A stretch of 64,000 bases of DNA from Escherichia phage PC3: the sequence record ON184125; one strand, given 5' to 3'. This document shows, in pieces, positions 1 through 64,000 of the stretch. Within the stretch, counting starts at the first letter, position 1, and the number at the start of each line of letters is the position of its first letter. The notes under the pieces were generated by a model. That model was not told the DNA's origin. It saw only the letters and a list, made by a program, of their open reading frames with translations, and did not search any database. Both the position numbers and the translations under genes were made by a program.

Positions 1-9
1 CCAGAGTTA

Positions 10-1875
10 ATGTCGGACGCCAAATTTATTCAAACTGAAGATGACTACAAAGACTTCATCCGTGAATATTTCTATATGAAGAATGGCAACCTGAATTACC
101 AACTACTATCTTCACCCCTGTTGTCATCTTACCTTGGCGTAGACCCCCTCAAATATGCCAACCAGCACAACTCTGAAGAATCCGTGAACACCCGTGTATT
201 GGTCTGGTTACACGACGTCAAACCAACACCTTGTATCACCTGCGGTGCTAGAACTTCTGTCGAGATTAAGAAGTCTATCCCATCCTACCGGAAATATTGT
301 TCGGAGGAATGCTATGCCCAATCAATGAAGTTGGGTGGTGAAGCCCGTAAAGTCTTGGACAAGACAATACTGGACAAATATGGCGTGGAAAACGTGTTCC
401 AGGATGAATCCATAAAAGGGAAGGCACGGTTGACCATGCTGCAGCGTTTCGGCGTAGAACACATTATGCAGTCTGAAGAGGGGCGGCAGCTATTCAGAGA
501 TTCCGTTATGGAAAAATATGGGGTTGAGCACCCGATGCAGTTGGAAGAGATCAAACGGCGCGCATGGGATACCCTCGGTGCTCGGTCTTGGTATGCTACT
601 TCAGAAGGTAAAGCTGCGCGGGAGAAGGCATTTGGTGGATACCAAGGCGGTCATCCGATGCGTGACAGGGGTGTTATAGAGAAGATAATCTCAAACAATC
701 TCAAGCGGTATGGTGTTGAATGGCCTGCTCAAGACCCTGTTATCAAAGCTAAAGTTGTAGACACCATGTTGGAAAAATATGGTGTGTCCCACCCATTACA
801 AATACCAGAAGTGAAAGCCAGAGTCAAACAAAGTCACCAAACAAAGTACGGTAGATTCTATTTCAATAGACATGAGGTTATGTTATTGGCTTCGGAACGT
901 TCTAAAGAGACATGTGTTAGAAAATATGGTGTACCATATGCGTTGCAGAACAAATCCATGTGGGAACACATTACGTCATCCCTTAATTCGAAATCAAAAC
1001 CAGAAATAGAAATATCTGATTGGCTCACTTCAATGGGGGTTGCCCACAAATGCTCCGACTTCACCCTCCTAAACAATATGAATTGCCAGGACGGTGGAAC
1101 TCGACGCCAGATAGACATCTATTGCCCAGAACACAAACTGGCAATAGAATTTAATGGCCTGTATTGGCACAGTGAGATACACAAATATCGCCGTTATCAT
1201 CTCGAAAAGACAGAGGCATGTGAAGCACAAGGCGTTCAGCTGATACACATCTGGGAAGATGAGTGGCATAACAACCCAGAGATCGTGAAAGGGTTGCTGG
1301 CTGCCAAACTCGGGATCAAGAAGCCATCCGGGTACGCCCGTCAGTGTTATGTAGAGGAAGGTAAGAAGTCGGATATTCTAGAACTCCTGGCCTCTCAACA
1401 CATACAGGGCACCATTCATTCGGCCACGCATTACCTTCTCCTCAGAGATAAGAGAGACAACCGGGTTCGGGCTGTCATGACCTTTATCAAACGTGTGGTG
1501 AAGGGGGAACAGTGTATGGAACTTACGAGGTTTGCCTCCGACGGCATTCACGGGGCGTTCTCTAAACTGCTGGCGTACTACAAGGAACATCTCTGGGATG
1601 GCGTGAAGACTTTCTCCTTTGGCGATAGGTGTGTTGTTAGTCGGTTGTCCAACATTTACCTTTCTCACGGGTTCGTCGAGGAAGAAATACAAGACCCGGA
1701 TTACAAATATCACAAACCAGGGACTCTCATGCGGGAGCACAAGTTTGGATTCAGAAAGGCAGACTTTGCTCAGATGGGCTATGACGTAGAAGGTAAGACA
1801 GAAGATCAGTTAGCAACCGAAGCCGGGCTGGTCAGGATTTGGAATTGTGGACTGATCAAATATGTCTTGAACTAA
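10..1875 (+). CDS. Putative homing-type endonuclease: N-terminal tandem repeats plus C-terminal PD-(D/E)xK (DUF559/Vsr-like) nuclease domain
   Basis: 621-aa ORF; about 7 tandem ~33-aa repeats with KYGV-x-x-P-x-Q motif; C-terminal IDIYCPEHKLAIEFNGLYWHS...IHIWEDEW resembles restriction-endonuclease-like fold; no in-frame stop between window start and ATG at 10, so the 5' end may lie upstream. Confidence 0.5.
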   Translation: MSDAKFIQTEDDYKDFIREYFYMKNGNLNYQLLSSPLLSSYLGVDPLKYANQHNSEESVNTRVLVWLHDVKPTPCITCGARTSVEIKKSIPSYRKYCSEECYAQSMKLGGEARKVLDKTILDKYGVENVFQDESIKGKARLTMLQRFGVEHIMQSEEGRQLFRDSVMEKYGVEHPMQLEEIKRRAWDTLGARSWYATSEGKAAREKAFGGYQGGHPMRDRGVIEKIISNNLKRYGVEWPAQDPVIKAKVVDTMLEKYGVSHPLQIPEVKARVKQSHQTKYGRFYFNRHEVMLLASERSKETCVRKYGVPYALQNKSMWEHITSSLNSKSKPEIEISDWLTSMGVAHKCSDFTLLNNMNCQDGGTRRQIDIYCPEHKLAIEFNGLYWHSEIHKYRRYHLEKTEACEAQGVQLIHIWEDEWHNNPEIVKGLLAAKLGIKKPSGYARQCYVEEGKKSDILELLASQHIQGTIHSATHYLLLRDKRDNRVRAVMTFIKRVVKGEQCMELTRFASDGIHGAFSKLLAYYKEHLWDGVKTFSFGDRCVVSRLSNIYLSHGFVEEEIQDPDYKYHKPGTLMREHKFGFRKADFAQMGYDVEGKTEDQLATEAGLVRIWNCGLIKYVLN

Positions 1876-1883
1876 AAGAACAT

Positions 1884-1920
1884 TTCAATAACGGGGCGAG
1901 AGGTATTATTGCCCCGTCTA
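1884..1920. repeat. Copy 1 of a ~37-bp stem-loop element (ttcaataacggggcgagaggtattattgccccgtcta)
   Basis: GC stem acggggc/gccccgt with 13-nt loop; near-identical copy at 2145-2181; positions approximate. Confidence 0.5.
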
Positions 1921-1938
1921 TTAATCGAGGAAATCGCA

Positions 1939-2139
1939 ATGAGCCTGAAAGAAGATTCTGTAAACACCACAGTCGCCAACTCCACCTTCCGTGAGTGGCA
2001 CGACGTATTGTGTAAAGTCGCGAAAAGCCAGGGTGGTTCGGCCGCCGACGCCGACGCCTGGCGTGATGACTACGAAGCGGGCAAGACCCCGCGCCAGTCT
2101 TGGGAAGATGAATGGGGTTGGGAAGAACAAGAAGGATAA
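1939..2139 (+). CDS. Hypothetical small protein (66 aa)
   Basis: ORF 1909-2139 trimmed to internal ATG after GAGG; the upstream MPRLL codons are just the repeat element read in frame. Confidence 0.3.
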   Translation: MSLKEDSVNTTVANSTFREWHDVLCKVAKSQGGSAADADAWRDDYEAGKTPRQSWEDEWGWEEQEG

Positions 2140-2144
2140 CAGTT

Positions 2145-2181
2145 TTCAATAACGGGGTGAGAGGTATTATTGCCCCGTCTA
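2145..2181. repeat. Copy 2 of the ~37-bp stem-loop element
   Basis: ttcaataacggggtgagaggtattattgccccgtcta; one mismatch to copy 1. Confidence 0.5.
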
Positions 2182-2199
2182 CTATCCGAGGGTTGTACC

Positions 2200-2424
2200 A
2201 TGTACTTGAAAAAGATCGTGAAGAAGCCGAAAGCCGGTGTTGCCGAGGTGTGCCTCATCGAGGTTTACGTTGATTCTTGTAACAATGAGCAGTGTTACTT
2301 CATGGTCGACACGATGGTGTATGTGCCAGCCTCTCACCTGAACCGTGATTTCATCACAACCGAGAACATCGTCCGCTGGGAGATTGCAACGCAGTCCGAT
2401 ATCGACGAACACAACATTCTTTGA
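2200..2424 (+). CDS. Hypothetical small protein (74 aa)
   Basis: ORF 2170-2424 trimmed to ATG after GAGGG; follows second stem-loop copy. Confidence 0.3.
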   Translation: MYLKKIVKKPKAGVAEVCLIEVYVDSCNNEQCYFMVDTMVYVPASHLNRDFITTENIVRWEIATQSDIDEHNIL

Positions 2425-2441
2425 AAGGAAGGATCTATATC

Positions 2442-2885
2442 ATGTCAAAAGAGAAATACATTTTCATCAGTCCTGCCACGAAGGAGTTCTTCATCTCTGA
2501 CGTGAAAGACCGTGTTGAGAAGTTCCGCTACATGCGCAGCTATGGTCTGGCGTCTGGTGAGATCGATTACCAGTCCCTGGATAATGATCGCCAGGATCTG
2601 ATTGATGACGGCTGGCGTTTGGTCCCATCCCCTCAGTATATCCATATCAAGCTGTACTACATGAAGGACAGCGGGAAGTATTATTCTGAAGGTGAACTCG
2701 TCCTCAATCGTGGAGAGGCTGAAGCTGAACCTGCTAAGTCCTGGATGGAGACTATGGATAAAATCCGCTATCTGCTTGACTCAGGCAATTTGCCTGGTTT
2801 GGTTAAAGGTGCCCGGTACGAGGTCTTCGTGACCGGAGAAGGGCATCCAGGTGGGTATCCGGCGGCATTCCGCGTTAACAACTGA
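2442..2885 (+). CDS. Hypothetical protein (147 aa)
   Basis: ORF with AGGA + ctatatcATG initiation context; no recognisable motif. Confidence 0.5.
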   Translation: MSKEKYIFISPATKEFFISDVKDRVEKFRYMRSYGLASGEIDYQSLDNDRQDLIDDGWRLVPSPQYIHIKLYYMKDSGKYYSEGELVLNRGEAEAEPAKSWMETMDKIRYLLDSGNLPGLVKGARYEVFVTGEGHPGGYPAAFRVNN

Positions 2886-2893
2886 GGTTAAAC

Positions 2894-3130
2894 ATGATTA
2901 TCAAAAAGATCGGCGCAAGTCCTCTCACTGGTACTATATTCCAGGGCAGGTTGAACACCAAAACCAGCATGTGGGTTGGTGAGAAGACCGACGTGACAGA
3001 TGACTGCGTAGCAGCTGTAGCTGAACACTTGCGTCACATCAAGAAAGACTATTGCTTCCCAACGACGGATGGTAAGTTTCTGGTGCTGAGCGCCGAGGTT
3101 CACGACACCCTTCCTGATCGCTTCAAATAA
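2894..3130 (+). CDS. Hypothetical protein (78 aa)
   Basis: ORF preceded by GAGG. Confidence 0.45.
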   Translation: MIIKKIGASPLTGTIFQGRLNTKTSMWVGEKTDVTDDCVAAVAEHLRHIKKDYCFPTTDGKFLVLSAEVHDTLPDRFK

Positions 3131-3141
3131 ATTTTAAATTT

Positions 3142-3240
3142 ATTCAATAAACGGGGTTTAATTCTTCAATAAACCCCGTATACTTCATTCCATAAGCAGC
3201 ACAACACTGACTTGAAATGAAGGAACTATCACCACTCTCG
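3142..3240 (+). promoter_or_regulatory. Conserved intergenic element, copy A (stem-loop plus ~50-nt block tatacttcattccataagcag...acttgaa..ggaactat)
   Basis: Near-identical block recurs at about 36690-36741 and partly at about 49100-49152; TTCTTCAATA box upstream of TATACT; positions approximate. Confidence 0.4.
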
Positions 3241-3331
3241 TTACAAAGTAACATTGCAGCAATTTGTTCTAAACCTTTGAACAGGGTGTGTTAACCACAT
3301 ACCCTATTCCCTACAAATAGAGGACTTTATC

Positions 3332-3652
3332 ATGGCTAACAGCATCCCGATTTTAGAAGCGGTCGTAAAAGAGAACCCTCGTGCGCGCAAATCACGTCGC
3401 CGCCTGACCACCAAACTGGATATTCTGAAACAGAAGTTCGGCGACCACAGCGTGTTCACTCGCATTCGCAATGCAATAAAGGAAGGGCGAACTGAGCTGG
3501 AGCTATATCGACCGAACGGTTCGACACGCGCGTATCAGACCACTGACGGCTTACTGGAACTGATCCGCCTGAGCGGGATGACGATCGAACCTCGTTCGTC
3601 AGGTACTCCTCTGTGCTCCCTGTACGTAATCGGCAATCTTGGGGCGCTGTGA
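3332..3652 (+). CDS. Hypothetical basic protein (106 aa)
   Basis: ORF with AGAGGA SD-like sequence; Arg/Lys-rich N-terminus. Confidence 0.5.
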   Translation: MANSIPILEAVVKENPRARKSRRRLTTKLDILKQKFGDHSVFTRIRNAIKEGRTELELYRPNGSTRAYQTTDGLLELIRLSGMTIEPRSSGTPLCSLYVIGNLGAL

Positions 3653-3656
3653 TTCT

Positions 3657-4079
3657 ATGAAGAAGTATATCGTTCTCATTACGGGTTCCCGCTCAATCAC
3701 CGAGCGGGATAAGGTATTCGCCAAGCTGGACGAACTCTTGGATCCTCGTGAGGTCTATACACTGATTGAGGGTGAAGCCTCTGGTGTAGACAAGATTTGC
3801 CGTGATTGGGCTGAAATCAATTATGTTCATATCACTCCTATGCCAATACCTCCGAGCTATTATGAAAAGTATGGGAAAGGGATGGGCAACAAACGCAATC
3901 AGGACATGTTAGACAAGGCATTGGATCTCGTCAGACAGACCAAGCTGGAAGTGTATCCGATTGCGATGTGGGATGGTTCGTCCACTGGCACCCTGGACAT
4001 GATCAACCGTTGCAAGAAAGCTGGCCTCCCTGTGGATATCACTCTAATGGGTAAGCCGAAGACCAAGCGCCTTTTGTAA
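3657..4079 (+). CDS. SLOG-superfamily (DprA/LOG-like, DUF2493-like) Rossmann-fold protein
   Basis: Starts MKKYIVLITGSRSITERD; GSR-type glycine-rich motif and overall pattern as in phage YspA-like SLOG proteins; assignment from motif memory only. Confidence 0.45.
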   Translation: MKKYIVLITGSRSITERDKVFAKLDELLDPREVYTLIEGEASGVDKICRDWAEINYVHITPMPIPPSYYEKYGKGMGNKRNQDMLDKALDLVRQTKLEVYPIAMWDGSSTGTLDMINRCKKAGLPVDITLMGKPKTKRLL

Positions 4080-4119
4080 CATACCATAAATAATTGAATA
4101 CACACAGCGGAGATACATC

Positions 4120-4290
4120 ATGTTTGTCGTCATCAATCTGTTCTGTTATATCTTCACGGCGTACTTCTTGGGCGCGGTAGGGATCGAGACCTACAATGAC
4201 CTGAAGGATGGGGAATACGCCAACCGAATGGTTTATGTCAAGAAGTTTGTTCGTAAGTTCTGGTCCAACTTCGTTTACAAACTACCATGA
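4120..4290 (+). CDS. Hypothetical small membrane protein (56 aa)
   Basis: Unlisted short ORF MFVVINLFCYIFTAYFLGAVGI... after GGAG; hydrophobic N-terminus; stop overlaps next ATG. Confidence 0.3.
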   Translation: MFVVINLFCYIFTAYFLGAVGIETYNDLKDGEYANRMVYVKKFVRKFWSNFVYKLP

Positions 4291-4294
4291 TCCC

Positions 4295-4331
4295 TAAATA
4301 CCCCCATCATCCATGGGGGTATTTTCTTATG
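4295..4331 (+). promoter_or_regulatory. Hairpin cassette: TAAATA-containing 5' arm, SD-containing 3' arm (GGGGGTATTTTCTTATG), start codon
   Basis: Stem atacccccat/atgggggtat; 3' arm plus start almost identical to the endolysin cassette at 43204-43242. Confidence 0.45.
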
Positions 4332-5057
4332 AACGCACAGATCTATGACGCCCTATCACAGGGCAACGCCTTTACCAATCCTCTCCCGTCCCTCAGCAGC
4401 GCCTCACAGGGGTTAATCACCAGCGGTAAGGCGACTACAGAGTCACTGGCTAACACCGGAAATGCGCAGATTCAGGAAGCGCTGACGGCAGGTGGGTTGA
4501 CTACAGCCAAACTCAACGAATCTACAGCAATGTTCAACTCAGCCAACAACAGCATCACTACTTTGAACAACTATGGCGACCAGTCAGTGAAAGAGGCATA
4601 TTCCCGCATCGGTACATCTGTGTCGTATAAGTCCGCCCTGAAGTCTATAGGTCGAGAACCGAACAACTGTGATCTGATCAATAATGCATTTGGGGTTATT
4701 CAGAACCTCGGCAAACAGTGGATCAACACCATGCAAAGTGTTCTCACAACTATCACAAACAAGATGAATGAGCTGGCTGAGTTGGTAGCTCAGGGCGTCG
4801 GTGCTGGTCTTGATGCTATTCAGGCACTGGCTGCTGAAGTTACTCAGGCCATCGACACTGCTGTCGCATCAGTAGCCTCTATTGCTCAGGACATCACGAA
4901 CGGTATTGCAGCAGAGTTAGCCCATATCCAAGACATGGTTGGTAAGTGTCTTAACTTCTCTTTTGCCAACGTGATCTCAGAGTGGGCGAAAGATATCTGC
5001 GCCGGAGGTGTCATCAACAGCATTGGTTCCGATAATCTGAAGAACGCACTGAAGTAA
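4329..5057 (+). CDS. Hypothetical protein (242 aa), Ser/Thr/Ala/Asn-rich, likely late gene
   Basis: ORF 4287-5057 trimmed to ATG directly after hairpin cassette; no enzymatic motif. Confidence 0.45.
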   Translation: MNAQIYDALSQGNAFTNPLPSLSSASQGLITSGKATTESLANTGNAQIQEALTAGGLTTAKLNESTAMFNSANNSITTLNNYGDQSVKEAYSRIGTSVSYKSALKSIGREPNNCDLINNAFGVIQNLGKQWINTMQSVLTTITNKMNELAELVAQGVGAGLDAIQALAAEVTQAIDTAVASVASIAQDITNGIAAELAHIQDMVGKCLNFSFANVISEWAKDICAGGVINSIGSDNLKNALK

Positions 5058-5465
5058 TCAGTGCTCCCGCGCCGGAAGAACTCCCACTGGTTCGATGCCA
5101 TCCAACAGCAGGGAGTTCACACCCACATTACTCAGTCTGATCAAGATCGTTCCCCCTGGGTTAACTTCAAAGATACTCATCCCATTTCCAACCGCGTCGT
5201 TGTTAACGAACACGCCCTGAGTTGCGATTCGTACTGGTTTATCTGTGTCATTCATGATCTTGAACGTCACGATTATATCCGATGTTGTACCCAGTCGTCC
5301 AACCATGCGTTGCTTCAGCTTGGCGTAGAATGATGGATTAAAGGTGATAATGATGCTGTTGTTCTGAGAGTAATAAATACTTGCTGAAATGTATGGTATC
5401 TTCCCTTCATCGCCATGCCGCAGGAGAGGAATTGTGGTCTTCCAGTATGGCTTGAGGGTGCTCAT
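5058..5465 (-). CDS. Hypothetical protein (135 aa)
   Basis: C-terminal part of minus ORF 5058-5873 from internal ATG (MSTLKPYW...); the upstream part of that ORF is low-complexity and overlaps a better plus-strand frame. Confidence 0.4.
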   Translation of the reverse strand: MSTLKPYWKTTIPLLRHGDEGKIPYISASIYYSQNNSIIITFNPSFYAKLKQRMVGRLGTTSDIIVTFKIMNDTDKPVRIATQGVFVNNDAVGNGMSIFEVNPGGTILIRLSNVGVNSLLLDGIEPVGVLPAREH

Positions 5466-5523
5466 GTTCTCATCAAAGCAACCTAAAGGTACGAGTTTCT
5501 GGAAGGGCTGGAACTCTTGCACG

Positions 5524-6249
5524 ATGATGTCCAGCATACCCTTGTCACAAGTAGGAACGCTGGCCGACAACGTCACAGGTACAGTGCGCACTTCTGGGTT
5601 CCAGAATTCGGAAACAGAAATTATTGGCGTGACAAAGATGCGACAGCTCGTAAACAAGAGCATCGAGCATGCCAACAACAATCTACTGATCCCGCGCATC
5701 AGGGTCACAAAATATCTCCACAGCAAAGGTGCTATTATGTCCAACGTACAATTCAAGAACGAAAACCCTAATTTCGCGGCGTCCGATAAGTGGCGTCTGA
5801 CTATCGGAGACCTTATACTCCTAACCCGTAACATACACGACTTCAGTATACCAGGAGTGTACTCCGAAGGCATCGATGGTCCGTCTCCTGGTGACGTGTT
5901 GGTTTCTATACCTTCAGAGCGTTTAACCTATGACCCCGTCGTATTTACTTTCGTTATAGACGAGGACTGGAAATCATGGTTACAGATCCACCAATGGATT
6001 ACCAGCAACGTCGGCAAGGATTTGCCTGTCAGCAAGGACATTACCATTGAATTGCTGGATAACCTCAACCGACCGATTGGCCTCACTCTCGTGCTGGAGG
6101 AAGCCCGCCCGACTGCTTTGGACAACGTACTGGTGGACGTAGACGCGGCTGTACCTCAGCTGGTGACGACAGTGACCTTCAAGTTCCAACAGCTGGTTCC
6201 ACTATCTGGTGGGAAGGCGATTGATTCTAATCCGCAAAATGCGGTATAA
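5524..6249 (+). CDS. Hypothetical protein (241 aa)
   Basis: ORF 5389-6249 trimmed to MMSSIPLSQ... so it does not overlap the minus-strand gene; start uncertain. Confidence 0.4.
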   Translation: MMSSIPLSQVGTLADNVTGTVRTSGFQNSETEIIGVTKMRQLVNKSIEHANNNLLIPRIRVTKYLHSKGAIMSNVQFKNENPNFAASDKWRLTIGDLILLTRNIHDFSIPGVYSEGIDGPSPGDVLVSIPSERLTYDPVVFTFVIDEDWKSWLQIHQWITSNVGKDLPVSKDITIELLDNLNRPIGLTLVLEEARPTALDNVLVDVDAAVPQLVTTVTFKFQQLVPLSGGKAIDSNPQNAV

Positions 6250-6279
6250 TTCTATGACATTGACAAGCTGGGATATTTT

Positions 6280-6732
6280 ATGAAAGAACAACTACAGACA
6301 ATGGCTACCGAGGACATCATGAACGAACTGGAGCCGCTGATCACAGTGGACCCAGAAGACATGAACCTTGACCAGATCTCACTGAAAATCGGGCGCTCTT
6401 GGATGGCTGTGCAGCGGCATTATCTGCGCGAGGGACGTTATCTTGAATTTCTCAACGGGCGCTTCCGCCAAATCGATCTCTATCTGCGCCGCTACTATGC
6501 AGGGGAGTTACCCCCTAACATCTACGCAGATCGCCCCCTGAAGGTTCGCCCCCTGAAGTCTGACCTAGATACATGGGTCAAAGCAGACGATGACTATGTG
6601 GAGTTGTCTGTTCTGTTACAAGAACAAAAAGCAAAAGTCAAGTTCATAGAGACTTGTTTGGATCGCCTAAACAAACTGGGATACGAAGTGAAAAATGCTA
6701 TTGAGTGGAGAAAATATATTGATGGTGTATAA
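6280..6732 (+). CDS. UvsY-like recombination mediator (tentative)
   Basis: 150 aa; YYAG motif and C-terminal C..LD..G..K.I pattern resemble T4 UvsY; lies two genes upstream of a UvsW-like helicase. Confidence 0.4.
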   Translation: MKEQLQTMATEDIMNELEPLITVDPEDMNLDQISLKIGRSWMAVQRHYLREGRYLEFLNGRFRQIDLYLRRYYAGELPPNIYADRPLKVRPLKSDLDTWVKADDDYVELSVLLQEQKAKVKFIETCLDRLNKLGYEVKNAIEWRKYIDGV

Positions 6733-6747
6733 CGAGGATCACACATA

Positions 6748-7494
6748 ATGGCATCTCTCCAGGATCTACGCAAGCTGAATGACTTCGAAAACCGTCATTA
6801 CACATTTCAGCAATACGAACTTCCTCATAAGGAACTGGAGTGTGTTACGACGGAGAATGGTCGTCATTACGTTTCACCGTCTGGTGTAAAACTGACATCC
6901 GTCACGACTATGCTGGGACGCACTGGAGATCATGAATGGCTTGAGTCTTGGAGGAAGAAGCTGGGCGCAGAGGCCGCTGATCTTGAGACCATGCGCTGTG
7001 CTGACCGAGGGGAGAAGCTGCACCTTGCGTGTGAACTGTATCTAAAGAACCGCCCAATGAAAGAAGTGTTGGAAGCGGCTGGCGAATACATGTTCATGTT
7101 CAAGCAGCTGTTCCCTTACCTGAACAAGATGACAAAGATCTATGCTCAGGAGATCCCATTATATAGCGAGGTGCTTGGTCTTGCAGGTCGTGTAGACCTT
7201 ATCGGGGTTTATGAGGGTAAACCTGCTGTCATCGACTTCAAGACATCGAACACCATGAAGACGCGGGGCATGATCGAGGATTACAGTATCCAGCTGTGCT
7301 TATATTCGGTCATGTTCCAGCAGATGTTCGGCGTCAAGATCACCCGCCTCATCAACGTTATTGCCAACGAGTCTTCCCCTCTACCAACCGTCATTGAGTT
7401 CAACCGTGATGACATTCTGACAAAGATGTTTGAGCGTGTTCGTCTGTATCATCGCATGGATAAAGAACAAAACGGAGTCTGGTCGGATCACTAA
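6748..7494 (+). CDS. PD-(D/E)xK family nuclease (RecB/Cas4-like exonuclease fold)
   Basis: Motif RVDLIGVYEGKPAVIDFKTSN typical of PD-(D/E)xK nucleases. Confidence 0.55.
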   Translation: MASLQDLRKLNDFENRHYTFQQYELPHKELECVTTENGRHYVSPSGVKLTSVTTMLGRTGDHEWLESWRKKLGAEAADLETMRCADRGEKLHLACELYLKNRPMKEVLEAAGEYMFMFKQLFPYLNKMTKIYAQEIPLYSEVLGLAGRVDLIGVYEGKPAVIDFKTSNTMKTRGMIEDYSIQLCLYSVMFQQMFGVKITRLINVIANESSPLPTVIEFNRDDILTKMFERVRLYHRMDKEQNGVWSDH

Positions 7495-7522
7495 ATACCC
7501 CATAATCCTTGGGAGATTTTGT

Positions 7523-9031
7523 ATGGCAGACATTCAGATTGTTAAGGTTAACGAAGTCCGCATGCGTTGCATCGCAGATCTTTCTATCAGGGAAGAACTT
7601 AATGACTACTTCAAATTCGAAGACCCGAACTTCGTTCCCAACCCCTTCTCTAAATGGGACGGGGTTGTCCGCCTATTTACCAAGTCATCTGGTCTAATCG
7701 ATATCGGTCTGCTGTTTGAGGTATTTAAGTTCTGTAAGAACAACGGATACACCATTGAACTGGATCCGGCACTGAAGTACATTCAGGACATCCCAGATGA
7801 AGAAATCCGTGAATTCATCGACAGTCTGCATCCAAAGATCCGTACCGAAAATCACGAATATATCGATGCCGAGACTCGTGACTACCAGTACGACACCATC
7901 GCCAAGGCTATGCGTCAAACCAGATGCGTCTGTGAACTGGCTACGAGTGCCGGTAAGTCCTTTATTCTGTATGTCATGGCGCGGTACTACAGGCGGCGCA
8001 GAGAAGCTCTCGAAAGTCCTCTGAAGACGCTTATCGTGGTGCCGTCAATCCACCTAGTCACTCAGCTGTACGACAACTTCGAAGAGTATGCGCATGGCAG
8101 TGATTGGAAGCCCGTTGTTAACACCCAGCTGATTTTTGAGGGCGCGACAAAGGAGATCAGCAAACCAATCGTCATCAGCACATGGCAAGGCATTCAAGAC
8201 CAGCCGAAGGAATGGTTCCACCAGTTCGGTGATATCGTGGTGGATGAAGTGCACACCTCCAAGTCTGAGAAACTGTCTTACATCCTAAACAACTGCATCT
8301 ATGCCGACCAGCGCCTGGGGGTTACAGGTACGCTGGCGAATACCAAAGTTGCCGGGCTTCAGGTGGTGGCTCACTTCGGGGCGTACCATAAGATCATCAC
8401 GGCTCGCGATCTCATCAATCTCGGGTACGCCACTGACATCAAAGTGAAGATGATTCAGCTGAAGCACACTCCGGCGGATGCTGTTGGTCTGGACGGGGAT
8501 TATTCCAAGGAAATAGAATACCTCATTACACACCAGTCCCGCAACGAACTGATCGCCAAGATGGCACTGAATCTGAAAGGAAACGTGGCCATCATGTTCG
8601 AGCGTATTGATGGTCACATGATGGTCGTGTATGATATGCTGAGCGCAGTCAAGCCCAACGTGTTTGTCATCAACGGGGAAGTGAAGATCGAAGACCGCCG
8701 CCGCATACAGAAAGCGATGGAGGATGGAGAGGACATCACCCTGTTGGCATCATACGGGACAATGCAGCAGGGAGTGTCGATCAAGAAGCTACACCACCTT
8801 GTACTGGCACACCCGAGCAAGTCATATATCCGCGTCATACAGACATTGGGTCGTCTGATGCGTCAGCACTCCTCTAAGGACGTCGCGTGGATATGGGACT
8901 TAGTGGATGATGCATCGTACAACGCCAGCACGAACCACACTCTTAGGCACTCTCACGAGCGTTACAAGTTTTACCTGGCAGAGCGCCACCCCGTGGAGTT
9001 CATGAAGGTGGCGCTGGGTAATCACGATTAA
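7523..9031 (+). CDS. uvsW: SF2 DNA helicase, UvsW-like
   Basis: Walker A TSAGKSF, DEVH box, further SF2 motifs; ORF 7430-9031 trimmed to ATG after GGGAG. Confidence 0.6.
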   Translation: MADIQIVKVNEVRMRCIADLSIREELNDYFKFEDPNFVPNPFSKWDGVVRLFTKSSGLIDIGLLFEVFKFCKNNGYTIELDPALKYIQDIPDEEIREFIDSLHPKIRTENHEYIDAETRDYQYDTIAKAMRQTRCVCELATSAGKSFILYVMARYYRRRREALESPLKTLIVVPSIHLVTQLYDNFEEYAHGSDWKPVVNTQLIFEGATKEISKPIVISTWQGIQDQPKEWFHQFGDIVVDEVHTSKSEKLSYILNNCIYADQRLGVTGTLANTKVAGLQVVAHFGAYHKIITARDLINLGYATDIKVKMIQLKHTPADAVGLDGDYSKEIEYLITHQSRNELIAKMALNLKGNVAIMFERIDGHMMVVYDMLSAVKPNVFVINGEVKIEDRRRIQKAMEDGEDITLLASYGTMQQGVSIKKLHHLVLAHPSKSYIRVIQTLGRLMRQHSSKDVAWIWDLVDDASYNASTNHTLRHSHERYKFYLAERHPVEFMKVALGNHD

Positions 9032-9399
9032 TCTTGATTCACATAGGCGGGGGTGGCCTCGCCTTCATCAGCTACTACACCGAACAATTTGTCCAGAGAA
9101 GCCAGACATTGTGCGTTCAGGTGTTCACTGATCGTATCCTTCAGCATTTGTTCGCTGTTCAATTGGAATGGCAGAACCTTCGCTTCGATGCCGTTTTCAA
9201 ACGTCACAACGCCAACATACAGACCAACTTTCAGACCTGTCATCAAGCCAAGGGGGACAAATCGCGGCTCCGATGGTAAGTGCTTGTCTGACGCCAGCTG
9301 TGTCAGATAAACTGGGGTGCCTGTGATAAATTGACCTGTGGTGAGGTTGGCGTCTGGCTTACTACACCCGACTGCGTATAATCCTACGAACTGTTTCAT
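9028..9399 (-). CDS. Hypothetical protein (123 aa)
   Basis: Minus-strand ORF with GAGAG SD-like sequence; convergent with helicase gene. Confidence 0.45.
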   Translation of the reverse strand: MKQFVGLYAVGCSKPDANLTTGQFITGTPVYLTQLASDKHLPSEPRFVPLGLMTGLKVGLYVGVVTFENGIEAKVLPFQLNSEQMLKDTISEHLNAQCLASLDKLFGVVADEGEATPAYVNQD

Positions 9400-9529
9400 A
9401 TATTACTCTCGTGTGTTGGTTAACATGACATACATATTATTTCGCGTGCATGTTTAGACCAAATAAATTATTTTTGCTGTTGAATAAAAACTGCTTTCTT
9501 GTTGAACAATGGCGTGGTATTATACGAGT

Positions 9530-9630
9530 TGTGAGCGAAGCGAACAACGAGTATTTGTTTTATGAGCGAAGCGAATAGGATTAATAAAGATTATTATCTT
9601 TAATAAAGGTTATTATCTTTAATAAAGTCC
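9530..9630. repeat. Intergenic direct repeats (gagcgaagcgaa twice; ttaataaag / ttattatc tandem units)
   Basis: Short direct and tandem repeats in the AT-rich 360-bp gap upstream of gene 45; 20-bp atgagcgaagcgaataggat also occurs inverted near 52140-52159. Confidence 0.4.
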
Positions 9631-9759
9631 ATAAATGCCGAAGGCATTTATTAATAACGCGTAGCGCAATTTGCCACTTGTTCTATAAGCAAAACACAGC
9701 GATACTAGATTGCGTCAAACATGACTTGAACCCCCACTATATTTTGAGGATACATACAA

Positions 9760-10428
9760 ATGCAAGAGATCACTCTCTCCGAACGTACACTTCAGTTGCT
9801 GGCCAACTTTGAGACCATCAACCCATCTATCGTTCTGACACCGGGCAAGATGCTGCGCAGTATTAATGATTCTTCTACTGTGATCGCCGTGGCGCAGATC
9901 GAAGAAGACTTCCCGTTTGAGTTCCCGATTCTGGACCTGACCAAACTTCTGGCCATCCAGCGCCTACCTTCCTTCAAAGGTGCCAAAGCCGAATTCCATC
10001 AGGACTACATCCTGTTGAAAGGCGAAAGCTCTCAGCTGCAATTCTGGCGTTCTGCTAAAGAACTCACGGTTGTCCCGGCTGATACTATTGAACTGCCGTC
10101 TGTCGACTTTGAAGCGATCATCACTCCAGAGAAGATGAAAGAACTGACCCGCGCCTGTTCTACCCTCGGACACAAGACTGTGCGCCTGGTTGCTCAGGGT
10201 GGCAAAACTCGCCTGGTTGCAACCACCACTACCCTGGACAACTCCAACAACTACACTGTTGAGCTGGGCGAAACCGCGCTGCCGGACTTCGTAATGCCAC
10301 TGGATGTTGCCAACCTGAAAATGATCGAAGGCAACTACACTCTGCGTGCATGTGCTGATCTACAAATGGTGAACTTCCAATCATCCGACGCGACGATCAA
10401 TTACTTCGTCGGCGCGCAGATTGAGTAA
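9760..10428 (+). CDS. 45: Sliding clamp (gp45-like)
   Basis: 222 aa; similar to T4 gp45 along its length (N-terminal LLANFETINPSIVL..., C-terminal KMIEGNYTL...); followed by clamp-loader genes. Confidence 0.85.
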   Translation: MQEITLSERTLQLLANFETINPSIVLTPGKMLRSINDSSTVIAVAQIEEDFPFEFPILDLTKLLAIQRLPSFKGAKAEFHQDYILLKGESSQLQFWRSAKELTVVPADTIELPSVDFEAIITPEKMKELTRACSTLGHKTVRLVAQGGKTRLVATTTTLDNSNNYTVELGETALPDFVMPLDVANLKMIEGNYTLRACADLQMVNFQSSDATINYFVGAQIE

Positions 10429-10509
10429 TCAATCTCCAGCCTGATGCTATAATGTGTGGGCGGGGGAGTTCCCCGCCTATTTGAAATGATTCTTCTACAC
10501 GAGGCTGAA

Positions 10510-11166
10510 ATGAGGAACCAACCGTTTGTATATCATTTGTTAGGGAAGGATGGTTCTTTCTATTTTGGTTCTAGAACGAAATTGGGTGCACATCCTTTAC
10601 AATTGTTCACTTCATATTTCACTTCTTCACAAACAGTCAAGGAAATCATATCTAAGAAAGGTTCTGATTTCTTTGATGTAGAATTCGTAGAACTGTTTGA
10701 CTCCCCAGAAGAAGCATATTGGAGAGAGCAGCAGTTGATTAGTGAGAACATTGATCACCCAAAATGTTTAAACAAATCATTTCAGCCACTGGGTTGTGGT
10801 ATCGCCAACGGTAGGTCAGCGGGACCCAAACATCACCGAGTTGGTGTCTCGAGTTGGTTGAAGGGTAAGTCTGGGAATCTTCATCCCATGCACGGAAGAA
10901 CTGGTAAAAGTCACCCCGCCGCAGGAATAAAACCTTGGGACACCGGGGCTGCGCTGCTACACAACACCAGACCGATGTGGTTAAAGGCTGGGGTAGTGTA
11001 TGATCACTGGGTTTCTACTGGTGATGGGTGCCATAGAATTGCCCGTTTGTTCTCTATCAAAGAGAACACCGTAACGAGTATGTTAAACAAATTCAAAGAG
11101 GGCTGGAACCCGTATGATGACGACGCTTGGGTTCTGTTCTGTAAACTATATCATGGAAATACATAA
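10510..11166 (+). CDS. GIY-YIG homing endonuclease (Seg-like) with NUMOD-like C-terminal motifs
   Basis: FVYHLLGKDGSFYFGSRT ... EAYWREQQLISENI match GIY / YIG / conserved Arg, Glu, Asn; locally AT-rich; inserted between genes 45 and 44. Confidence 0.6.
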   Translation: MRNQPFVYHLLGKDGSFYFGSRTKLGAHPLQLFTSYFTSSQTVKEIISKKGSDFFDVEFVELFDSPEEAYWREQQLISENIDHPKCLNKSFQPLGCGIANGRSAGPKHHRVGVSSWLKGKSGNLHPMHGRTGKSHPAAGIKPWDTGAALLHNTRPMWLKAGVVYDHWVSTGDGCHRIARLFSIKENTVTSMLNKFKEGWNPYDDDAWVLFCKLYHGNT

Positions 11167-12155
11167 TGTCTAATATCACGATTGTAAAAGACCAGTACGC
11201 CTGGGAGAACCGTTTCCGCCCTGACAACCTGGACGAGATTATCATCCCTCAAGACGTCCGCGCTAAAATCCATGGCTACATCACCAGCGGTAACGGCAAC
11301 ATCCCGTCTATGCTGTTTTACTCCCCTCAGCCTGGTACTGGCAAGACCACTTCTGCTTTGGCCGTGTGTAATGAAATCGGTTGTAAGCAACCACTGATGA
11401 TCAACGCATCCCTGGACAACAGCATCGACGTTATCCGTGACCGCGTGATTCAGTATTCTACTGGTGTGAGCGTATTCGGTGGCCGCAAAGTCGTTATCCT
11501 CGACGAAGTAGAGCGTCTGTCTATGGCGGCACAGGAGTCGCTGAAGGGTATTGTGGAGAAGGTCTCCAAGAACTGTTCATTCATCTTGACCACCAACGCC
11601 AAGCAACGTGTGAACGAACCTCTGCGCTCTCGTTGCCGTGAAATCGACTTTATCTGGAATGAGGCTGAGGCTGATGAGGTAAAACTTCAGTTCATGCGCC
11701 GCTGTGCTGAAATCCTTCGCAGCGAAGGTGTTGAGTATGACCCTCCTGTGTTGGCTGCTATTGTCAAGCGCCATTTCCCTGATAACCGCCGCATCATGGG
11801 TGTTCTACAGGATAACGTCACCACTTACGGCAAGATCGACGAACGTGCACTGGCTGTGTTAAAATCGGCCGATATGGGCATGTTGGTGAATATGTTGAAG
11901 GATAATGACTGGGCTGGGATGAAGCAGTGGGTGACCGACAACCAGAACTATATCACTGAAGACTTCTATTCCCGCTTCTTCCAGTTCTGTGTACCACAGG
12001 ATAAAGAGAAGCAAATGTTGGTTCAGAATGAGTCTATCCCTGATCTGGTGTGCGTATGTGGTCAGTCTCAGATTGAACACCGTCAAGTCGGCGATGTCTG
12101 GCTGCATGCTGTGTTTTTCCTGACCAATGTCATGCTCAACATCAAGTGGAAGTGA
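11166..12155 (+). CDS. 44: Clamp loader large subunit (gp44-like, AAA+)
   Basis: Walker A SPQPGTGKTT, DEVE box, SRC motif; collinear with T4 gp44 to the C-terminal ...KWK. Confidence 0.9.
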   Translation: MSNITIVKDQYAWENRFRPDNLDEIIIPQDVRAKIHGYITSGNGNIPSMLFYSPQPGTGKTTSALAVCNEIGCKQPLMINASLDNSIDVIRDRVIQYSTGVSVFGGRKVVILDEVERLSMAAQESLKGIVEKVSKNCSFILTTNAKQRVNEPLRSRCREIDFIWNEAEADEVKLQFMRRCAEILRSEGVEYDPPVLAAIVKRHFPDNRRIMGVLQDNVTTYGKIDERALAVLKSADMGMLVNMLKDNDWAGMKQWVTDNQNYITEDFYSRFFQFCVPQDKEKQMLVQNESIPDLVCVCGQSQIEHRQVGDVWLHAVFFLTNVMLNIKWK

Positions 12156-12159
12156 TATT

Positions 12160-12582
12160 ATGGCCGCCCTTGGATTGTTCGATTACCTGGCTGCTCTGAA
12201 CAGCAGCAAAGAAAACCTTTTGCGGTCTGATGACCCAGAAGTGTTGAAAGGATTCGACCCGTTTATGACGCGGCGTGGTTTAGCTCAGAGCAAAGACACT
12301 CTAGTGGCTGCACAACAGATGAATAAGCTACATGCTGTCACTCCATGGATGCAATGGTCATATGCCTTTTACACCATTCCGGCTCGGAAACGCTACGACA
12401 AATGGTCTAAGAAAGGTCCGATTGATCCTGACGTGAAGTTACTCTCCCAGTACTTCTACATCAGCATGGAGAAGGCATCGGAGTACGTCCGTTTCTTGCC
12501 GAAGGAAGTCCTGGCCGAAATACGCGAGAAGATGAGACGCACTGAGCTGAACGCCAAAGCGAAACCGCGCAAGGCTAAGTAG
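12160..12582 (+). CDS. 62: Clamp loader small subunit (gp62-like)
   Basis: ORF 12127-12582 trimmed to ATG just after gene 44 stop; RKRYDKWSKK resembles T4 gp62 RGKRYGKWAK; position conserved. Confidence 0.65.
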   Translation: MAALGLFDYLAALNSSKENLLRSDDPEVLKGFDPFMTRRGLAQSKDTLVAAQQMNKLHAVTPWMQWSYAFYTIPARKRYDKWSKKGPIDPDVKLLSQYFYISMEKASEYVRFLPKEVLAEIREKMRRTELNAKAKPRKAK

Positions 12583-12680
12583 TTCAAACTATTGTAAAAG
12601 GGGAATGAGTCATGGCGCGTAATACGCTAGACATATTGAATATTTCAGCAGTCAACGATGAGGCCAGCATCGTTGATTGT

Positions 12681-13076
12681 ATGGTTGAAGTTCAATTGAA
12701 CCAAGATCGGCCAGGTATATTCCTGGGGATCAAGGAAACACTGAGTCGAATTGGGGTAAACACGCGCCAAGAGCCGAATACTCTGTATCAGACTTGCCAT
12801 ATTCTTCATAAGTGTGGCAAGTATTATATCGTCCACTTTAAGCATCTATTTATGCTGGACGGGCATTACAACGGATTTAACCGCGAAGATGTCCTGAGGA
12901 TGAACCGAATCATCAAGCTGCTGGAGCAGTGGAACATGGTGAAGGTCATTCATCCTGAGCAGGTCACCGAAGCAGCCGATATGTCTCGCATTAAAGTGGT
13001 TAAACACGATCAGGTTCCTGAATGGAAACTGGTTCCAAAATACATCATCCGGCCTACGAAGGCAAAAAGCGAATAA
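12681..13076 (+). CDS. regA: Translational repressor RegA
   Basis: YQTCHILHKCGKYYIVHFK ... EWKLVPKYIIRP closely matches T4 RegA; start chosen by alignment, the upstream ATG at 12612 is an alternative. Confidence 0.7.
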   Translation: MVEVQLNQDRPGIFLGIKETLSRIGVNTRQEPNTLYQTCHILHKCGKYYIVHFKHLFMLDGHYNGFNREDVLRMNRIIKLLEQWNMVKVIHPEQVTEAADMSRIKVVKHDQVPEWKLVPKYIIRPTKAKSE

Positions 13077-13092
13077 CTGGAGTCGCTAAATC

Positions 13093-13965
13093 ATGACAAC
13101 TACATTTTCCAAGAACGTGAATCTGAATCTGGCTTTCGGTAATGCAAAGGGCGACGTCACATCGCCCGACTTTGGTAAGATCCGCAATCAGGCGAAACTG
13201 GTGCTGGAAGAAACCCGTGAACTGCTGGAAGCGGCGTATTTCGACCACGAGGTGAAAATTGAGTTCACTGCATCTCCGCGAGTCCTGAAAGAACCCGTTG
13301 TTGTCGACATCAAAGACATTATGCGCCAGATCATGGATGCCCAGGGTGACATCACAACAGTCAACGACGGCGTGGCTCATATTGCTGGTTTCGACGGTGA
13401 CGAATGCCTACAGCGCGTGTATGCCTCTAACATGAGCAAGTTCATCCGTAATGAAGGTGAAGTTGTGCCAGCACTGGATTACTACTACAACAAAGGATTC
13501 CCACGCGAAAGTCTGCGCATCGAAGGGGAATTCCCTCAGGCGTGCATCAAAGTGGTAGACACCATCACCGTCGACGGCAAAGAGTACCCGGCTGGCAAGT
13601 TCCTGAAGAACATGGCAACCTTCAAAGAGCCGGACTTCTCTGATATGTTGACCGCCGAGCCTAAGCGCCAGATCACTGAAATCATTCTGACGGGTACGGC
13701 CATTCCAGGCCAGCTCGGTTCTAACGAACACGCTGGTGTTGCCTTCGCTCCGTTCGATTTTATTGACGAGATCATGGGATACACCAAGATGGGCTTCCAG
13801 GCGTTCTCTGGCGAAACAGTCGAGAGCTACATTCCCGTGTTTGTTTTCAATGAAGACAACTTCCCAACTCTACCGTTGATCTGGGGTGAATGGAAAGCCA
13901 ACGTCCGTATCTATGTGGCCAGCCCAGTGCAATCATCTATCACCCAACTGACCCGTATCGATTAA
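13093..13965 (+). CDS. Hypothetical protein (290 aa); weak MazG-like helical motif at N-terminus
   Basis: ORF with GGAG SD; LEETRELLEAAYF ... DIMRQIMDAQGD is a weak, unverified resemblance. Confidence 0.45.
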   Translation: MTTTFSKNVNLNLAFGNAKGDVTSPDFGKIRNQAKLVLEETRELLEAAYFDHEVKIEFTASPRVLKEPVVVDIKDIMRQIMDAQGDITTVNDGVAHIAGFDGDECLQRVYASNMSKFIRNEGEVVPALDYYYNKGFPRESLRIEGEFPQACIKVVDTITVDGKEYPAGKFLKNMATFKEPDFSDMLTAEPKRQITEIILTGTAIPGQLGSNEHAGVAFAPFDFIDEIMGYTKMGFQAFSGETVESYIPVFVFNEDNFPTLPLIWGEWKANVRIYVASPVQSSITQLTRID

Positions 13966-13987
13966 GATATACAGTTATTCACTAAAC

Positions 13988-14016
13988 AACAGAGGCTATA
14001 ATGGCCTCTGTTTTCG
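13988..14016 (+). terminator. Rho-independent terminator
   Basis: acagaggc-tataat-ggcctctg stem-loop followed by TTTTCG. Confidence 0.7.
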
Positions 14017-14033
14017 TATTCTAAGAGGATACC

Positions 14034-15254
14034 ATGAAAGATAAAGCCCTGGACGTCCCGTACTGCGGTGTCCGTGAAGAAAAGATAAAGTCGGCCAAAC
14101 CGGTTCTCAGTCCGACCCATACCAGCCTGTCTTACGAATGGATGCGCGATCGTTATCAGATCCACGTCAAGAAGGACGTCCAGCGCCTTCCTGCTCCTTG
14201 GACTGATAATCCCATATTACGGCAGGTCAAGTTCTGTAACGTCCGGAGAGAGCACGACAGGCAGTCTCTCAACCTGATCAACAACATCGTCAACAACGAT
14301 GCTCTGGGTATGGCCGACAAGATGTTCAACTGCGTGATGTTTCGCATGTTCAACCTCTGGGATCCAATCCAGGCTATCGGCGGCGCGATGACGATCAAAG
14401 AATTCGCCGAGATCAACCTCGATGCAACCCGCGAACGACTTCAGAAGTTCGAGGCCGACGGCGGTAAGGTATTCACCAATGCCTTCAACACGGGCGGCCT
14501 GAAGCAATGCCTGGCTTTCCCTGAGATGGTTGTCAACCACAAGGAGCAGCGCTTCGGTGGGATGATGGTGAATCTGATCTGTAAAGATGGTTCAACCCAG
14601 AACATGGATTATAAAGAAGCCAAGGCGATAGCCGAAGCAGAACCGGACTTCTACACCATCGAAGGTTGGGAACCGTACATGCCAATGCGTGTCATCCGCT
14701 CCCTGAAGGCATTCGTCAACAAGTATCCAAATTATTTCCATGACCTGCTGCGCCTTGGTACTCCTTTGGAAGTATACCAGCGCATGTACGACGACATCGA
14801 AGGGCTTGGTCCATTCCTGGCCTATCAGATCTGGGTAGACTTCACTTACATTCCTGAATATCCTTTCAGTGAGAACCACTTCACGGTTGCTGGACCAGGC
14901 TGTCGCGCAGGGATCGACCTGATGTTCCAGGACAAAGATGGCATGACGCATGAAGAATGCATCTTCTGGTTGCGGGACAATCAGGACGCGGTTTATGGCC
15001 CTCTTGGGTATAACAGGGAAGAATTTTGGTCTGCGGAAGAGCCTTGGGATCGCCATTTAAATATAATGGCAGGAGAAAATATGTTTTGTGAACTTCAGAA
15101 ATATACCCGTTGTGTAGAGGCCATACAGCAAGGTAAAAAGCCGCGCGGGAAGGTTGGATATGACGGCGGTGGGGAATACAAAAAGCGCTGTGATGAAGTC
15201 GTGCTCAAACGTGGTTCCGTCAATTTGCTGGACCGTTTGAAGAAACCTGAATAA
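14034..15254 (+). CDS. Hypothetical protein (406 aa)
   Basis: Well-formed ORF with AGAGGA SD; no motif I can assign. Confidence 0.5.
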   Translation: MKDKALDVPYCGVREEKIKSAKPVLSPTHTSLSYEWMRDRYQIHVKKDVQRLPAPWTDNPILRQVKFCNVRREHDRQSLNLINNIVNNDALGMADKMFNCVMFRMFNLWDPIQAIGGAMTIKEFAEINLDATRERLQKFEADGGKVFTNAFNTGGLKQCLAFPEMVVNHKEQRFGGMMVNLICKDGSTQNMDYKEAKAIAEAEPDFYTIEGWEPYMPMRVIRSLKAFVNKYPNYFHDLLRLGTPLEVYQRMYDDIEGLGPFLAYQIWVDFTYIPEYPFSENHFTVAGPGCRAGIDLMFQDKDGMTHEECIFWLRDNQDAVYGPLGYNREEFWSAEEPWDRHLNIMAGENMFCELQKYTRCVEAIQQGKKPRGKVGYDGGGEYKKRCDEVVLKRGSVNLLDRLKKPE

Positions 15255-15368
15255 AGATTCCCTTTACTTCGTTCTTCAATAACTCAATCCAGCGTATATT
15301 GACCTCACTTAAACGAAGCGCCCTGGCAAACGGGGCGCACATTTGAACTGAAACAGGAAGATTACATC

Positions 15369-17387
15369 ATGTCAGATTTTAAGCCCTTCGCAGTAGCTGT
15401 CAACAATAACGTGCTGGCCATGTCAGCAACTGGTCTGTTCATGACCAACATCGATAAAGATGCTCTGTGGGATCTGTATCTGTCTTCTTTCCCTGCTGGC
15501 ACTAACCCGCTTTATCGTGAGCGTACCGAGCACGACTGCACCTGCTGTAAACAATTCATCCGTAACATCGGCGGTGTGGTCACCATCGACTCCGACCTGA
15601 ACGTGATCTCTATCTGGGATAACATTCAGCTGGGTAACGAATACGACGTTGTCGCTGCGGCGCTGTCAGCATATGTTAAGCAGCACGCAATCGTCGACGT
15701 GTACTTCAACGACACCAAGAAAGTTGGTGTTGAGTCGAATCACGAAATGAAAGACGGTATTGTCCGCACCTACAACCACTTCCACACCGACCTGCTGGGT
15801 AGCTATGTTCTGCGGGCAGATACCATCGCTTCTAAGAAGGGTGAAATCCGCCAGGCGATTGAAGTGTTTGAGCGCGGCCTGCGTGAACTGTCTCTGGAAT
15901 CGGCTGAAATCGTTCTTGAATTGATTGACCAGAATTCTCTGTATCGCGGTGAAGAGCACAAAGCGGCAGTGCAGGCGTTCGTGGTGAACAAGACCCTGTA
16001 CGAACAAACTGCAGAAGAGAAACGCGCTCTGTGGGCTTGGCGCACTGGCTACCGTGCAAACGGTCATACCCCTCACGGCATTCGTAATACCGTGATTGGC
16101 TCTCTGCTGGTAGACCTCAATGAAGGTCGGGATCTGGAAACCGCCGTGAAGTCCTTTGAAGCCAAAGTCGCTCCGACGAACTACAAGCGCCCAACCGCGC
16201 TGGTCACGAAGTCGATGATTGAAAACGCGCAGAAAGAAGTCGAAGCACTGGGTCTGACTGATTCACTGGGTCGCCGTTATGCCGTGTATGACGATCTGAC
16301 CATCAACAACGTTCTGTTCGCCGACCTAGCAGCTCAGAAGAAGATGGACCCGTTTGCTCAGCTGGCGTCTGAAGTGAAGACTCCGACCAAGTCCCTGGAC
16401 AAGGTTGAAGAGATCACGATCGACGACTTCCTGACCAACGTGTTGCCAAAGGCGCATTCCCTGGAAGTGCTGGTCGAAAACTCTCACATTGGCAACCTGA
16501 TGTCCCTGATCGCTCCGGCCACCGCAGGCGCTCCTAACCTGTTCAAGTGGAACAACGGCTTCAGCTGGTCGTACAATGGCGAAGTGGCCGACTCCATCAA
16601 AGAGCGCGTGAAGACCGCAGGCGGCAATGTCGACAGCTTCCTCCGTGTGTCACTGGCTTGGCATAACAACGACGACCTGGATCTGAGCCTGAACGATCCT
16701 CTTCACAACCACGTGTATTATCACAACCGTCGTTCGACAACTGGCGCAACTCTAGACATCGACATGAACGGTATGGACGGCATTGATCCAAACCGCCGTC
16801 CGGTGGAGAACATCTTCTTCAGCGATGAACGCAAGCTGCGTGATGGTCTGTACGAGTTCTATGTCACTAACTTCAGCCAGCGTGAAACCTGTGATATGGG
16901 ATTCGAAATCGAAGTTGAATACAAAGGCCAGACCAAGCGTTTTTCGCATCCTGGCCTGAAGCACAAAGATCGCACTCTGGCTGTTGTGATTGATGTCCGC
17001 GCTGGACAAGTGGTAGACATCCGTTCTACCCTGAAAGACGACGCTCGCTCTCAGGAAATCTGGGGCATCAAGACCTCCGTCTTCCAGAAGGTACAGCTGG
17101 TTCTGAACTCACCAAACCATTGGGACGGCGAGCAGACTGGCAACAAGCACGTGTTCTTCATCCTGGAAGGTTGTGTTAACCCTGTCGGCACCCGTGGTTT
17201 CTATAACGAATATCTGAAGCCGGAACTTGATAAACACCGCAAGGTTTTTGAAATGTTAGGCAGTAAGATTAAAGTACAGCCAAGCACTGAGCAGCTGTCC
17301 GGTCTGGGCTTCTCTACCACCCAACGCAACCACGTGTTCGTGAAGGTGAGCGGTTCTTTCAACCGCACTGTGAAAGTTGTGTTCTAA
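15369..17387 (+). CDS. Hypothetical large protein (672 aa)
   Basis: Long ORF with AGGAAG + attacatcATG context; no motif I can assign. Confidence 0.55.
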   Translation: MSDFKPFAVAVNNNVLAMSATGLFMTNIDKDALWDLYLSSFPAGTNPLYRERTEHDCTCCKQFIRNIGGVVTIDSDLNVISIWDNIQLGNEYDVVAAALSAYVKQHAIVDVYFNDTKKVGVESNHEMKDGIVRTYNHFHTDLLGSYVLRADTIASKKGEIRQAIEVFERGLRELSLESAEIVLELIDQNSLYRGEEHKAAVQAFVVNKTLYEQTAEEKRALWAWRTGYRANGHTPHGIRNTVIGSLLVDLNEGRDLETAVKSFEAKVAPTNYKRPTALVTKSMIENAQKEVEALGLTDSLGRRYAVYDDLTINNVLFADLAAQKKMDPFAQLASEVKTPTKSLDKVEEITIDDFLTNVLPKAHSLEVLVENSHIGNLMSLIAPATAGAPNLFKWNNGFSWSYNGEVADSIKERVKTAGGNVDSFLRVSLAWHNNDDLDLSLNDPLHNHVYYHNRRSTTGATLDIDMNGMDGIDPNRRPVENIFFSDERKLRDGLYEFYVTNFSQRETCDMGFEIEVEYKGQTKRFSHPGLKHKDRTLAVVIDVRAGQVVDIRSTLKDDARSQEIWGIKTSVFQKVQLVLNSPNHWDGEQTGNKHVFFILEGCVNPVGTRGFYNEYLKPELDKHRKVFEMLGSKIKVQPSTEQLSGLGFSTTQRNHVFVKVSGSFNRTVKVVF

Positions 17388-17431
17388 ACCTGATTTGAAA
17401 TTGTAACCCATTCATCATTGAGGATAGTAAA

Positions 17432-17803
17432 ATGTTTGATAAAGCAACCCGTATGAAACTGCGCTTCGAGTCTAACAAAGGTCTGCTGTCTGTTGAGCAG
17501 GTCTGGGACCTGAGCCTGACTGCCCTGAACGAAATGGCGAAAGGTCTGAGCCGTCAGGTGAAAGCAGCAGAAACCGATGAAGAAGATTTCATTGGCACCA
17601 AAAGCAACGTTGACTCCGAACTGCAGCTGCGCTTCGACGTTGTCAAGCACATCATCGGCGTTAAGCTGAAAGAACGTGACGACAGCAGAGAAGCGGCAGA
17701 GCGTAAGGCGAACAACCAGGTTATCCTGGAGCTGATCCAACGTAAGAAACAGCAAGAGCTGGAAAGCAAATCTGTTGAAGAACTGGAAGCACTCCTGAAA
17801 TAA
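17432..17803 (+). CDS. Hypothetical protein (123 aa), charged, coiled-coil-like C-terminus
   Basis: ORF with GAGGA SD, followed by terminator. Confidence 0.5.
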   Translation: MFDKATRMKLRFESNKGLLSVEQVWDLSLTALNEMAKGLSRQVKAAETDEEDFIGTKSNVDSELQLRFDVVKHIIGVKLKERDDSREAAERKANNQVILELIQRKKQQELESKSVEELEALLK

Positions 17804-17825
17804 TCTGTCTGACCTCAGCCTGAGC

Positions 17826-17854
17826 AACCCCGCCATGTGCGGGGTTTCTTTTGG
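17826..17854 (+). terminator. Rho-independent terminator
   Basis: aaccccgc-catgt-gcggggtt stem-loop followed by TCTTTTGG. Confidence 0.7.
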
Positions 17855-17863
17855 ACAAAGAAT

Positions 17864-18238
17864 ATGAAACCTGTCATTTGTGATTACTGCGGCCTCCCAG
17901 CCGAATTCGTCGGTGGTGATGTTCTCTACCCTCATCGCCCTGACCTCCGCAATCTGAAGTTCTGGGTGTGCACTCCATGTGATGCCCGTGTCGGTTGCCA
18001 TACCCATGGCGACGGCAGACAACCTTTGGGAAGGATGGCGAATGCCGCTCTCCGTGCTGCTAAGCAGGAAGCCCATAGATCGTTTGACCCATTGTGGAAA
18101 AGCGGAGAGAGGAGCAGGAGCGACGCTTATAGTTGGCTGGCGCATAAGCTGGGGATAAAGAAGCGTGAGTGTCATATTGGCTTGTTCGATATCGACATGT
18201 GCCGTAAAGTAGTGGAGGTCTGTAAACAAATATCATAG
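17864..18238 (+). CDS. Zinc-ribbon protein (paired CxxC motifs)
   Basis: CDYCG ... CTPCD ... C.H cysteine pairs; ORF 17837-18238 trimmed to MKPVICDYCG. Confidence 0.45.
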   Translation: MKPVICDYCGLPAEFVGGDVLYPHRPDLRNLKFWVCTPCDARVGCHTHGDGRQPLGRMANAALRAAKQEAHRSFDPLWKSGERSRSDAYSWLAHKLGIKKRECHIGLFDIDMCRKVVEVCKQIS

Positions 18239-18246
18239 GATAACAC

Positions 18247-19119
18247 ATGACAAATCGTACTGGCATAAAACTCACTCCTGAAGTCCTGAAGTCACATATC
18301 GCTGAGGTGATTTACGAAGACCGCGAAGTCGGCGGTCACCGGGCTATCACTTGTCATTTCAAGATGGATAACGGCTTCGTCGTTCACGGCACCAAGCCCA
18401 GCACATCCATAGACCCGGCCAACTTTGATGAAGCCCTGGGCAAAGAGATTTCCTACAATAATACCTTCGACCAGCTGTGGCAGCTCGAGGCGTACCGGGC
18501 GCTTGTTGAACAAGATCTGTTGGCCAAAGCCACGGAAACGGCAGAGATCCGGATCGATAAATACGCTGTTGAACGTAGCGCCCTCTATCCGGCCTATCAC
18601 CTCGGCTTCAATGTGATGATTCAGGACGTGATGTTCAGAGCGGAAAATGGCGAGCGCTTCTTGGCGTCTTTCGTTTGTGGGCCGGATGACATGGAACTTG
18701 TTGTTGAATCTCACAACGCCAAATCTCGTAAGGCTGTTAGTGATTTCCTGCGCGCCAACTCCAAACTCGATCTCACTTATTCGCCATTGGTTCTGCGCAT
18801 CGCCAAGATTTGTCATGAAGCCAACCGCGCATACTGTAAGTCTGTTGGTGACGACTCTCAACTGCCTTGGGAACAATCTCCGGCCTGGCAACGTGAGAGC
18901 GCTTGCAAAGGTGTTATCTTCCATCTCACTGGTGATCGTAAGCCCAGCGAATCACATGAGAGATGGATGGCGGAGAAGGAGTCTGAGGGTTGGGTGTATG
19001 GCCCAGTCAAAGACCCTCAGACCAAACAACACCCTTGCATGGTTCCGTATGGAGAACTCCCGGTACAACAACGCTCCAAAGATTATATTTTCAAATCCAT
19101 TGTAGACTCCTTTAAATAA
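18247..19119 (+). CDS. RyR-domain-containing protein
   Basis: C-terminal GWVYGPVKDPQTKQHPCMVPYGELP matches the RyR-domain signature as I recall it. Confidence 0.5.
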   Translation: MTNRTGIKLTPEVLKSHIAEVIYEDREVGGHRAITCHFKMDNGFVVHGTKPSTSIDPANFDEALGKEISYNNTFDQLWQLEAYRALVEQDLLAKATETAEIRIDKYAVERSALYPAYHLGFNVMIQDVMFRAENGERFLASFVCGPDDMELVVESHNAKSRKAVSDFLRANSKLDLTYSPLVLRIAKICHEANRAYCKSVGDDSQLPWEQSPAWQRESACKGVIFHLTGDRKPSESHERWMAEKESEGWVYGPVKDPQTKQHPCMVPYGELPVQQRSKDYIFKSIVDSFK

Positions 19120-19153
19120 GCTCTGAATAATATTTCAACCTGTCAATAATATA

Positions 19154-19186
19154 ATGCCCGGTTATATTCAATCGGGCATTTTTATT
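19154..19186 (+). terminator. Rho-independent terminator
   Basis: atgcccg-gttatattcaat-cgggcat stem-loop followed by TTTTTATT. Confidence 0.7.
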
Positions 19187-19193
19187 ATATTAA

Positions 19194-19224
19194 TTGACAT
19201 CAATACCGCCTGTCGTAATATAAT
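19194..19224 (+). promoter_or_regulatory. Sigma70-like promoter (TTGACA, 17-19 bp spacer, TATAAT)
   Basis: ttgacatcaataccgcctgtcgtaatataat just after a terminator and upstream of ORF 19270. Confidence 0.45.
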
Positions 19225-19269
19225 AGTTCCATGTTGAAATAGTTGGGAAATATAACTCACGAGAGCCTG

Positions 19270-19446
19270 ATGACCGACAACAAATTAAAACGTGCCGGAC
19301 TTGATTGTCTTGACAAATCATTCCGCCCCAGTGATGTTCTGGTCGCCCAAATGGAAAACAACCGGGATTTCATTGAAACTATGCTGGAGAACGCCGACGC
19401 GAACTCCAAACACTCCAAAGCCCAAAAAGGTCAAAACGATGATTGA
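19270..19446 (+). CDS. Hypothetical small protein (58 aa)
   Basis: ORF 19243-19446 trimmed to ATG after GAGAG; overlaps start of vWA gene by 8 nt. Confidence 0.3.
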   Translation: MTDNKLKRAGLDCLDKSFRPSDVLVAQMENNRDFIETMLENADANSKHSKAQKGQNDD

Positions 19447-21640
19447 ATCATTAACATTTAAGAATGCGGTTGCGACCGTCGCGCCGTCTAACCATGTAAT
19501 CGTTGTGGATATCTCCGGTTCCATGTATCGTTCACTTCCAGAAGTCCGTAAGCATCTGAAGGAGAACATGCCTTCCCTGGTGAAACCCGAAGATACTGTG
19601 AGCATCCTTTACTTTTCATCTCGCGGTGATTTCGGAACGGTATTTGCCGGGCGTCAGATCGGTGCCGCATCTGACCTGAGCGAGCTGAACAAACTGATCG
19701 ATCGCTTCCTGCAACCGTCCGGATGTACTGGCTTTGTTGAGCCGTTGAAACTGGCAATGGACACTGCTCGTGGCCTGAAGAAGCCTGGCTATGTCAACAA
19801 CCTGGCGTTCATGACTGACGGGTATGACAACTGCTGGCGTACCAACGAAATTCTACTGGTTGCTGAGACCCTGCCATTTGCTTTCGATAACATTACATTT
19901 ATCGAATATGGCTGGTACTGTAACCGCGAACTGCTGGCGCAGATGGCCGAACGCTCTGGTGCTACTCACGTGTTTGCCGAAGGTCAGACCGAATACCAGA
20001 CCGAGCTGGAAAACGTGCTGAAGTCATCAGTGCCGAAGGTGGTTGTTGATGTGCCTCTGCTATACACCCACGCCATCTATGTTGAAAACGGCGTAGCAAC
20101 TGTTCTGGCGGTACAGCCGGATGAAGACCATCCTATCGGCCACGTGAGCATCCCTGAGAGCGTCGCCAAGCTGTGGGTTGTAAACCCTAACATGATCGAC
20201 CAGCTTGATGCGCTGGCGGATATCCAGGCGGCATACGTGCTGGCGTTCTACGGCGTACACATTATGGACGCGGACCTGGTGTGGGCTGCACTGAAGAAAA
20301 CGGGTGACGTTCGCTTCATCAAACAGTACAGCAACTGCTTCACCAAGCAGGACTACTCCAACATCAAAGTTGATCTGACCCAGGCCATCGTTGATGACCA
20401 GCTGCGCGGCGTTGACGGTATTGACTATGACCTGGTTCCGGCTGAAGATGCGACGACCGTCGTTGACGTGCTGACGTATCTGGCTGAAGCTGGCGTGTGT
20501 GTTGCTACCAAACATCCTATGTTCTCCTACAAGAGCATCGGGCGCGGTACTGTGCAGAAAACCGACGACACCGAAGACAAGCTGGCAGAACAGATCGCGA
20601 ATGCTCAGTCCAAAGAAGAGCGTAAAGCCCTGGCTCTCAAGCTGGCAGAGCACGAAGAGTGGAACCCGACGTTCGAACCTACCAACGACCTGGGTGTTGT
20701 GCCAATCAGCGATTTGGTCTATAACTCCGAGCGCCCGAACATCAGTGTGCGTACAATTCAACACGGTACTGTGGCTGTGCCTGAATTCGCACAGAAGAAG
20801 TTTGGCCTGCCTGAAGAACTGGATACTTTCCAGTGGCGCAACTACACCATCGTCAAAGACGGTATCATTAACGTGAAGACTCTGCCGTTCAAGGCTGATA
20901 TCGAAGTTGTACAGAAGCTGATCGAAATGGGTGTCCACGTGTTTGGTGGTCCGGAAGTGTTTGTCCTGAACCTGGAAAGCGTACCGCTGGTCAACCGCGC
21001 CATGGTCAAAAACATCAGTGCTGCTCAGTTCTTTGCGGATAATGTCCGTCTGGAAGCCCTGAAAGGCAAGCAGAAGGTGCTGAAGTTCTATCGAGACGCC
21101 CTGGTTGGTAAGGGTAACGCCAAAGGCCTGGCAGTACAGTACGGCGCTGAGGCGGCCGAGTTCCTGTCCTCCTACGGTATCCGCGATTACGGCTTCTCAC
21201 CGAAGACTGAGACCAAAGAGTCTACCGACTTCTACATGAGCCGTGAGCTGAACGTTAAGATCGCCGGGGCGTCTTCACTACCGAGCATCGCGGCAGTACA
21301 GAAGAAGATTGCCGAGAACAAGAAACTCAATGCTGGTGACTTGTTCATCGCTAATGCGCTGAAGGAGTACGAAGCATTCGTGAAGTCTCCTATGATCACT
21401 GCCGTGCCTGAATCCTTACAGAAATATCTGATCGAAAACTGGATCGACGCTGCTGCCAAGGCGGCCATCACCGAAGTCCGCGCCCTGAACAAGACACTGT
21501 CTAAAGTGGTTTATGGTATCGTTGCTGGTCATGGCTGGTTCACCGACCTCGACCTGGAAGAGTCCACCATGGAAGTTGAAGTGGATGGCGTGAAGTACAA
21601 GGTCACTGCCGAACTGACAGAGAAAGAAATCAAAATCTAA
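19439..21640 (+). CDS. von Willebrand factor A (vWA) domain protein (733 aa)
   Basis: N-terminal VVDISGSMYRS ... FMTDGYDN (MIDAS-like DxSxS and downstream acidic motif); ORF 19292-21640 trimmed to MIESLTF. Confidence 0.55.
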   Translation: MIESLTFKNAVATVAPSNHVIVVDISGSMYRSLPEVRKHLKENMPSLVKPEDTVSILYFSSRGDFGTVFAGRQIGAASDLSELNKLIDRFLQPSGCTGFVEPLKLAMDTARGLKKPGYVNNLAFMTDGYDNCWRTNEILLVAETLPFAFDNITFIEYGWYCNRELLAQMAERSGATHVFAEGQTEYQTELENVLKSSVPKVVVDVPLLYTHAIYVENGVATVLAVQPDEDHPIGHVSIPESVAKLWVVNPNMIDQLDALADIQAAYVLAFYGVHIMDADLVWAALKKTGDVRFIKQYSNCFTKQDYSNIKVDLTQAIVDDQLRGVDGIDYDLVPAEDATTVVDVLTYLAEAGVCVATKHPMFSYKSIGRGTVQKTDDTEDKLAEQIANAQSKEERKALALKLAEHEEWNPTFEPTNDLGVVPISDLVYNSERPNISVRTIQHGTVAVPEFAQKKFGLPEELDTFQWRNYTIVKDGIINVKTLPFKADIEVVQKLIEMGVHVFGGPEVFVLNLESVPLVNRAMVKNISAAQFFADNVRLEALKGKQKVLKFYRDALVGKGNAKGLAVQYGAEAAEFLSSYGIRDYGFSPKTETKESTDFYMSRELNVKIAGASSLPSIAAVQKKIAENKKLNAGDLFIANALKEYEAFVKSPMITAVPESLQKYLIENWIDAAAKAAITEVRALNKTLSKVVYGIVAGHGWFTDLDLEESTMEVEVDGVKYKVTAELTEKEIKI

Positions 21641-21645
21641 TCCAA

Positions 21646-21670
21646 CGGGCGGGGCAACCCGCCTTTCTTT
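21646..21670 (+). terminator. Putative rho-independent terminator
   Basis: ggcggg-gcaa-cccgcc stem followed by TTTCTTTGG. Confidence 0.5.
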
Positions 21671-21681
21671 GGAGTAATAAC

Positions 21682-22005
21682 ATGAGCAGTAAACCAACAT
21701 ATGTTGAAGTCATGCGTCATCTGGCTCAGTACGCCACTGACAATCTGAATATGGATCTGTGGCGTGACGATGACAAGCGCAAATTGCTGGACGACGTGGC
21801 ATCTCAGAACGAGGACGCCCTGGACAAGCTGGCTGGTCTCCGTACCAAGAAAGACCTCGGCGGTGACGAACTGGATGCCATCGAAATCGTAATGGAACTA
21901 GAAGAAGAGTTTCAGGTCGAAATCGACGACGGGTGGCTAGGTAGTAAAGGCGATGACCCGACCATGGGTGAACTCGCTGAACTCGTGGTTGCCCTGCGCA
22001 AATAA
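21682..22005 (+). CDS. Acyl-carrier-protein-like four-helix protein lacking the phosphopantetheinylation serine
   Basis: DLGGDELDAIEIVMELEEEFQVEIDD parallels ACP [20 protein letters not shown] but has DEL in place of DSL. Confidence 0.5.
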   Translation: MSSKPTYVEVMRHLAQYATDNLNMDLWRDDDKRKLLDDVASQNEDALDKLAGLRTKKDLGGDELDAIEIVMELEEEFQVEIDDGWLGSKGDDPTMGELAELVVALRK

Positions 22006-22010
22006 CAGAA

Positions 22011-22040
22011 GTCCCCAACAAACGTTGGGGATTTTTACTT
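22011..22040 (+). terminator. Rho-independent terminator
   Basis: gtccccaac-aaac-gttggggat stem-loop followed by TTTTTACTTTT. Confidence 0.75.
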
Positions 22041-22127
22041 TTAGGGGTTTACTTCCTCTAAGGAATGTCCTATTATTCAATAACTGGCGAACGATGGGTT
22101 CACCGGGTTGAAAGGTAAGATTATATC

Positions 22128-22367
22128 ATGAAGAACAAAATGGTCGAAACTTCAGTAGAGATTGATCGCAATTGGGGATTGCTCCGCGCTAAAGGGTTCC
22201 GTCGTGTGTATGCGACCAAAGAAGTCTACGCACAGCGCCGTGACGTTATCATCAGCAAGAAAGGCAAAGAGTGGGTTGCTGAAGAAGTTGATGTCGAGAC
22301 AGGCATCGTAGGAAAGGTAAAGGCCAAGGCCGTGATCCTCTTCGCTCTTCTGAAGCACATCAGTTAA
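22128..22367 (+). CDS. Hypothetical small protein (79 aa)
   Basis: ORF with ttatatcATG context. Confidence 0.4.
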   Translation: MKNKMVETSVEIDRNWGLLRAKGFRRVYATKEVYAQRRDVIISKKGKEWVAEEVDVETGIVGKVKAKAVILFALLKHIS

Positions 22368-22426
22368 TTCTATAACTTTGGGCGGGGTATGATTACCCCG
22401 TCTATTTGAAACCAAGAGACTATATC

Positions 22427-22801
22427 ATGAAAAAGTTAATCCTCGCTGTTGCCCTGCTGGGCGCTTCCTTTGCTGCTGTTTCCGCCCCTCCTGTCATCAC
22501 CGGAGTGTCTACCAACGGTGTTTATGCTTTCAAGGCGTATGGCCAAGACCTCGTTCTGTATAAGAACGGGAAGATGATTGAGCGCTGCGTATCAGACGAC
22601 GTGAATCGTGGGATCGACAATCAGGGTAGCCCATACGTCCTGGACATCTATTCCTGCTCCAACGGGACGAAGTCCTTTGGCGTCAAGACCTTTGGCAACG
22701 TCGCCGACGGTGGCTGGGGCTTCATGTTCGAAACCCGCAACCACCACCCGGTCAAGACCATGCAAGAAGAGTTCTTGATCTCTGTCGGGGGTACGTTATG
22801 A
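22427..22801 (+). CDS. Secreted/periplasmic small protein (N-terminal signal peptide)
   Basis: MKKLILAVALLGASFAAVSA signal-peptide-like N-terminus; ORF 22406-22801 trimmed to ctatatcATG. Confidence 0.5.
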   Translation: MKKLILAVALLGASFAAVSAPPVITGVSTNGVYAFKAYGQDLVLYKNGKMIERCVSDDVNRGIDNQGSPYVLDIYSCSNGTKSFGVKTFGNVADGGWGFMFETRNHHPVKTMQEEFLISVGGTL

Positions 22802-23085
22802 CACCATCAGAGAGAAGTTCTATCAAGGAGATGATCAGAGACAAGGCGTGTGTTGGTCATACTCAGTCAGAGAACATCTTGCGCCTGATGGTAATAAAGA
22901 ACGATATCGACAACAGCCGATTCCAAACAGCGTTGTATGGCATGCTGGAGTTTATATCGCGGTCATCTGATCTTGGCACGGTCCGATATCTTGACGATCT
23001 TACCAAGCTGCTGAACACGGGCGGGGAAACTTTCGACACCGCTCGTATCCTGATTGACGGTAGACCTGAAGAAGACGAGGTATAA
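22798..23085 (+). CDS. Hypothetical protein (95 aa)
   Basis: ATGA overlap with upstream gene. Confidence 0.4.
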   Translation: MTPSERSSIKEMIRDKACVGHTQSENILRLMVIKNDIDNSRFQTALYGMLEFISRSSDLGTVRYLDDLTKLLNTGGETFDTARILIDGRPEEDEV

Positions 23086-23086
23086 T

Positions 23087-23245
23087 TTGGATAAAGAATT
23101 GGTTTGGGAAATTGTGAAGGGTGTCCTAGTAATAATCGCGGTGGTTTTCATCTTGGGTGGGAACTTCTTCTATTGGTTATTCCGATCCGACCAGAAACGT
23201 CGCGAACGCAAGGAGAAAGAGAGAAAGGATCGATGGATGCGCTAA
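23087..23245 (+). CDS. Possible small single-pass membrane protein
   Basis: Hydrophobic VLVIIAVVFILGGNFFYWLF followed by RERKEKERK; start codon uncertain (TTG or GTG). Confidence 0.25.
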   Translation: MDKELVWEIVKGVLVIIAVVFILGGNFFYWLFRSDQKRRERKEKERKDRWMR

Positions 23246-23277
23246 CTAAGGGATAACCCTATATCCCGAGGTGTGTC

Positions 23278-23727
23278 ATGTTCCTTACATCCTTTATTGA
23301 CTGGTTGAACATCATTAACGGCCTGAGGATCCCTGTTGGGAACCTCGGGCTTTCGCGTTCTTCTATGCCACAAATCGATGCCGACAAACAAGAAGATTTT
23401 CACAAATATCTTGAAGACAACGGCGTGTCCATAGATGCTGTACAAGTGCCCATCAAAATGCTTCGTCTCACCCAGAACGAAATCAACAAGATGAAGGTCT
23501 GGAAGATCATGAAGAACATCAGAAATAAGAAACCTATGGGTCGAGTTTGGGTGTCTTCTGACAATTACGTTGTTGACGGTTCTCACCGATTTGTCGCTGC
23601 GTTGAACATGGACGGCAAACAGCGCATGAAGGTCTACAAAGTTGATTTGCCAGCGATGGAATTTGTTAAACTCGCTAAACAGTTTCAGGGTGTGCGATAC
23701 AGAACGGTCAGCGATACTCGTTTCTGA
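23278..23727 (+). CDS. ParB-like nuclease domain (ParBc/Srx-like) protein
   Basis: VVDGSHRFVAA matches the ParB-like DGxHRxxA signature; GAGG SD. Confidence 0.5.
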   Translation: MFLTSFIDWLNIINGLRIPVGNLGLSRSSMPQIDADKQEDFHKYLEDNGVSIDAVQVPIKMLRLTQNEINKMKVWKIMKNIRNKKPMGRVWVSSDNYVVDGSHRFVAALNMDGKQRMKVYKVDLPAMEFVKLAKQFQGVRYRTVSDTRF

Positions 23728-23806
23728 ATACGATAGTTTATTGAATCCCTTTACTCATCATGGTGAGCCGCCTATCATTTCATCCAATGAAATAAGGAGA
23801 ATCACC

Positions 23807-24493
23807 ATGAAACGTTTAATCCTCGGGGTTGTGCTGGCTGGTCTGGCATTACCCGCCGCTACCAAGCTGAATTCCACAGGTGATAAACTGTGGTCTGACC
23901 TTTCCTATTGTGCTGGGTTCTCCCAGGCGGTTGCCATCGACAAGTCTGGTTCCATAGAGAACTTCGCTGAACTCTGGAACACAGGCAACGTCTCCACTGC
24001 TGTCATCAATGCCGGAATTGAGTTCAACCGTTACAAACAGGGAGCCTATAACCTCAAAGGCTACCTCAATGACGACGAATTTAACCGTGGAGGCATGGAG
24101 GCTGGCGATTTGATCATGACTGGGCGTATGGGCACCCAAGGCCGAATGACCGTAAGACAGTGCCGTTCGCTCCCTTCTCCGGCATTACAGAAGGGTGTGC
24201 AGGTTGGTCGCCGCCACCTGAACCTTATCAACGATGGCAACCAGTGCATCAAAGTATTCGAATACAGCGCTACGCAGACCTCTGATCGCGTCCTGAAGAA
24301 GGAATGGCGCACCCGCGCTCTTGGTCTCAGAGCCTGGCTGGTTGAGAACGATTATTACTTTGAAGACAGGGTTCAGAACGGTCTGAAAGACCTGGCCACG
24401 AATCTGAGCGTGAACCTTGATGATCCCCGCATGTCGCGCGAACTCCAGCAGACTCGTGTTGACTGCGACAATATGATGAAGGAGAACGAGTGA
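23807..24493 (+). CDS. Secreted protein (signal peptide), unknown function
   Basis: MKRLILGVVLAGLALPAATK signal peptide; AAGGAGA SD; ORF 23642-24493 trimmed. Confidence 0.5.
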   Translation: MKRLILGVVLAGLALPAATKLNSTGDKLWSDLSYCAGFSQAVAIDKSGSIENFAELWNTGNVSTAVINAGIEFNRYKQGAYNLKGYLNDDEFNRGGMEAGDLIMTGRMGTQGRMTVRQCRSLPSPALQKGVQVGRRHLNLINDGNQCIKVFEYSATQTSDRVLKKEWRTRALGLRAWLVENDYYFEDRVQNGLKDLATNLSVNLDDPRMSRELQQTRVDCDNMMKENE

Positions 24494-24819
24494 TGAAATG
24501 TAAAATCCTGCTCTTGTTGGTACTGATAGCCGGGTGTGTAAATGCCGCGCCACCGTCTAAACTGAACACATGTGTGGCATGGATGGAGACGTATCAGCAG
24601 TTCCACCCAGATGACAAAGACACATCTATCCTCCTGTCCGACTTCGAGGGGGAGCTGAAGCGCCTTGATCTGTTCAGTGTTGATCAGATAGAGAATGCGC
24701 TGGATCTTCCCATGATGCTGACTGCGGCTGATAACAGTCCACAAACGAAGAAAGACCTGATGTATTGCCGGGGAATTGCCCAGGACTTTGTCGGATTTCA
24801 AAATAAAGTTTCGGGTTAA
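24493..24819 (+). CDS. Putative lipoprotein (lipobox LIAGC)
   Basis: MKCKILLLLVLIAGCVNA signal peptide with lipobox cysteine; start overlaps upstream stop. Confidence 0.5.
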   Translation: MKCKILLLLVLIAGCVNAAPPSKLNTCVAWMETYQQFHPDDKDTSILLSDFEGELKRLDLFSVDQIENALDLPMMLTAADNSPQTKKDLMYCRGIAQDFVGFQNKVSG

Positions 24820-24858
24820 AATTTAGCCCTACATTGTGAACTGAAGGAATACACTGTG

Positions 24859-25725
24859 ATGCTCCTGACCAAAACAATCGCTGCGGCGATTATCGAAAAG
24901 AATAAGGCTTTTGCCCCCAACGCAGCCAAAGTTATGTTGGTACACGAAGACGCTCGCGTGATCTTCGCCGAGAAGTTCGAGATGGGCGCGAAGTTCTGGT
25001 ATGCCGACAACTTACGTGAGAGCAAACTTCAGGGTATCATCCACAAACTGACTCTGGTCGCCAAGCGTAATGACCAGGGTGACTGGGTCGGCGTTTCTGA
25101 CTTCAGTACGAAGATCACCCCAAAGGCTCCGCTTTCTCGTCAAGAGCGCATTCTGGAAGCCCAGGAAAAGCTGCGTGCGGCTCGGAGTACCCCAAAGGCG
25201 AAACCAGATGCAAGCCCTGTCATCAAGCCAGCGGTTGTTCCTAAGTCCAAATACCTCCCGCCCGTGAGTCAAAAGGCTGTGGAGCAATTGGTCGAGAAGC
25301 GCAAGGGTGACGTTGTGATGAAGTCTGACTCTTCAGTGGAGTCGTTCAAGCCGGATCCAGCAGAAGTACAGGCGCTAGCAGAAAAGGTAAAGAATTCACA
25401 ATTCATTTCCCTGCGTGAACTTGAACCGCCTACTCGCCGTCGTGTCGCCAACGAGCTGTTTGTGTCGTTCAGGTCGGATGGCAAGATCGTCCTGTGCAAA
25501 GCCCTGCGCGATGCAATCCCTTGGACAACTCTGAACATGATGGTCACTCGCGACTTCAAGCGTTTTGGTATCATGCAAGGCAAGGACTACAACGTGAACC
25601 AGAGTGGGACTTATGTCAATCGCGCCATGTGCTCTAAGCTGTCATTCCCTGAAGATACCGGAACGATCCGTGTCGTTCTGAATTGGGATGACAATCTGAA
25701 CATGTATGTTGGCGATTTCCAATAA
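24859..25725 (+). CDS. Hypothetical protein (288 aa)
   Basis: ORF with AAGGA SD; Lys/Pro-rich central linker. Confidence 0.5.
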   Translation: MLLTKTIAAAIIEKNKAFAPNAAKVMLVHEDARVIFAEKFEMGAKFWYADNLRESKLQGIIHKLTLVAKRNDQGDWVGVSDFSTKITPKAPLSRQERILEAQEKLRAARSTPKAKPDASPVIKPAVVPKSKYLPPVSQKAVEQLVEKRKGDVVMKSDSSVESFKPDPAEVQALAEKVKNSQFISLRELEPPTRRRVANELFVSFRSDGKIVLCKALRDAIPWTTLNMMVTRDFKRFGIMQGKDYNVNQSGTYVNRAMCSKLSFPEDTGTIRVVLNWDDNLNMYVGDFQ

Positions 25726-25781
25726 TCAATAACCTCGGGCGGCTTATCATAAAGCTGCCCTTTCATTTGAGTGACTATATC

Positions 25782-26444
25782 ATGGAAAAACTTTATTCTA
25801 TTATCGTCGGTCCTGATCCTGACGGATTATTCTTCGCCCCGTTGTCTTATATTGCCCACGCCCGTATCGGTAGCCATTACGCATATTGCACACGTGGCCA
25901 CGACGGTTCCAATATCCTCCATTATAGCCGCCTGAACGATTTCCTGGCACTTCAACCAGAAGATGTTGTGCTGGCGCGTCGCGTGTTCATCGACTTCAAC
26001 GCGATGCACAACAACGAAATCGACGCTCGCTATCATGCCATGCGTTCTATGGAAGGGGGAGACTGCATTTATCGTATCGACCATTTTAGTGAGTTTACCG
26101 AATGTATTGATTGGTTTATCTCTGATAAAGTGATGGGTGAAAGAATCGTCACAACTTCGTGGGTACATGCGGAACAACTTCGTGTGTCTACCGATGCATA
26201 CAAAGAAGTCGAAAATCTGTGCAACAAGTTCCGCATCTCGGTGGCCTGTAATCAAGACCTGGGCGAAGAGATACAATGGACAGCTGAGTCTCCTCATTTC
26301 AGTGGCCTGGTGATGACGGCCGAAACCCGTTCCCGTGCTGTTGTCCAGTTAGTACTCTGGGCGTTCTACCAGCGCACCCCGTTCTCATACATGGGACAGA
26401 AAGAGATTGATGAACTCCTGAAGTCTCACGCGGTGGAGGTGTGA
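25782..26444 (+). CDS. Hypothetical protein (220 aa)
   Basis: ORF 25767-26444 trimmed to ctatatcATG. Confidence 0.45.
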   Translation: MEKLYSIIVGPDPDGLFFAPLSYIAHARIGSHYAYCTRGHDGSNILHYSRLNDFLALQPEDVVLARRVFIDFNAMHNNEIDARYHAMRSMEGGDCIYRIDHFSEFTECIDWFISDKVMGERIVTTSWVHAEQLRVSTDAYKEVENLCNKFRISVACNQDLGEEIQWTAESPHFSGLVMTAETRSRAVVQLVLWAFYQRTPFSYMGQKEIDELLKSHAVEV

Positions 26445-26445
26445 C

Positions 26446-26730
26446 ATGGCTGGCGTATGGTGTGATGTCTTGCTGGTTCGTTACAGCGTAAATGGGTGTG
26501 CCCAAGTGCGTTCCGCCTTCTATCCAGTACCGTTCTCCTCTGGTGGCCTGACGGTTCAGCGAGTTCTCGATATTGAGGCAGAACTGAACAAACGATCTTG
26601 GGGTGTGCGTGGTGTACAAGTCCTGGGGTACGATCTTCTGAACGAAATGTTGATCGATGAAGATCGTGTAGAAACGATTATTTCCCGGACAGACATGGAA
26701 TCATTCATCTCTAAAGGAAACACCCAATAA
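26446..26730 (+). CDS. Hypothetical protein (94 aa)
   Basis: ORF after GGAGG, abutting upstream stop. Confidence 0.4.
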   Translation: MAGVWCDVLLVRYSVNGCAQVRSAFYPVPFSSGGLTVQRVLDIEAELNKRSWGVRGVQVLGYDLLNEMLIDEDRVETIISRTDMESFISKGNTQ

Positions 26731-26820
26731 TTTCGCTTTATTCAATATGTTTTGTTAGGTAAGATGTAGTCCTCTTGTAGTGAACATGAAAGTAAACATT
26801 AACCCAACGGAGAAATCCAG

Positions 26821-27099
26821 ATGAATCGTACTGAATTTGTTGCCCACATTGCTTCGACCCAGAATATCACCAAAGGCGAAGCGGAGAAAGTAGTGGCATC
26901 CTTTATCGACGGTGTTAAAACTGCAGTTGCTGCAGGCGCATCTGTACAGCTGGTTGGCTTCGGTGCGTTCGAAGTGAAACACCAAGAAGCGCGTGAAGGT
27001 CGCAACCCTCTGAACGGCCAGACCATTCAGATCGCGGCGAAAAACGTTGTGAAATTCAAAGTGGGCGAAGGTCTGAAGAACGCTGCCAACGGCAAGTAA
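26821..27099 (+). CDS. HU/IHF-family DNA-binding protein
   Basis: 92 aa with HU hallmarks: MNRTEF..., GFGAFEV, REGRNPLNGQTIQI arm, KFKVG. Confidence 0.85.
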   Translation: MNRTEFVAHIASTQNITKGEAEKVVASFIDGVKTAVAAGASVQLVGFGAFEVKHQEAREGRNPLNGQTIQIAAKNVVKFKVGEGLKNAANGK

Positions 27100-27148
27100 T
27101 TCTATCTGACGCGCGGCCAGGCTCTGCAATCAGGGTATGGCAAAAGAG

Positions 27149-27182
27149 AAAGCCGGAGTACAATGCTCCGGCTTTTTCGTTC
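27149..27182 (+). terminator. Rho-independent terminator
   Basis: aaagccggag-tacaatg-ctccggcttt stem-loop followed by TTCGTTCTT. Confidence 0.8.
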
Positions 27183-27227
27183 TTGGGGATCGGGTAAACT
27201 ATAGGCGAATCCCATAGGAGGAAGAAA

Positions 27228-28946
27228 GTGACAGCATTCAACCAATATACCAAGGCGCTTGACGGCGTCGGACCAGTCAGCATAGACCGCATCAAGTCTC
27301 TTGCCACTGAGTTCTTCCCGTATGACACCGCCAACCCCGGCCAGATGGAATGCATCGTTGAAGCCATTGATGCCCTTGTGAATAAGAAATTCAAACACGT
27401 GATCATCGAGGCTCCGACTGGTGTAGGTAAATCCCTCATCGGCACTACCATCCATAACGTGCTTCGCCATTTGGTTCTTGAGCACAACCCGTATGGTCAG
27501 TTCCGCACGTCTATCACGACGCCGACCAAAGGTTTACAGGATCAGTATGCAGCAGAGAAAGCCGTGGCGATAGACATCCTGAAGGGCAAGAAGAACTATC
27601 GTTGCCACATCAGTCCCGACCTATACTACAACGCCATTCAGTGCCGTATGGCATGCCGTGATGGCCACTGTAGTAAGAATCGTTGCCCATATGTTCAGGC
27701 GCGTAGACAGTGGACCGACGTCTCCTCCCTGCGCTGCACCAACGCCGCCATGATGGTGGAGATGTGTACGACGATTTGTATGAAGCCGGAAAACCGTGCC
27801 GATATGCTGATCCTTGACGAGTGTCATAAGATGCCCTCTACGCTCCTAGAGCATACTATCATGGAATACAACATAAAGGCTGTGGAAGGGTTGCTTACGA
27901 TCCCCGAGGGAGTGCCTATCGTGGAGACCATCAAGGATATCATCATCCGCACAGAGAACTATGAATTGGGCAAGCTGTATTCCCTGTCTGGTGAGATGCA
28001 TGCGATATTTGATGAACTGCACGGCAAGGTTGAATCCCTGTTGGAAACTCTTGAGGAACTGGTAGAGGACGAGCGCCTGACTGAAGCCCAGGTGATGAAG
28101 CTGTCTGATATTATTGATACTCTTCACAACCTCAGCGACTACTGTGGTATCATGGGGCAGACCAACGCCAGCACTTTCATCGTGCAGGAGAAGGACAAGG
28201 GTATGATTCAGTTCAAGCCTGTCATCGCCTCTGATGTATCCCAGTTCGGCCTGTTCCGCAAGGGTGACTACCACGTTCACATGTCGGCTACCATTTGTGG
28301 GATTGACTCGTACGCCCGGTCACTGGGTATCCGCGAGGGTGAGTACCACAAGATACAGATCGGCAACCCTATCCCGATTGAGAACCGGAAAGTCAACTAC
28401 ATGCCCATCATGAAGATGACAGCGAACATGGGTGACTACGAGATGAAGAAGCTGGCTGAATACGTGGATGAAATTATCGCGTTCCACCCTGGGCAGTCTG
28501 GCATCATTCACACAGTCAGTTATGACCGCGCCCTGGCTCTACAAAAGTTCAGTAAGTACCGGAATATGATTCACGTTCCTCGTACTCGTAAGGCTCTGAT
28601 GGACATCATGGAACACGCGTTCAGGACGAAGACACCTTGTGTCATCGCCAGTCCGGCCATGGAAGAGGGGTATGACTTCAAAGGCGATTATAGTCGATTT
28701 CAGATCTTGATCAAGGTGCCATATGATTACCTTGGTGATCCTCTGGTGGCCCACGTCAACAGCGTGGACCCATCGGCGTACTTCAGGATGGCGGTACTGC
28801 GTATCGTTCAGATGTGTGGGCGTTCGGTCAGGGGTGTGAATGACTGGGCTGCGACGTACATCCTTGATTCTTCTTTTGAATCACTGATGATGCGCAACCC
28901 AGAGTTCTTCCCCGCTTGGTTCACTGATGCCGTGTTTGAGGTTTAG
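27228..28946 (+). CDS. DinG/Rad3-family (XPD-like) Fe-S helicase
   Basis: Walker A EAPTGVGKS, DECH box, four-cysteine cluster CRMACRDGHCSKNRC between them; GTG start after GGAGGA. Confidence 0.6.
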   Translation: MTAFNQYTKALDGVGPVSIDRIKSLATEFFPYDTANPGQMECIVEAIDALVNKKFKHVIIEAPTGVGKSLIGTTIHNVLRHLVLEHNPYGQFRTSITTPTKGLQDQYAAEKAVAIDILKGKKNYRCHISPDLYYNAIQCRMACRDGHCSKNRCPYVQARRQWTDVSSLRCTNAAMMVEMCTTICMKPENRADMLILDECHKMPSTLLEHTIMEYNIKAVEGLLTIPEGVPIVETIKDIIIRTENYELGKLYSLSGEMHAIFDELHGKVESLLETLEELVEDERLTEAQVMKLSDIIDTLHNLSDYCGIMGQTNASTFIVQEKDKGMIQFKPVIASDVSQFGLFRKGDYHVHMSATICGIDSYARSLGIREGEYHKIQIGNPIPIENRKVNYMPIMKMTANMGDYEMKKLAEYVDEIIAFHPGQSGIIHTVSYDRALALQKFSKYRNMIHVPRTRKALMDIMEHAFRTKTPCVIASPAMEEGYDFKGDYSRFQILIKVPYDYLGDPLVAHVNSVDPSAYFRMAVLRIVQMCGRSVRGVNDWAATYILDSSFESLMMRNPEFFPAWFTDAVFEV

Positions 28947-29710
28947 TAACCCGCAACGAAGGACAGATGGCACTTGACATTCGGTTCCAACGACGTCACA
29001 GAAACCGTCATATTGTCCGTATCTTGGCTGAAGTCAATGGTGGCGAGAGGTTTGGTCTGAATATGGTTGTAGACACTGTAGATCAGATCCTCGCCACGAT
29101 ACCCTACCTTCCCGTCGGTGTCTTGCCAATGACCCAGTGTCTCATCGTAGACATGCACTCTGAACTCGATCATATGGAAGAGTGCCTTGGGGATGTCCTT
29201 GAGTACGCTGGTGCCAACCACGGGAATTTCTATGCTGGAATTATTGGAGTTCCCTTCATAGACCGAAGCCCATGCAAAGGTAGGATCACCCCCAGCAACA
29301 GGGGTTCGCTTCCAGTATTGGAATTCTGGGTTGCCCGAAGCGTTCTTCTGAAGTAGAATGACCTCACCACCTTTGAAGTTCGAGGTATCGATGTCGCCTC
29401 GCTGAAGTTCATCTGCTGGAGATCCAATAAATTTCCAGCCTTCGCGATCCAGTAAAGACTTATAATAGTCGGTGAACACGTTGCTGTCTTCTGCATCGTT
29501 GATGGCATCTTTGAGACCTTGGCCTGTCACCATCTCGTTGAGCTTCAACCACATGTTCTTGACAGCAGAAGCTGCTGCGACTTGTCCAGCAGTCCCACCT
29601 GCAGCATAATCATAGATGATATCTTCTGACTTGATAGCATCATAGATAGAGAGGAGCAATTGCTCAATCTGCGGGGCGGTGAGACTGAAACGATATGCGC
29701 GGGGTGCCAT
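28943..29710 (-). CDS. Hypothetical protein (255 aa), likely late/structural
   Basis: Minus ORF 28943-29869 trimmed to internal ATG with GAGG SD; TATAAATA late-promoter-like box about 36 nt upstream. Confidence 0.45.
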   Translation of the reverse strand: MAPRAYRFSLTAPQIEQLLLSIYDAIKSEDIIYDYAAGGTAGQVAAASAVKNMWLKLNEMVTGQGLKDAINDAEDSNVFTDYYKSLLDREGWKFIGSPADELQRGDIDTSNFKGGEVILLQKNASGNPEFQYWKRTPVAGGDPTFAWASVYEGNSNNSSIEIPVVGTSVLKDIPKALFHMIEFRVHVYDETLGHWQDTDGKVGYRGEDLIYSVYNHIQTKPLATIDFSQDTDNMTVSVTSLEPNVKCHLSFVAGY

Positions 29711-29745
29711 AGTTTCATTCCTCTTTCTATAAAACCAGTTTGGGA

Positions 29746-29753
29746 TATTTATA
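29746..29753 (-). promoter_or_regulatory. T4-type late promoter-like box TATAAATA (minus strand)
   Basis: Exact TATAAATA on minus strand upstream of minus gene start at 29710; a gp55-like late sigma is encoded in the window. Confidence 0.4.
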
Positions 29754-29755
29754 TC

Positions 29756-30283
29756 ATGATAGAAATTTATTCTGACGGGGGTTCTAACCCGAAGACCAAC
29801 CAGGCCGCAGGATGGGCATTTGTCATCAGGCCAATAACGGGTATGCAATGGAAGGTGTTCTTCGGTCATCTACCTCCCCCGTCCACTAACAATATCGCCG
29901 AGTTGTTGGGTGTGACCAACGCATTGAAGCTACTGTGGGCATTCTCAGGAAAGGGTGAGCGCAGAATACCAAAGGCAACAATTTGGTCTGACAGCCAATA
30001 TGCTATCAAGAGCGTCACCGAATGGCGAGCGAAGTGGGAGTATCAGGGTTTCCCAGAAAAGAACGTTGAACTCATCAAAGATCTGTTCAGAATCTATGAT
30101 CTCGTTTGTTCAATTTGTGATGTTGAACTAAAATGGGTTAAGGGTCATGCGGGGCACGAAGGCAACGAACTTGCCGATGACTGGGCCACAGCAGCCAAAA
30201 ACGACAGCAACTTCCTGATTGAGAATGACAAGATCTCGGTGAAGAAGGTTGTTGGATCTTTTGATGAATTTATCGGTATCTGA
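29756..30283 (+). CDS. rnh: Ribonuclease H (RNase HI-like)
   Basis: MIEIYSDGGS ... NNIAELLGV ... WSDSQYAI ... KGHAGHEGNELADDWA catalytic signature; ORF 29660-30283 trimmed. Confidence 0.8.
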   Translation: MIEIYSDGGSNPKTNQAAGWAFVIRPITGMQWKVFFGHLPPPSTNNIAELLGVTNALKLLWAFSGKGERRIPKATIWSDSQYAIKSVTEWRAKWEYQGFPEKNVELIKDLFRIYDLVCSICDVELKWVKGHAGHEGNELADDWATAAKNDSNFLIENDKISVKKVVGSFDEFIGI

Positions 30284-30294
30284 GGGATTTCATA

Positions 30295-31086
30295 ATGGGA
30301 ATGAACTTCGTGGACAGAGGGGAGAATGTCGTCAAATATTTCACAGACGAAGATAACGAGCGTGTCATCAGTATCCTTCGTGATTGGATCCCTGCTCGTA
30401 AGAAGGCTCTGGCTGAAGGCACCAGGCTTCCAAAGATCCCCAACTATGTTGCTCTACAGGTCCAGCGCATCATCACCAAGATGAGCACCCGCTACAACTA
30501 TCGCGACTATCCCTTCCGTGAAGACATGGTCTCTGAAGCAATAGTCAACATCTTGCGCTACCTCCACACATTTGACGTCGAACACATTGGAAAGAAAGGG
30601 AAGATCAACTTCTTCTCTTGGGTGACCATGTGTGCTGATCGATCATTCGCTCGTAAACTGAATATCGAAGAAGAGCACACGTACATTAAATTGCGCTCAT
30701 TTGAAGAGGCGGGTGGGTTCGCAGGCCTGGCAGACGATCCCGACTTCCAACAAGAGGTCTTTGTTGATGCTACAGGAATTGGCATGGACTTCCGTGAACG
30801 TATCGGCAACTTTGAGAACAAAAAGGACGCTCAAAGGCAGAAGGAACGAGAGAAGGTGGAGGCAGCTCGTCTCGCAGAATCGAATAAAAAGATTGCGAAA
30901 GGCATACTTCAATACATGGCGCAGGCTAAGAATACGGTAACAGCGCAGGCCGAAGACAATTCAGATCAGGACTTCGGCAAAACCCAATTCAATCTGGAAG
31001 ATGATATCTGTGCGATGGAACCAGATTGGGAAGCCCTCAAACAAAGATTAGAAGAACGGGAGAAAAAGAACAATGGCGATTGCTAA
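30295..31086 (+). CDS. 55: Late-transcription sigma factor (gp55-like) with C-terminal charged extension
   Basis: N-terminal 150 aa collinear with T4 gp55 (DW.., ..FD.., NFFSWVTMCADRSFARK vs NPHAYITQACFNAFVQR). Confidence 0.7.
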   Translation: MGMNFVDRGENVVKYFTDEDNERVISILRDWIPARKKALAEGTRLPKIPNYVALQVQRIITKMSTRYNYRDYPFREDMVSEAIVNILRYLHTFDVEHIGKKGKINFFSWVTMCADRSFARKLNIEEEHTYIKLRSFEEAGGFAGLADDPDFQQEVFVDATGIGMDFRERIGNFENKKDAQRQKEREKVEAARLAESNKKIAKGILQYMAQAKNTVTAQAEDNSDQDFGKTQFNLEDDICAMEPDWEALKQRLEEREKKNNGDC

Positions 31087-32188
31087 AATTGGCGATCTGC
31101 ATATCGGGAGCCGTAATGGTTCTCGATACGTTCGCGACTTCATCAAGAACTATCTCATCAATTATTTCATTCCTGAACTTGCCGACTCTGATATCAAAGA
31201 GGTCTGGCAGTTCGGTGATATGTTTGATGTCCGCAAATTCATGTACGGTCGTGACAAAGACTGGCTGAAGGATGAACTCACCCCTGCATTGAAAGCGGCT
31301 GGTATCAAGTGGAATGGCATCGTGGGTAACCATGACATCACCCTGGAAGAGTCCAACCGCATCAACTGGCCATCCTACCTGAACGAACTCGACCCGGATG
31401 TGTACTGCTATTACAGCGAACCGACCGAAGTGATGATCGAGGGTGTCAAGACTCTGCTGCTGCCTTGGATCAACAAGGAGAACTATGATGCGTCTATTAA
31501 AGCGATACAAGATACAGACGCCGAGTACTGTTTTGCGCATCTGGAGCTGGCGGGGTTCAAAATGTACCAGTCTTCTACTTGTGATCACGGTCAGATCGAC
31601 GTTGCTCTGCTTTCCAAGTTTACCAGGGTCGACACGGGCCATTTCCATACCCGTTCGATGGAAGGTAACATTCAATATATTGGGACTCCATATCACCTGA
31701 ACTGGGAAGACTACAAAGACGGCACTAACCGTGGCTTCTATGTGGACGACATGCGTGGTGGTGAGATCTTTATCCCGAACGCCGAGCACCAGACGCTGTT
31801 CCGCTATGTGGAATATGATTACACCAAGTTGTCCTCTGATGAAGAAGGTAATTGGATCGACCCGGAATGGCTGAACACAGGCTTGGGTATTGAAGGGCAA
31901 ATTGTTAAGGTTATTGTACAGAACCGTGACAATGCTAAGCATTATGAAAAGTTCTGTGATGCGATGAAGCGATGCAAGTGTATTGACTACAACTTCATCG
32001 ACCGGACGATTACTGTTGCTGCCGAGAAGGTTGAGGTCACCGAAGAGATGGTGGCGACCGATGCGGTGGAAGTCCTGAAGAAGGATATCCGCGCCGGGAA
32101 CAACATTCAGCGCCCCGACAACGTCTGTAAACTGGCAGAGCACTTCTATAATGCTGCCCAACAACGCCTGAACAAACTGGATGCATAA
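31073..32188 (+). CDS. 47: Recombination endonuclease subunit (gp47-like, Mre11/SbcD family)
   Basis: Phosphoesterase motifs GDLHIG, GDMFD, GNHD, GHFH; collinear with T4 gp47. Confidence 0.85.
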   Translation: MAIAKIGDLHIGSRNGSRYVRDFIKNYLINYFIPELADSDIKEVWQFGDMFDVRKFMYGRDKDWLKDELTPALKAAGIKWNGIVGNHDITLEESNRINWPSYLNELDPDVYCYYSEPTEVMIEGVKTLLLPWINKENYDASIKAIQDTDAEYCFAHLELAGFKMYQSSTCDHGQIDVALLSKFTRVDTGHFHTRSMEGNIQYIGTPYHLNWEDYKDGTNRGFYVDDMRGGEIFIPNAEHQTLFRYVEYDYTKLSSDEEGNWIDPEWLNTGLGIEGQIVKVIVQNRDNAKHYEKFCDAMKRCKCIDYNFIDRTITVAAEKVEVTEEMVATDAVEVLKKDIRAGNNIQRPDNVCKLAEHFYNAAQQRLNKLDA

Positions 32189-34526
32189 CATGACTCAGAG
32201 CACAGATATCTTGACCAAATTTGGTAATCTTTTGAAGGAAGCCGACGCCCCGGTCGAGGTTGAAGTCCCATTTGAAGTGCGTAACGTTGTTACACACAAA
32301 CTGACCTTCCGCAAAGGCCGCGCCAAGAACTTCCGCTCCATCGGCAATCAGTTCATGGAGATTGATTATCAGCGCAACCCGGCCACCCTTGTCACGTCTG
32401 ATGACAACGGCGCGGGTAAATCCACGATGCTGGTATGGCTGCTGTTTTTCGTACTGTACAACGACACATACAGCAAGAAGGAGAAGAAGGCAGGCCTGGT
32501 TAACTCACAGAGCCGCAAGGAATGTGTGGGTGAGGTGGAGTTTGCCTGCCGTGGTAGCGAATGGAAGGTTCGCCGGGGTATCAAGCCCGACTTTGTTGAA
32601 GTCTACCAGATGGTGGACGGCAAGTGGTTGCAGATCGATAACGAAGCAGCCAAAGCCGACATGAACAAGTACATCGTGAACCTCATCGGTGTAGACCAGA
32701 AGATGTTTGAGAACTCTCTGGTGTTAGGTAAAGAGAAGTTCATTCCGTTCACGGAGATGTACACAGCCGACCGCCGCGCCATGGTGGAGACTATCTGGGA
32801 CTTGGGCTTCTTCAGCCTGATGAACGAAGATGTCAAGGCCGCCATCAAAAGGACAAATGCAACTCTGGACTCTATATCTAACGAATGCGCACTGAAGGTT
32901 GTTGACCACACCAACAAGAAGACGCAGCTTCAGCAGATCGAGCAATCCAACGCCCTGATCCAACAGCAGTCGGCCGATATCCTTGTACAGCAACAGGAAG
33001 CCCTGAATTCCCTGGATGCTGACATTGCCGCGCAGAATGAGGAGCGCACCCGCCTCACGGCTGTGGAGTTTGAAGCCACCCAGGAAATGAAGACGGTGGA
33101 AAGCCGCCTGCATGATGAATCCATGGTAGAGATCGAGGCTGTCAAGAAAGACTTTGATGCCAAGATCCAGGCGGTGAAGGATGCCGCGCAGGACAAGGCT
33201 GACGATTATGAGCGCATCGAAGTGTCTACTGCGGAGCATGATCTTCAGGTCTTGCGTGACCGCGCCTTTACAGTGGCCGAACGCAAGAACACCCTGCTCA
33301 CCGAGCGCAACACAAACCTGGACACCCTGAACGCTGCTATTCAGCGCCGCCAGCAGGGTGAGAACTTCCGTATCAAGTTCCAGACTGAAATGGAGGGGCA
33401 TCAGTCGGCCATCAAGCGCTTCCACGACATGGGGACTTGCCCAACATGTACCCAACTGGTGTCCGACGATACCAAGGCGCGCATTGAAAGCGAGTACAAT
33501 CCTCGGATTCAGGATCTACAGGCGAAGCTGGACCAGCTGGATAAAGTCACCGCCGAAGTCACTGTGTTGATCGATGACCACAAAGCCCAGGACGACAAGC
33601 TGGTTGCTGACATTGCTGTGTTGGATGCTGAACTGGATGCAATGCGCAAGCAGGCCGACGAAATCGTTGACAACATCAAGCAGCTGCGCCGTGATATTCA
33701 AGGTTTTCATGATGCTGCCACGATTGAGTGTAATTCGCTGAACCGTGAATGCCAACAGAAGATCCTTGACATCCGTAAGGCACTGAACGTTCGTTTTGAA
33801 GACATCACTGCTTCGCTGCAACAGACGCGAGAGAACGCCGTCAGCGGGATTAAAGCCGTCGATGATAAGATCGCCGAGCTGAAAGCCCGTCGTGCTCCTC
33901 TCGTGGCGTCTATTGCCGATCTAGAGCGTAAACTGGCTGTACAGTCAACACCTACCACCGACCTAGAGAACTCTATCGCTGCGTTGGAGGGTGAACTGGA
34001 GGATCTATACCAGCGCCGCGAGGATGCCGACCAGGAACTCCAGGACTTACAACACCTGCTGTTCTTCTTGAAAGATGACCAGACCAAGGCGCGTATCATC
34101 GCCCTGTATCTGCCATTCCTCAATAGCAAGATCAACGAGTATCTTGAAGCCCTCAACATGTTCTTGGACATCGTTGTTGACGATACCTTTGAGATCACCA
34201 TGAGCGCAGCAGGCCGCAAAGGACAGAGTATCTTCTCCCTGTCTACTGGTCAGCGCAGTCGTCTGAACCTGGCTGTGACATTAGCTCTGCGCGATGTGGC
34301 TAACCTCAAGGCGTCTGTACAATGTAACCTGTTCGTGTTGGACGAGATCCTTGAGAACATGAGCGAGCGCGGGGTGCAGGAATCTGTTGAGATGTTGAAG
34401 CATAAGTTCGGTGGGAACAACCTGTTTGTCATCAGTCAGCGTGAGCAGGAGTTCCAGGAATACTTCCAACACAACATTCGCTACGGTCTGCGAAACGGCC
34501 TGACTGAAGTTATCAAGAAGGATTGA
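32181..34526 (+). CDS. 46: Recombination endonuclease subunit (gp46-like, Rad50/SbcC family)
   Basis: N-terminal Walker A NDNGAGKST, long coiled-coil centre with CPTC zinc hook-like motif, C-terminal Walker B FVLDE. Confidence 0.85.
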   Translation: MHNMTQSTDILTKFGNLLKEADAPVEVEVPFEVRNVVTHKLTFRKGRAKNFRSIGNQFMEIDYQRNPATLVTSDDNGAGKSTMLVWLLFFVLYNDTYSKKEKKAGLVNSQSRKECVGEVEFACRGSEWKVRRGIKPDFVEVYQMVDGKWLQIDNEAAKADMNKYIVNLIGVDQKMFENSLVLGKEKFIPFTEMYTADRRAMVETIWDLGFFSLMNEDVKAAIKRTNATLDSISNECALKVVDHTNKKTQLQQIEQSNALIQQQSADILVQQQEALNSLDADIAAQNEERTRLTAVEFEATQEMKTVESRLHDESMVEIEAVKKDFDAKIQAVKDAAQDKADDYERIEVSTAEHDLQVLRDRAFTVAERKNTLLTERNTNLDTLNAAIQRRQQGENFRIKFQTEMEGHQSAIKRFHDMGTCPTCTQLVSDDTKARIESEYNPRIQDLQAKLDQLDKVTAEVTVLIDDHKAQDDKLVADIAVLDAELDAMRKQADEIVDNIKQLRRDIQGFHDAATIECNSLNRECQQKILDIRKALNVRFEDITASLQQTRENAVSGIKAVDDKIAELKARRAPLVASIADLERKLAVQSTPTTDLENSIAALEGELEDLYQRREDADQELQDLQHLLFFLKDDQTKARIIALYLPFLNSKINEYLEALNMFLDIVVDDTFEITMSAAGRKGQSIFSLSTGQRSRLNLAVTLALRDVANLKASVQCNLFVLDEILENMSERGVQESVEMLKHKFGGNNLFVISQREQEFQEYFQHNIRYGLRNGLTEVIKKD

Positions 34527-34528
34527 TC

Positions 34529-34693
34529 ATGAACTACGAACAAATTAAACTCGCAATCCTGGTCTTTGCATGCATCATTGACATCGTTTCGTTTTCTCGT
34601 GAAGTCGAAAGGAAAAACTACCTGAAAGCACTGGGGTATCTCGGGTTCTCTGTCTGGTTCTGTTATCTACTTGCAGGTCAGATCCTGAAATGA
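34529..34693 (+). CDS. Possible small membrane protein (54 aa)
   Basis: Unlisted short ORF MNYEQIKLAILVFACIIDIVSF...; overlaps flanking genes; coordinates approximate. Confidence 0.2.
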   Translation: MNYEQIKLAILVFACIIDIVSFSREVERKNYLKALGYLGFSVWFCYLLAGQILK

Positions 34694-35019
34694 AAGTCGT
34701 CCACTTCAAGAAGGAGCCATATGACGTCTACATTGGTCGGCCTGGTAAATGGGGGAACCCGTTTGAGGTCAAAGACCATGGACGAAGCGTCTGTATCGAA
34801 CTGTTTGAGGACGACCTGTATGTGCGCCTGATTGAAGGGGATATCACTGAGGATGAACTCCTTGATCTTGACGGGAAGGTATTGGGGTGCTGGTGTAAGC
34901 CGCGCCCCTGCCACGGAGATGTTTACGTCAAAGTCGTCGGGCGTATTAAACTATTCCGCAAGCTGGGTAAATCCTTTACTGAACATCTGAGACAAACGTA
35001 TGTCAGAAAACAAAGATGA
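34690..35019 (+). CDS. DUF4326-like protein
   Basis: YIGRPGKWGNPF ... GCWCKPRPCHGDV pattern as recalled for DUF4326. Confidence 0.45.
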   Translation: MKVVHFKKEPYDVYIGRPGKWGNPFEVKDHGRSVCIELFEDDLYVRLIEGDITEDELLDLDGKVLGCWCKPRPCHGDVYVKVVGRIKLFRKLGKSFTEHLRQTYVRKQR

Positions 35020-35284
35020 AATTCAGGAATCCTGTGACATTGCTGTGGAGATATGGAATCGCAGGAATCCTCATTACCAAGTGACCGTCACTCCGAATCG
35101 TTATCTTGAGCAGGGTGGTCTGATTGTGGTTGATGCTGTACTCGCTTTCAACAAGTACCAAGATATGCAGATCCTGGACGGCAACTTTACCGTCGCGACC
35201 AAGACGGCATGGGATGACCCTCTACAGTTTGTCTATGGCTGGCTGGAGTGTATCGAGGAATCCTACCACCTCATCTACGAATGA
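35000..35284 (+). CDS. Hypothetical protein (94 aa)
   Basis: ORF overlapping upstream gene by 20 nt; followed by terminator. Confidence 0.4.
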   Translation: MSENKDEIQESCDIAVEIWNRRNPHYQVTVTPNRYLEQGGLIVVDAVLAFNKYQDMQILDGNFTVATKTAWDDPLQFVYGWLECIEESYHLIYE

Positions 35285-35289
35285 GGCTG

Positions 35290-35324
35290 AAGGGCACTAA
35301 ATATCACGTGCCCTTTATCTTTTA
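35290..35324 (+). terminator. Rho-independent terminator
   Basis: aagggcac-taaatatca-cgtgccctt stem-loop followed by TATCTTTT. Confidence 0.65.
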
Positions 35325-35381
35325 ACCCCTGTCAGGAGGCTCAAGCGAGCTGCAAGTCGACAAAACATAAGGAACGCCATC

Positions 35382-35996
35382 ATGACGATGACAACGTTGA
35401 AGGCCATGGCCTTGTCCGTGACCTTTACCATTGCCAGCGGGAATGTGCACGCTTCCCAAAGTACCACCCAATGTGATTATAATTTCTCCGAGCAACAACT
35501 TAATACGATGGCAACCGCCTATCACGTAGGCAAGACACAAGATCTTGGCTACACTCTGGCCGCCATATCTTGGCGTGAGAGCCGCGCTGGCGAAGATGTA
35601 GTGTCAATGCGATACGGCCTCAAGGCGGCCAACATGGGAGCCTTTCAGAACAAGGTGAAGACAGTTGGTGATCGCGAAGGTTGTAAGAATCGCAAGTGCT
35701 ATGCCAATGTCGCTATAAAGTTGCTGACCGACCAAGAATATGCCGCGCAAGCCGCCCTCGATGAGATGCAGTTCTGGCTGACCTATCACAATCAGAATAT
35801 CCGCAAATCCCTCTCCTCTTACAATGCTGGCTTCGCCCGTAATCCTGCATCGAACGCTTATGCTGCCGACGTCGTGAAGAAAGCTAAATATCTTCAGAAA
35901 TGTGTGTCCTTCGAAGGCCGGACCATCTCCGAGGTAGATCCTCAGGTGATCGCCATGAACAAGCACACAATAGAGAAACTGAAGAGGACAAGATAA
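35382..35996 (+). CDS. Secreted protein (signal peptide), unknown function
   Basis: MTMTTLKAMALSVTFTIASGNVHASQ signal-peptide-like N-terminus; AAGGA SD. Confidence 0.5.
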   Translation: MTMTTLKAMALSVTFTIASGNVHASQSTTQCDYNFSEQQLNTMATAYHVGKTQDLGYTLAAISWRESRAGEDVVSMRYGLKAANMGAFQNKVKTVGDREGCKNRKCYANVAIKLLTDQEYAAQAALDEMQFWLTYHNQNIRKSLSSYNAGFARNPASNAYAADVVKKAKYLQKCVSFEGRTISEVDPQVIAMNKHTIEKLKRTR

Positions 35997-36634
35997 TGAA
36001 CATCACTCCATCTCAGGCCGGATATGAACATATCTTGGTCTTCATTGCTCTACAGGGTGCGAAGGAAGGCATCATCGTATCCGAGTACTCAGGTACGGTT
36101 CGCCTTGCTGATTATGTCGCACCGGAGGCATTTATCAAGAAGTGTATTGACGCATGGTGCCTCTATGCCCTCAGCACATACCCTGCTCCTCCTGAGGGTG
36201 AGCTGTTGTTTACTGTGCCGACTCCGGCTGTTGGCGATACAGACGCGATCTTTGCCGATATGCTGACCAAGGGGTATCTGGTGTATGACATCACCCACGA
36301 TGTCTACTCCTTTACATCACTGAACACCGTGTTTGGATTCACCATCACATCTGAAGCCAACATCCCTGACTGGGGTATCTTGGCATGGGGCGTTGACGGT
36401 CTGGGTGCAACCTACGCATCGTCTGACGTCGGTGCGGTTCTGATTGATGAGGGTGTCACCATGGAGCAGTACCTTGCCCAGTTCCCTCAGCACAATATCA
36501 CAGGCAGCGACATCATTTTGGTCCAGCCTGGCGCTATCGCTCTCCCCCGTTTGGTAAATGGCTGGAAACCGCAGCTGAAGGATATCATCGCAGGTATTCG
36601 ATCCCACATTCCGGTTGTGAATCCGACGCCGTAA
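35996..36634 (+). CDS. Hypothetical protein (212 aa)
   Basis: ORF 35900-36634 trimmed to ATG overlapping upstream stop. Confidence 0.45.
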   Translation: MNITPSQAGYEHILVFIALQGAKEGIIVSEYSGTVRLADYVAPEAFIKKCIDAWCLYALSTYPAPPEGELLFTVPTPAVGDTDAIFADMLTKGYLVYDITHDVYSFTSLNTVFGFTITSEANIPDWGILAWGVDGLGATYASSDVGAVLIDEGVTMEQYLAQFPQHNITGSDIILVQPGAIALPRLVNGWKPQLKDIIAGIRSHIPVVNPTP

Positions 36635-36639
36635 AAATA

Positions 36640-36741
36640 ATTCAATAAAAGGGGCAAACGCCCCTTTACTTCTTCAATATCCTTCCCTATACTTCATTCC
36701 ATAAGCAGTACGACACCAACTTGAATAGCAGGAACTATATC
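36640..36741 (+). promoter_or_regulatory. Conserved intergenic element, copy B (stem-loop plus ~50-nt block ending at start codon)
   Basis: ttcaataaaaggggcaaacgcccctt then TTCTTCAATA ... tatacttcattccataagcagtacgacaccaacttgaatagcaggaactatatcATG; copy A at 3142-3240. Confidence 0.4.
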
Positions 36742-37077
36742 ATGACACAACTCAAGAACTTCACTGCCGATGACATGTTTGCCTTCCAGGGTGCTGAGCA
36801 CTTTGCTGACGGCTCTGTACCTCGCATCTACTACTTCTCCGACGAAGAAATGGAAGATTTCTTCTCCCTGATGGAAAAGGACTACGAACCAGACGACTTC
36901 GTTTATATCATCCATCACGCTGAAGGACTGACATTGGGTTGGACGGCCAACAACGAACCAGAAGAAGTAAACTTTCCTGAAGGTATCATGTCAGAGCGCG
37001 TCGAATATCTACTGGAAGCTCTGGACCCCCACACCCTCCCGCTCTGGGCGATGTCTGTAGCCCAAGTTCAAAAATAA
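36742..37077 (+). CDS. Hypothetical acidic protein (111 aa)
   Basis: ORF 36721-37077 trimmed to ctatatcATG; strongly Asp/Glu-rich. Confidence 0.5.
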   Translation: MTQLKNFTADDMFAFQGAEHFADGSVPRIYYFSDEEMEDFFSLMEKDYEPDDFVYIIHHAEGLTLGWTANNEPEEVNFPEGIMSERVEYLLEALDPHTLPLWAMSVAQVQK

Positions 37078-37152
37078 GATAAGGGGGCTGACGCTCCCTT
37101 TTGGTTTCGCTAATTAGAAGAAACCGCCATTAATTCAGTCAGGAGATATAAA

Positions 37153-39582
37153 ATGTCAAAGCTAAGTTTCCTCCAGTTCATGCAGGAAAGAGATCAGTTG
37201 GACGAAGCGTTCAACTCCGCTCCGTATGAGCTGACCATGGGTAAGAAGAACGCAGGCGATGTGTTCTTCACCTTCATCGACGAAGATGAAAAGGAATACC
37301 GTATTCAGTTCTATACCCCTCAGGGGCTGGGCAAGAGCGTTCGTCAGGTTTTCATCGGCCAGAAGCGCGGCTCCGTCTATCCTGACGCCATCGCTCGCTT
37401 CAAGAACCCAATGCGCGTTATCGCTTCCATGATCGAAGCGACCAAACAATTCATGGCGACTCCTCTGGGTAAGACCATCGATGGCTTTGCTGTCAACTTC
37501 TCTAAGAAAGCGCTGGATCGCGGTATGACCCTGATTCCTAAGATCATCCGCCAGTCCGGCCTGAAACAGAAGCTGAATGTCATGGACCTGACCTACGCGC
37601 CTGTCCCCGACCGTGGTTATGTGTGGTTGGTCCGCAAGGGTAAAGATCCGGCTCAGGTATTCGACGGTCCGAAGATGCAGGGCATCACCTGGGATGATCC
37701 AGACAAGGTCGGTGACGTTCCTGAGCAGCCAGTTGTACCAGCAGGTTCGGACAGAAATAACCCAGCCAACATTGTCGGTTCTGGAACTGCTGTTATTGAT
37801 GCCAAACGACTTGGTGCTCGGGAAGTAAACGTGGAACGATTCAAAAACGGTGTTCGCATGCGTTCTCAAAACGGTGACGTCGACATCAGTATTTCCGACC
37901 CAGACTTTTCAAATGCAGCAAGTGCGACTGATGCTGCCACAGCCTCTGTTGTGGTCAAGAACGGGCGTTACGAAGGTGCCATCAATTCAAAGCGCAAGAT
38001 TGCTCGCATCTCGAACGAGCAGGGTACTGAATGGGATATCATCGGTGTCAACGGGGAAACCCTTGTCTCTATCAAGTTGAACAAAGTGTCTAAATCCGCA
38101 TCGGATTCGACCGAGAGTACAACCAGTGTTGATCAATTACGTGACAGCGGTTTCATCGCTCGTGTTCTGGGTATCATTGATACCCACGTTGGGCTGGACA
38201 CTTCTATTCTTCCTGGTGAGAACATCCGTCGTGTGGGCGCTGGTCGTTACACGACGGCAGGCGGGTTGGTTATCGTTGTCAACTTCACAAACGTCCTCGC
38301 TGGTTTCGTTCAATACTCAGTTTTCAGCGAAATTGCTGAAGAGAAGAGCGTGGCCAAAGGTAGCGCCCGTGACGTCGCCAATGCGGTAATTGCGTCCATC
38401 TTTGAGGTTGCCAAGACCCAGTACACTGGCGAATGGGAAATCGGAGCAGTGCAAACAAGCGCTCCATACCCTATCAAGGCCATCCGTCATTCTCAGGGCT
38501 GGGGATATGTAGAAACCGCAAACTGGACTCTGAAAGTGTCCGACGCTGTCCTGAATCGTGTGAAGCCAGGGAACACTGCTCTGCTGGAACTCATCAAAGA
38601 GCCTCCGCGTGGCAAGCACCCGCTGGAAATCATCCCAGAGAAGGGCGACAAGACCCTGATGCTGAAAGATCGTATTACCGGGGCCATCTATGGTTCTATC
38701 GACCTGAATGCCCAAGGCGCTGATCTGGTCAACTCTGGAACCCTGAATATACCAAGCAACGCCATGGTGTTTGGTGAGACTGTCAACGGTATGTCCATCA
38801 CTTGGTCTGGCGTCAATTTCCCGAAAACTGGGAAGTATGATGGTGCTGTATTGACCACGAATGTGACCTATTACTACGACAAAGGCAAAGTGGCGATCAC
38901 GCCTATTGTATCCAATAAAGGTCGTACCCTGAACAATCCGAAGACATATGAACTTACTTTGAAGAAAGATATTGTTCAGGCCGTGATCGATGAAATTTCT
39001 TCTAAAATGGAAATGATATCTCGGAATATACAAACTCTGAAAAGCACGTCGTATAATCCGAAACAAGTATTTTTGGACGACATTTCTGTTGACAACAACG
39101 GTTCAGTCCTTTGGCGCGGGTACGACATGGCGGATCGCCGCACTAATGAATTTATGTTGGGTATCCTGTCCAAAGAAACCGAGAGACTGGAGAAAGAGTC
39201 GGGTACTGCGAAGAAGACTGGTGCCGACCTTGCGGCATACGCCGACTCCATCCGCGACAACGCACCAAAAGGCCGCGACCTGGATTGGCAGATCTATGCA
39301 AGCCGTGATGGTCAGACTCTGAACGTGGACTGGGATATCACCTTCCGCCGCAACACAACTGAAGGGGCATATCGCGAGTTCAAATCTCAGATTGACCGCG
39401 CCAACCAGTACCTGCAGACTCTGTACCGGGATGCGAAGTCCAAGGGTTACAACCCGACTGAACCAAACCTGATGACTCTGGATAGCGCCCAGCAGTCTGA
39501 CCAGTGGGCACGAGACTACGGGGAAGGCGCATACAGCGAGTACGAGCAGTCCCTGGGTGGCAACATGCAGATTAAGATCTGA
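37153..39582 (+). CDS. Hypothetical large protein (809 aa)
   Basis: Long ORF with AGGAG SD; no motif I can assign. Confidence 0.55.
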   Translation: MSKLSFLQFMQERDQLDEAFNSAPYELTMGKKNAGDVFFTFIDEDEKEYRIQFYTPQGLGKSVRQVFIGQKRGSVYPDAIARFKNPMRVIASMIEATKQFMATPLGKTIDGFAVNFSKKALDRGMTLIPKIIRQSGLKQKLNVMDLTYAPVPDRGYVWLVRKGKDPAQVFDGPKMQGITWDDPDKVGDVPEQPVVPAGSDRNNPANIVGSGTAVIDAKRLGAREVNVERFKNGVRMRSQNGDVDISISDPDFSNAASATDAATASVVVKNGRYEGAINSKRKIARISNEQGTEWDIIGVNGETLVSIKLNKVSKSASDSTESTTSVDQLRDSGFIARVLGIIDTHVGLDTSILPGENIRRVGAGRYTTAGGLVIVVNFTNVLAGFVQYSVFSEIAEEKSVAKGSARDVANAVIASIFEVAKTQYTGEWEIGAVQTSAPYPIKAIRHSQGWGYVETANWTLKVSDAVLNRVKPGNTALLELIKEPPRGKHPLEIIPEKGDKTLMLKDRITGAIYGSIDLNAQGADLVNSGTLNIPSNAMVFGETVNGMSITWSGVNFPKTGKYDGAVLTTNVTYYYDKGKVAITPIVSNKGRTLNNPKTYELTLKKDIVQAVIDEISSKMEMISRNIQTLKSTSYNPKQVFLDDISVDNNGSVLWRGYDMADRRTNEFMLGILSKETERLEKESGTAKKTGADLAAYADSIRDNAPKGRDLDWQIYASRDGQTLNVDWDITFRRNTTEGAYREFKSQIDRANQYLQTLYRDAKSKGYNPTEPNLMTLDSAQQSDQWARDYGEGAYSEYEQSLGGNMQIKI

Positions 39583-39606
39583 TCATCGAAAGCCCCTTCG
39601 GGGGCT

Positions 39607-39614
39607 TATAAATA
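39607..39614 (+). promoter_or_regulatory. T4-type late promoter-like box TATAAATA
   Basis: Exact TATAAATA about 24 nt upstream of ATG 39638, just after a stem-loop. Confidence 0.45.
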
Positions 39615-39637
39615 ACTGAAATCCCGAGGAGATTAAG

Positions 39638-39943
39638 ATGAAACCGTTTATCGAATATTTTAAAGAACAAGCCGCTAAACCTCAGACCCATGCTGGTGTC
39701 CAGGGTAAGACCGTATCCATCACCAAGCAAGCTGACGGCACTCAGTGGTGCTCCGGTGCTACCGTGACCCAGATCACCCCTGACAATCAGGCGGATGTCT
39801 ACAACCTGGAGTTAACCAACGGCAACACTATCAAGGTGAAACTGACCCCAGACCAGACTCACGGTATCTCCCAAGGTCAGGAAGTCGTTGCTGTCCATGA
39901 CGGTTTCGAATTCTTCTTTGGCAAGTCTGCCGACAAAGACTAA
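39638..39943 (+). CDS. Hypothetical protein (101 aa), likely late gene
   Basis: ORF with GAGGAG SD downstream of TATAAATA box. Confidence 0.5.
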   Translation: MKPFIEYFKEQAAKPQTHAGVQGKTVSITKQADGTQWCSGATVTQITPDNQADVYNLELTNGNTIKVKLTPDQTHGISQGQEVVAVHDGFEFFFGKSADKD

Positions 39944-39982
39944 GTGAAACCATCAAGATGACTCTGGTCAAACAGTGATTAC

Positions 39983-40015
39983 AATCCCCCTAAATACAGG
40001 GGGATTTCTTTTTCT
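39983..40015 (+). terminator. Rho-independent terminator
   Basis: aatccccc-taaataca-gggggatt stem-loop followed by TCTTTTTCT. Confidence 0.8.
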
Positions 40016-40028
40016 GAGGAAACAAATC

Positions 40029-40382
40029 ATGGTTAACGCGAGTATTTTCATCAACCGTGGACTGCTTGCTATAGCCCACTCTCATGCCTTGCACTTCGTT
40101 ACAACGTCCTATGCCAAGCACAAGGCACTCGGGGAGTTCTACGGGGAACTGGAGGGCTTGCTGGACACGTTTACCGAAGCATACATCGGTGCTGGTGGTC
40201 AGTATGTTCCATCATTCGAGAATATCAAATTGTACAACCCAGACCCTATCTCCTATATTAACAGTGTGGTGATAGACGTCGATGGCATCTACAAGCAGTG
40301 TGACTCCCACCTTCAGAGCACTCTTGACGATATCAAGACACTGTGTTATCAGACGATCTACAAACTGAAGCAGCTGTCGTAA
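40029..40382 (+). CDS. Hypothetical protein (117 aa)
   Basis: ORF 39975-40382 trimmed to ATG after GAGGA. Confidence 0.45.
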   Translation: MVNASIFINRGLLAIAHSHALHFVTTSYAKHKALGEFYGELEGLLDTFTEAYIGAGGQYVPSFENIKLYNPDPISYINSVVIDVDGIYKQCDSHLQSTLDDIKTLCYQTIYKLKQLS

Positions 40383-40626
40383 GTCAATACGAAATAAAGG
40401 CATATAATTTTGCTCATTATTCACCGAAAGGAAAGGACAATGAGCAAAATCTTTATCCCGTCACATGCGCAGCTACATGAATCTCTTGGACAACTTCGCC
40501 CACTTCGAGCACAACACGGCTGGTAAACAAATATTTTGTATAGAGGGCTTGTCGACCACTGTGTATAGCTCAAAGTCGTGATGTAGACTATACTGTGACC
40601 GAAGTGTTCCAGAGGCAGAAGATCTA

Positions 40627-41685
40627 ATGAAATTTCTTGATGAACAATTCATAAATTACGTTGCTCCCAGACTCGATAAATTCAAGTGGGAGCGCGTTGG
40701 TGCTGTCGCAAACTTCCGTTGTCCCCTGTGTGGAGATTCTCTCAAAAGTGCTAATAAGCGACGCGGTTATTTTTTCTTCGATCGAGATAATGACTGCTTC
40801 CGGTTTAAATGTCACAATTGCCATAACATGAATGGCTGGTCATTTGAGTTCTGGCTGAAGAAGTTCGACGAACGCCTCTCAACAGAGTACAACATGGAGA
40901 AGTTCCGTCTGCTGGGTGATACGTCGGGCAGACCACTTCCTTCCCTGAAGCCGTTGCCAAAGCTGACACAGACCGCCCGTATTGGCTCAGTGGCGGCGAA
41001 ACGCGACGAGAGCCTCCTCGGCAATATGCTACGGCTTGATCTGCTACCGCCTGACCATAAGGCTCGACAGTACGTACAGTGGCGTGGACTGCCGGAGAGC
41101 GCTTTGTCCCTCCTGTATTACACACAGCACTTCCGCCAGGATCTACTCCAGTTCGAAACGAACCCTGAGAAGCAGCTGAAAATTCCCGATGACGAGCGCC
41201 TGGTAATCCCATTCTGGACTCAGGATGGTCGCATGAAGATCGTTCAGGGGCGTGCATTCGACAAGAATGCGACACTGCGCTACGCAACAGTCAAGCCCAA
41301 GGATGAAGACACTAAGGTGTATGGTGAAGACCGGGTGAACATTCACAAGACCAAGCTGGTTGTGGAAGGTCCGATTGACAGCCTGTTCCTACCCAACTGT
41401 CTTGCATCGGCCGACGCTGATCTACTGAGCGTGAAGGGTGACATTTATATCCCTGATAATCAGTACCGGAACCCGCAGGTGTGTGACAGTATTCAGAAGA
41501 TGATAGATAAAGGTGTCAAAGTTGTACTGTTCCCACCAGACGTTCCTTGGAAGGATATCAACGACATGGTCATGCCATCAAAGGGCAACATGTCCATACA
41601 AGACCTCCTGAAACTGATCGCCAAGAACGTTTACCAAGGTATGGCTGCATCATTACAATTCGCTGAACTGAGGAAAGTGCGATGA
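40627..41685 (+). CDS. 61: DNA primase (gp61-like: zinc ribbon plus TOPRIM)
   Basis: RCPLCGDS ... CHNCH zinc ribbon; TOPRIM LVVEGPIDSLFL; collinear with T4 gp61. Confidence 0.8.
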   Translation: MKFLDEQFINYVAPRLDKFKWERVGAVANFRCPLCGDSLKSANKRRGYFFFDRDNDCFRFKCHNCHNMNGWSFEFWLKKFDERLSTEYNMEKFRLLGDTSGRPLPSLKPLPKLTQTARIGSVAAKRDESLLGNMLRLDLLPPDHKARQYVQWRGLPESALSLLYYTQHFRQDLLQFETNPEKQLKIPDDERLVIPFWTQDGRMKIVQGRAFDKNATLRYATVKPKDEDTKVYGEDRVNIHKTKLVVEGPIDSLFLPNCLASADADLLSVKGDIYIPDNQYRNPQVCDSIQKMIDKGVKVVLFPPDVPWKDINDMVMPSKGNMSIQDLLKLIAKNVYQGMAASLQFAELRKVR

Positions 41686-41888
41686 CGTTAGAAGAACTGA
41701 ACAAACTGGACGACGGAGAGATCGTGCGGGGGTACTTGAAATCTCGTGAGGGGTATGTCTTATCTGGGGAAGAATCTCCGAGTTTCATCCACGGCTGGAA
41801 GAATGGTCAGGCGGACTTCCATGGGGTTCCCATCAGTGATGAGCAAGCCGAATTGGCTCACGAGTTTGTAAGATTTCGCCCGAACTAA
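41682..41888 (+). CDS. Hypothetical protein (68 aa)
   Basis: ATGA overlap with primase gene. Confidence 0.4.
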   Translation: MTLEELNKLDDGEIVRGYLKSREGYVLSGEESPSFIHGWKNGQADFHGVPISDEQAELAHEFVRFRPN

Positions 41889-41915
41889 AACTTTTTACTT
41901 CACATTACTTCCCTC

Positions 41916-41942
41916 CAGGCCTCATTCGACGAGGCCTTTTAA
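41916..41942 (+). terminator. Rho-independent terminator
   Basis: ggcctc-attcgac-gaggcc stem-loop followed by TTTT. Confidence 0.75.
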
Positions 41943-42085
41943 AATACTTCAAAAATAATTTTTTAAAAATTATTGAAAAAGACTTTACTCTTCAATAATG
42001 ATGCACTATTATAGTTCACATAGGGCGGCAACACACCGCCGAATGAAAAGTGAAACGCACCAACTACATTATGAGGAATTACATC

Positions 42086-42574
42086 ATGGCTACTACCAAA
42101 ACTCTGATCACCAACGGCACCATCTCTTTCGAACTGAACACCGAAGTTGCTAAAGTTGAAATGTTCCGCATCGCTCAGGCAGCTGGCTTCACTGGTGGTA
42201 AAACTTCCTTCATGAACCTGCTGAACGGTAAAGTGAAATCGACAAACGGCTTCACCCTGGTAGAGCAGGTTGTGGTTGATAAAGCTGTGGTTGCTAAGAC
42301 TGCCGACAAAGTTGGTATGCTGAAAAACCTGGGTCACGACATCCACATTGTCGAAGCAAACACCGAAACTTACGGCACCATCGTAGTCGGTAAAGGTCGC
42401 ATCCAGCTGAACCCGCTGAACAACGGTTCCTTCTCTGTGATGGTCTTCCCTAAGAAAGGCTACGCAAACGAAGACATCGTGAAAGCGGCTGGTGGTGAAG
42501 CAAAAGCTCAGTACGTCAAAATGGGTAAACTGAGCGCCGACGCAGTTGAAGCTCTGGTGAGCAAACTGGCCTAA
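42086..42574 (+). CDS. Hypothetical protein (162 aa), codon usage typical of a highly expressed gene
   Basis: ORF 42050-42574 trimmed to GAGGaattacatcATG; flanked by promoter-like box and terminator. Confidence 0.5.
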   Translation: MATTKTLITNGTISFELNTEVAKVEMFRIAQAAGFTGGKTSFMNLLNGKVKSTNGFTLVEQVVVDKAVVAKTADKVGMLKNLGHDIHIVEANTETYGTIVVGKGRIQLNPLNNGSFSVMVFPKKGYANEDIVKAAGGEAKAQYVKMGKLSADAVEALVSKLA

Positions 42575-42635
42575 GCCAGACGCATAACAGGGGAGGCAAC
42601 TCCCCTCCCATTCAGATTTTTGGTAGGAGATTACC

Positions 42636-42824
42636 ATGTCCCTCGCAGTCATCCAAGCCTCAGCAGGCACTCTCTGGGTTGCCGACCGCATTCCGAACAA
42701 AGTCTTCCCTCAGTTCCAAGAGGAACTCGAGCAGGTGATGTTGGCAGTCTTGGAAAAATACGGGTACGACGCCGAAGTTCGTACGTCCTTCAAAGAAGTT
42801 ATGCCAGTGGTGGTAGCAAGATGA
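42636..42824 (+). CDS. Hypothetical small protein (62 aa)
   Basis: ORF with AGGAG SD. Confidence 0.4.
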   Translation: MSLAVIQASAGTLWVADRIPNKVFPQFQEELEQVMLAVLEKYGYDAEVRTSFKEVMPVVVAR

Positions 42825-43162
42825 ACCAGATCGATATCAAGGTTGAATGGTTCGCGAACAAACGATCTTATTATGCGTTCATATACGCCATAGAATGTTG
42901 TCAGAAACTTCAGAATCTCGCGAATAAGGGATACACATTCATTGACCAATATTCTAATGTTCGGAAGAACTGGGAGATTGAGATCGACGGCTCAGAGTCA
43001 TGTGTACTCCTCGACAGAACATGTTTCGCTGGTGGGGAATGGGTTGAAACTCCAGAAGGGAATAAGATCTGGTGTACCAAGAAAGCCGTTGACAGCTTCT
43101 TGAGACACATCAGATGCATACCACCTTCTAATTTGAAGACTGCTTTGTCCCACGTTTCATAG
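42821..43162 (+). CDS. Hypothetical protein (113 aa), AT-rich codon usage
   Basis: ORF 42620-43162 trimmed to ATG in ATGA overlap with upstream stop. Confidence 0.4.
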   Translation: MNQIDIKVEWFANKRSYYAFIYAIECCQKLQNLANKGYTFIDQYSNVRKNWEIEIDGSESCVLLDRTCFAGGEWVETPEGNKIWCTKKAVDSFLRHIRCIPPSNLKTALSHVS

Positions 43163-43203
43163 TATAATTCTGTTCCTCGAGTAGTTCACTTTCACTTTCA
43201 CTT

Positions 43204-43242
43204 TAAATACCTCTGCATTCATTGTGGAGGTATTTTCTTATG
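43204..43242 (+). promoter_or_regulatory. Hairpin cassette at endolysin start: TAAATA-containing 5' arm, SD-containing 3' arm (GGAGGTATTTTCTTATG)
   Basis: Stem aaatacctc/gaggtattt; same architecture as 4295-4331 and resembles T4 gene e early/late translational control. Confidence 0.45.
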
Positions 43243-44034
43243 GCCATTCTAAAACTTGGCAACCGTGGCACTGAAGTGAAGGCACTCCAGGATAGCCTCA
43301 ACAAAATCGGCTTCACCCTCGTCGCTGATGGTATCTTTGGCAAGGCAACAGAGAACGCCGTCAAGACTGTTCAGGCGGGTGCGGGGCTTGTCATTGATGG
43401 TATCGTGGGTCCAAAGACCTCCTATGCTATTCGCAACGCCGGAGACGCCCATCAGGATCATCTAACTGAGTCAGACCTGATTGATGCTGCTAACGATCTG
43501 GGTGTTGACCTTGCCTCTGTCAAGGCGGTGAATCAGGTTGAGTCGCGCGGCACGGGCTTCACCAAGTCAGGTAAGATCAAGACATTATTTGAGCGCCACA
43601 TCATGTATAAGAAGCTGATGGCGAAGTTCGGACAGGCTCGGGCGAATGCCATGGGGCATATGTACCCGACGTTGGTCAACCCTTCTGCAGGCGGGTACAC
43701 GGGCGGCGACGCGGAGTTGGATCGACTTCATGCGGCCATCAACATCGATGAGGATTGTGCGTACGAGAGCGCCTCTTACGGTCTCTTCCAGATCATGGGA
43801 TTCAACTGCCAGGTCTGTGGATATGCCAACGCCAAGGAGATGTTCAACGACTTCCTGACAGGAGAACGTGCTCATTTGATGGCATTCGTGAAGTTCATCA
43901 AGGCCGACGCCAAGCTCTGGCAGGCTCTGAAGGACAAGAACTGGTCTGAATTTGCGCGGCGCTATAATGGTCCAGCGTATGCCAAGAACCAGTACGACAA
44001 GAAGCTCGCAGCAGCATACAAGAGTTTCAGTTAA
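43240..44034 (+). CDS. Endolysin: N-terminal peptidoglycan-binding domain plus muramidase-like catalytic domain
   Basis: LKLGNRGTEVKALQDSLNKIGF ... DGIFGKATENAVK PG-binding repeat; C-terminal domain resembles phage N-acetylmuramidase family. Confidence 0.7.
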   Translation: MAILKLGNRGTEVKALQDSLNKIGFTLVADGIFGKATENAVKTVQAGAGLVIDGIVGPKTSYAIRNAGDAHQDHLTESDLIDAANDLGVDLASVKAVNQVESRGTGFTKSGKIKTLFERHIMYKKLMAKFGQARANAMGHMYPTLVNPSAGGYTGGDAELDRLHAAINIDEDCAYESASYGLFQIMGFNCQVCGYANAKEMFNDFLTGERAHLMAFVKFIKADAKLWQALKDKNWSEFARRYNGPAYAKNQYDKKLAAAYKSFS

Positions 44035-44038
44035 CTCA

Positions 44039-44064
44039 AAGGCCGGAAACGGCCTTTTCTTTAT
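44039..44064 (+). terminator. Rho-independent terminator
   Basis: aaggccg-gaaa-cggcctt stem-loop followed by TTCTTTAT. Confidence 0.8.
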
Positions 44065-44136
44065 CCAATCCTCAGGTATGCTGGGGTTGTCACCTTAATT
44101 AGAGGTGATGACACCCTGAGATATAGGAAGGTTCCC

Positions 44137-44979
44137 ATGCAATCTGCCACCAAAGTTGTAAGTAAGAAGCCAGCGGGCAAGACCAAGTCAGCACGTAAGA
44201 AAGAGACAATCCAGAAAGAAGATGACTGGATGAAGTTCTCTAAAGGTGACTTCAGAATCGCTCCGTTCAATGGCCTCTCAGAAAATCAGAACCTCGCGTA
44301 TCAATCTGCTCTTGAAGAAAACCTCACCATCGCAATCGGTCCGGCAGGCACAGGTAAATCGTATTGTGGTGCCTCAGCCGCCGCCAAGCTCCTGATCGAT
44401 AAAGTGGTCAGTAAGATCGTCATCACGCGCTCTCCGCTGCCAACAGGCCAGACTGCAGGCTTCCGCCCTGGCGACACATACGAAAAACTGATGCCATATC
44501 TGATGCCCCTGATTCAGACACTGAAGAAGGTGCTGAAGACTGACACAGGCAGCGACGGTTTCTTCAACTATCTGTGGGAGAAGCGGATCATTGAGATCCA
44601 GGATCTGGAGACCATCAAGGGGATGACCTTCGACGACACCTTCCTGATCATTGAAGAAGCGCAGGAATGTGATATGGAGCAGCTGAAGAACCTACTGACC
44701 CGCGCATCCGACTCGACTTACATCTTTGTCAACGGTGACATCAAACAGTCCAACAAGCGCCTGCGCGACAGCGCCCTTGAAAAGTACGTCAGTTCCTTCC
44801 GCGACTTCAACGCCAAGCTGGAGGCCGGAACCCTGAAGATCGATGGTGTTGGCGTCGGTGATGAGTACCCTGAATGGGTTCAGCCGTTCAGTATCATCGA
44901 GTTCGACAAGTCTGACCGCAACGGGCGCGGTGACTTCACCCGCCTGATGCTGGAAGTCAACGATCTGTACGACATTTAA
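44137..44979 (+). CDS. phoH: PhoH-family ATPase
   Basis: Walker A GPAGTGKSY and PhoH-like downstream motifs. Confidence 0.8.
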   Translation: MQSATKVVSKKPAGKTKSARKKETIQKEDDWMKFSKGDFRIAPFNGLSENQNLAYQSALEENLTIAIGPAGTGKSYCGASAAAKLLIDKVVSKIVITRSPLPTGQTAGFRPGDTYEKLMPYLMPLIQTLKKVLKTDTGSDGFFNYLWEKRIIEIQDLETIKGMTFDDTFLIIEEAQECDMEQLKNLLTRASDSTYIFVNGDIKQSNKRLRDSALEKYVSSFRDFNAKLEAGTLKIDGVGVGDEYPEWVQPFSIIEFDKSDRNGRGDFTRLMLEVNDLYDI

Positions 44980-45062
44980 GTAACTCGCCAACCCTCCCCG
45001 CCGCCTTCAATCTACGAGGGCGGCGTATAATAAAACCTGCGTAAACAAACCCGAGGAACACC

Positions 45063-47345
45063 ATGATTAACGTTATAAAACGTGACGGATCTTCTGTCCC
45101 ATTTGATATTGAGAAACTACACGCAGTCGTAGACCGCGCCTGTGATGGCCTGTCTGGTGTGTCAATGTCAGAGGTGATCGCTGCATCGAAGATTCAGTTC
45201 ACCGACAACATGAGAACAGATCGCATTCAGGATATCCTCATCCAGGCTGCGGCTTCACTGATCTCTGTAGACAAACCCAATTACCAGTATGTGGCTGCTC
45301 GTCTGAAGTCGTATGATCTGCGCAAGGCTGTCTACGGTCAGTACAAGCCGCCTCACCTGCTGGACATCTTCGTCAAGAACATCAAACAGCGCGTGTATGA
45401 TCGTGAGTTCCTTGATCTCTACACGACCGAAGAGTTCAACGAGCTGAACGATGTCATCAATCACAAACGCGATAAGAACTTCACGTGGGCGGCCATGGGT
45501 CAGCTGACTGAGAAGTACCTGTTGCGCGACCGTTCCAAGAAAGACAGCAAGATCTTCTACGAAACCCCTCAGGTCATGTACATGGGCATCGCCATGGCGT
45601 TGTTCTCTAACTGGGACAAAGCCAGCCGCCTGGAGATGGTGAAAAAGTTCTATGAATATGCCAGCACAGGCAAGTTCAGTCTTCCCACCCCGATTATGGC
45701 AGGTGTTCGTACTCCTACCCGTCAGTTCAGTTCCTGTGTGTTAATCAAGACTAATGACACCCTGAACTCTATCAACGCAACAGCCAAGACCATCGTTGAC
45801 TATGTGTCCAAACGTGCGGGTATCGGCTTCGATGTCGGGGTAATCCGTGGGATTGGTAGTCCTATTCGCGGCGGAGAGATGGTTCACACAGGCCTGATCC
45901 CGTTCATCAAGTATCTCACTGGGGCACTCAAATCGTGCTCTCAGGGCGGCATTCGTGGTGGTGCAGCAACAGCGTACATCCCTCTGTGGCATTACCAGTT
46001 CGATGACGTCGTTGTTCTGAAGAACAACCGTGGTACTGAAGAAAACCGCGAACGCCGTATCGACTATGGCATTCAGATCAACCGCGTGATGTTTGAGCGC
46101 CTTGTTGCCAAGCAGCCTCTGTATCTGTTCGACCCGAAAGACAACCGCGAAATGTATGAAGCATACTTCGCTGACGTTGACAAGTTCCGTACTCTGTATG
46201 AGAACATGATCAAGGCCGCCGATGCCGGTTTGGTTCGTGCTAAAAAGTTGCAGGCAGAAGAGGTGTTCCAGATGCTGTTAGACCAGCGTTCAGACACAGG
46301 CCGCATCTACATCGCGTTTGTCGATCACATGAATGAATACAGTCCATTCAACCTAGACACGATTTATTCTTCAAATCTTTGTTTAGAAATCGCCCTGCCG
46401 ACCCGTGAGTTTGAGCAGTACAACGATGAAAACGGGCGCGTGGCTCTGTGCACCCTGGCTTCCTTCAACCTGACGGCGTTCGAAGATCCTACGGAAATGG
46501 AAGACGTGGCGTTCGTGTTGGTATCTGCGCTGGACATGCTGTTGGAATATCAGGACTATCCAGCGATTCAGGCTCGTAAAGCTGTTGAAGACTATCGTCC
46601 TCTGGGTGTTGGTATCGTGAACGTGGCTCACTTCTTGGCCAAGAACTTCACGGGCTATGGCTCACCAGCTGGTCTTGAAATGCTGGATGCGTGGATGGCA
46701 CACCTACACTTCTATCTGGTCAAGGCTTCCAACCGCCTGGCTATGAAGTTCGGGGCGTGTAAACGCGGAACCATCCACAATAATGGGCAGGTCACCGCCG
46801 ACCTTCAGCCGCTTCCACTTGATATCCTACCAAATGGCAAGAAGCCAGAAGGGATGGCATACGGGCTGGATTGGGATGGGTTGAAGGATAATCTGAAGAC
46901 CTATGGTATCCGCAACGCCACCCTGCTGGCCGTAGCCCCTACCGAAAGCTCCTCACAGGTCCTCAACGCAACGAACGGTATTGAGCCACCGAAGGGCTTG
47001 GTGAGCATCAAGGGTAGCAAGGACGGCACTTATAAGCAGGTCGTCCCGGACGTTGAGACCCTTGGACCGATGTATGACCTCAAGTGGGACCTGGACTGTA
47101 TTGAGTACCTGAAGACCGCTGCTGTCATCCAGCGCTGGGTTGACCAGTCCATCAGTACCAACACGTGGTATGACCCAGAGAAGTACCCTGACAGCAAGAT
47201 CCCTCGCGCCAAGATGATGCAGGATATCCTGTCGTTCTATATGTGGGGTGGCAAGACTCTGTATTACAACACAAACAAGGACGCCAAGGAAGACGAAGAG
47301 CTGAAACAGGCTGAGGAAACTCAGTGCGACAGCTGTGTTGTATAA
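45063..47345 (+). CDS. nrdA: Ribonucleotide reductase class Ia large subunit (NrdA)
   Basis: N-terminal ATP-cone (VIKRDGSSVPFDIEKL), catalytic NxCxE region (SSNLCLEIALP), C-terminal CDSCVV tail. Confidence 0.9.
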   Translation: MINVIKRDGSSVPFDIEKLHAVVDRACDGLSGVSMSEVIAASKIQFTDNMRTDRIQDILIQAAASLISVDKPNYQYVAARLKSYDLRKAVYGQYKPPHLLDIFVKNIKQRVYDREFLDLYTTEEFNELNDVINHKRDKNFTWAAMGQLTEKYLLRDRSKKDSKIFYETPQVMYMGIAMALFSNWDKASRLEMVKKFYEYASTGKFSLPTPIMAGVRTPTRQFSSCVLIKTNDTLNSINATAKTIVDYVSKRAGIGFDVGVIRGIGSPIRGGEMVHTGLIPFIKYLTGALKSCSQGGIRGGAATAYIPLWHYQFDDVVVLKNNRGTEENRERRIDYGIQINRVMFERLVAKQPLYLFDPKDNREMYEAYFADVDKFRTLYENMIKAADAGLVRAKKLQAEEVFQMLLDQRSDTGRIYIAFVDHMNEYSPFNLDTIYSSNLCLEIALPTREFEQYNDENGRVALCTLASFNLTAFEDPTEMEDVAFVLVSALDMLLEYQDYPAIQARKAVEDYRPLGVGIVNVAHFLAKNFTGYGSPAGLEMLDAWMAHLHFYLVKASNRLAMKFGACKRGTIHNNGQVTADLQPLPLDILPNGKKPEGMAYGLDWDGLKDNLKTYGIRNATLLAVAPTESSSQVLNATNGIEPPKGLVSIKGSKDGTYKQVVPDVETLGPMYDLKWDLDCIEYLKTAAVIQRWVDQSISTNTWYDPEKYPDSKIPRAKMMQDILSFYMWGGKTLYYNTNKDAKEDEELKQAEETQCDSCVV

Positions 47346-47414
47346 ATTGGTCTAAACCTACTACCGTTATATCATCAGGGGTGAGAGATCACCCCTATTC
47401 ATCAGGAGTTCTAT

Positions 47415-47708
47415 ATGTTCCAAACGTTATTGTTAGTCCCTGGCCAACCAGGTATCTTGCTCGAACACAACAGCAAAATGGAAGCGGAGAATGTTCTCCG
47501 CAACGTGAAGGTGGCCACTGCTTGGCACAACGGCGGCGAAGTCACGGCTATCCCGTTGAATTACACGGATCCAATGGATACTGTGAACCGTACTCACATC
47601 CTTCTAGACCTTAGCAAATTACCTGCAGACAAACGCCAGGATTTTGTTGTTAACATCAAGAATTACATCACCACTGAACAGATCAAACTCCACGAAGGCA
47701 AGGCATAA
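47415..47708 (+). CDS. Hypothetical protein (97 aa)
   Basis: ORF with AGGAG SD between nrdA and nrdB. Confidence 0.4.
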   Translation: MFQTLLLVPGQPGILLEHNSKMEAENVLRNVKVATAWHNGGEVTAIPLNYTDPMDTVNRTHILLDLSKLPADKRQDFVVNIKNYITTEQIKLHEGKA

Positions 47709-47709
47709 C

Positions 47710-48813
47710 ATGAGCGAACAGAAACAATTCTCCGTATTCGACCCAAGCTCGGACAACACTGGTCTACCGTTCTTCGGTGACCCAGTGAGCATCCAGCGTT
47801 ACGATGTCGTGGCCTGGCCATTCGTACAGAAGTGGTATGAGAAAGGTCTCAGCCAGTTCTGGCGCCCTGAAGAGGTGGACATCACCAAGGACAAGGCAGA
47901 CTTCGCTACTCTGAACGAAGCAGAGAAACATGTCTACTTCAGCAACCTGAAGCGCCAGACCATGCTGGACTCTATCCAGGGTGCGGCACCGTTCGAGGCG
48001 TTTGGTCCATGGGCGTCTACCCCTGAAATGCAGTTTGCTGTCCTTGAATGGACGCGCCAGGAAGCCATTCACTCTTTATCATACACCCACATTTTGCGCA
48101 ACACTGTGAACGATCCAGGTATCGTGTTTGACCACGTACTGGATGTTGTGGAGATCGTGGACTGTGCTCACCAGATCAGTGTGTACTACGATGACATGGT
48201 ACAGTACAGTGGCATGCGTATGGCCGGACGCATCTTCACCCGAGAAGATCTGATGAATGCCAAACGCGCATTCTGGCGTGCTCTGTTTGCTGCCAACACA
48301 CTGGAAGGTATCCGCTTCTACGTGTCCTTTGCATGCTCTTGGGCATTCACACAGTTCCAGAAGAAAATGGAAGGCAATGCCAAAATCATTCGACAGATCG
48401 CCCGTGATGAGCAGGATCACCTGATCCTGACCCAGACGCTGCTAAACCGCCTGCCTGGTATGGACCCCGACTTTGCAATCATCCGTGAGGAACTGCGTGG
48501 TGAGATGACCCAGATGTTCCTGGACGTGGTCCATCAGGAGAAGGAGTGGGCGAACTACCTATTCAAAGACGGTTCCATCCTGGGGCTGAACGCCAAGATC
48601 CTTCATCAGATGGTAGACTGGCTGGCAACCCACCGGATGGGCGCTATCGGGCACCCATATCCCGGTGAACCTCGCAAGGAGAACCCAGTCCCATGGATTA
48701 ATGACTGGCTAGATAATAAGGCAATGCAGTACGCGTTGCAGGAAGCGGAAGCTCCTGATTATCTGATGGGTGTACTGACTGGTTCGGTATCCGATGGCCT
48801 CAAATTCGCTTAA
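47710..48813 (+). CDS. nrdB: Ribonucleotide reductase small subunit (NrdB)
   Basis: Di-iron ligand pattern (E..H twice) and RNR small-subunit layout; ORF 47644-48813 trimmed to MSEQKQF. Confidence 0.85.
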   Translation: MSEQKQFSVFDPSSDNTGLPFFGDPVSIQRYDVVAWPFVQKWYEKGLSQFWRPEEVDITKDKADFATLNEAEKHVYFSNLKRQTMLDSIQGAAPFEAFGPWASTPEMQFAVLEWTRQEAIHSLSYTHILRNTVNDPGIVFDHVLDVVEIVDCAHQISVYYDDMVQYSGMRMAGRIFTREDLMNAKRAFWRALFAANTLEGIRFYVSFACSWAFTQFQKKMEGNAKIIRQIARDEQDHLILTQTLLNRLPGMDPDFAIIREELRGEMTQMFLDVVHQEKEWANYLFKDGSILGLNAKILHQMVDWLATHRMGAIGHPYPGEPRKENPVPWINDWLDNKAMQYALQEAEAPDYLMGVLTGSVSDGLKFA

Positions 48814-48822
48814 AGGTGAGAA

Positions 48823-49047
48823 ATGATTACGATCTATTCCAAACAAGGTTGCGCTCAGTGTGTAACAGCCGAAAATCTGTGCAAAATGAAAGGGCTGGAG
48901 CACAAGATCCTCAAGCTGGACAAAGATTACCGGCTGGAAGAACTTCAGCAGTTGACGGGTAAGCCGCGCGTGTCGATGCCTGTAATCGTCCTCGCTGACC
49001 AGACCGTGACCGACGTTAATGGACTCGCCGCCAGCCTTAAACGCTGA
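48823..49047 (+). CDS. Glutaredoxin/NrdH-like redoxin
   Basis: 74 aa; N-terminal IYSKQGCAQC CxxC active site; immediately downstream of nrdB. Confidence 0.7.
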   Translation: MITIYSKQGCAQCVTAENLCKMKGLEHKILKLDKDYRLEELQQLTGKPRVSMPVIVLADQTVTDVNGLAASLKR

Positions 49048-49053
49048 CAAGCC

Positions 49054-49084
49054 AAAGCCCCTCAATGAGGGGCTTTACTTTTGA
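49054..49084 (+). terminator. Rho-independent terminator
   Basis: aaagcccctc-aatg-aggggcttt stem-loop followed by ACTTTTG. Confidence 0.7.
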
Positions 49085-49152
49085 AACACCCTCCACTATA
49101 CTTCCCAGTAATTCATTGGCATTCGCCACAAATTGAAAGCGGGAACTATATC

Positions 49153-49614
49153 ATGACAAACAAAGTACTCACCAACCCACTGCACAACTTCGGTTACATT
49201 CAACTCCCTCTGGTGATCGACACCCTGTACGCCGACGACAAAGAAGAGATCTGCTGGTCACCCACCGCACTGATTGAACGCGAAATCTTCAAGTCTGTTG
49301 TTGATGTCATGTTCCGTATCGGTCGCAATGGACCTCTGGTCTACCTCGGCAAGGTGACTGAGTTGAAGACAAGCCACAACGAACGCTTCCTTCGTATCGA
49401 TACAACGGGGTGCTCTCATCAGGACTTCAACACATTGCGCAATTATGTTCTGGTCAACCGCCCGGTCAGTCAACACCGCCCGTATCTGACTTCAATGCAC
49501 ATCGACAATTTCATCACCGACGTGCACCTCCGCGCCGAAACCCTCCATGAAGAGGAAACAGGCCGAGCTATCGACACAGTCTTAAATATGGTTGTGATCA
49601 CCCTGGCGGAGTAG
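49153..49614 (+). CDS. Hypothetical protein (153 aa)
   Basis: ORF 49081-49614 trimmed to ggaactatatcATG (partial copy of conserved element). Confidence 0.45.
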   Translation: MTNKVLTNPLHNFGYIQLPLVIDTLYADDKEEICWSPTALIEREIFKSVVDVMFRIGRNGPLVYLGKVTELKTSHNERFLRIDTTGCSHQDFNTLRNYVLVNRPVSQHRPYLTSMHIDNFITDVHLRAETLHEEETGRAIDTVLNMVVITLAE

Positions 49615-49619
49615 TCCTC

Positions 49620-49970
49620 ATGCAAGATTACAAAGAGTTGAGAATGCAGCTGACAGTCCCCATACCAGACAAAGGTTTATACCAAAACCTGCATCATCTG
49701 ATGTCTGAAGGGCATATGCTGCCTTTGCGGTCTGAGGATGGATCTCAAATCGGTTATGCCACCAGTTGCGTGGTCTACGACAAACCAGGAGACGAAGAGC
49801 GCGGACAGGTCAGTGTGGGTTCCAGATTTGTGTTGAACAAGAAGCTGGAGGGATCAGTGGTTGACGTCAGGCCGATGATTATCCTCTACCAATTCAACGG
49901 TAAAGAGATGTTCAGGTTATTGAGCCACTTCATGTTAGTCGTGGCTCCGGCATTCAGGACGAAATTCTAA
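49620..49970 (+). CDS. Hypothetical protein (116 aa)
   Basis: ORF with GGAG SD; 3' end overlaps convergent minus-strand gene. Confidence 0.4.
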   Translation: MQDYKELRMQLTVPIPDKGLYQNLHHLMSEGHMLPLRSEDGSQIGYATSCVVYDKPGDEERGQVSVGSRFVLNKKLEGSVVDVRPMIILYQFNGKEMFRLLSHFMLVVAPAFRTKF

Positions 49971-50347
49971 TTCGTCCTTTTCAACCACACGGTGTCTGTT
50001 ATTGGATCTGGATTGTTGACCACATAGAATGTGATGGTCACGCCCAGAGAATGGTAATCCTCTGACAGACTCACCGTGACTTCTTCTACCTCTGCTCTGG
50101 GTTCATACAGGGCGATGGCGTCCTCTACTTTGTTCTTCACATCTACCTGGATAGTCGGTGTCGTGTTTTCACCCAGCAGCCCATAAAGCCCCGCGCCGAT
50201 CCCAGGATAAGTGGGCCAGTCCCCGACTGAAGACATGACGATATTCCGCACGGATTGTAAGACAGCATACACACCTGATTTCATAGTGACGTCTTTGGTC
50301 ACCGGATGCATGCCGAACTTCAGATCGACATCTTTATACTCTTTCAT
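49967..50347 (-). CDS. Baseplate wedge protein (gp25/GPW-like)
   Basis: 126 aa; VLQSVRNIVMSSVGDWPTYPGIGAG ... YEPRAEV resembles the gp25/GPW family; GAGAGGA SD. Confidence 0.6.
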   Translation of the reverse strand: MKEYKDVDLKFGMHPVTKDVTMKSGVYAVLQSVRNIVMSSVGDWPTYPGIGAGLYGLLGENTTPTIQVDVKNKVEDAIALYEPRAEVEEVTVSLSEDYHSLGVTITFYVVNNPDPITDTVWLKRTN

Positions 50348-50420
50348 TTCGCGATCCTCTCAGGATGCCTATAAGGAGCAGAGAGACGTGCTGTCCCTCT
50401 GCCACTAAACTTATACCAAC

Positions 50421-52031
50421 TTACTCTTTGGTGCCGAAATTACCACCATTGTCTTTTAATTCTGCCTTGATGTCAATCTCACCCGGACCCGTAGGGGATG
50501 CAGGGGTTGCACCTGACAGAGAAGAAGCGCGACCAGCACCTTCGGCATATATGATGTTACCATTGATCGTCTGAGCGACAGTCAGTTTGTCAGCGATTAT
50601 CTCAGTCGTTAGAATCTTAGGAACCTTCAATGTCCCACCGACCTCCAGAGTCTCGCAGATAATGCGCAGAATATTCTGCGCTTGCATTTCCGCCAAGTCA
50701 CTGAATTTCATCAGCGCTGTGCCCGCAACCACGTTGGAGTAATTGTTGGAATGCAAATGATAGACCTCACCTGTCTTGCGCTGAACTTCAGTTCCTTTGA
50801 CCGTCAGGTTGTGGTCCCCGCCGACATAATAACGCTTGTTGAACATCGTCAGGTCATAGTGGTCTTTGACGGACTTGTTGACCACATCACCATCCGGCAA
50901 CATTTGCTTGTAAGACCCAGACTTATGCATCCAGTGAAGACGTTCACCACCAGGGGTGTCATCCACTTCCATAATATGCCCAGCTCGGGACACCATGACG
51001 TTATTGTACGGGTATTTGGAGCCACCCGCAGCCGGAACCATGGTTTCTCCAGTGTTGTCAATATCCTGTACTCGCCCAGTAGGAGCCGGAGTCGGTTGTT
51101 CCTTTGGAGTACGATCTGGGATAGGTTCTGACCATTTACCATTCTGCTGCGCAGGCACGGCTGTGGCTGTGTTAGCAGGACCAGGCCAACGATATCCCAA
51201 GACCGAAGAACGTCTGAAACGACTGACCTTCACTGAATCGGATTGGTTGCCACCAATACACCAGACATAGTTTGCATCGAACTTCTGCACAAACGCTACG
51301 TGTCCAAATGTAGGGTTGTTACCACGCCGGAAGACTACGATAGCGCCATATTGTGGTGCTGACAGTGGAGTGCCCCATGTAAGGTAAGATCGGGCAAGAG
51401 CGGAGCGTGTAGACGTATATCCAGCCTGTATCATAACCCAACCCACGAACGCCGCACACCACGACACTTCATCTTCAGAAGCACCAAGGGAGGTTGTCTT
51501 GTGATATTCTATAATGCGCGGGTTGTTGTTGAACTTTCCAGCATACTCCTTGATACCTAATTCGCCACGAGCGATTGTCATCCACTTCTCTGGATCATAC
51601 CCGCCAACAGGTGGTTGTGGATCTGGTTGTGGTTCGTCTTCTTGTTTCACAGGAACGTCAGTGACGGCGTTGTACGCCTGACGTTCCACAGATTGAACGA
51701 CCTGCCCGAGAGCCAGTGGGTTTGTGTCGGCACCATCAGTAGGGCTTGAACCAGTCCAAGTCCAGGTGATGCGTAAATTCTGGTATGCTTCGTCAAGGGC
51801 GAACCCCATAACCTCAGTGCCAGGAATGATACCCGTCGGAGACCAACCTAAACCAGCAGAAGAGGCGTTTGAAGCAGGCATCAGTACCTTCGCCCATGGG
51901 AGTTTGTCCGTAGGCAGGAGGACGGGATCGTCGGTGTGTACGCCATAGATGCGGACGGCGACGCGCCCGTTTTGGTCTGGATCGTTGACATCTTCAACGG
52001 TGCCGTAAAACCATCTCATATTGTCTAACAT
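50421..52031 (-). CDS. Baseplate hub/central spike protein (gp5-like) with CHAP peptidoglycan-hydrolase domain
   Basis: N-terminal WFYGTVEDVNDPDQNGRVAVRIYGVH OB-fold like gp5; central CHAP-like Cys (WCAAFVGW) and His (GHVAFV); Gly-rich C-terminus. Confidence 0.6.
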   Translation of the reverse strand: MLDNMRWFYGTVEDVNDPDQNGRVAVRIYGVHTDDPVLLPTDKLPWAKVLMPASNASSAGLGWSPTGIIPGTEVMGFALDEAYQNLRITWTWTGSSPTDGADTNPLALGQVVQSVERQAYNAVTDVPVKQEDEPQPDPQPPVGGYDPEKWMTIARGELGIKEYAGKFNNNPRIIEYHKTTSLGASEDEVSWCAAFVGWVMIQAGYTSTRSALARSYLTWGTPLSAPQYGAIVVFRRGNNPTFGHVAFVQKFDANYVWCIGGNQSDSVKVSRFRRSSVLGYRWPGPANTATAVPAQQNGKWSEPIPDRTPKEQPTPAPTGRVQDIDNTGETMVPAAGGSKYPYNNVMVSRAGHIMEVDDTPGGERLHWMHKSGSYKQMLPDGDVVNKSVKDHYDLTMFNKRYYVGGDHNLTVKGTEVQRKTGEVYHLHSNNYSNVVAGTALMKFSDLAEMQAQNILRIICETLEVGGTLKVPKILTTEIIADKLTVAQTINGNIIYAEGAGRASSLSGATPASPTGPGEIDIKAELKDNGGNFGTKE

Positions 52032-52365
52032 ATTGAATTCCGGTTGTCAAACAAGGATTTGAAGGTATTTATGCGCAGCTGATTTTGCCTTATATACTAT
52101 AGGAAGCTCTGCTTCCGTTCATTTTATTTGTTTTATTCGATCCTATTCGCTTCGCTCATCAAACCGCCCTATGCGGGCAGCACCATTCCAATGCCATGGA
52201 GGCATAAGGGCGAGGCAATAACTGTACACCCCAGAACACTCCTTGAAAAATGGTATTTTACTGACAATCTGATTCAAAACAGACAAACACCAACAAATAA
52301 CTCGGGAATAAGCCCATTATAGCAATTTCAGGTAAAGAAAGTTCGTGTTAACCGATTTTACAGTT

Positions 52366-52396
52366 AAGCCAATAAAAATCCCGCCGAAGCGGGATT
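52366..52396 (-). terminator. Rho-independent terminator (minus strand)
   Basis: aatcccgc-ttcg-gcgggatt stem followed on minus strand by TTTTTATT; downstream of minus gene ending at 52544. Confidence 0.6.
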
Positions 52397-52543
52397 ACTG
52401 TTTCTTAGACAACCTGACCTTGAGGGCTTCGGTTAACAAGTCAAGATGCCATGGCATCGACTCGTTGATTTCAAATATGCTATAGCCGTGTAACTTCAAT
52501 TCATCACACATCACGAAGTAGGATAATAAATCAGTTTCAAACA

Positions 52544-53350
52544 TTAAATGAAAATTTCATTAATACTATTGAATTCGATTTTGTGCTCCTTACCACATTT
52601 CGGACACTTGATCGAACTCTTGTAGTGGATGCGCGGTATTTTATGGAAGAAGTTCTTCGTAATGCTGTCAATAACATCTGATTCGATGTTATCCTTCACC
52701 CACTCAACAAACGCTTCTTTCACACGGCGGCGCTCAGTAGCCTCTTCCGGAGTGATCCCGATTTCTTCAGGATTCTCAACCTTCCACACCTGACCGTCGT
52801 CATCGTATAGACAGTCGATAAAGGTGGCCAGCATCATCTCAACGCTTGCAGCATCAGACAGTGCCGTAGCGTCCGAGAAGGAAGGTTGGCGCATCTTGAG
52901 GTGATATCCACCTGGCAGGTCAAACGTCTCCTGGAAGCCGTCCTGAGCAATGCATTTGACGTTGTTCAACGGGATAGGTAGAGTCAGTTCCTGCTCACAG
53001 GGAACCATCTGGTGCTTTTCTTGACCATCTCCCAGATCGATCATTTCTTCAATCTGATTATTGCACTTATAACGAATCTTCATCAATTCACCGATGGAGA
53101 TCATGCGCATGCGGATGAACACTTCCTCAACAACGCCGATTGGCAGTTTACTGAAAGGTGCGCCTGCATTTACACACTCGCTAAAGAGACTCTCCATCAT
53201 GGCCGCGCGTTCTTCAATCGGCGTTTGCGGATCTGACACCTGAAGTAATAAAGTTTGTTGCCCCGCAGTAAAGGCGCGATATTTGATCACAGTAGGCCAA
53301 AAGTCGCTTTTATATGTCTTTTCTGTTCTGGGCAATGATGGTAAATTCAT
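52544..53350 (-). CDS. Hypothetical protein with C-terminal zinc ribbon (CPKCG)
   Basis: Minus ORF 52544-53464 trimmed to internal ATG with GGAGA SD. Confidence 0.45.
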   Translation of the reverse strand: MNLPSLPRTEKTYKSDFWPTVIKYRAFTAGQQTLLLQVSDPQTPIEERAAMMESLFSECVNAGAPFSKLPIGVVEEVFIRMRMISIGELMKIRYKCNNQIEEMIDLGDGQEKHQMVPCEQELTLPIPLNNVKCIAQDGFQETFDLPGGYHLKMRQPSFSDATALSDAASVEMMLATFIDCLYDDDGQVWKVENPEEIGITPEEATERRRVKEAFVEWVKDNIESDVIDSITKNFFHKIPRIHYKSSIKCPKCGKEHKIEFNSINEIFI

Positions 53351-53399
53351 AATGTATCTCCACGGTATATTGTAAGAGTAATTATAACGAGGAATGAAA

Positions 53400-53924
53400 A
53401 TGCGCGGATTTTGTTTTAGTGAAATAGGCAAAGAACTGTCTATACAATATCCCGATCCCAACACAGACTTCTTTATCTTCCTGACCGATTATGCCAAGAA
53501 AGAGAATATCCTCCATGTGGCAATGAAACACGAAGATTATAAGTTCTGTCGGCTGGGTGTCAAAGACCTGCTGCGTTATGGTCTACAAGTGGTCATCGTA
53601 GACCCATACTACAGCCCTATCGACGATGAAGAAGTTCTACCCGTATATGTTCACCGCAACATCAATACATTGGACAAGCATTATCCAGATTGTATTGTCA
53701 TCGGCGAACTCATCTCGTATTACCATCGTGTGCGAAAGCTGGAACAGATTAAAAGTTATTTTCAAGAGGGTGTTGGTCAATATAAGATGAATGCCCTTAG
53801 TAGTGGATGGATGGTGCTGTCTTCAGCAGGCAGTGCTGACTATATTAAGATGCGTGTCTACCAATACGTTGTGGAGCGCGATTATGAACTGGAGAAAAGT
53901 AATGCAAAACGAAAAACCCGTTGA
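53400..53924 (+). CDS. Hypothetical protein (174 aa)
   Basis: Divergent from minus gene at 53350; second ATG chosen for SD spacing. Confidence 0.4.
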   Translation: MRGFCFSEIGKELSIQYPDPNTDFFIFLTDYAKKENILHVAMKHEDYKFCRLGVKDLLRYGLQVVIVDPYYSPIDDEEVLPVYVHRNINTLDKHYPDCIVIGELISYYHRVRKLEQIKSYFQEGVGQYKMNALSSGWMVLSSAGSADYIKMRVYQYVVERDYELEKSNAKRKTR

Positions 53925-54393
53925 ACGTGCTCCGATTGAGGAAGTACAACAACACGTCCTGGACCTTATGAAACACACAGTTTCTGATGCCGAAGGTAAA
54001 GTGCCGGATGAGTTCATCGGTGCGTTCGATCAGGTGGCTTTCGATACCGAGGGAGTTCCTTTGATCCAGACGATCGCTGGTATGGTTTTGTTTGAACCAA
54101 AAGCAGTAGAAAATGGCGTAATCGTCTACTCAGCCAACATCGGTGTGGACGGTGAGTCCCTGTCTCTCGAAGTTAGCAACATTGCTAAGTACCTGATCAA
54201 GTGTGGTTATGATCTGCAGGTTGTGACAGCCCACTACATCGATCCTCAGGGGCAGATCTCCTACGGTGATGAAGCTCGCAAAGTGAAACGCCACATCGAC
54301 ACTACCGTGATCCTGCAGAGTATCCAACAGATGCAGAAGAACCTGGACCACCCTGGTCTGATCCTGCCTGATAGCAAAAACATCACCCGTTAA
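53902..54393 (+). CDS. Hypothetical protein (163 aa)
   Basis: ORF 53791-54393 trimmed to ATG after GGAG. Confidence 0.4.
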   Translation: MQNEKPVERAPIEEVQQHVLDLMKHTVSDAEGKVPDEFIGAFDQVAFDTEGVPLIQTIAGMVLFEPKAVENGVIVYSANIGVDGESLSLEVSNIAKYLIKCGYDLQVVTAHYIDPQGQISYGDEARKVKRHIDTTVILQSIQQMQKNLDHPGLILPDSKNITR

Positions 54394-54400
54394 CCCGGCG

Positions 54401-54447
54401 TAAATAGCCCATACACCAATGAAACTTCGTTATGGGCTATTTACATG
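54401..54447 (+). promoter_or_regulatory. 13-bp inverted-repeat hairpin abutting the RuvC-like start codon; 5' arm contains TAAATA
   Basis: taaatagcccata ... tatgggctattta ending 1-2 nt before ATG 54445. Confidence 0.4.
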
Positions 54448-55035
54448 AAATATTGCGGAATCGACTACTCCTATGGCTGTCCATCCCTGTGCTTCTGGGA
54501 TGATAAAGACCCTCTTGATTTTGATCATCTGCGCTTCTACGCATATTATACTGTGGAGAAGTACTGCACTCAGATTCGTCAGAACATCCTTATCATGAAG
54601 CAACCGAAGTGGGATACCCCAGAAGAACGCTTCTATAACATCTGTAAATGGGCTGAGGCTGTCCTGTTGACTGAGAAGCCGGATGTGATCACTCTTGAAG
54701 GGTATGCTATGGGCAACTCTAAGAACTCCAATAACATATGCCAGACCGCAGAGAATACCTCACTGTTGAAGCAAGCCCTGCGCCGTAACAATTTCGACTT
54801 CCAGATCGTGACGCCATCCCATGTGAAGAAGATGTTCACCGACAAGGGCAACGCCGATAAACACGTCATGATCGCTCACTTCGAGTCACTGTTCAATGTT
54901 AGCATGCGCGGTATAATGGATATGTTGGAAGTTAAGGATCCCAAGCCAATCGATGACCTCGTGGATTCGTTTGCGATAATGGCTTGTGGCTCTTACTTCA
55001 TTGAGAATAATCCAGACTTCAACAGAGGTATATGA
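54445..55035 (+). CDS. RuvC-like Holliday junction resolvase
   Basis: N-terminal MKYCGIDYSYG and later acidic residues in a RuvC-like arrangement; assignment from motif memory. Confidence 0.5.
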   Translation: MKYCGIDYSYGCPSLCFWDDKDPLDFDHLRFYAYYTVEKYCTQIRQNILIMKQPKWDTPEERFYNICKWAEAVLLTEKPDVITLEGYAMGNSKNSNNICQTAENTSLLKQALRRNNFDFQIVTPSHVKKMFTDKGNADKHVMIAHFESLFNVSMRGIMDMLEVKDPKPIDDLVDSFAIMACGSYFIENNPDFNRGI

Positions 55036-55346
55036 TGGTCGATTACTGGTTGTTGGCGAACTTCCTGACGTTCGCTTTGTTGTTAGTGGTTGTCTTGGTC
55101 TGGGTGAAGTCGTTCTTCACTCTGGTTCATGCGTATGTGTACCAGATCAACTTCTACACACTGTCCCCACATCGTGACACGAACGTTCGTGCCGATCAAC
55201 AGGCCGAGGCTATCCTCTCATATCAGTTCATCCACATGCGCGATAAAATGATCAAGCGTGTAGTGTTTTCTACAGTGATGTTGCTGGTTATCATTATGGT
55301 ACGTTTCGTACTGACAACTGTGGGGGTGTTCCATGCCGCTGTATGA
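55032..55346 (+). CDS. Membrane protein with two hydrophobic segments (possible holin or immunity-type protein)
   Basis: Hydrophobic stretches WLLANFLTFALLLVVVLVWV and VVFSTVMLLVIIMVRFVLTTV. Confidence 0.4.
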   Translation: MMVDYWLLANFLTFALLLVVVLVWVKSFFTLVHAYVYQINFYTLSPHRDTNVRADQQAEAILSYQFIHMRDKMIKRVVFSTVMLLVIIMVRFVLTTVGVFHAAV

Positions 55347-55578
55347 TTATCAATGCAAGGGCTGTGGTAACGCGATGACACTGCGTAAATCTATTGCAGA
55401 TCGCCATGAGCCTGAATCCAACCCCTGCACTGAGTGCGGAGGGGAGATTAAAATGATCGTGGGTGCTCCCAAGATTGTCTCTGGGGTGAAGGGACCACAA
55501 TCAGCTCCAGACGGCTTCAAGGACGTCTTGCGTACGATAAAGAAGGGTTCGGGTAAGGGGAACACAATCGATGTCTGA
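55333..55578 (+). CDS. FmdB-family zinc-ribbon protein
   Basis: MPLYDYQCKGCGN ... CTECGG paired CxxC beginning with the characteristic Y-x-Y-x-C. Confidence 0.5.
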   Translation: MPLYDYQCKGCGNAMTLRKSIADRHEPESNPCTECGGEIKMIVGAPKIVSGVKGPQSAPDGFKDVLRTIKKGSGKGNTIDV

Positions 55579-55816
55579 CGAAAAACAGCCAGCGCTTGTG
55601 ATGACACCAGAATTATTTTCTGAAATCGTCCTACTACGCGCCGCCCAAACCAAGGATAGTATCCTTGAGACTCTGGCAGCTGTCTGTGAAGAGAACGACA
55701 TAGACGAGACCAAAGTCAAAAAGATGATTACAGCACCATTGTTGTCACGACTGACAGCTGAGTGCTCCGATGCGCGCCTGATCAAAGACGCGCTAAAGTC
55801 CAAGAAATTAGTGTAG
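55571..55816 (+). CDS. Hypothetical protein (81 aa)
   Basis: ORF overlapping upstream gene by 8 nt. Confidence 0.4.
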   Translation: MSDEKQPALVMTPELFSEIVLLRAAQTKDSILETLAAVCEENDIDETKVKKMITAPLLSRLTAECSDARLIKDALKSKKLV

Positions 55817-55823
55817 GTCTATT

Positions 55824-56063
55824 ATGAGCAAAGAATCAATTTACAGCGCAATGAAAGCTGCCGAGTTTCTTCCTGGCGCAATGCGCTGGCGTGTGGGTAG
55901 TATGAACGAGAATGCCGACCAGACGGATCGTATTCGTTACGTTACCCCTGATGGTCGCTCATATGTCGTTGAGTATCACACGCACGACGAAGGCAAGAAG
56001 ACGTTTTCGGACGTGTTCGACATTATTGAAATTGACCCAGCAAATCAAGTGCTTAAAGGTTAA
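55824..56063 (+). CDS. Hypothetical protein (79 aa)
   Basis: ORF; weak SD. Confidence 0.4.
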   Translation: MSKESIYSAMKAAEFLPGAMRWRVGSMNENADQTDRIRYVTPDGRSYVVEYHTHDEGKKTFSDVFDIIEIDPANQVLKG

Positions 56064-56162
56064 TTCAATGTAAGATCGGGGTATAATTACCCCGCTTTGT
56101 AGAAAACTGAAAATACATGTAACAGAATAGCCCTGAGGGGCGGAAACATAGGAAATTAAGAA

Positions 56163-57179
56163 ATGGGTAATTTATTCGATCGTCTGAAAGCATCCCGTGG
56201 CCAGCAAACTGAAGCTATGCAGGCGCGTCTTGCACAGCAAGGCCAGAAGTCCGGTTTCCAGAAGGATCCTCGCATCTGGAAATGGACTTGGAACAAAGAT
56301 GGTATCTCCGAGAACATCATCCGCTTCCTGCCAGTCCCGCTGGTAGACCTCAAAGCACAGGAAGAAGGAACGATCGATAAAGATCAGATCCTCACCCCTT
56401 GTGCCATGATCATGAAGCATCAGTTCCAGGGACCTGGTGGTTGGTACATTGAGAACTCACCTCAGACGTTCGGCAACGACGATCCGGTGCGCGACCATGA
56501 CCGCCCGCTGTGGGCGCAGCAGAAAGAAACGAACGACGAAAAGCTGAAGGACATCCTGAAGAAACGTCTACCCGACACCAAATACTACGCTAACATTCTG
56601 GTGATCAAAGATGTCAACGTACCGGAAAACAACGGCAAGGTCTTCCTGCTGGAATTTGGTAACGCCATCAAGAAAATCCTGGATCAGGCGCAGAATCCTA
56701 AGTTCCCAACCGACCCTAAATTCGATCCGTTCGATCTGTGGGAAGGTGCCAACCTGAACCTGAAGCTCTTTGGCGAGCAGAAGAAGTTTGGGAACTGGGA
56801 AGGTCTGGTGGCAAACTTCAGTAAGGTGGTGTGGGAGAACCCTGCCCCGCTGAGTGATGACGAAGCATATATGGAAGACGTCTGGTCTCGCGAGCACAGC
56901 CTGTTTGAATTCTTCAATCCGGCTAACTTCAAAGACTACGACTCCCTGGAAAAGCGCCTGCGCAAAGTTCTGGCAATCCCTGATGACCAGCCTCTGGTTG
57001 AAGGTGGTGCAGCCACGATGGCTCATGCTCCTAGCACCCAGACTACACATCAGCCAACTGCTCAAGACAGCCTGAAACAGCAACAGGCCGCGCCGTCGCA
57101 GGCTCAGGCTCAGTCTCAACCAGATGCCAGAAACACGGCTTCCATTGACGACTTCGAGCGGTATCTCAAGTCTAACTGA
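56163..57179 (+). CDS. 32: Single-stranded DNA-binding protein (gp32-like)
   Basis: N-terminal region matches T4 gp32 (...IIRFLPVP vs VIRFLPSK); acidic/Gln-rich C-terminal tail; AGGA SD. Confidence 0.8.
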   Translation: MGNLFDRLKASRGQQTEAMQARLAQQGQKSGFQKDPRIWKWTWNKDGISENIIRFLPVPLVDLKAQEEGTIDKDQILTPCAMIMKHQFQGPGGWYIENSPQTFGNDDPVRDHDRPLWAQQKETNDEKLKDILKKRLPDTKYYANILVIKDVNVPENNGKVFLLEFGNAIKKILDQAQNPKFPTDPKFDPFDLWEGANLNLKLFGEQKKFGNWEGLVANFSKVVWENPAPLSDDEAYMEDVWSREHSLFEFFNPANFKDYDSLEKRLRKVLAIPDDQPLVEGGAATMAHAPSTQTTHQPTAQDSLKQQQAAPSQAQAQSQPDARNTASIDDFERYLKSN

Positions 57180-57184
57180 TCAAC

Positions 57185-57214
57185 AAGCCATCTTCGGATG
57201 GCTTTTTATTTTCC
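57185..57214 (+). terminator. Rho-independent terminator
   Basis: aagccatc-ttcg-gatggctt stem-loop followed by TTTATTTTCC. Confidence 0.8.
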
Positions 57215-58150
57215 CATCACGTCTTGCAATATTCCCAACAGGCTTGTCTTCTCCGCCGCCGTCAGGTTATCGTTACCCATGATGTCACGAGAGATACCTA
57301 CCGAGATGCGCTCGAAGTCCTGTATGCTTATCCCAGCCAGGTTGTTTACAAGTTGGTCAAGCTGTTTGTAAGCCAGGAGAGCCTCCCCTGTGAAGTTCCC
57401 TTCTTTCACCTTGCGATAAAGCTGTCCAGCTTTTGAGGCCGCAGTTTCCCAGTCACCACTGGTAAGAGCGTCAGCAATGCCGAGAGGAAGAAAATCGCTG
57501 GAAAGGCTGCGTGTTTCATATTCTGTCTCCGAAAGCACTTTGTTGTAAGAGAAAGAAATGTTGTACTGGTTGAACTGGTCTGTGGCGCCTTTATCCAGCT
57601 CAATAGAACTGAAATTTATTGGGTGAGCCTCGACGATGTAGACGCGGTGGACCACTTGATCTTCGGTGTCAAGCTGTTCAATGCATATGTCAGTCACGAA
57701 GTCTTCGTAATATCCCATTTTGGTGGTGTGTGGATCAAAGATCAGACTCTTCCACTTGTCCATCACAGACTTCTCATAATAGTCATTGGCTAATAAGAAT
57801 GACAAGTCGAGGTCGACGTTGGACTTGTTGTTCGGCATCTTGATGTGATTACCGTTGTTTGTCATTGGAGTAGTGTCGATACCAACCCCTGGCAATGAGG
57901 CAACCATACACATCATCTGAAGGGAACGGGACGTCTGGTTTGTCCCTCCAAAGAAAGCGTTTACAATACGGGCTGACTGCTTAAACAAGTCACCGAAAGA
58001 TGAATTGGTTCTGTACGCCTTTCCGTCATTAGCCAGAGTGGCATTGGAGTCAAAGATCCCTGGTGGTAGAGGGATGGTCACTCTGAAGCGGTTCTTGCGC
58101 GACAAGCCCCGCTGTAATATCTGTGTGATAAAATTGCGATAGTCTTCCAC
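57206..58150 (-). CDS. Hypothetical protein (314 aa), likely late/structural
   Basis: Minus ORF with GTG start after GGAG; TATAAATA box on minus strand about 40 nt upstream. Confidence 0.45.
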   Translation of the reverse strand: MEDYRNFITQILQRGLSRKNRFRVTIPLPPGIFDSNATLANDGKAYRTNSSFGDLFKQSARIVNAFFGGTNQTSRSLQMMCMVASLPGVGIDTTPMTNNGNHIKMPNNKSNVDLDLSFLLANDYYEKSVMDKWKSLIFDPHTTKMGYYEDFVTDICIEQLDTEDQVVHRVYIVEAHPINFSSIELDKGATDQFNQYNISFSYNKVLSETEYETRSLSSDFLPLGIADALTSGDWETAASKAGQLYRKVKEGNFTGEALLAYKQLDQLVNNLAGISIQDFERISVGISRDIMGNDNLTAAEKTSLLGILQDVMGK

Positions 58151-58189
58151 GGTGAGGACTCCACTTAAATAAAATAAAATAACTGTTAT

Positions 58190-58197
58190 TATTTATA
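58190..58197 (-). promoter_or_regulatory. T4-type late promoter-like box TATAAATA (minus strand)
   Basis: Exact TATAAATA on minus strand in the 58-bp divergent gap upstream of minus gene start at 58150. Confidence 0.4.
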
Positions 58198-58208
58198 GGA
58201 GTTGACAA

Positions 58209-58913
58209 ATGGCAAAGAATGCAGCTGGCGAAGAAGATCCGTTGCTGTTTCCGGCCGAGATGGACGCCCCCGAGCTGGTCAAGCGTTACATCCGCAAGTA
58301 CCGTCAACACTTCGGTCCAGAGGCGAAGCGTAACATCCGCCGTTCGCATGTGTGGTTCATGGAGCGTGTGTCTAAGGACGCCAACCTGAGTCCCAACCAT
58401 ATGAAACAGGCGTTTGCTGATCACAAACGTCCGGTACAAGGTGTGCGGTATATAGTCGGGCGTATGTTCTATTTCAAATATGATGCTCTGACGAAGAATG
58501 AACTACCCTACTGGGATATGTACCCTCTGGTGTTCTTCTTCAACTTTGTCAAGGGTGATGGTATCACCTTTGGAGAGAAGGGTGTGACATACCTCTGGGG
58601 GCTCAACATGCACTACCTGCCACCGAAGCTCAGGCTGTTGGTGTTTGAGGATCTGATCAAGTTGCGTAACGAACGGGCATACCGCTCAAAGACGCGTCTG
58701 AAGCTCACCTGGGAAGCCCTGAAGCGCTTCGCCAACCATCCGCTGTACAATCACTGTGTGAAGCTGTACCGCGCCGATCAGTTCCGTTCACAGCTTTACG
58801 AGATTGAGCCACAGTACTGGGAGATCGTTCTCTTCATGCGCACTGCCCGCTTCCAGAAACAGAGCCAGATGTCTGTGTGGAAAGATGCACGTCGTATGCA
58901 TAAGAAGAAATAG
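58209..58913 (+). CDS. Hypothetical protein (234 aa)
   Basis: ORF with AGGAG SD; possibly virion-associated, not assignable from sequence. Confidence 0.5.
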   Translation: MAKNAAGEEDPLLFPAEMDAPELVKRYIRKYRQHFGPEAKRNIRRSHVWFMERVSKDANLSPNHMKQAFADHKRPVQGVRYIVGRMFYFKYDALTKNELPYWDMYPLVFFFNFVKGDGITFGEKGVTYLWGLNMHYLPPKLRLLVFEDLIKLRNERAYRSKTRLKLTWEALKRFANHPLYNHCVKLYRADQFRSQLYEIEPQYWEIVLFMRTARFQKQSQMSVWKDARRMHKKK

Positions 58914-58975
58914 TTCTATAACCCGTTCCGAGGGATAATTCGTGAACAGGTAATCCTAAATGATGAGGCTATAAC

Positions 58976-59725
58976 ATGTCACAAATTTATCGTATGTTCG
59001 GGTTAGAGTTTACCCCAGCTCGCCTTGATATGAAACTCCCAAATTTTGAAAAGAGTGGATTCGAAGTCGGTTGTGTTCTGGGTTTCGATCGAAACGGCAG
59101 ATCCGTTCGTGAACAAAATATTTTCGATGTTCTGGGTGTGAAACCGGACAGTGAAACAGCAATCCGCTTCGAAGAGGACATCCGTTTTGGTCATTCCGAC
59201 CTGTACGATTATGTCCGTGATGTGATCGCTGGTTATGAACACGCTAAAGCACACATGAAGATGGCCACCGATGCATGCCTGAAACTGGCGCATTGTCTAT
59301 ACTTCTTTGGTCGCAAGCGTCAGAATCTCGATATGGTATTCCCATCAGAACTGCTTGAACGCTTCTCTGAAACCGAATTTCTGCTGAAGCAAGCCGACGG
59401 AGTTGCTGTCAAATCTAGTGAAGTATTCAAATACCCGATAAATCTGGTTTCTGGACATCTGCTGGTAGGGCGTGATCAGGTCGACCTGGCGATTCATCCG
59501 GATATGGAGTATGATCAGAACTCCTGTCGTGCCATCCACAACTACGTAGGTGTCATTCTAGAAAACTTGTACTCAGCCATGGAAGAAGTGATGGCAGCAG
59601 AACAACAGGAAGAAGTGATTCGTCGTATCCGCGAAGATATCGAAGGGAAGGTGAAACAGGATGTTCTAGGGGAATATCCACCAGAGTATTTCCCTGAAGT
59701 TCCAAACTTCTACTTGTCCAAATAA
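58976..59725 (+). CDS. Hypothetical protein (249 aa)
   Basis: ORF with GAGG SD. Confidence 0.5.
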   Translation: MSQIYRMFGLEFTPARLDMKLPNFEKSGFEVGCVLGFDRNGRSVREQNIFDVLGVKPDSETAIRFEEDIRFGHSDLYDYVRDVIAGYEHAKAHMKMATDACLKLAHCLYFFGRKRQNLDMVFPSELLERFSETEFLLKQADGVAVKSSEVFKYPINLVSGHLLVGRDQVDLAIHPDMEYDQNSCRAIHNYVGVILENLYSAMEEVMAAEQQEEVIRRIREDIEGKVKQDVLGEYPPEYFPEVPNFYLSK

Positions 59726-59745
59726 CTCCACTGTGAGAGGTGTGT

Positions 59746-60021
59746 ATGAAACGTTATCTGAAGCTGACGACTGTCCTTGAGTCGATCATAGAGTATTTCA
59801 TCATGCAACACCTCCGCGCCGACAACATGCATTTAGACGGTTGCCTGACGTATGACCACAAGATCATTGTCCATTCTGTTGAAGTGGTGGATGATGATCT
59901 GATGATTGCAAATGTAGAACACTGTCTGTTTGATGAGTCGGTTGATGCGTACTGCCAACCACGGTTCGCAAAAGTCGAGCTAACAAATTGTTGGCCGCCG
60001 GAAATGGTTTTTCTATATTGA
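59746..60021 (+). CDS. Hypothetical protein (91 aa)
   Basis: ORF 59740-60021 trimmed to ATG after GAGG. Confidence 0.4.
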   Translation: MKRYLKLTTVLESIIEYFIMQHLRADNMHLDGCLTYDHKIIVHSVEVVDDDLMIANVEHCLFDESVDAYCQPRFAKVELTNCWPPEMVFLY

Positions 60022-60210
60022 CGTAGAAAGTTAATATTCACGCAAGTTCGCGCTCCGCTTGGTCGCGCACCTTATAACACTAAGGTGTTAACTTTCTTTT
60101 CAATAAAAAGTAGTTTACATCTATGAAAATGCAGTATATTATGTTCTCACTACACAGTCAGAACAACAATATGCCGCGGATACGGTCTTAATAACGAAAG
60201 GGTTTTTATT

Positions 60211-61047
60211 ATGTCATATATTCTTCATGTGGAATCTGGAACCAAAATTGAAATTGAAGGCAAAGACGTTGCTGCTATTCAGGCTGAAATCAAAGAAGCA
60301 GGTCTGATCATCGGAAACGTTACCCTGCGCCGTATGGTTGAAGGTGTTCTTCAGGCTGCCAACGGCTTCGAACTGATTGAAGGTCTGAGCGCCGAAGAGA
60401 AGGAAGAAACCCAGCAGGCTCTGGCGCAAGCCCAAGAGCAAGCCCAAGCTGAAGTATCCCTGAAAGTCGCTGAAACCGTCGATGCTGAAGCACCGATCTC
60501 TGCCGATGCATGTGAAGTCCCAGTGTCCGACGCCCCGGTAGACGCGGTTGAAGATGCCGTCAACGCGGCGCTGGAAGAAGGCAATCAGCCGTCCGACGCG
60601 AAAATCGGTTCCTTGGCGTCTTCGATGCTGAAAGAAGCATCGAAGGGTAAGACCCTGACCCCGCAGGCAGCGCTGGTAGAGCGTAAACGCCGTCACACCA
60701 AACGTGAGGAAATGGTTGACTTGGCTCGCGCTTCTAATCACGGTCCGGTCTTGGCGGCGATTGAAGCTGGTGTTGTCCCCGGCGTGTTCCTGAGCTACGT
60801 GAACCCAGACATGCGTTGGTTCCAGTTCCCGGTCACCGAACTGGCTAACCCTGAAAACCTTCACGCTCGCACCAATACGTATGTCGACGTTGCGCCTATC
60901 GTTTCCGGTGGCTGGGGCTTCAGTCTGTACGTGAACGGCAAGTCCTTCACCAAACGTCAGAAGATCAAAGAGTCTGATGCTGAGTCTCTGGTTAAGGCGA
61001 TCAATGAATGGCTTCCACAGGCTCTGGCTGAAGCGAAAGCTGTGTAA
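60211..61047 (+). CDS. Hypothetical acidic protein (278 aa)
   Basis: Plus-strand ORF with host-like codon usage; the overlapping minus ORF 60214-60864 is low-complexity. Confidence 0.5.
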   Translation: MSYILHVESGTKIEIEGKDVAAIQAEIKEAGLIIGNVTLRRMVEGVLQAANGFELIEGLSAEEKEETQQALAQAQEQAQAEVSLKVAETVDAEAPISADACEVPVSDAPVDAVEDAVNAALEEGNQPSDAKIGSLASSMLKEASKGKTLTPQAALVERKRRHTKREEMVDLARASNHGPVLAAIEAGVVPGVFLSYVNPDMRWFQFPVTELANPENLHARTNTYVDVAPIVSGGWGFSLYVNGKSFTKRQKIKESDAESLVKAINEWLPQALAEAKAV

Positions 61048-61122
61048 ATTTAAGTTCAGAAACTGTTCAATAGATGAAGGGGTTGCTATAATAGCAGCTC
61101 CTTTTGTTTATCGGAGCAGTTT

Positions 61123-61782
61123 ATGTCCTACTCCCTGAAGGGGCTGATGAAGCGCCCCGTCCACACATTCTTTAAACCACCCGTCGTAAAGGGGATCTAC
61201 CCAGCACGAGGGCAAATCTACTACGTCAAAGGCTCCAATGGTAGCGGTAAATCCACTGTGCCGTCTCAGCTGGCGGAGAGGGATCCTCAGGCGTATGTCG
61301 TGACCCATAACGGCAAGGTAATGCTGACTGTCTGTCCTTCGTTCAACGTGGTCTGTATCGGTAAATATGACAAGTCGAAGTCCAAGGGGGTTGATTCCCT
61401 GAAGGACACTGAGCAGATGTTGTTCGCGTTGTCTATTGCTGACCAACCAGAATACTTGAAATATGATGTGATTTTCGAAGGTATCATTCCATCCACATTA
61501 TTGAGTTCTTGGATCCCCCGCCTGACACGCCCACCACGTGAATTGGTTGTGCTCTTTATGGACACTCCCCTTGAAACGTGTATCTCCCGCGTTAAATCAC
61601 GTAACGGCGGTGTGGACTTCAATGAAAGTCTGGTGGTCGAGAAGTGGGAGAGAGTTCATGACCATCGTCAACGACATAAAGACTTGTTCCCTACGGTAGC
61701 TGCGGGTATGATGAAGTCTCACGGCCTAACGGTAGACCAGGCTGTGATGGCATTCCTCTGTCGTGATTTTGGGAGTATCTGA
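61123..61782 (+). CDS. P-loop kinase (candidate DNA/nucleotide kinase of a pyrimidine-modification pathway)
   Basis: Walker A GSNGSGKST near N-terminus; 219 aa; immediately upstream of, and overlapping, the TS-family gene. Confidence 0.5.
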   Translation: MSYSLKGLMKRPVHTFFKPPVVKGIYPARGQIYYVKGSNGSGKSTVPSQLAERDPQAYVVTHNGKVMLTVCPSFNVVCIGKYDKSKSKGVDSLKDTEQMLFALSIADQPEYLKYDVIFEGIIPSTLLSSWIPRLTRPPRELVVLFMDTPLETCISRVKSRNGGVDFNESLVVEKWERVHDHRQRHKDLFPTVAAGMMKSHGLTVDQAVMAFLCRDFGSI

Positions 61783-62828
61783 TGGAAATCAAAGCAATTA
61801 ACAACAATGACATGCTGAAGCAGGCTGTCTTGGCTATCCGTGAATTCGGGATCGAATCTGATCCTGGTAATGCTGAAATAAATACTGATAGCACCCGCTT
61901 CCTTGATGGCGTGACCATAACCGTCGCCGACATCCGTGACCGCTGGCTATCCGTTGAAGGTCGTAACTCATCGGCTATCGCTGCCATCGGCGAGACCTTC
62001 TGGGTTCTGTCCGGGCGCGATGACGTTCGCTTCCTGTCCCGCGTATTACCTCGCGCTGCTAACTTTTCGGATGATGGGGTAACATGGCGAGCTGCTTATG
62101 GTCCGCGTCTGTACGCCCATGGCCAGCTGGATAGCGTTATCAACCGCCTGCGCAAGAACCCAAACACTCGCCAGGCGTACCTCACCATCTATGACCCGGC
62201 TCTAGATTCGGATGCTGGTCTGGCGAAGTTCAGCGAGAGCGGCGAAGCAAAGACTAAGGACATGGTGTGTAACCTGGCTCTGTTGTTCGCCATCGTTGAA
62301 GGTCGTCTGAACCTGACGGTCATCAACCGCTCACAGGATGTTCTGTGGGGGATGAGTTCAATCAACTTCATTGAGTTCTCTATTCTTCAGGAAGTGATTG
62401 CTCGGGTGCTGGACGTTGACGTCGGTCAGTACAAGCTATTCTCTAACAATCTTCATTACTACAACAATGAAGTCAGCCAGAAGCAGCTTGGCAAGATTAC
62501 CAAAGACACAAAAGTCACTGGTGGTTTCATCAACTCCATGATTCACTTCACGAACGTGACCAACCAGAACCATATCCGCAATCTGTTCACTGGTGTGCTT
62601 CATCACTGTGATATCGGCAGCCCGTGGGAAACTGTGGTCGCCCACCTGAAGGAATATGATGCTGATCGTGGCCTGATTGTACAGATGGCGTACTGTCTGC
62701 ACTGCAAACTGAACGAAAAGCTCATTAACCTGGACCTGATTCAGGATCATGGCTTGAACACCGCGCTCACCCATTCTCCGGTTGACCGCAAGATCGTTGA
62801 TCCTAAGTTCCTGGAAGGTGTAGTATGA
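61782..62828 (+). CDS. Thymidylate-synthase-family pyrimidine hydroxymethylase (dUMP or dCMP hydroxymethylase-like)
   Basis: TS-fold signatures: catalytic Cys in DMVCNLALLF and RSQDVLWG (cf. ThyA PCH.. and RS.DV); diverged from canonical ThyA. Confidence 0.65.
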   Translation: MEIKAINNNDMLKQAVLAIREFGIESDPGNAEINTDSTRFLDGVTITVADIRDRWLSVEGRNSSAIAAIGETFWVLSGRDDVRFLSRVLPRAANFSDDGVTWRAAYGPRLYAHGQLDSVINRLRKNPNTRQAYLTIYDPALDSDAGLAKFSESGEAKTKDMVCNLALLFAIVEGRLNLTVINRSQDVLWGMSSINFIEFSILQEVIARVLDVDVGQYKLFSNNLHYYNNEVSQKQLGKITKDTKVTGGFINSMIHFTNVTNQNHIRNLFTGVLHHCDIGSPWETVVAHLKEYDADRGLIVQMAYCLHCKLNEKLINLDLIQDHGLNTALTHSPVDRKIVDPKFLEGVV

Positions 62829-63394
62829 TGTACCCAAATCTTGAATTCTTTACGGGGCGCAAACGCTCCGGCAAGGACTTCTGTTTGGAGTCCCTGATCA
62901 GTTACCACCACTTACAGGGTGATATGGACATACAGCGCCTTTCTTTCTCTGATGAACTGCGCCGTGTAGCCAACTACATCTACCCATGGCTCCCAGCGGA
63001 GGTAGAGGATGCCGTGAAGGACGTTCCTTACGTGCACCCTGATAACCCCAAGGGCTTAACTCCACGGCAGATCTGGCTTCATCTAGGCAGCGATACGGGC
63101 TTGCGTTATGTACAGCCTGATCTGTTCCTGGCATTCTTCAAGCGCTTCCAGCTTCCTCTGGTAGAGCAGAACCCCCACGTCCATTATATCGTGAGCGATC
63201 TGCGTACCCCTCAGGAATATGAATGGGCGCTGAGTACGAAATGTCCTATCACCCGTATTTCAAAGGCCGACCGTGCTGGTATCATAGAGGACGATATAGA
63301 GGCTTTCATTGACCAAATGAAAGTGGACTACGAATTCCTCAATCCATTTGATGGTTGGGAACCGTTCGTTAAATTCTACGGAGAACGTAAATGA
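62825..63394 (+). CDS. Deoxynucleoside monophosphate kinase-like protein (T4 gp1-like)
   Basis: N-terminal FFTGRKRSGKD resembles T4 dNMP kinase LSGVKRSGKD. Confidence 0.6.
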   Translation: MMYPNLEFFTGRKRSGKDFCLESLISYHHLQGDMDIQRLSFSDELRRVANYIYPWLPAEVEDAVKDVPYVHPDNPKGLTPRQIWLHLGSDTGLRYVQPDLFLAFFKRFQLPLVEQNPHVHYIVSDLRTPQEYEWALSTKCPITRISKADRAGIIEDDIEAFIDQMKVDYEFLNPFDGWEPFVKFYGERK

Positions 63395-63945
63395 TCACAG
63401 CAGGGCATATCAAAAGCCTGCTCGAACTCCAAAAGGCCACCAACGTGGCCTACTTTGGGGAAGAGTGGAAGAATGTATGGAGTCAGAACGCAGTCATCAA
63501 CTCTATCTATCGTGAGTGGGCAGAGTTCCTTGATGAAACCACCCGTGACTGGAAGGTCTATGGCAACGACATCGGGTTTGACCATACGAACGCAGTTTAT
63601 GAACTGGTGGACGTGGTACACTTCATGTTGTGCTTCATCCTTGTGGACCGCACCAAAGGTGAGATCGAAGAAGAATTTGAAGTCCTTAGTAATCGCGAAT
63701 TCACCCCATCTGCTTTGGGTGTTGTAGGGCATCACAATGTTACGTACCGCCTTGGGCAATTCATGAACGATCCTTGCGTTGAGACTCTCATGTTCTTCCT
63801 GTCGTCTGCGTGTTCTTATATGGAGATCGACATTGAGACTTACATACTGGCACACAAACGCAAGAACGATCGCAATCGCCTGCGTGCTGCTGGTGGCGCG
63901 GATTACGATAAGTCTGCAGAAACCCCTCTGACCCTGGAGTTCTAA
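63391..63945 (+). CDS. MazG-like dNTP pyrophosphohydrolase (T4 gp56 dCTPase/dUTPase-like)
   Basis: YELVDVVHFMLCFILV matches gp56/MazG core FELVDIFHFVLNMFV; EWAEFLDET acidic helix. Confidence 0.6.
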   Translation: MITAGHIKSLLELQKATNVAYFGEEWKNVWSQNAVINSIYREWAEFLDETTRDWKVYGNDIGFDHTNAVYELVDVVHFMLCFILVDRTKGEIEEEFEVLSNREFTPSALGVVGHHNVTYRLGQFMNDPCVETLMFFLSSACSYMEIDIETYILAHKRKNDRNRLRAAGGADYDKSAETPLTLEF

Positions 63946-64000
63946 TGTTTACAGTCGTCGTTTCATATCATGCAGACAACGCGGCGAACGCATCCGCTAA

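Follow-up and report, generated by a model that had tools for sequence, protein, structure and literature searches.

The four overlapping genes at positions 61123-63945 of the phage DNA analysed here (the window, 64,000 nucleotides), together with the ACT-like gene that follows them, very probably form the conserved 'early' block of a ViI-type thymidine-hypermodification pathway. The window and Escherichia phage PH4 (ON184126.1; Agtrevirus, Ackermannviridae) are 100% identical in sequence; the genes beyond the window were read in the PH4 genome. The rest of the ViI pathway is also encoded by PH4, which leads to the prediction that 5-(2-aminoethoxy)methyl-dU (5-NeOmdU) partly replaces T, as measurements have shown for ViI and CBA120. 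Our data reveal the family memberships, orthology and synteny of these genes, a residue pattern that indicates uracil specificity, and a complete set of pathway genes.

The four genes are the already characterised start of the ViI-like 5-NeOmdU pathway and hold nothing new: the genes and the order in which they stand have been published, as have the enzymology and the conservation across the family, the genome is already in GenBank, and what practical value there is lies in annotation. Across PH4 and hundreds of related records, the kinase goes under the names 'hypothetical protein', 'terminase small subunit', 'thymidylate kinase' or even 'baseplate hub', and the hydroxymethylase is called 'thymidylate synthase'. 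Ackermannviridae phages are under development for therapy and biocontrol; in vitro, some 60% of the commercial restriction enzymes are blocked by 5-NeOmdU, a base believed to aid this family in the evasion of host nucleases (PMC11721090).

Gene layout and flanking elements

The ORF listing gives four reading frames on the plus strand (ORF1 to ORF4: 61123-61782, 61782-62828, 62825-63394 and 63391-63945) with lengths of 219, 348, 189 and 184 aa. Stop and start codons overlap as TGATG at 61782, as ATGA at 62825-62828 and 63391-63394, and as TAATG at 63945; listing and junctions exactly bear out the coordinates of the four co-oriented, overlapping genes that had been described earlier. Such overlaps are a pattern typical of translational coupling and would fit it here, and, judged from their strong homology, ORF1 to ORF4 are all real genes. 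The gene unit extends past 63945, where a fifth coupled gene, the ACT-like one, begins. The features at this end of the window are the following:

61070..61111, + strand: terminator-like hairpin with T-run and TATAAT in the loop, separating the kinase from the 278-aa gene upstream
61123..61782, + strand: ORF1, predicted 5-hydroxymethyl-dU DNA kinase (5-HMUDK, clade 1), ViI gp67 orthologue (PF18748, identity, Walker A)
61782..62828, + strand: ORF2, predicted dUMP hydroxymethylase, a deoxyuridylate hydroxymethyltransferase of the TS superfamily (alignment, PHROG, identities)
62825..63394, + strand: ORF3, deoxynucleoside monophosphate kinase of the T4 gp1 type, putatively a 5-hmdUMP kinase (phrog_139, P-loop motif)
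63391..63945, + strand: ORF4, NTP pyrophosphatase of the all-alpha dimeric-dUTPase family (dUTPase_2; T4 gp56-like; PF08761, phrog_173)
63945..64000, + strand: phage ACT-like domain protein (180 aa, PH4_000115), fifth coupled gene (TAATG overlap), cut by the window end

Upstream of ORF1 the hairpin scan returned a 13-pair stem (61076-61104) followed by TGTTTAT, and the intergenic region as a whole folds with -31.6 kcal/mol (z -6.9). The inner stem of the hairpin is kept in seven Ackermannviridae, and in LIMEstone1 the inner-stem hairpin carries the annotation of a factor-independent terminator; the outer stem, which lies over the RBS, is not conserved. At the downstream end, the full PH4_000115 protein matches PF24021 (ACT_phage) with an E of 3.5e-79 and is 56% identical to ViI gp62. 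This ACT-like gene occurs in Ackermannviridae only, and its position is always between the dUTPase gene and uvsX.

Enzyme families of the four coupled genes

ORF1 matches the Pfam family PF18748 (HMUDK_HMUD1) over model positions 1-195 of 196, and its score of 363.2 bits (E 3.6e-109) far exceeds the cut-off of 27. With gp67 of Salmonella phage ViI (YP_004327432), which lies in the same genomic position, ORF1 shares 88% identity over 219 aa. Its Walker A motif GSNGSGKST (residues 37-45) is also conserved in M6 gp54, with G37, N39-K43 and T45 invariant across ViI gp67 and M6 gp54. The neighbouring gene encodes the dUMP hydroxymethylase, and the same genome encodes ADDT (PF18724) and HMUDK_hel (PF18723) proteins. 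Both ViI gp67 and M6 gp54 phosphorylate 5-hmdU in DNA in vitro (PMC8989533). By profile, identity and context, ORF1 is a 5-hmdU DNA kinase of clade 1. The original prediction had pointed to an extra P-loop kinase with no obvious counterpart in T4 and had proposed a profile comparison of the 219-aa protein with the 5-hmdU DNA kinase family: the match is full-length and far over threshold, and no T-even phage is found among the tblastn matches listed for ORF1.

ORF2 matches the profiles Thymidylat_synt (2.3e-15) and phrog_3676 (2.8e-183) and is 77% identical to its ViI and 95% to its CBA120 orthologue. In an alignment with E. coli ThyA (sequence entered by hand), T4 gp42, SPO1 gp29 and M6 gp58 (alignment A1), the catalytic C163 as well as R183, S184, D186, H225, Y227, E71 and Y106 of ORF2 are invariant. 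Asn195 falls in the same column as the Asn of E. coli (N177), SPO1 and M6, a position where T4 gp42 has Asp179; Asn in this position is uracil-specific and Asp cytosine-specific. The Pfam match spans model positions 54-218 of 266, ORF2 has a C-terminal domain of its own (about 110 aa) that is unrelated, and an FSDDG motif (ANFSDDG), common to SPO1 gp29 and M6 gp58, stands in place of the TS W80/W83 region. In thymidylate synthase this region and the C-terminal segment close the active site for hydride transfer. The family profiles favour the SPO1 gp29 family (phrog_5131, 2.6e-58) over that of T4 gp42 and TS (phrog_160, 4.2e-25), and tblastn with ORF2 picked up SPO1 gp29 (4e-26) and the M6 homologue (3e-28). 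A tblastn search of PH4 with T4 gp42 gave no significant match, and no second TS-fold gene was found in PH4. On this combined evidence ORF2 is a dUMP hydroxymethylase with SPO1 gp29 as its closest characterised relative; one aligned Asn and the family context indicate its uracil specificity. The dUMP versus dCMP comparison and the inspection of specificity residues that had been proposed for the 348-aa protein have in this way both come out on the uracil side. The original prediction held the modified pyrimidine to be unreadable from the sequence, a view that has to be revised: Asn195 points to dUMP, and the substrate of the kinase family is 5-hmdU.

The labels in public records imply a different function, namely a housekeeping module of thymidylate synthase, thymidylate kinase (or 'terminase small subunit'), dNMP kinase and dUTPase that would supply canonical dTTP. 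Such names do stand in GenBank and RefSeq, and phrog_800 is itself named 'terminase small subunit', but this explanation is almost certainly wrong. As a thymidylate kinase ORF1 reaches only E 0.27, against 363 bits for PF18748, and as a terminase small subunit it is rejected because ViI has separate genes for the small and the large terminase subunit. ORF2 fails as a canonical ThyA: its best equivalog score, 55.4 bits, falls well short of the 327 required, it stays far under the cut-off (at least 327) of each of the seven NCBIfam ThyA models, and the TS tryptophans and TS C-terminus are missing, in agreement with the earlier description of a diverged TS-fold hydroxymethylase.

ORF3 and T4 gp1 have phrog_139 (dNMP kinase) in common (1.2e-47 and 1.8e-65, respectively), as expected from the earlier description of a gp1-like dNMP kinase. 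The GRKRSGKD of ORF3 (residues 11-18) aligns with the P-loop GVKRSGKD of T4 gp1, and ORF3 is 91% identical to ViI 'dnk'. With 12.3 against 27.1 bits it lies below the gathering threshold of Pfam DNMK (PF21448), and a PDB sequence search with ORF3 detected no relative; its gp1-type membership is therefore based on the PHROG profile and the motif. The logic of the pathway in PMC8989533 suggests 5-hmdUMP as its substrate. ORF4 matches PF08761 (dUTPase_2) over residues 7-167 with 36.8 bits against a cut-off of 22.9 (E 6e-9), has dimeric dUTPases as its best PDB matches (top: Campylobacter 1w2y, E 1.3e-3) and is 61% identical to its ViI orthologue. The gp56-like pyrophosphatase predicted earlier is recovered in phrog_173, to which both ORF4 (4.5e-40) and T4 gp56 (5.8e-39) belong. 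Its putative substrate is dUTP, with dTTP and dCTP as possible further ones.

Two of these results could be taken to suggest a T4-like cytosine pathway, in which dCMP would be the substrate of the ORF2 hydroxymethylase and ORF4 would be a dCTPase: in the PDB, ORF2 is matched best by the CMP 5-hydroxymethylase MilA, and ORF4 falls in the PHROG family of the T4 gp56 dCTPase/dUTPase. The gp42-type assignment of ORF2 was nevertheless rejected, given Asn195, not Asp, in the column of the cytosine-specifying Asp179, and the dUMP-type relatives of SPO1 and M6 outscore T4 gp42 by far. Furthermore PH4 encodes a dCMP deaminase, which feeds dUMP, and dC is canonical in ViI-type DNA (PMC5889632). A cytosine pathway has next to no probability.

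The remaining pathway genes and the predicted base

Two further genes of the window belong to the uracil-based, ViI-type pathway or adjoin a gene that does:

13093..13965, + strand: MazG-like pyrophosphatase, ViI gp161 orthologue, adjoins the gp160 orthologue (tblastn, phrog_2144)
14034..15254, + strand: clade-1 aGPT-Pplase or 'HMUDK_hel' protein, ViI gp160 orthologue (tblastn, PF18723)

The protein at 14034-15254 is 81% identical to ViI gp160 over 407 aa (tblastn) and matches PF18723 with an E of 2.5e-79; ViI gp160 was among the five lysates used in the reconstitution of 5-NeOmdU (PMC5889632; PMC8989533). The protein at 13093-13965 is 60% identical to ViI gp161 (tblastn) and falls in phrog_2144, 'MazG-like pyrophosphatase' (4.7e-132); a Pfam search with it gave no match, and it may be an enzyme that sanitises the nucleotide pool. 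A tblastn search of PH4 recovered all five ViI reconstitution genes, i.e. two kinases, two aGPT-Pplases and one PLP enzyme, with identities of 88% (gp67), 48% (gp243), 81% (gp160), 88% (gp247) and 90% (gp226), and the Pfam families matched by the pathway proteins are HMUDK_HMUD1, HMUD2, HMUDK_hel, ADDT and PALP. The second kinase, the counterpart of gp243, carries an N-terminal homing-endonuclease domain. In the PLP decarboxylase (gp226 orthologue) K92 is retained in an identical context. The ETSGAC motif of the transferase (gp247 orthologue) is identical to that of ViI and, by analogy with the ETVLC motif of M6 gp51, probably holds its essential Glu and Cys.

The pathway set out here draws its enzyme activities and its final base from published work on close relatives and would run as follows. 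Before replication, ORF2, ORF3 and ORF4 would act on the nucleotide pool: the dUTPase_2-family pyrophosphatase (ORF4) would convert dUTP into dUMP; ORF2, via Cys163, would transfer the methylene of CH2-THF to C5 of dUMP, where it would be hydrated and not reduced, yielding 5-hmdUMP; the gp1-type kinase (ORF3) would form 5-hmdUDP and the host NDP kinase 5-hmdUTP, which the phage polymerase would put in T positions. The ORF1 kinase step would follow after replication. In ViI, gp67 and gp243 make 5-PmdU; the serine transfer is the work of gp247 and the decarboxylation that of gp226 (PMC8989533). Likewise, in PH4 the gp247 orthologue (aGPT-Pplase2, a serine:DNA transferase) would replace the phosphate by the side-chain oxygen of serine to give O-SerT, from which the gp226 orthologue would remove CO2 to give 5-NeOmdU. 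The original prediction considered the type of modification unreadable as well; the ViI-type transferase and decarboxylase genes in the genome do predict 5-NeOmdU. Its suggestion of a hydroxymethyl-pyrimidine-derived, possibly hypermodified base agrees with the LC-MS data on close relatives (PMC5889632).

These data cover Kuttervirus phages and one vibriophage: a 301-Da nucleoside is given for about 40% of T in virion DNA of ViI, CBA120, CBA6 and 1.255.O only, and the same paper counts Ag3, SKML-39 and LIMEstone among the 5-HMUDK phages in which 5-NeOmdU is likely (PMC5889632). Throughout the Ackermannviridae the modification genes are conserved (PMC11721090), and from these relatives we infer that PH4 virions themselves carry 5-NeOmdU.

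It is conceivable that the phage stops at 5-hmdU in place of T, as SPO1 does, and that the kinase has another role. Genomes substituted with HMdU are still described in older and in some recent papers on Ackermannviridae (PMC10791037), and the three pre-replicative genes alone would suffice for such an end-product. We consider this highly unlikely, given the full-length 5-HMUDK of PH4, its second kinase, its ADDT transferase and its PLP decarboxylase, with key residues retained, and given the absence of 5-hmdU from virion DNA of ViI and CBA120 (PMC8989533; PMC5889632).

Alternatively, the final base of Agtrevirus might be something other than 5-NeOmdU, e.g. a retained O-serinyl-thymidine or another amino-acid adduct. 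A search of the literature found no chemical analysis of virion DNA from PH4 or any other Aglimvirinae, the second kinase has diverged (48% identity) and carries a fused endonuclease domain, and phages with the same kinase make other bases, as M6 does with 5-NedU and PaMx11 with 5-NmdU (PMC8989533). However, the transferase (88%) and the decarboxylase (90%), the two enzymes that set the appended group, are close to those of ViI with unchanged catalytic residues, and no homologue of a radical-SAM or flavin lyase turned up in a non-exhaustive search of PH4. A different final base is very unlikely.

A further reading concerns the roughly 60% of 5-hmdU that would escape hypermodification, and which enzymes encoded in the window might turn into plain thymine; we regard it as unlikely. 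The dUTPase_2 protein or the MazG-like enzyme at 13093-13965 would remove dTTP, with all T positions starting as 5-hmdU, the aGPT-Pplase/HMUDK_hel protein at 14034-15254 would convert the kinase-activated 5-PmdU into thymine, and the co-translated ACT-like protein (from 63945) would be a partner that senses a small molecule.

Comparison with known systems

The closest parallel to the proposed 5-NeOmdU pathway of PH4 is the cluster of ViI (Vi01), described together with the pathway by Lee et al. (2018, PNAS) and Lee et al. (2021/22, NAR). Both phages have the order kinase-thyA-dnk-dUTPase-gp62-uvsX, ORF1 to ORF4 are 88%, 77%, 91% and 61% identical to their ViI counterparts, and gp160, gp226, gp243 and gp247 all have counterparts in PH4. 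However, ViI belongs to the subfamily Cvivirinae and PH4 to Aglimvirinae, about 100 aa at the C-terminus of the PH4 hydroxymethylase and much of its dUTPase_2 protein are divergent, and the second kinase of PH4 bears the N-terminal homing-endonuclease domain. The E. coli O157 phage CBA120, whose DNA contains 5-NeOmdU by LC-MS (PMC5889632), shares the kinase family and the cluster, and its hydroxymethylase is 95% identical; it differs in genus (Kuttervirus), and the remainder of the 3-kb block has 80-90% DNA identity.

The Bacillus phage SPO1, an 'hmU phage', has the same pool logic of dCMP deaminase, dUMP hydroxymethylase and dNMP kinase, and its gp29 shares with ORF2 the Cys, the Asn, the motifs FSDDG, TKDxxCNL and NRSxDxxWG and an extra C-terminal domain. 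Yet gp29 and ORF2 share only some 35% identity, and SPO1 is not reported to have any of the 5-HMUDK and hypermodification genes described as restricted to hypermodifying phages (PMC5889632). Pseudomonas phage M6 likewise associates a 5-HMUDK (gp54) with a TS homologue (gp58); gp54 is 32% identical to ORF1 (alignment A2), with Walker A and DTPLE conserved. In contrast to PH4, M6 arrives at a C-C linked base (the 5-NedU pathway) by way of glycine, a radical-SAM isomerase and a decarboxylase, and it is without the arrangement of gp1-type kinase and dUTPase_2 protein, an HD hydrolase adjoining the TS homologue instead.

T4 follows the same logic of TS-fold hydroxymethylase, dNMP kinase and all-alpha NTP pyrophosphatase with gp42, gp1 and gp56, of which gp1 and gp56 fall in the PHROG families of ORF3 and ORF4 with a pairwise likeness limited to motifs. 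The two phages would part at the base, which is cytosine in T4 (Asp179) and predicted to be uracil in PH4 (Asn195), and again after replication, where T4 glucosylates its DNA whereas PH4 would phosphorylate it and transfer an amino acid.

Layout of the module and its relatives

All four genes of the pyrimidine-modification module (ORF1 to ORF4) were recovered at exactly the coordinates of the original prediction, 61123-63945, co-oriented and overlapping, with a fifth gene behind them.

Genes of the module and the coupled fifth gene (window coordinates)
61123-61782, + strand: ORF1, kinase, 219 aa
61782-62828, + strand: ORF2, thymidylate synthase (TS)-fold enzyme, 348 aa
62825-63394, + strand: ORF3, dNMP kinase, 189 aa
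63391-63945, + strand: ORF4, MazG-like pyrophosphatase, 184 aa
63945-64000, + strand, on to position 96487 of Escherichia phage PH4: phage ACT-like domain protein (PF24021), translationally coupled; the window ends after 56 of its bases

A stop/start overlap is found at every junction (TGATG, ATGA, ATGA and TAATG), as is typical of operons with translational coupling, and the TAATG overlap at 63945 shows that the unit runs on into the fifth gene. The latter occurs in 269 records, exclusively from Ackermannviridae and always between dUTPase and uvsX. Two antisense ORFs within the module (- strand; 62436-62837, 133 aa, and 63376-63855, 159 aa), unannotated in PH4, are probably spurious.

Across the 3-kb block, identity is 100% with PH4 (ON184126.1; Ackermannviridae; Aglimvirinae), a phage handled as an Agtrevirus (PMC10791037), whose position 32001 corresponds to window position 1. 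Further Agtrevirus phages of E. coli and Enterobacter are 96-98% identical, Ag3 and SKML-39 ~91% and Dickeya Limestonevirus phages ~89.5%; most remaining matching records, largely Salmonella and Klebsiella phages, lie at 80-90%. Salmonella phage ViI, with its characterised pathway to 5-(2-aminoethoxy)methyl-dU (5-NeOmdU), has an identical gene order: kinase, thyA, dnk, dUTPase, gp62, uvsX.

The kinase is preceded by an intergenic region (61048-61122) with a conserved hairpin and T-run, annotated in LIMEstone1 as a factor-independent terminator, and the TATAAT hexamer in its loop is kept even in Serratia phage 3M with its different stem sequence. In the full PH4 fold of this region (-31.6 kcal/mol, z -6.9) an outer stem pairs with the GGAG ribosome-binding site of the kinase, as a conserved regulatory switch sequestering that site would require. 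However, 3-5 of 7 relatives leave the outer stem unpaired and covariation measures are no higher than in shuffles, so this reading was dropped; the inner terminator-like hairpin is the only conserved part of the fold. A scan for sigma-70 promoters gave sites no more numerous than in shuffles.

Assignment of the four enzymes

The profile comparison of ORF1 with the 5-hmdU DNA kinase (5-HMUDK) family, suggested in the original prediction, returned a full-length match to PF18748 (HMUDK_HMUD1, E 3.6e-109), and models of the thymidylate kinase, dNK and polynucleotide kinase types matched only marginally; an ordinary thymidylate or polynucleotide kinase, which would have counted against the prediction, did not emerge. 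ORF1 shows 88% full-length identity to ViI gp67 (YP_004327432) and has the Walker A and DTPLE motifs in common with gp54 of Pseudomonas phage M6; both M6 gp54, in purified form, and ViI gp67 use ATP to turn 5-hmdU in SP8 DNA into 5-phosphomethyl-dU (5-PmdU) (PMC8989533). The family comprises 404 phage records, from Ackermannviridae, ViI-like vibriophages and M6-like Pseudomonas, Bordetella and SP10-like Bacillus phages. Among the matches listed there is no T-even phage, consistent with the predicted lack of a T4 counterpart. A PDB sequence search with ORF1 gave generic P-loop matches only (best E 0.0086, CFTR NBD1), and NCBIfam holds no model for this kinase, the dNMP kinase, the ACT-like protein or the orthologue of ViI gp160. 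The kinase is systematically mis-annotated, as 'terminase small subunit' in phrog_800 and many RefSeq records, and elsewhere as 'tk', 'thymidylate kinase', 'baseplate hub' or 'hypothetical protein'.

ORF2 had been described as a diverged TS-fold hydroxymethylase. The Pfam TS model covers its core only (residues 67-234, aligned to positions 54-218 of the 266 in the model), and it falls far short of each of the seven ThyA equivalog models in NCBIfam (best 55 bits, cut-off 327). We aligned ORF2 with ViI gp66, SPO1 gp29 (an annotated dUMP hydroxymethylase), M6 gp58, T4 gp42 and E. coli ThyA. All of these proteins keep the catalytic Cys C163, R183/S184/D186 and H225/Y227; in ORF2 the W80/W83 segment of TS is replaced by FSDDG, a motif common only to SPO1 gp29 and M6 gp58 within the alignment, and the TS C-terminus by a C-terminal domain of ~110 aa. 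With these replacements and the score of 55 against 327 bits, a canonical ThyA is ruled out. A dCMP hydroxymethylase is ruled out likewise: the pyrimidine-specificity position is Asn195, equivalent to E. coli N177 and to an Asn in both SPO1 and M6, where the T4 dCMP hydroxymethylase carries Asp179, and among PHROG families the SPO1 gp29 family (2.6e-58) ranks directly after ORF2's own and ahead of the T4 gp42/TS family (4e-25). The best solved relative in a PDB search is the CMP 5-hydroxymethylase MilA (E 5e-18), with thymidylate synthases at 1e-8 or worse. Profile ranks, Asn195, FSDDG and the missed ThyA models together argue, at the level of sequence, that ORF2 is a dUMP hydroxymethylase, and no second TS-fold gene is detectable in PH4 by tblastn. 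The original prediction held that the sequence does not reveal which pyrimidine is modified; this was too cautious, Asn195 being a uracil-type residue.

ORF2 is 77% identical to its ViI orthologue and 95% to that of CBA120, although both phages are Kuttervirus; LC-MS results reported in PMC5889632 place 5-NeOmdU in CBA120 virion DNA. Identity to ORF2 is bimodal among Ackermannviridae records (101 reach at least 90%, 170 lie at 60-80% and almost none fall between). The divergence lies mostly in the C-terminal ~100 aa, and this focus suggests a possible exchange of hydroxymethylase alleles or domains across subfamilies. Database records nearly always label the enzyme 'thymidylate synthase'.

For ORF3 and ORF4, direct BLASTP against T4 gp1 and gp56 yields short motif alignments only (E 0.003 and 0.005), and shared PHROG membership was therefore used instead. 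ORF3, 91% identical to ViI 'dnk', belongs with T4 gp1 to phrog_139 (1.2e-47 and 1.8e-65, respectively) and has the GxKRSGKD P-loop in common with it; as it stays below the Pfam DNMK threshold and a PDB sequence search returned no match, this membership is at the remote-family level. ORF4 exceeds the Pfam dUTPase_2 threshold, has dimeric all-alpha dUTPases as best PDB matches and falls into phrog_173 together with T4 gp56. 'gp1-like' and 'gp56-like' were fair labels, and the substrates of both proteins are those that we infer.

The pathway beyond the module

According to PMC8989533, dUMP is converted in the nucleotide pool to 5-hmdUMP, 5-hmdUDP and 5-hmdUTP, which enters DNA, where 5-hmdU becomes 5-PmdU, O-serinyl-thymidine and, by decarboxylation, 5-NeOmdU. 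With its four genes the module would cover the pool stage, in three steps, and the first step on DNA. Synthesis of 5-NeOmdU has been reconstituted with five ViI proteins, and a tblastn search of the whole PH4 genome found counterparts of all five.

ViI reconstitution proteins and their PH4 counterparts (identity; location)
gp67, 5-hmdU DNA kinase: 88%; window 61123-61782
gp160, clade-1 aGPT-Pplase: 81%; window 14034-15254
gp226, PLP decarboxylase: 90%; beyond the window
gp243, second kinase: 48%; beyond the window
gp247, serine:DNA transferase: 88%; beyond the window

The Pfam families HMUD2, HMUDK_hel, ADDT and PALP were confirmed for the PH4 pathway proteins, in which the PLP lysine K92 and the Glu/Cys motif ETSGAC are unaltered; PH4 also encodes a dCMP deaminase and an NT5C-type nucleotidase. 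Non-hypermodified 5-hmdU is converted to thymine, by a route stated as unknown in 2018 (PMC5889632). In a speculative and improbable reading, the gp160-type and ACT-like proteins would take part in this step, which lies beyond the four genes.

The gp243 counterpart, PH4_000174 (136037-137533, - strand, beyond the window), is one continuous ORF of 498 codons annotated 'homing endonuclease F-LimXI'. It joins, in a single reading frame, an N-terminal homing-endonuclease domain (~200 aa, phrog_15209/314) and the second 5-hmdU DNA kinase (PF18747 HMUD2, residues 202-497, 48% identity to gp243). phrog_15209 itself spans 497 positions, so that other phages may also carry the fusion; F-LimXI of LIMEstone was reported as free-standing. 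Directly upstream of the gp160-type HMUDK_hel gene lies a 290-aa MazG-like pyrophosphatase (window 13093-15254 for the pair), orthologous to ViI gp161 and with no Pfam match; together with ORF4 and a ViI gp11-like protein, three MazG-like/dUTPase-type NTP pyrophosphatases are annotated in the genome, one of which may be the dTTPase. The PH4 DNA polymerase (139130-142594, beyond the window) is annotated as two CDSs ~400 bp apart, which recalls the LIMEstone1 polymerase gene with its intron and homing-endonuclease interruptions.

Comparison with the ViI system

The original interpretation, a hydroxymethyl-pyrimidine-derived and possibly hypermodified base, is supported, with the complete ViI-type gene set found in PH4. 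Our searches found no report of direct chemistry on the virion DNA of any Aglimvirinae phage (the LIMEstone paper presents no chemical analysis of DNA modification) and nothing from 2022 on that combines the kinase with Ackermannviridae, and because such chemistry was not found we leave a small residual probability that the final base in PH4 differs from 5-NeOmdU. In Lee et al. 2018 (PMC5889632), ΦSboM-AG3, SKML-39 and LIMEstone are listed among the ViI-like 5-HMUDK phages, which likely contain 5-NeOmdU, and the association of 5-HMUDK with dUMP hydroxymethyltransferase is noted; a 2024 review describes all modification genes as highly conserved across Ackermannviridae (PMC11721090). The four-gene module is the same system as the ViI pathway, not a variant of it.
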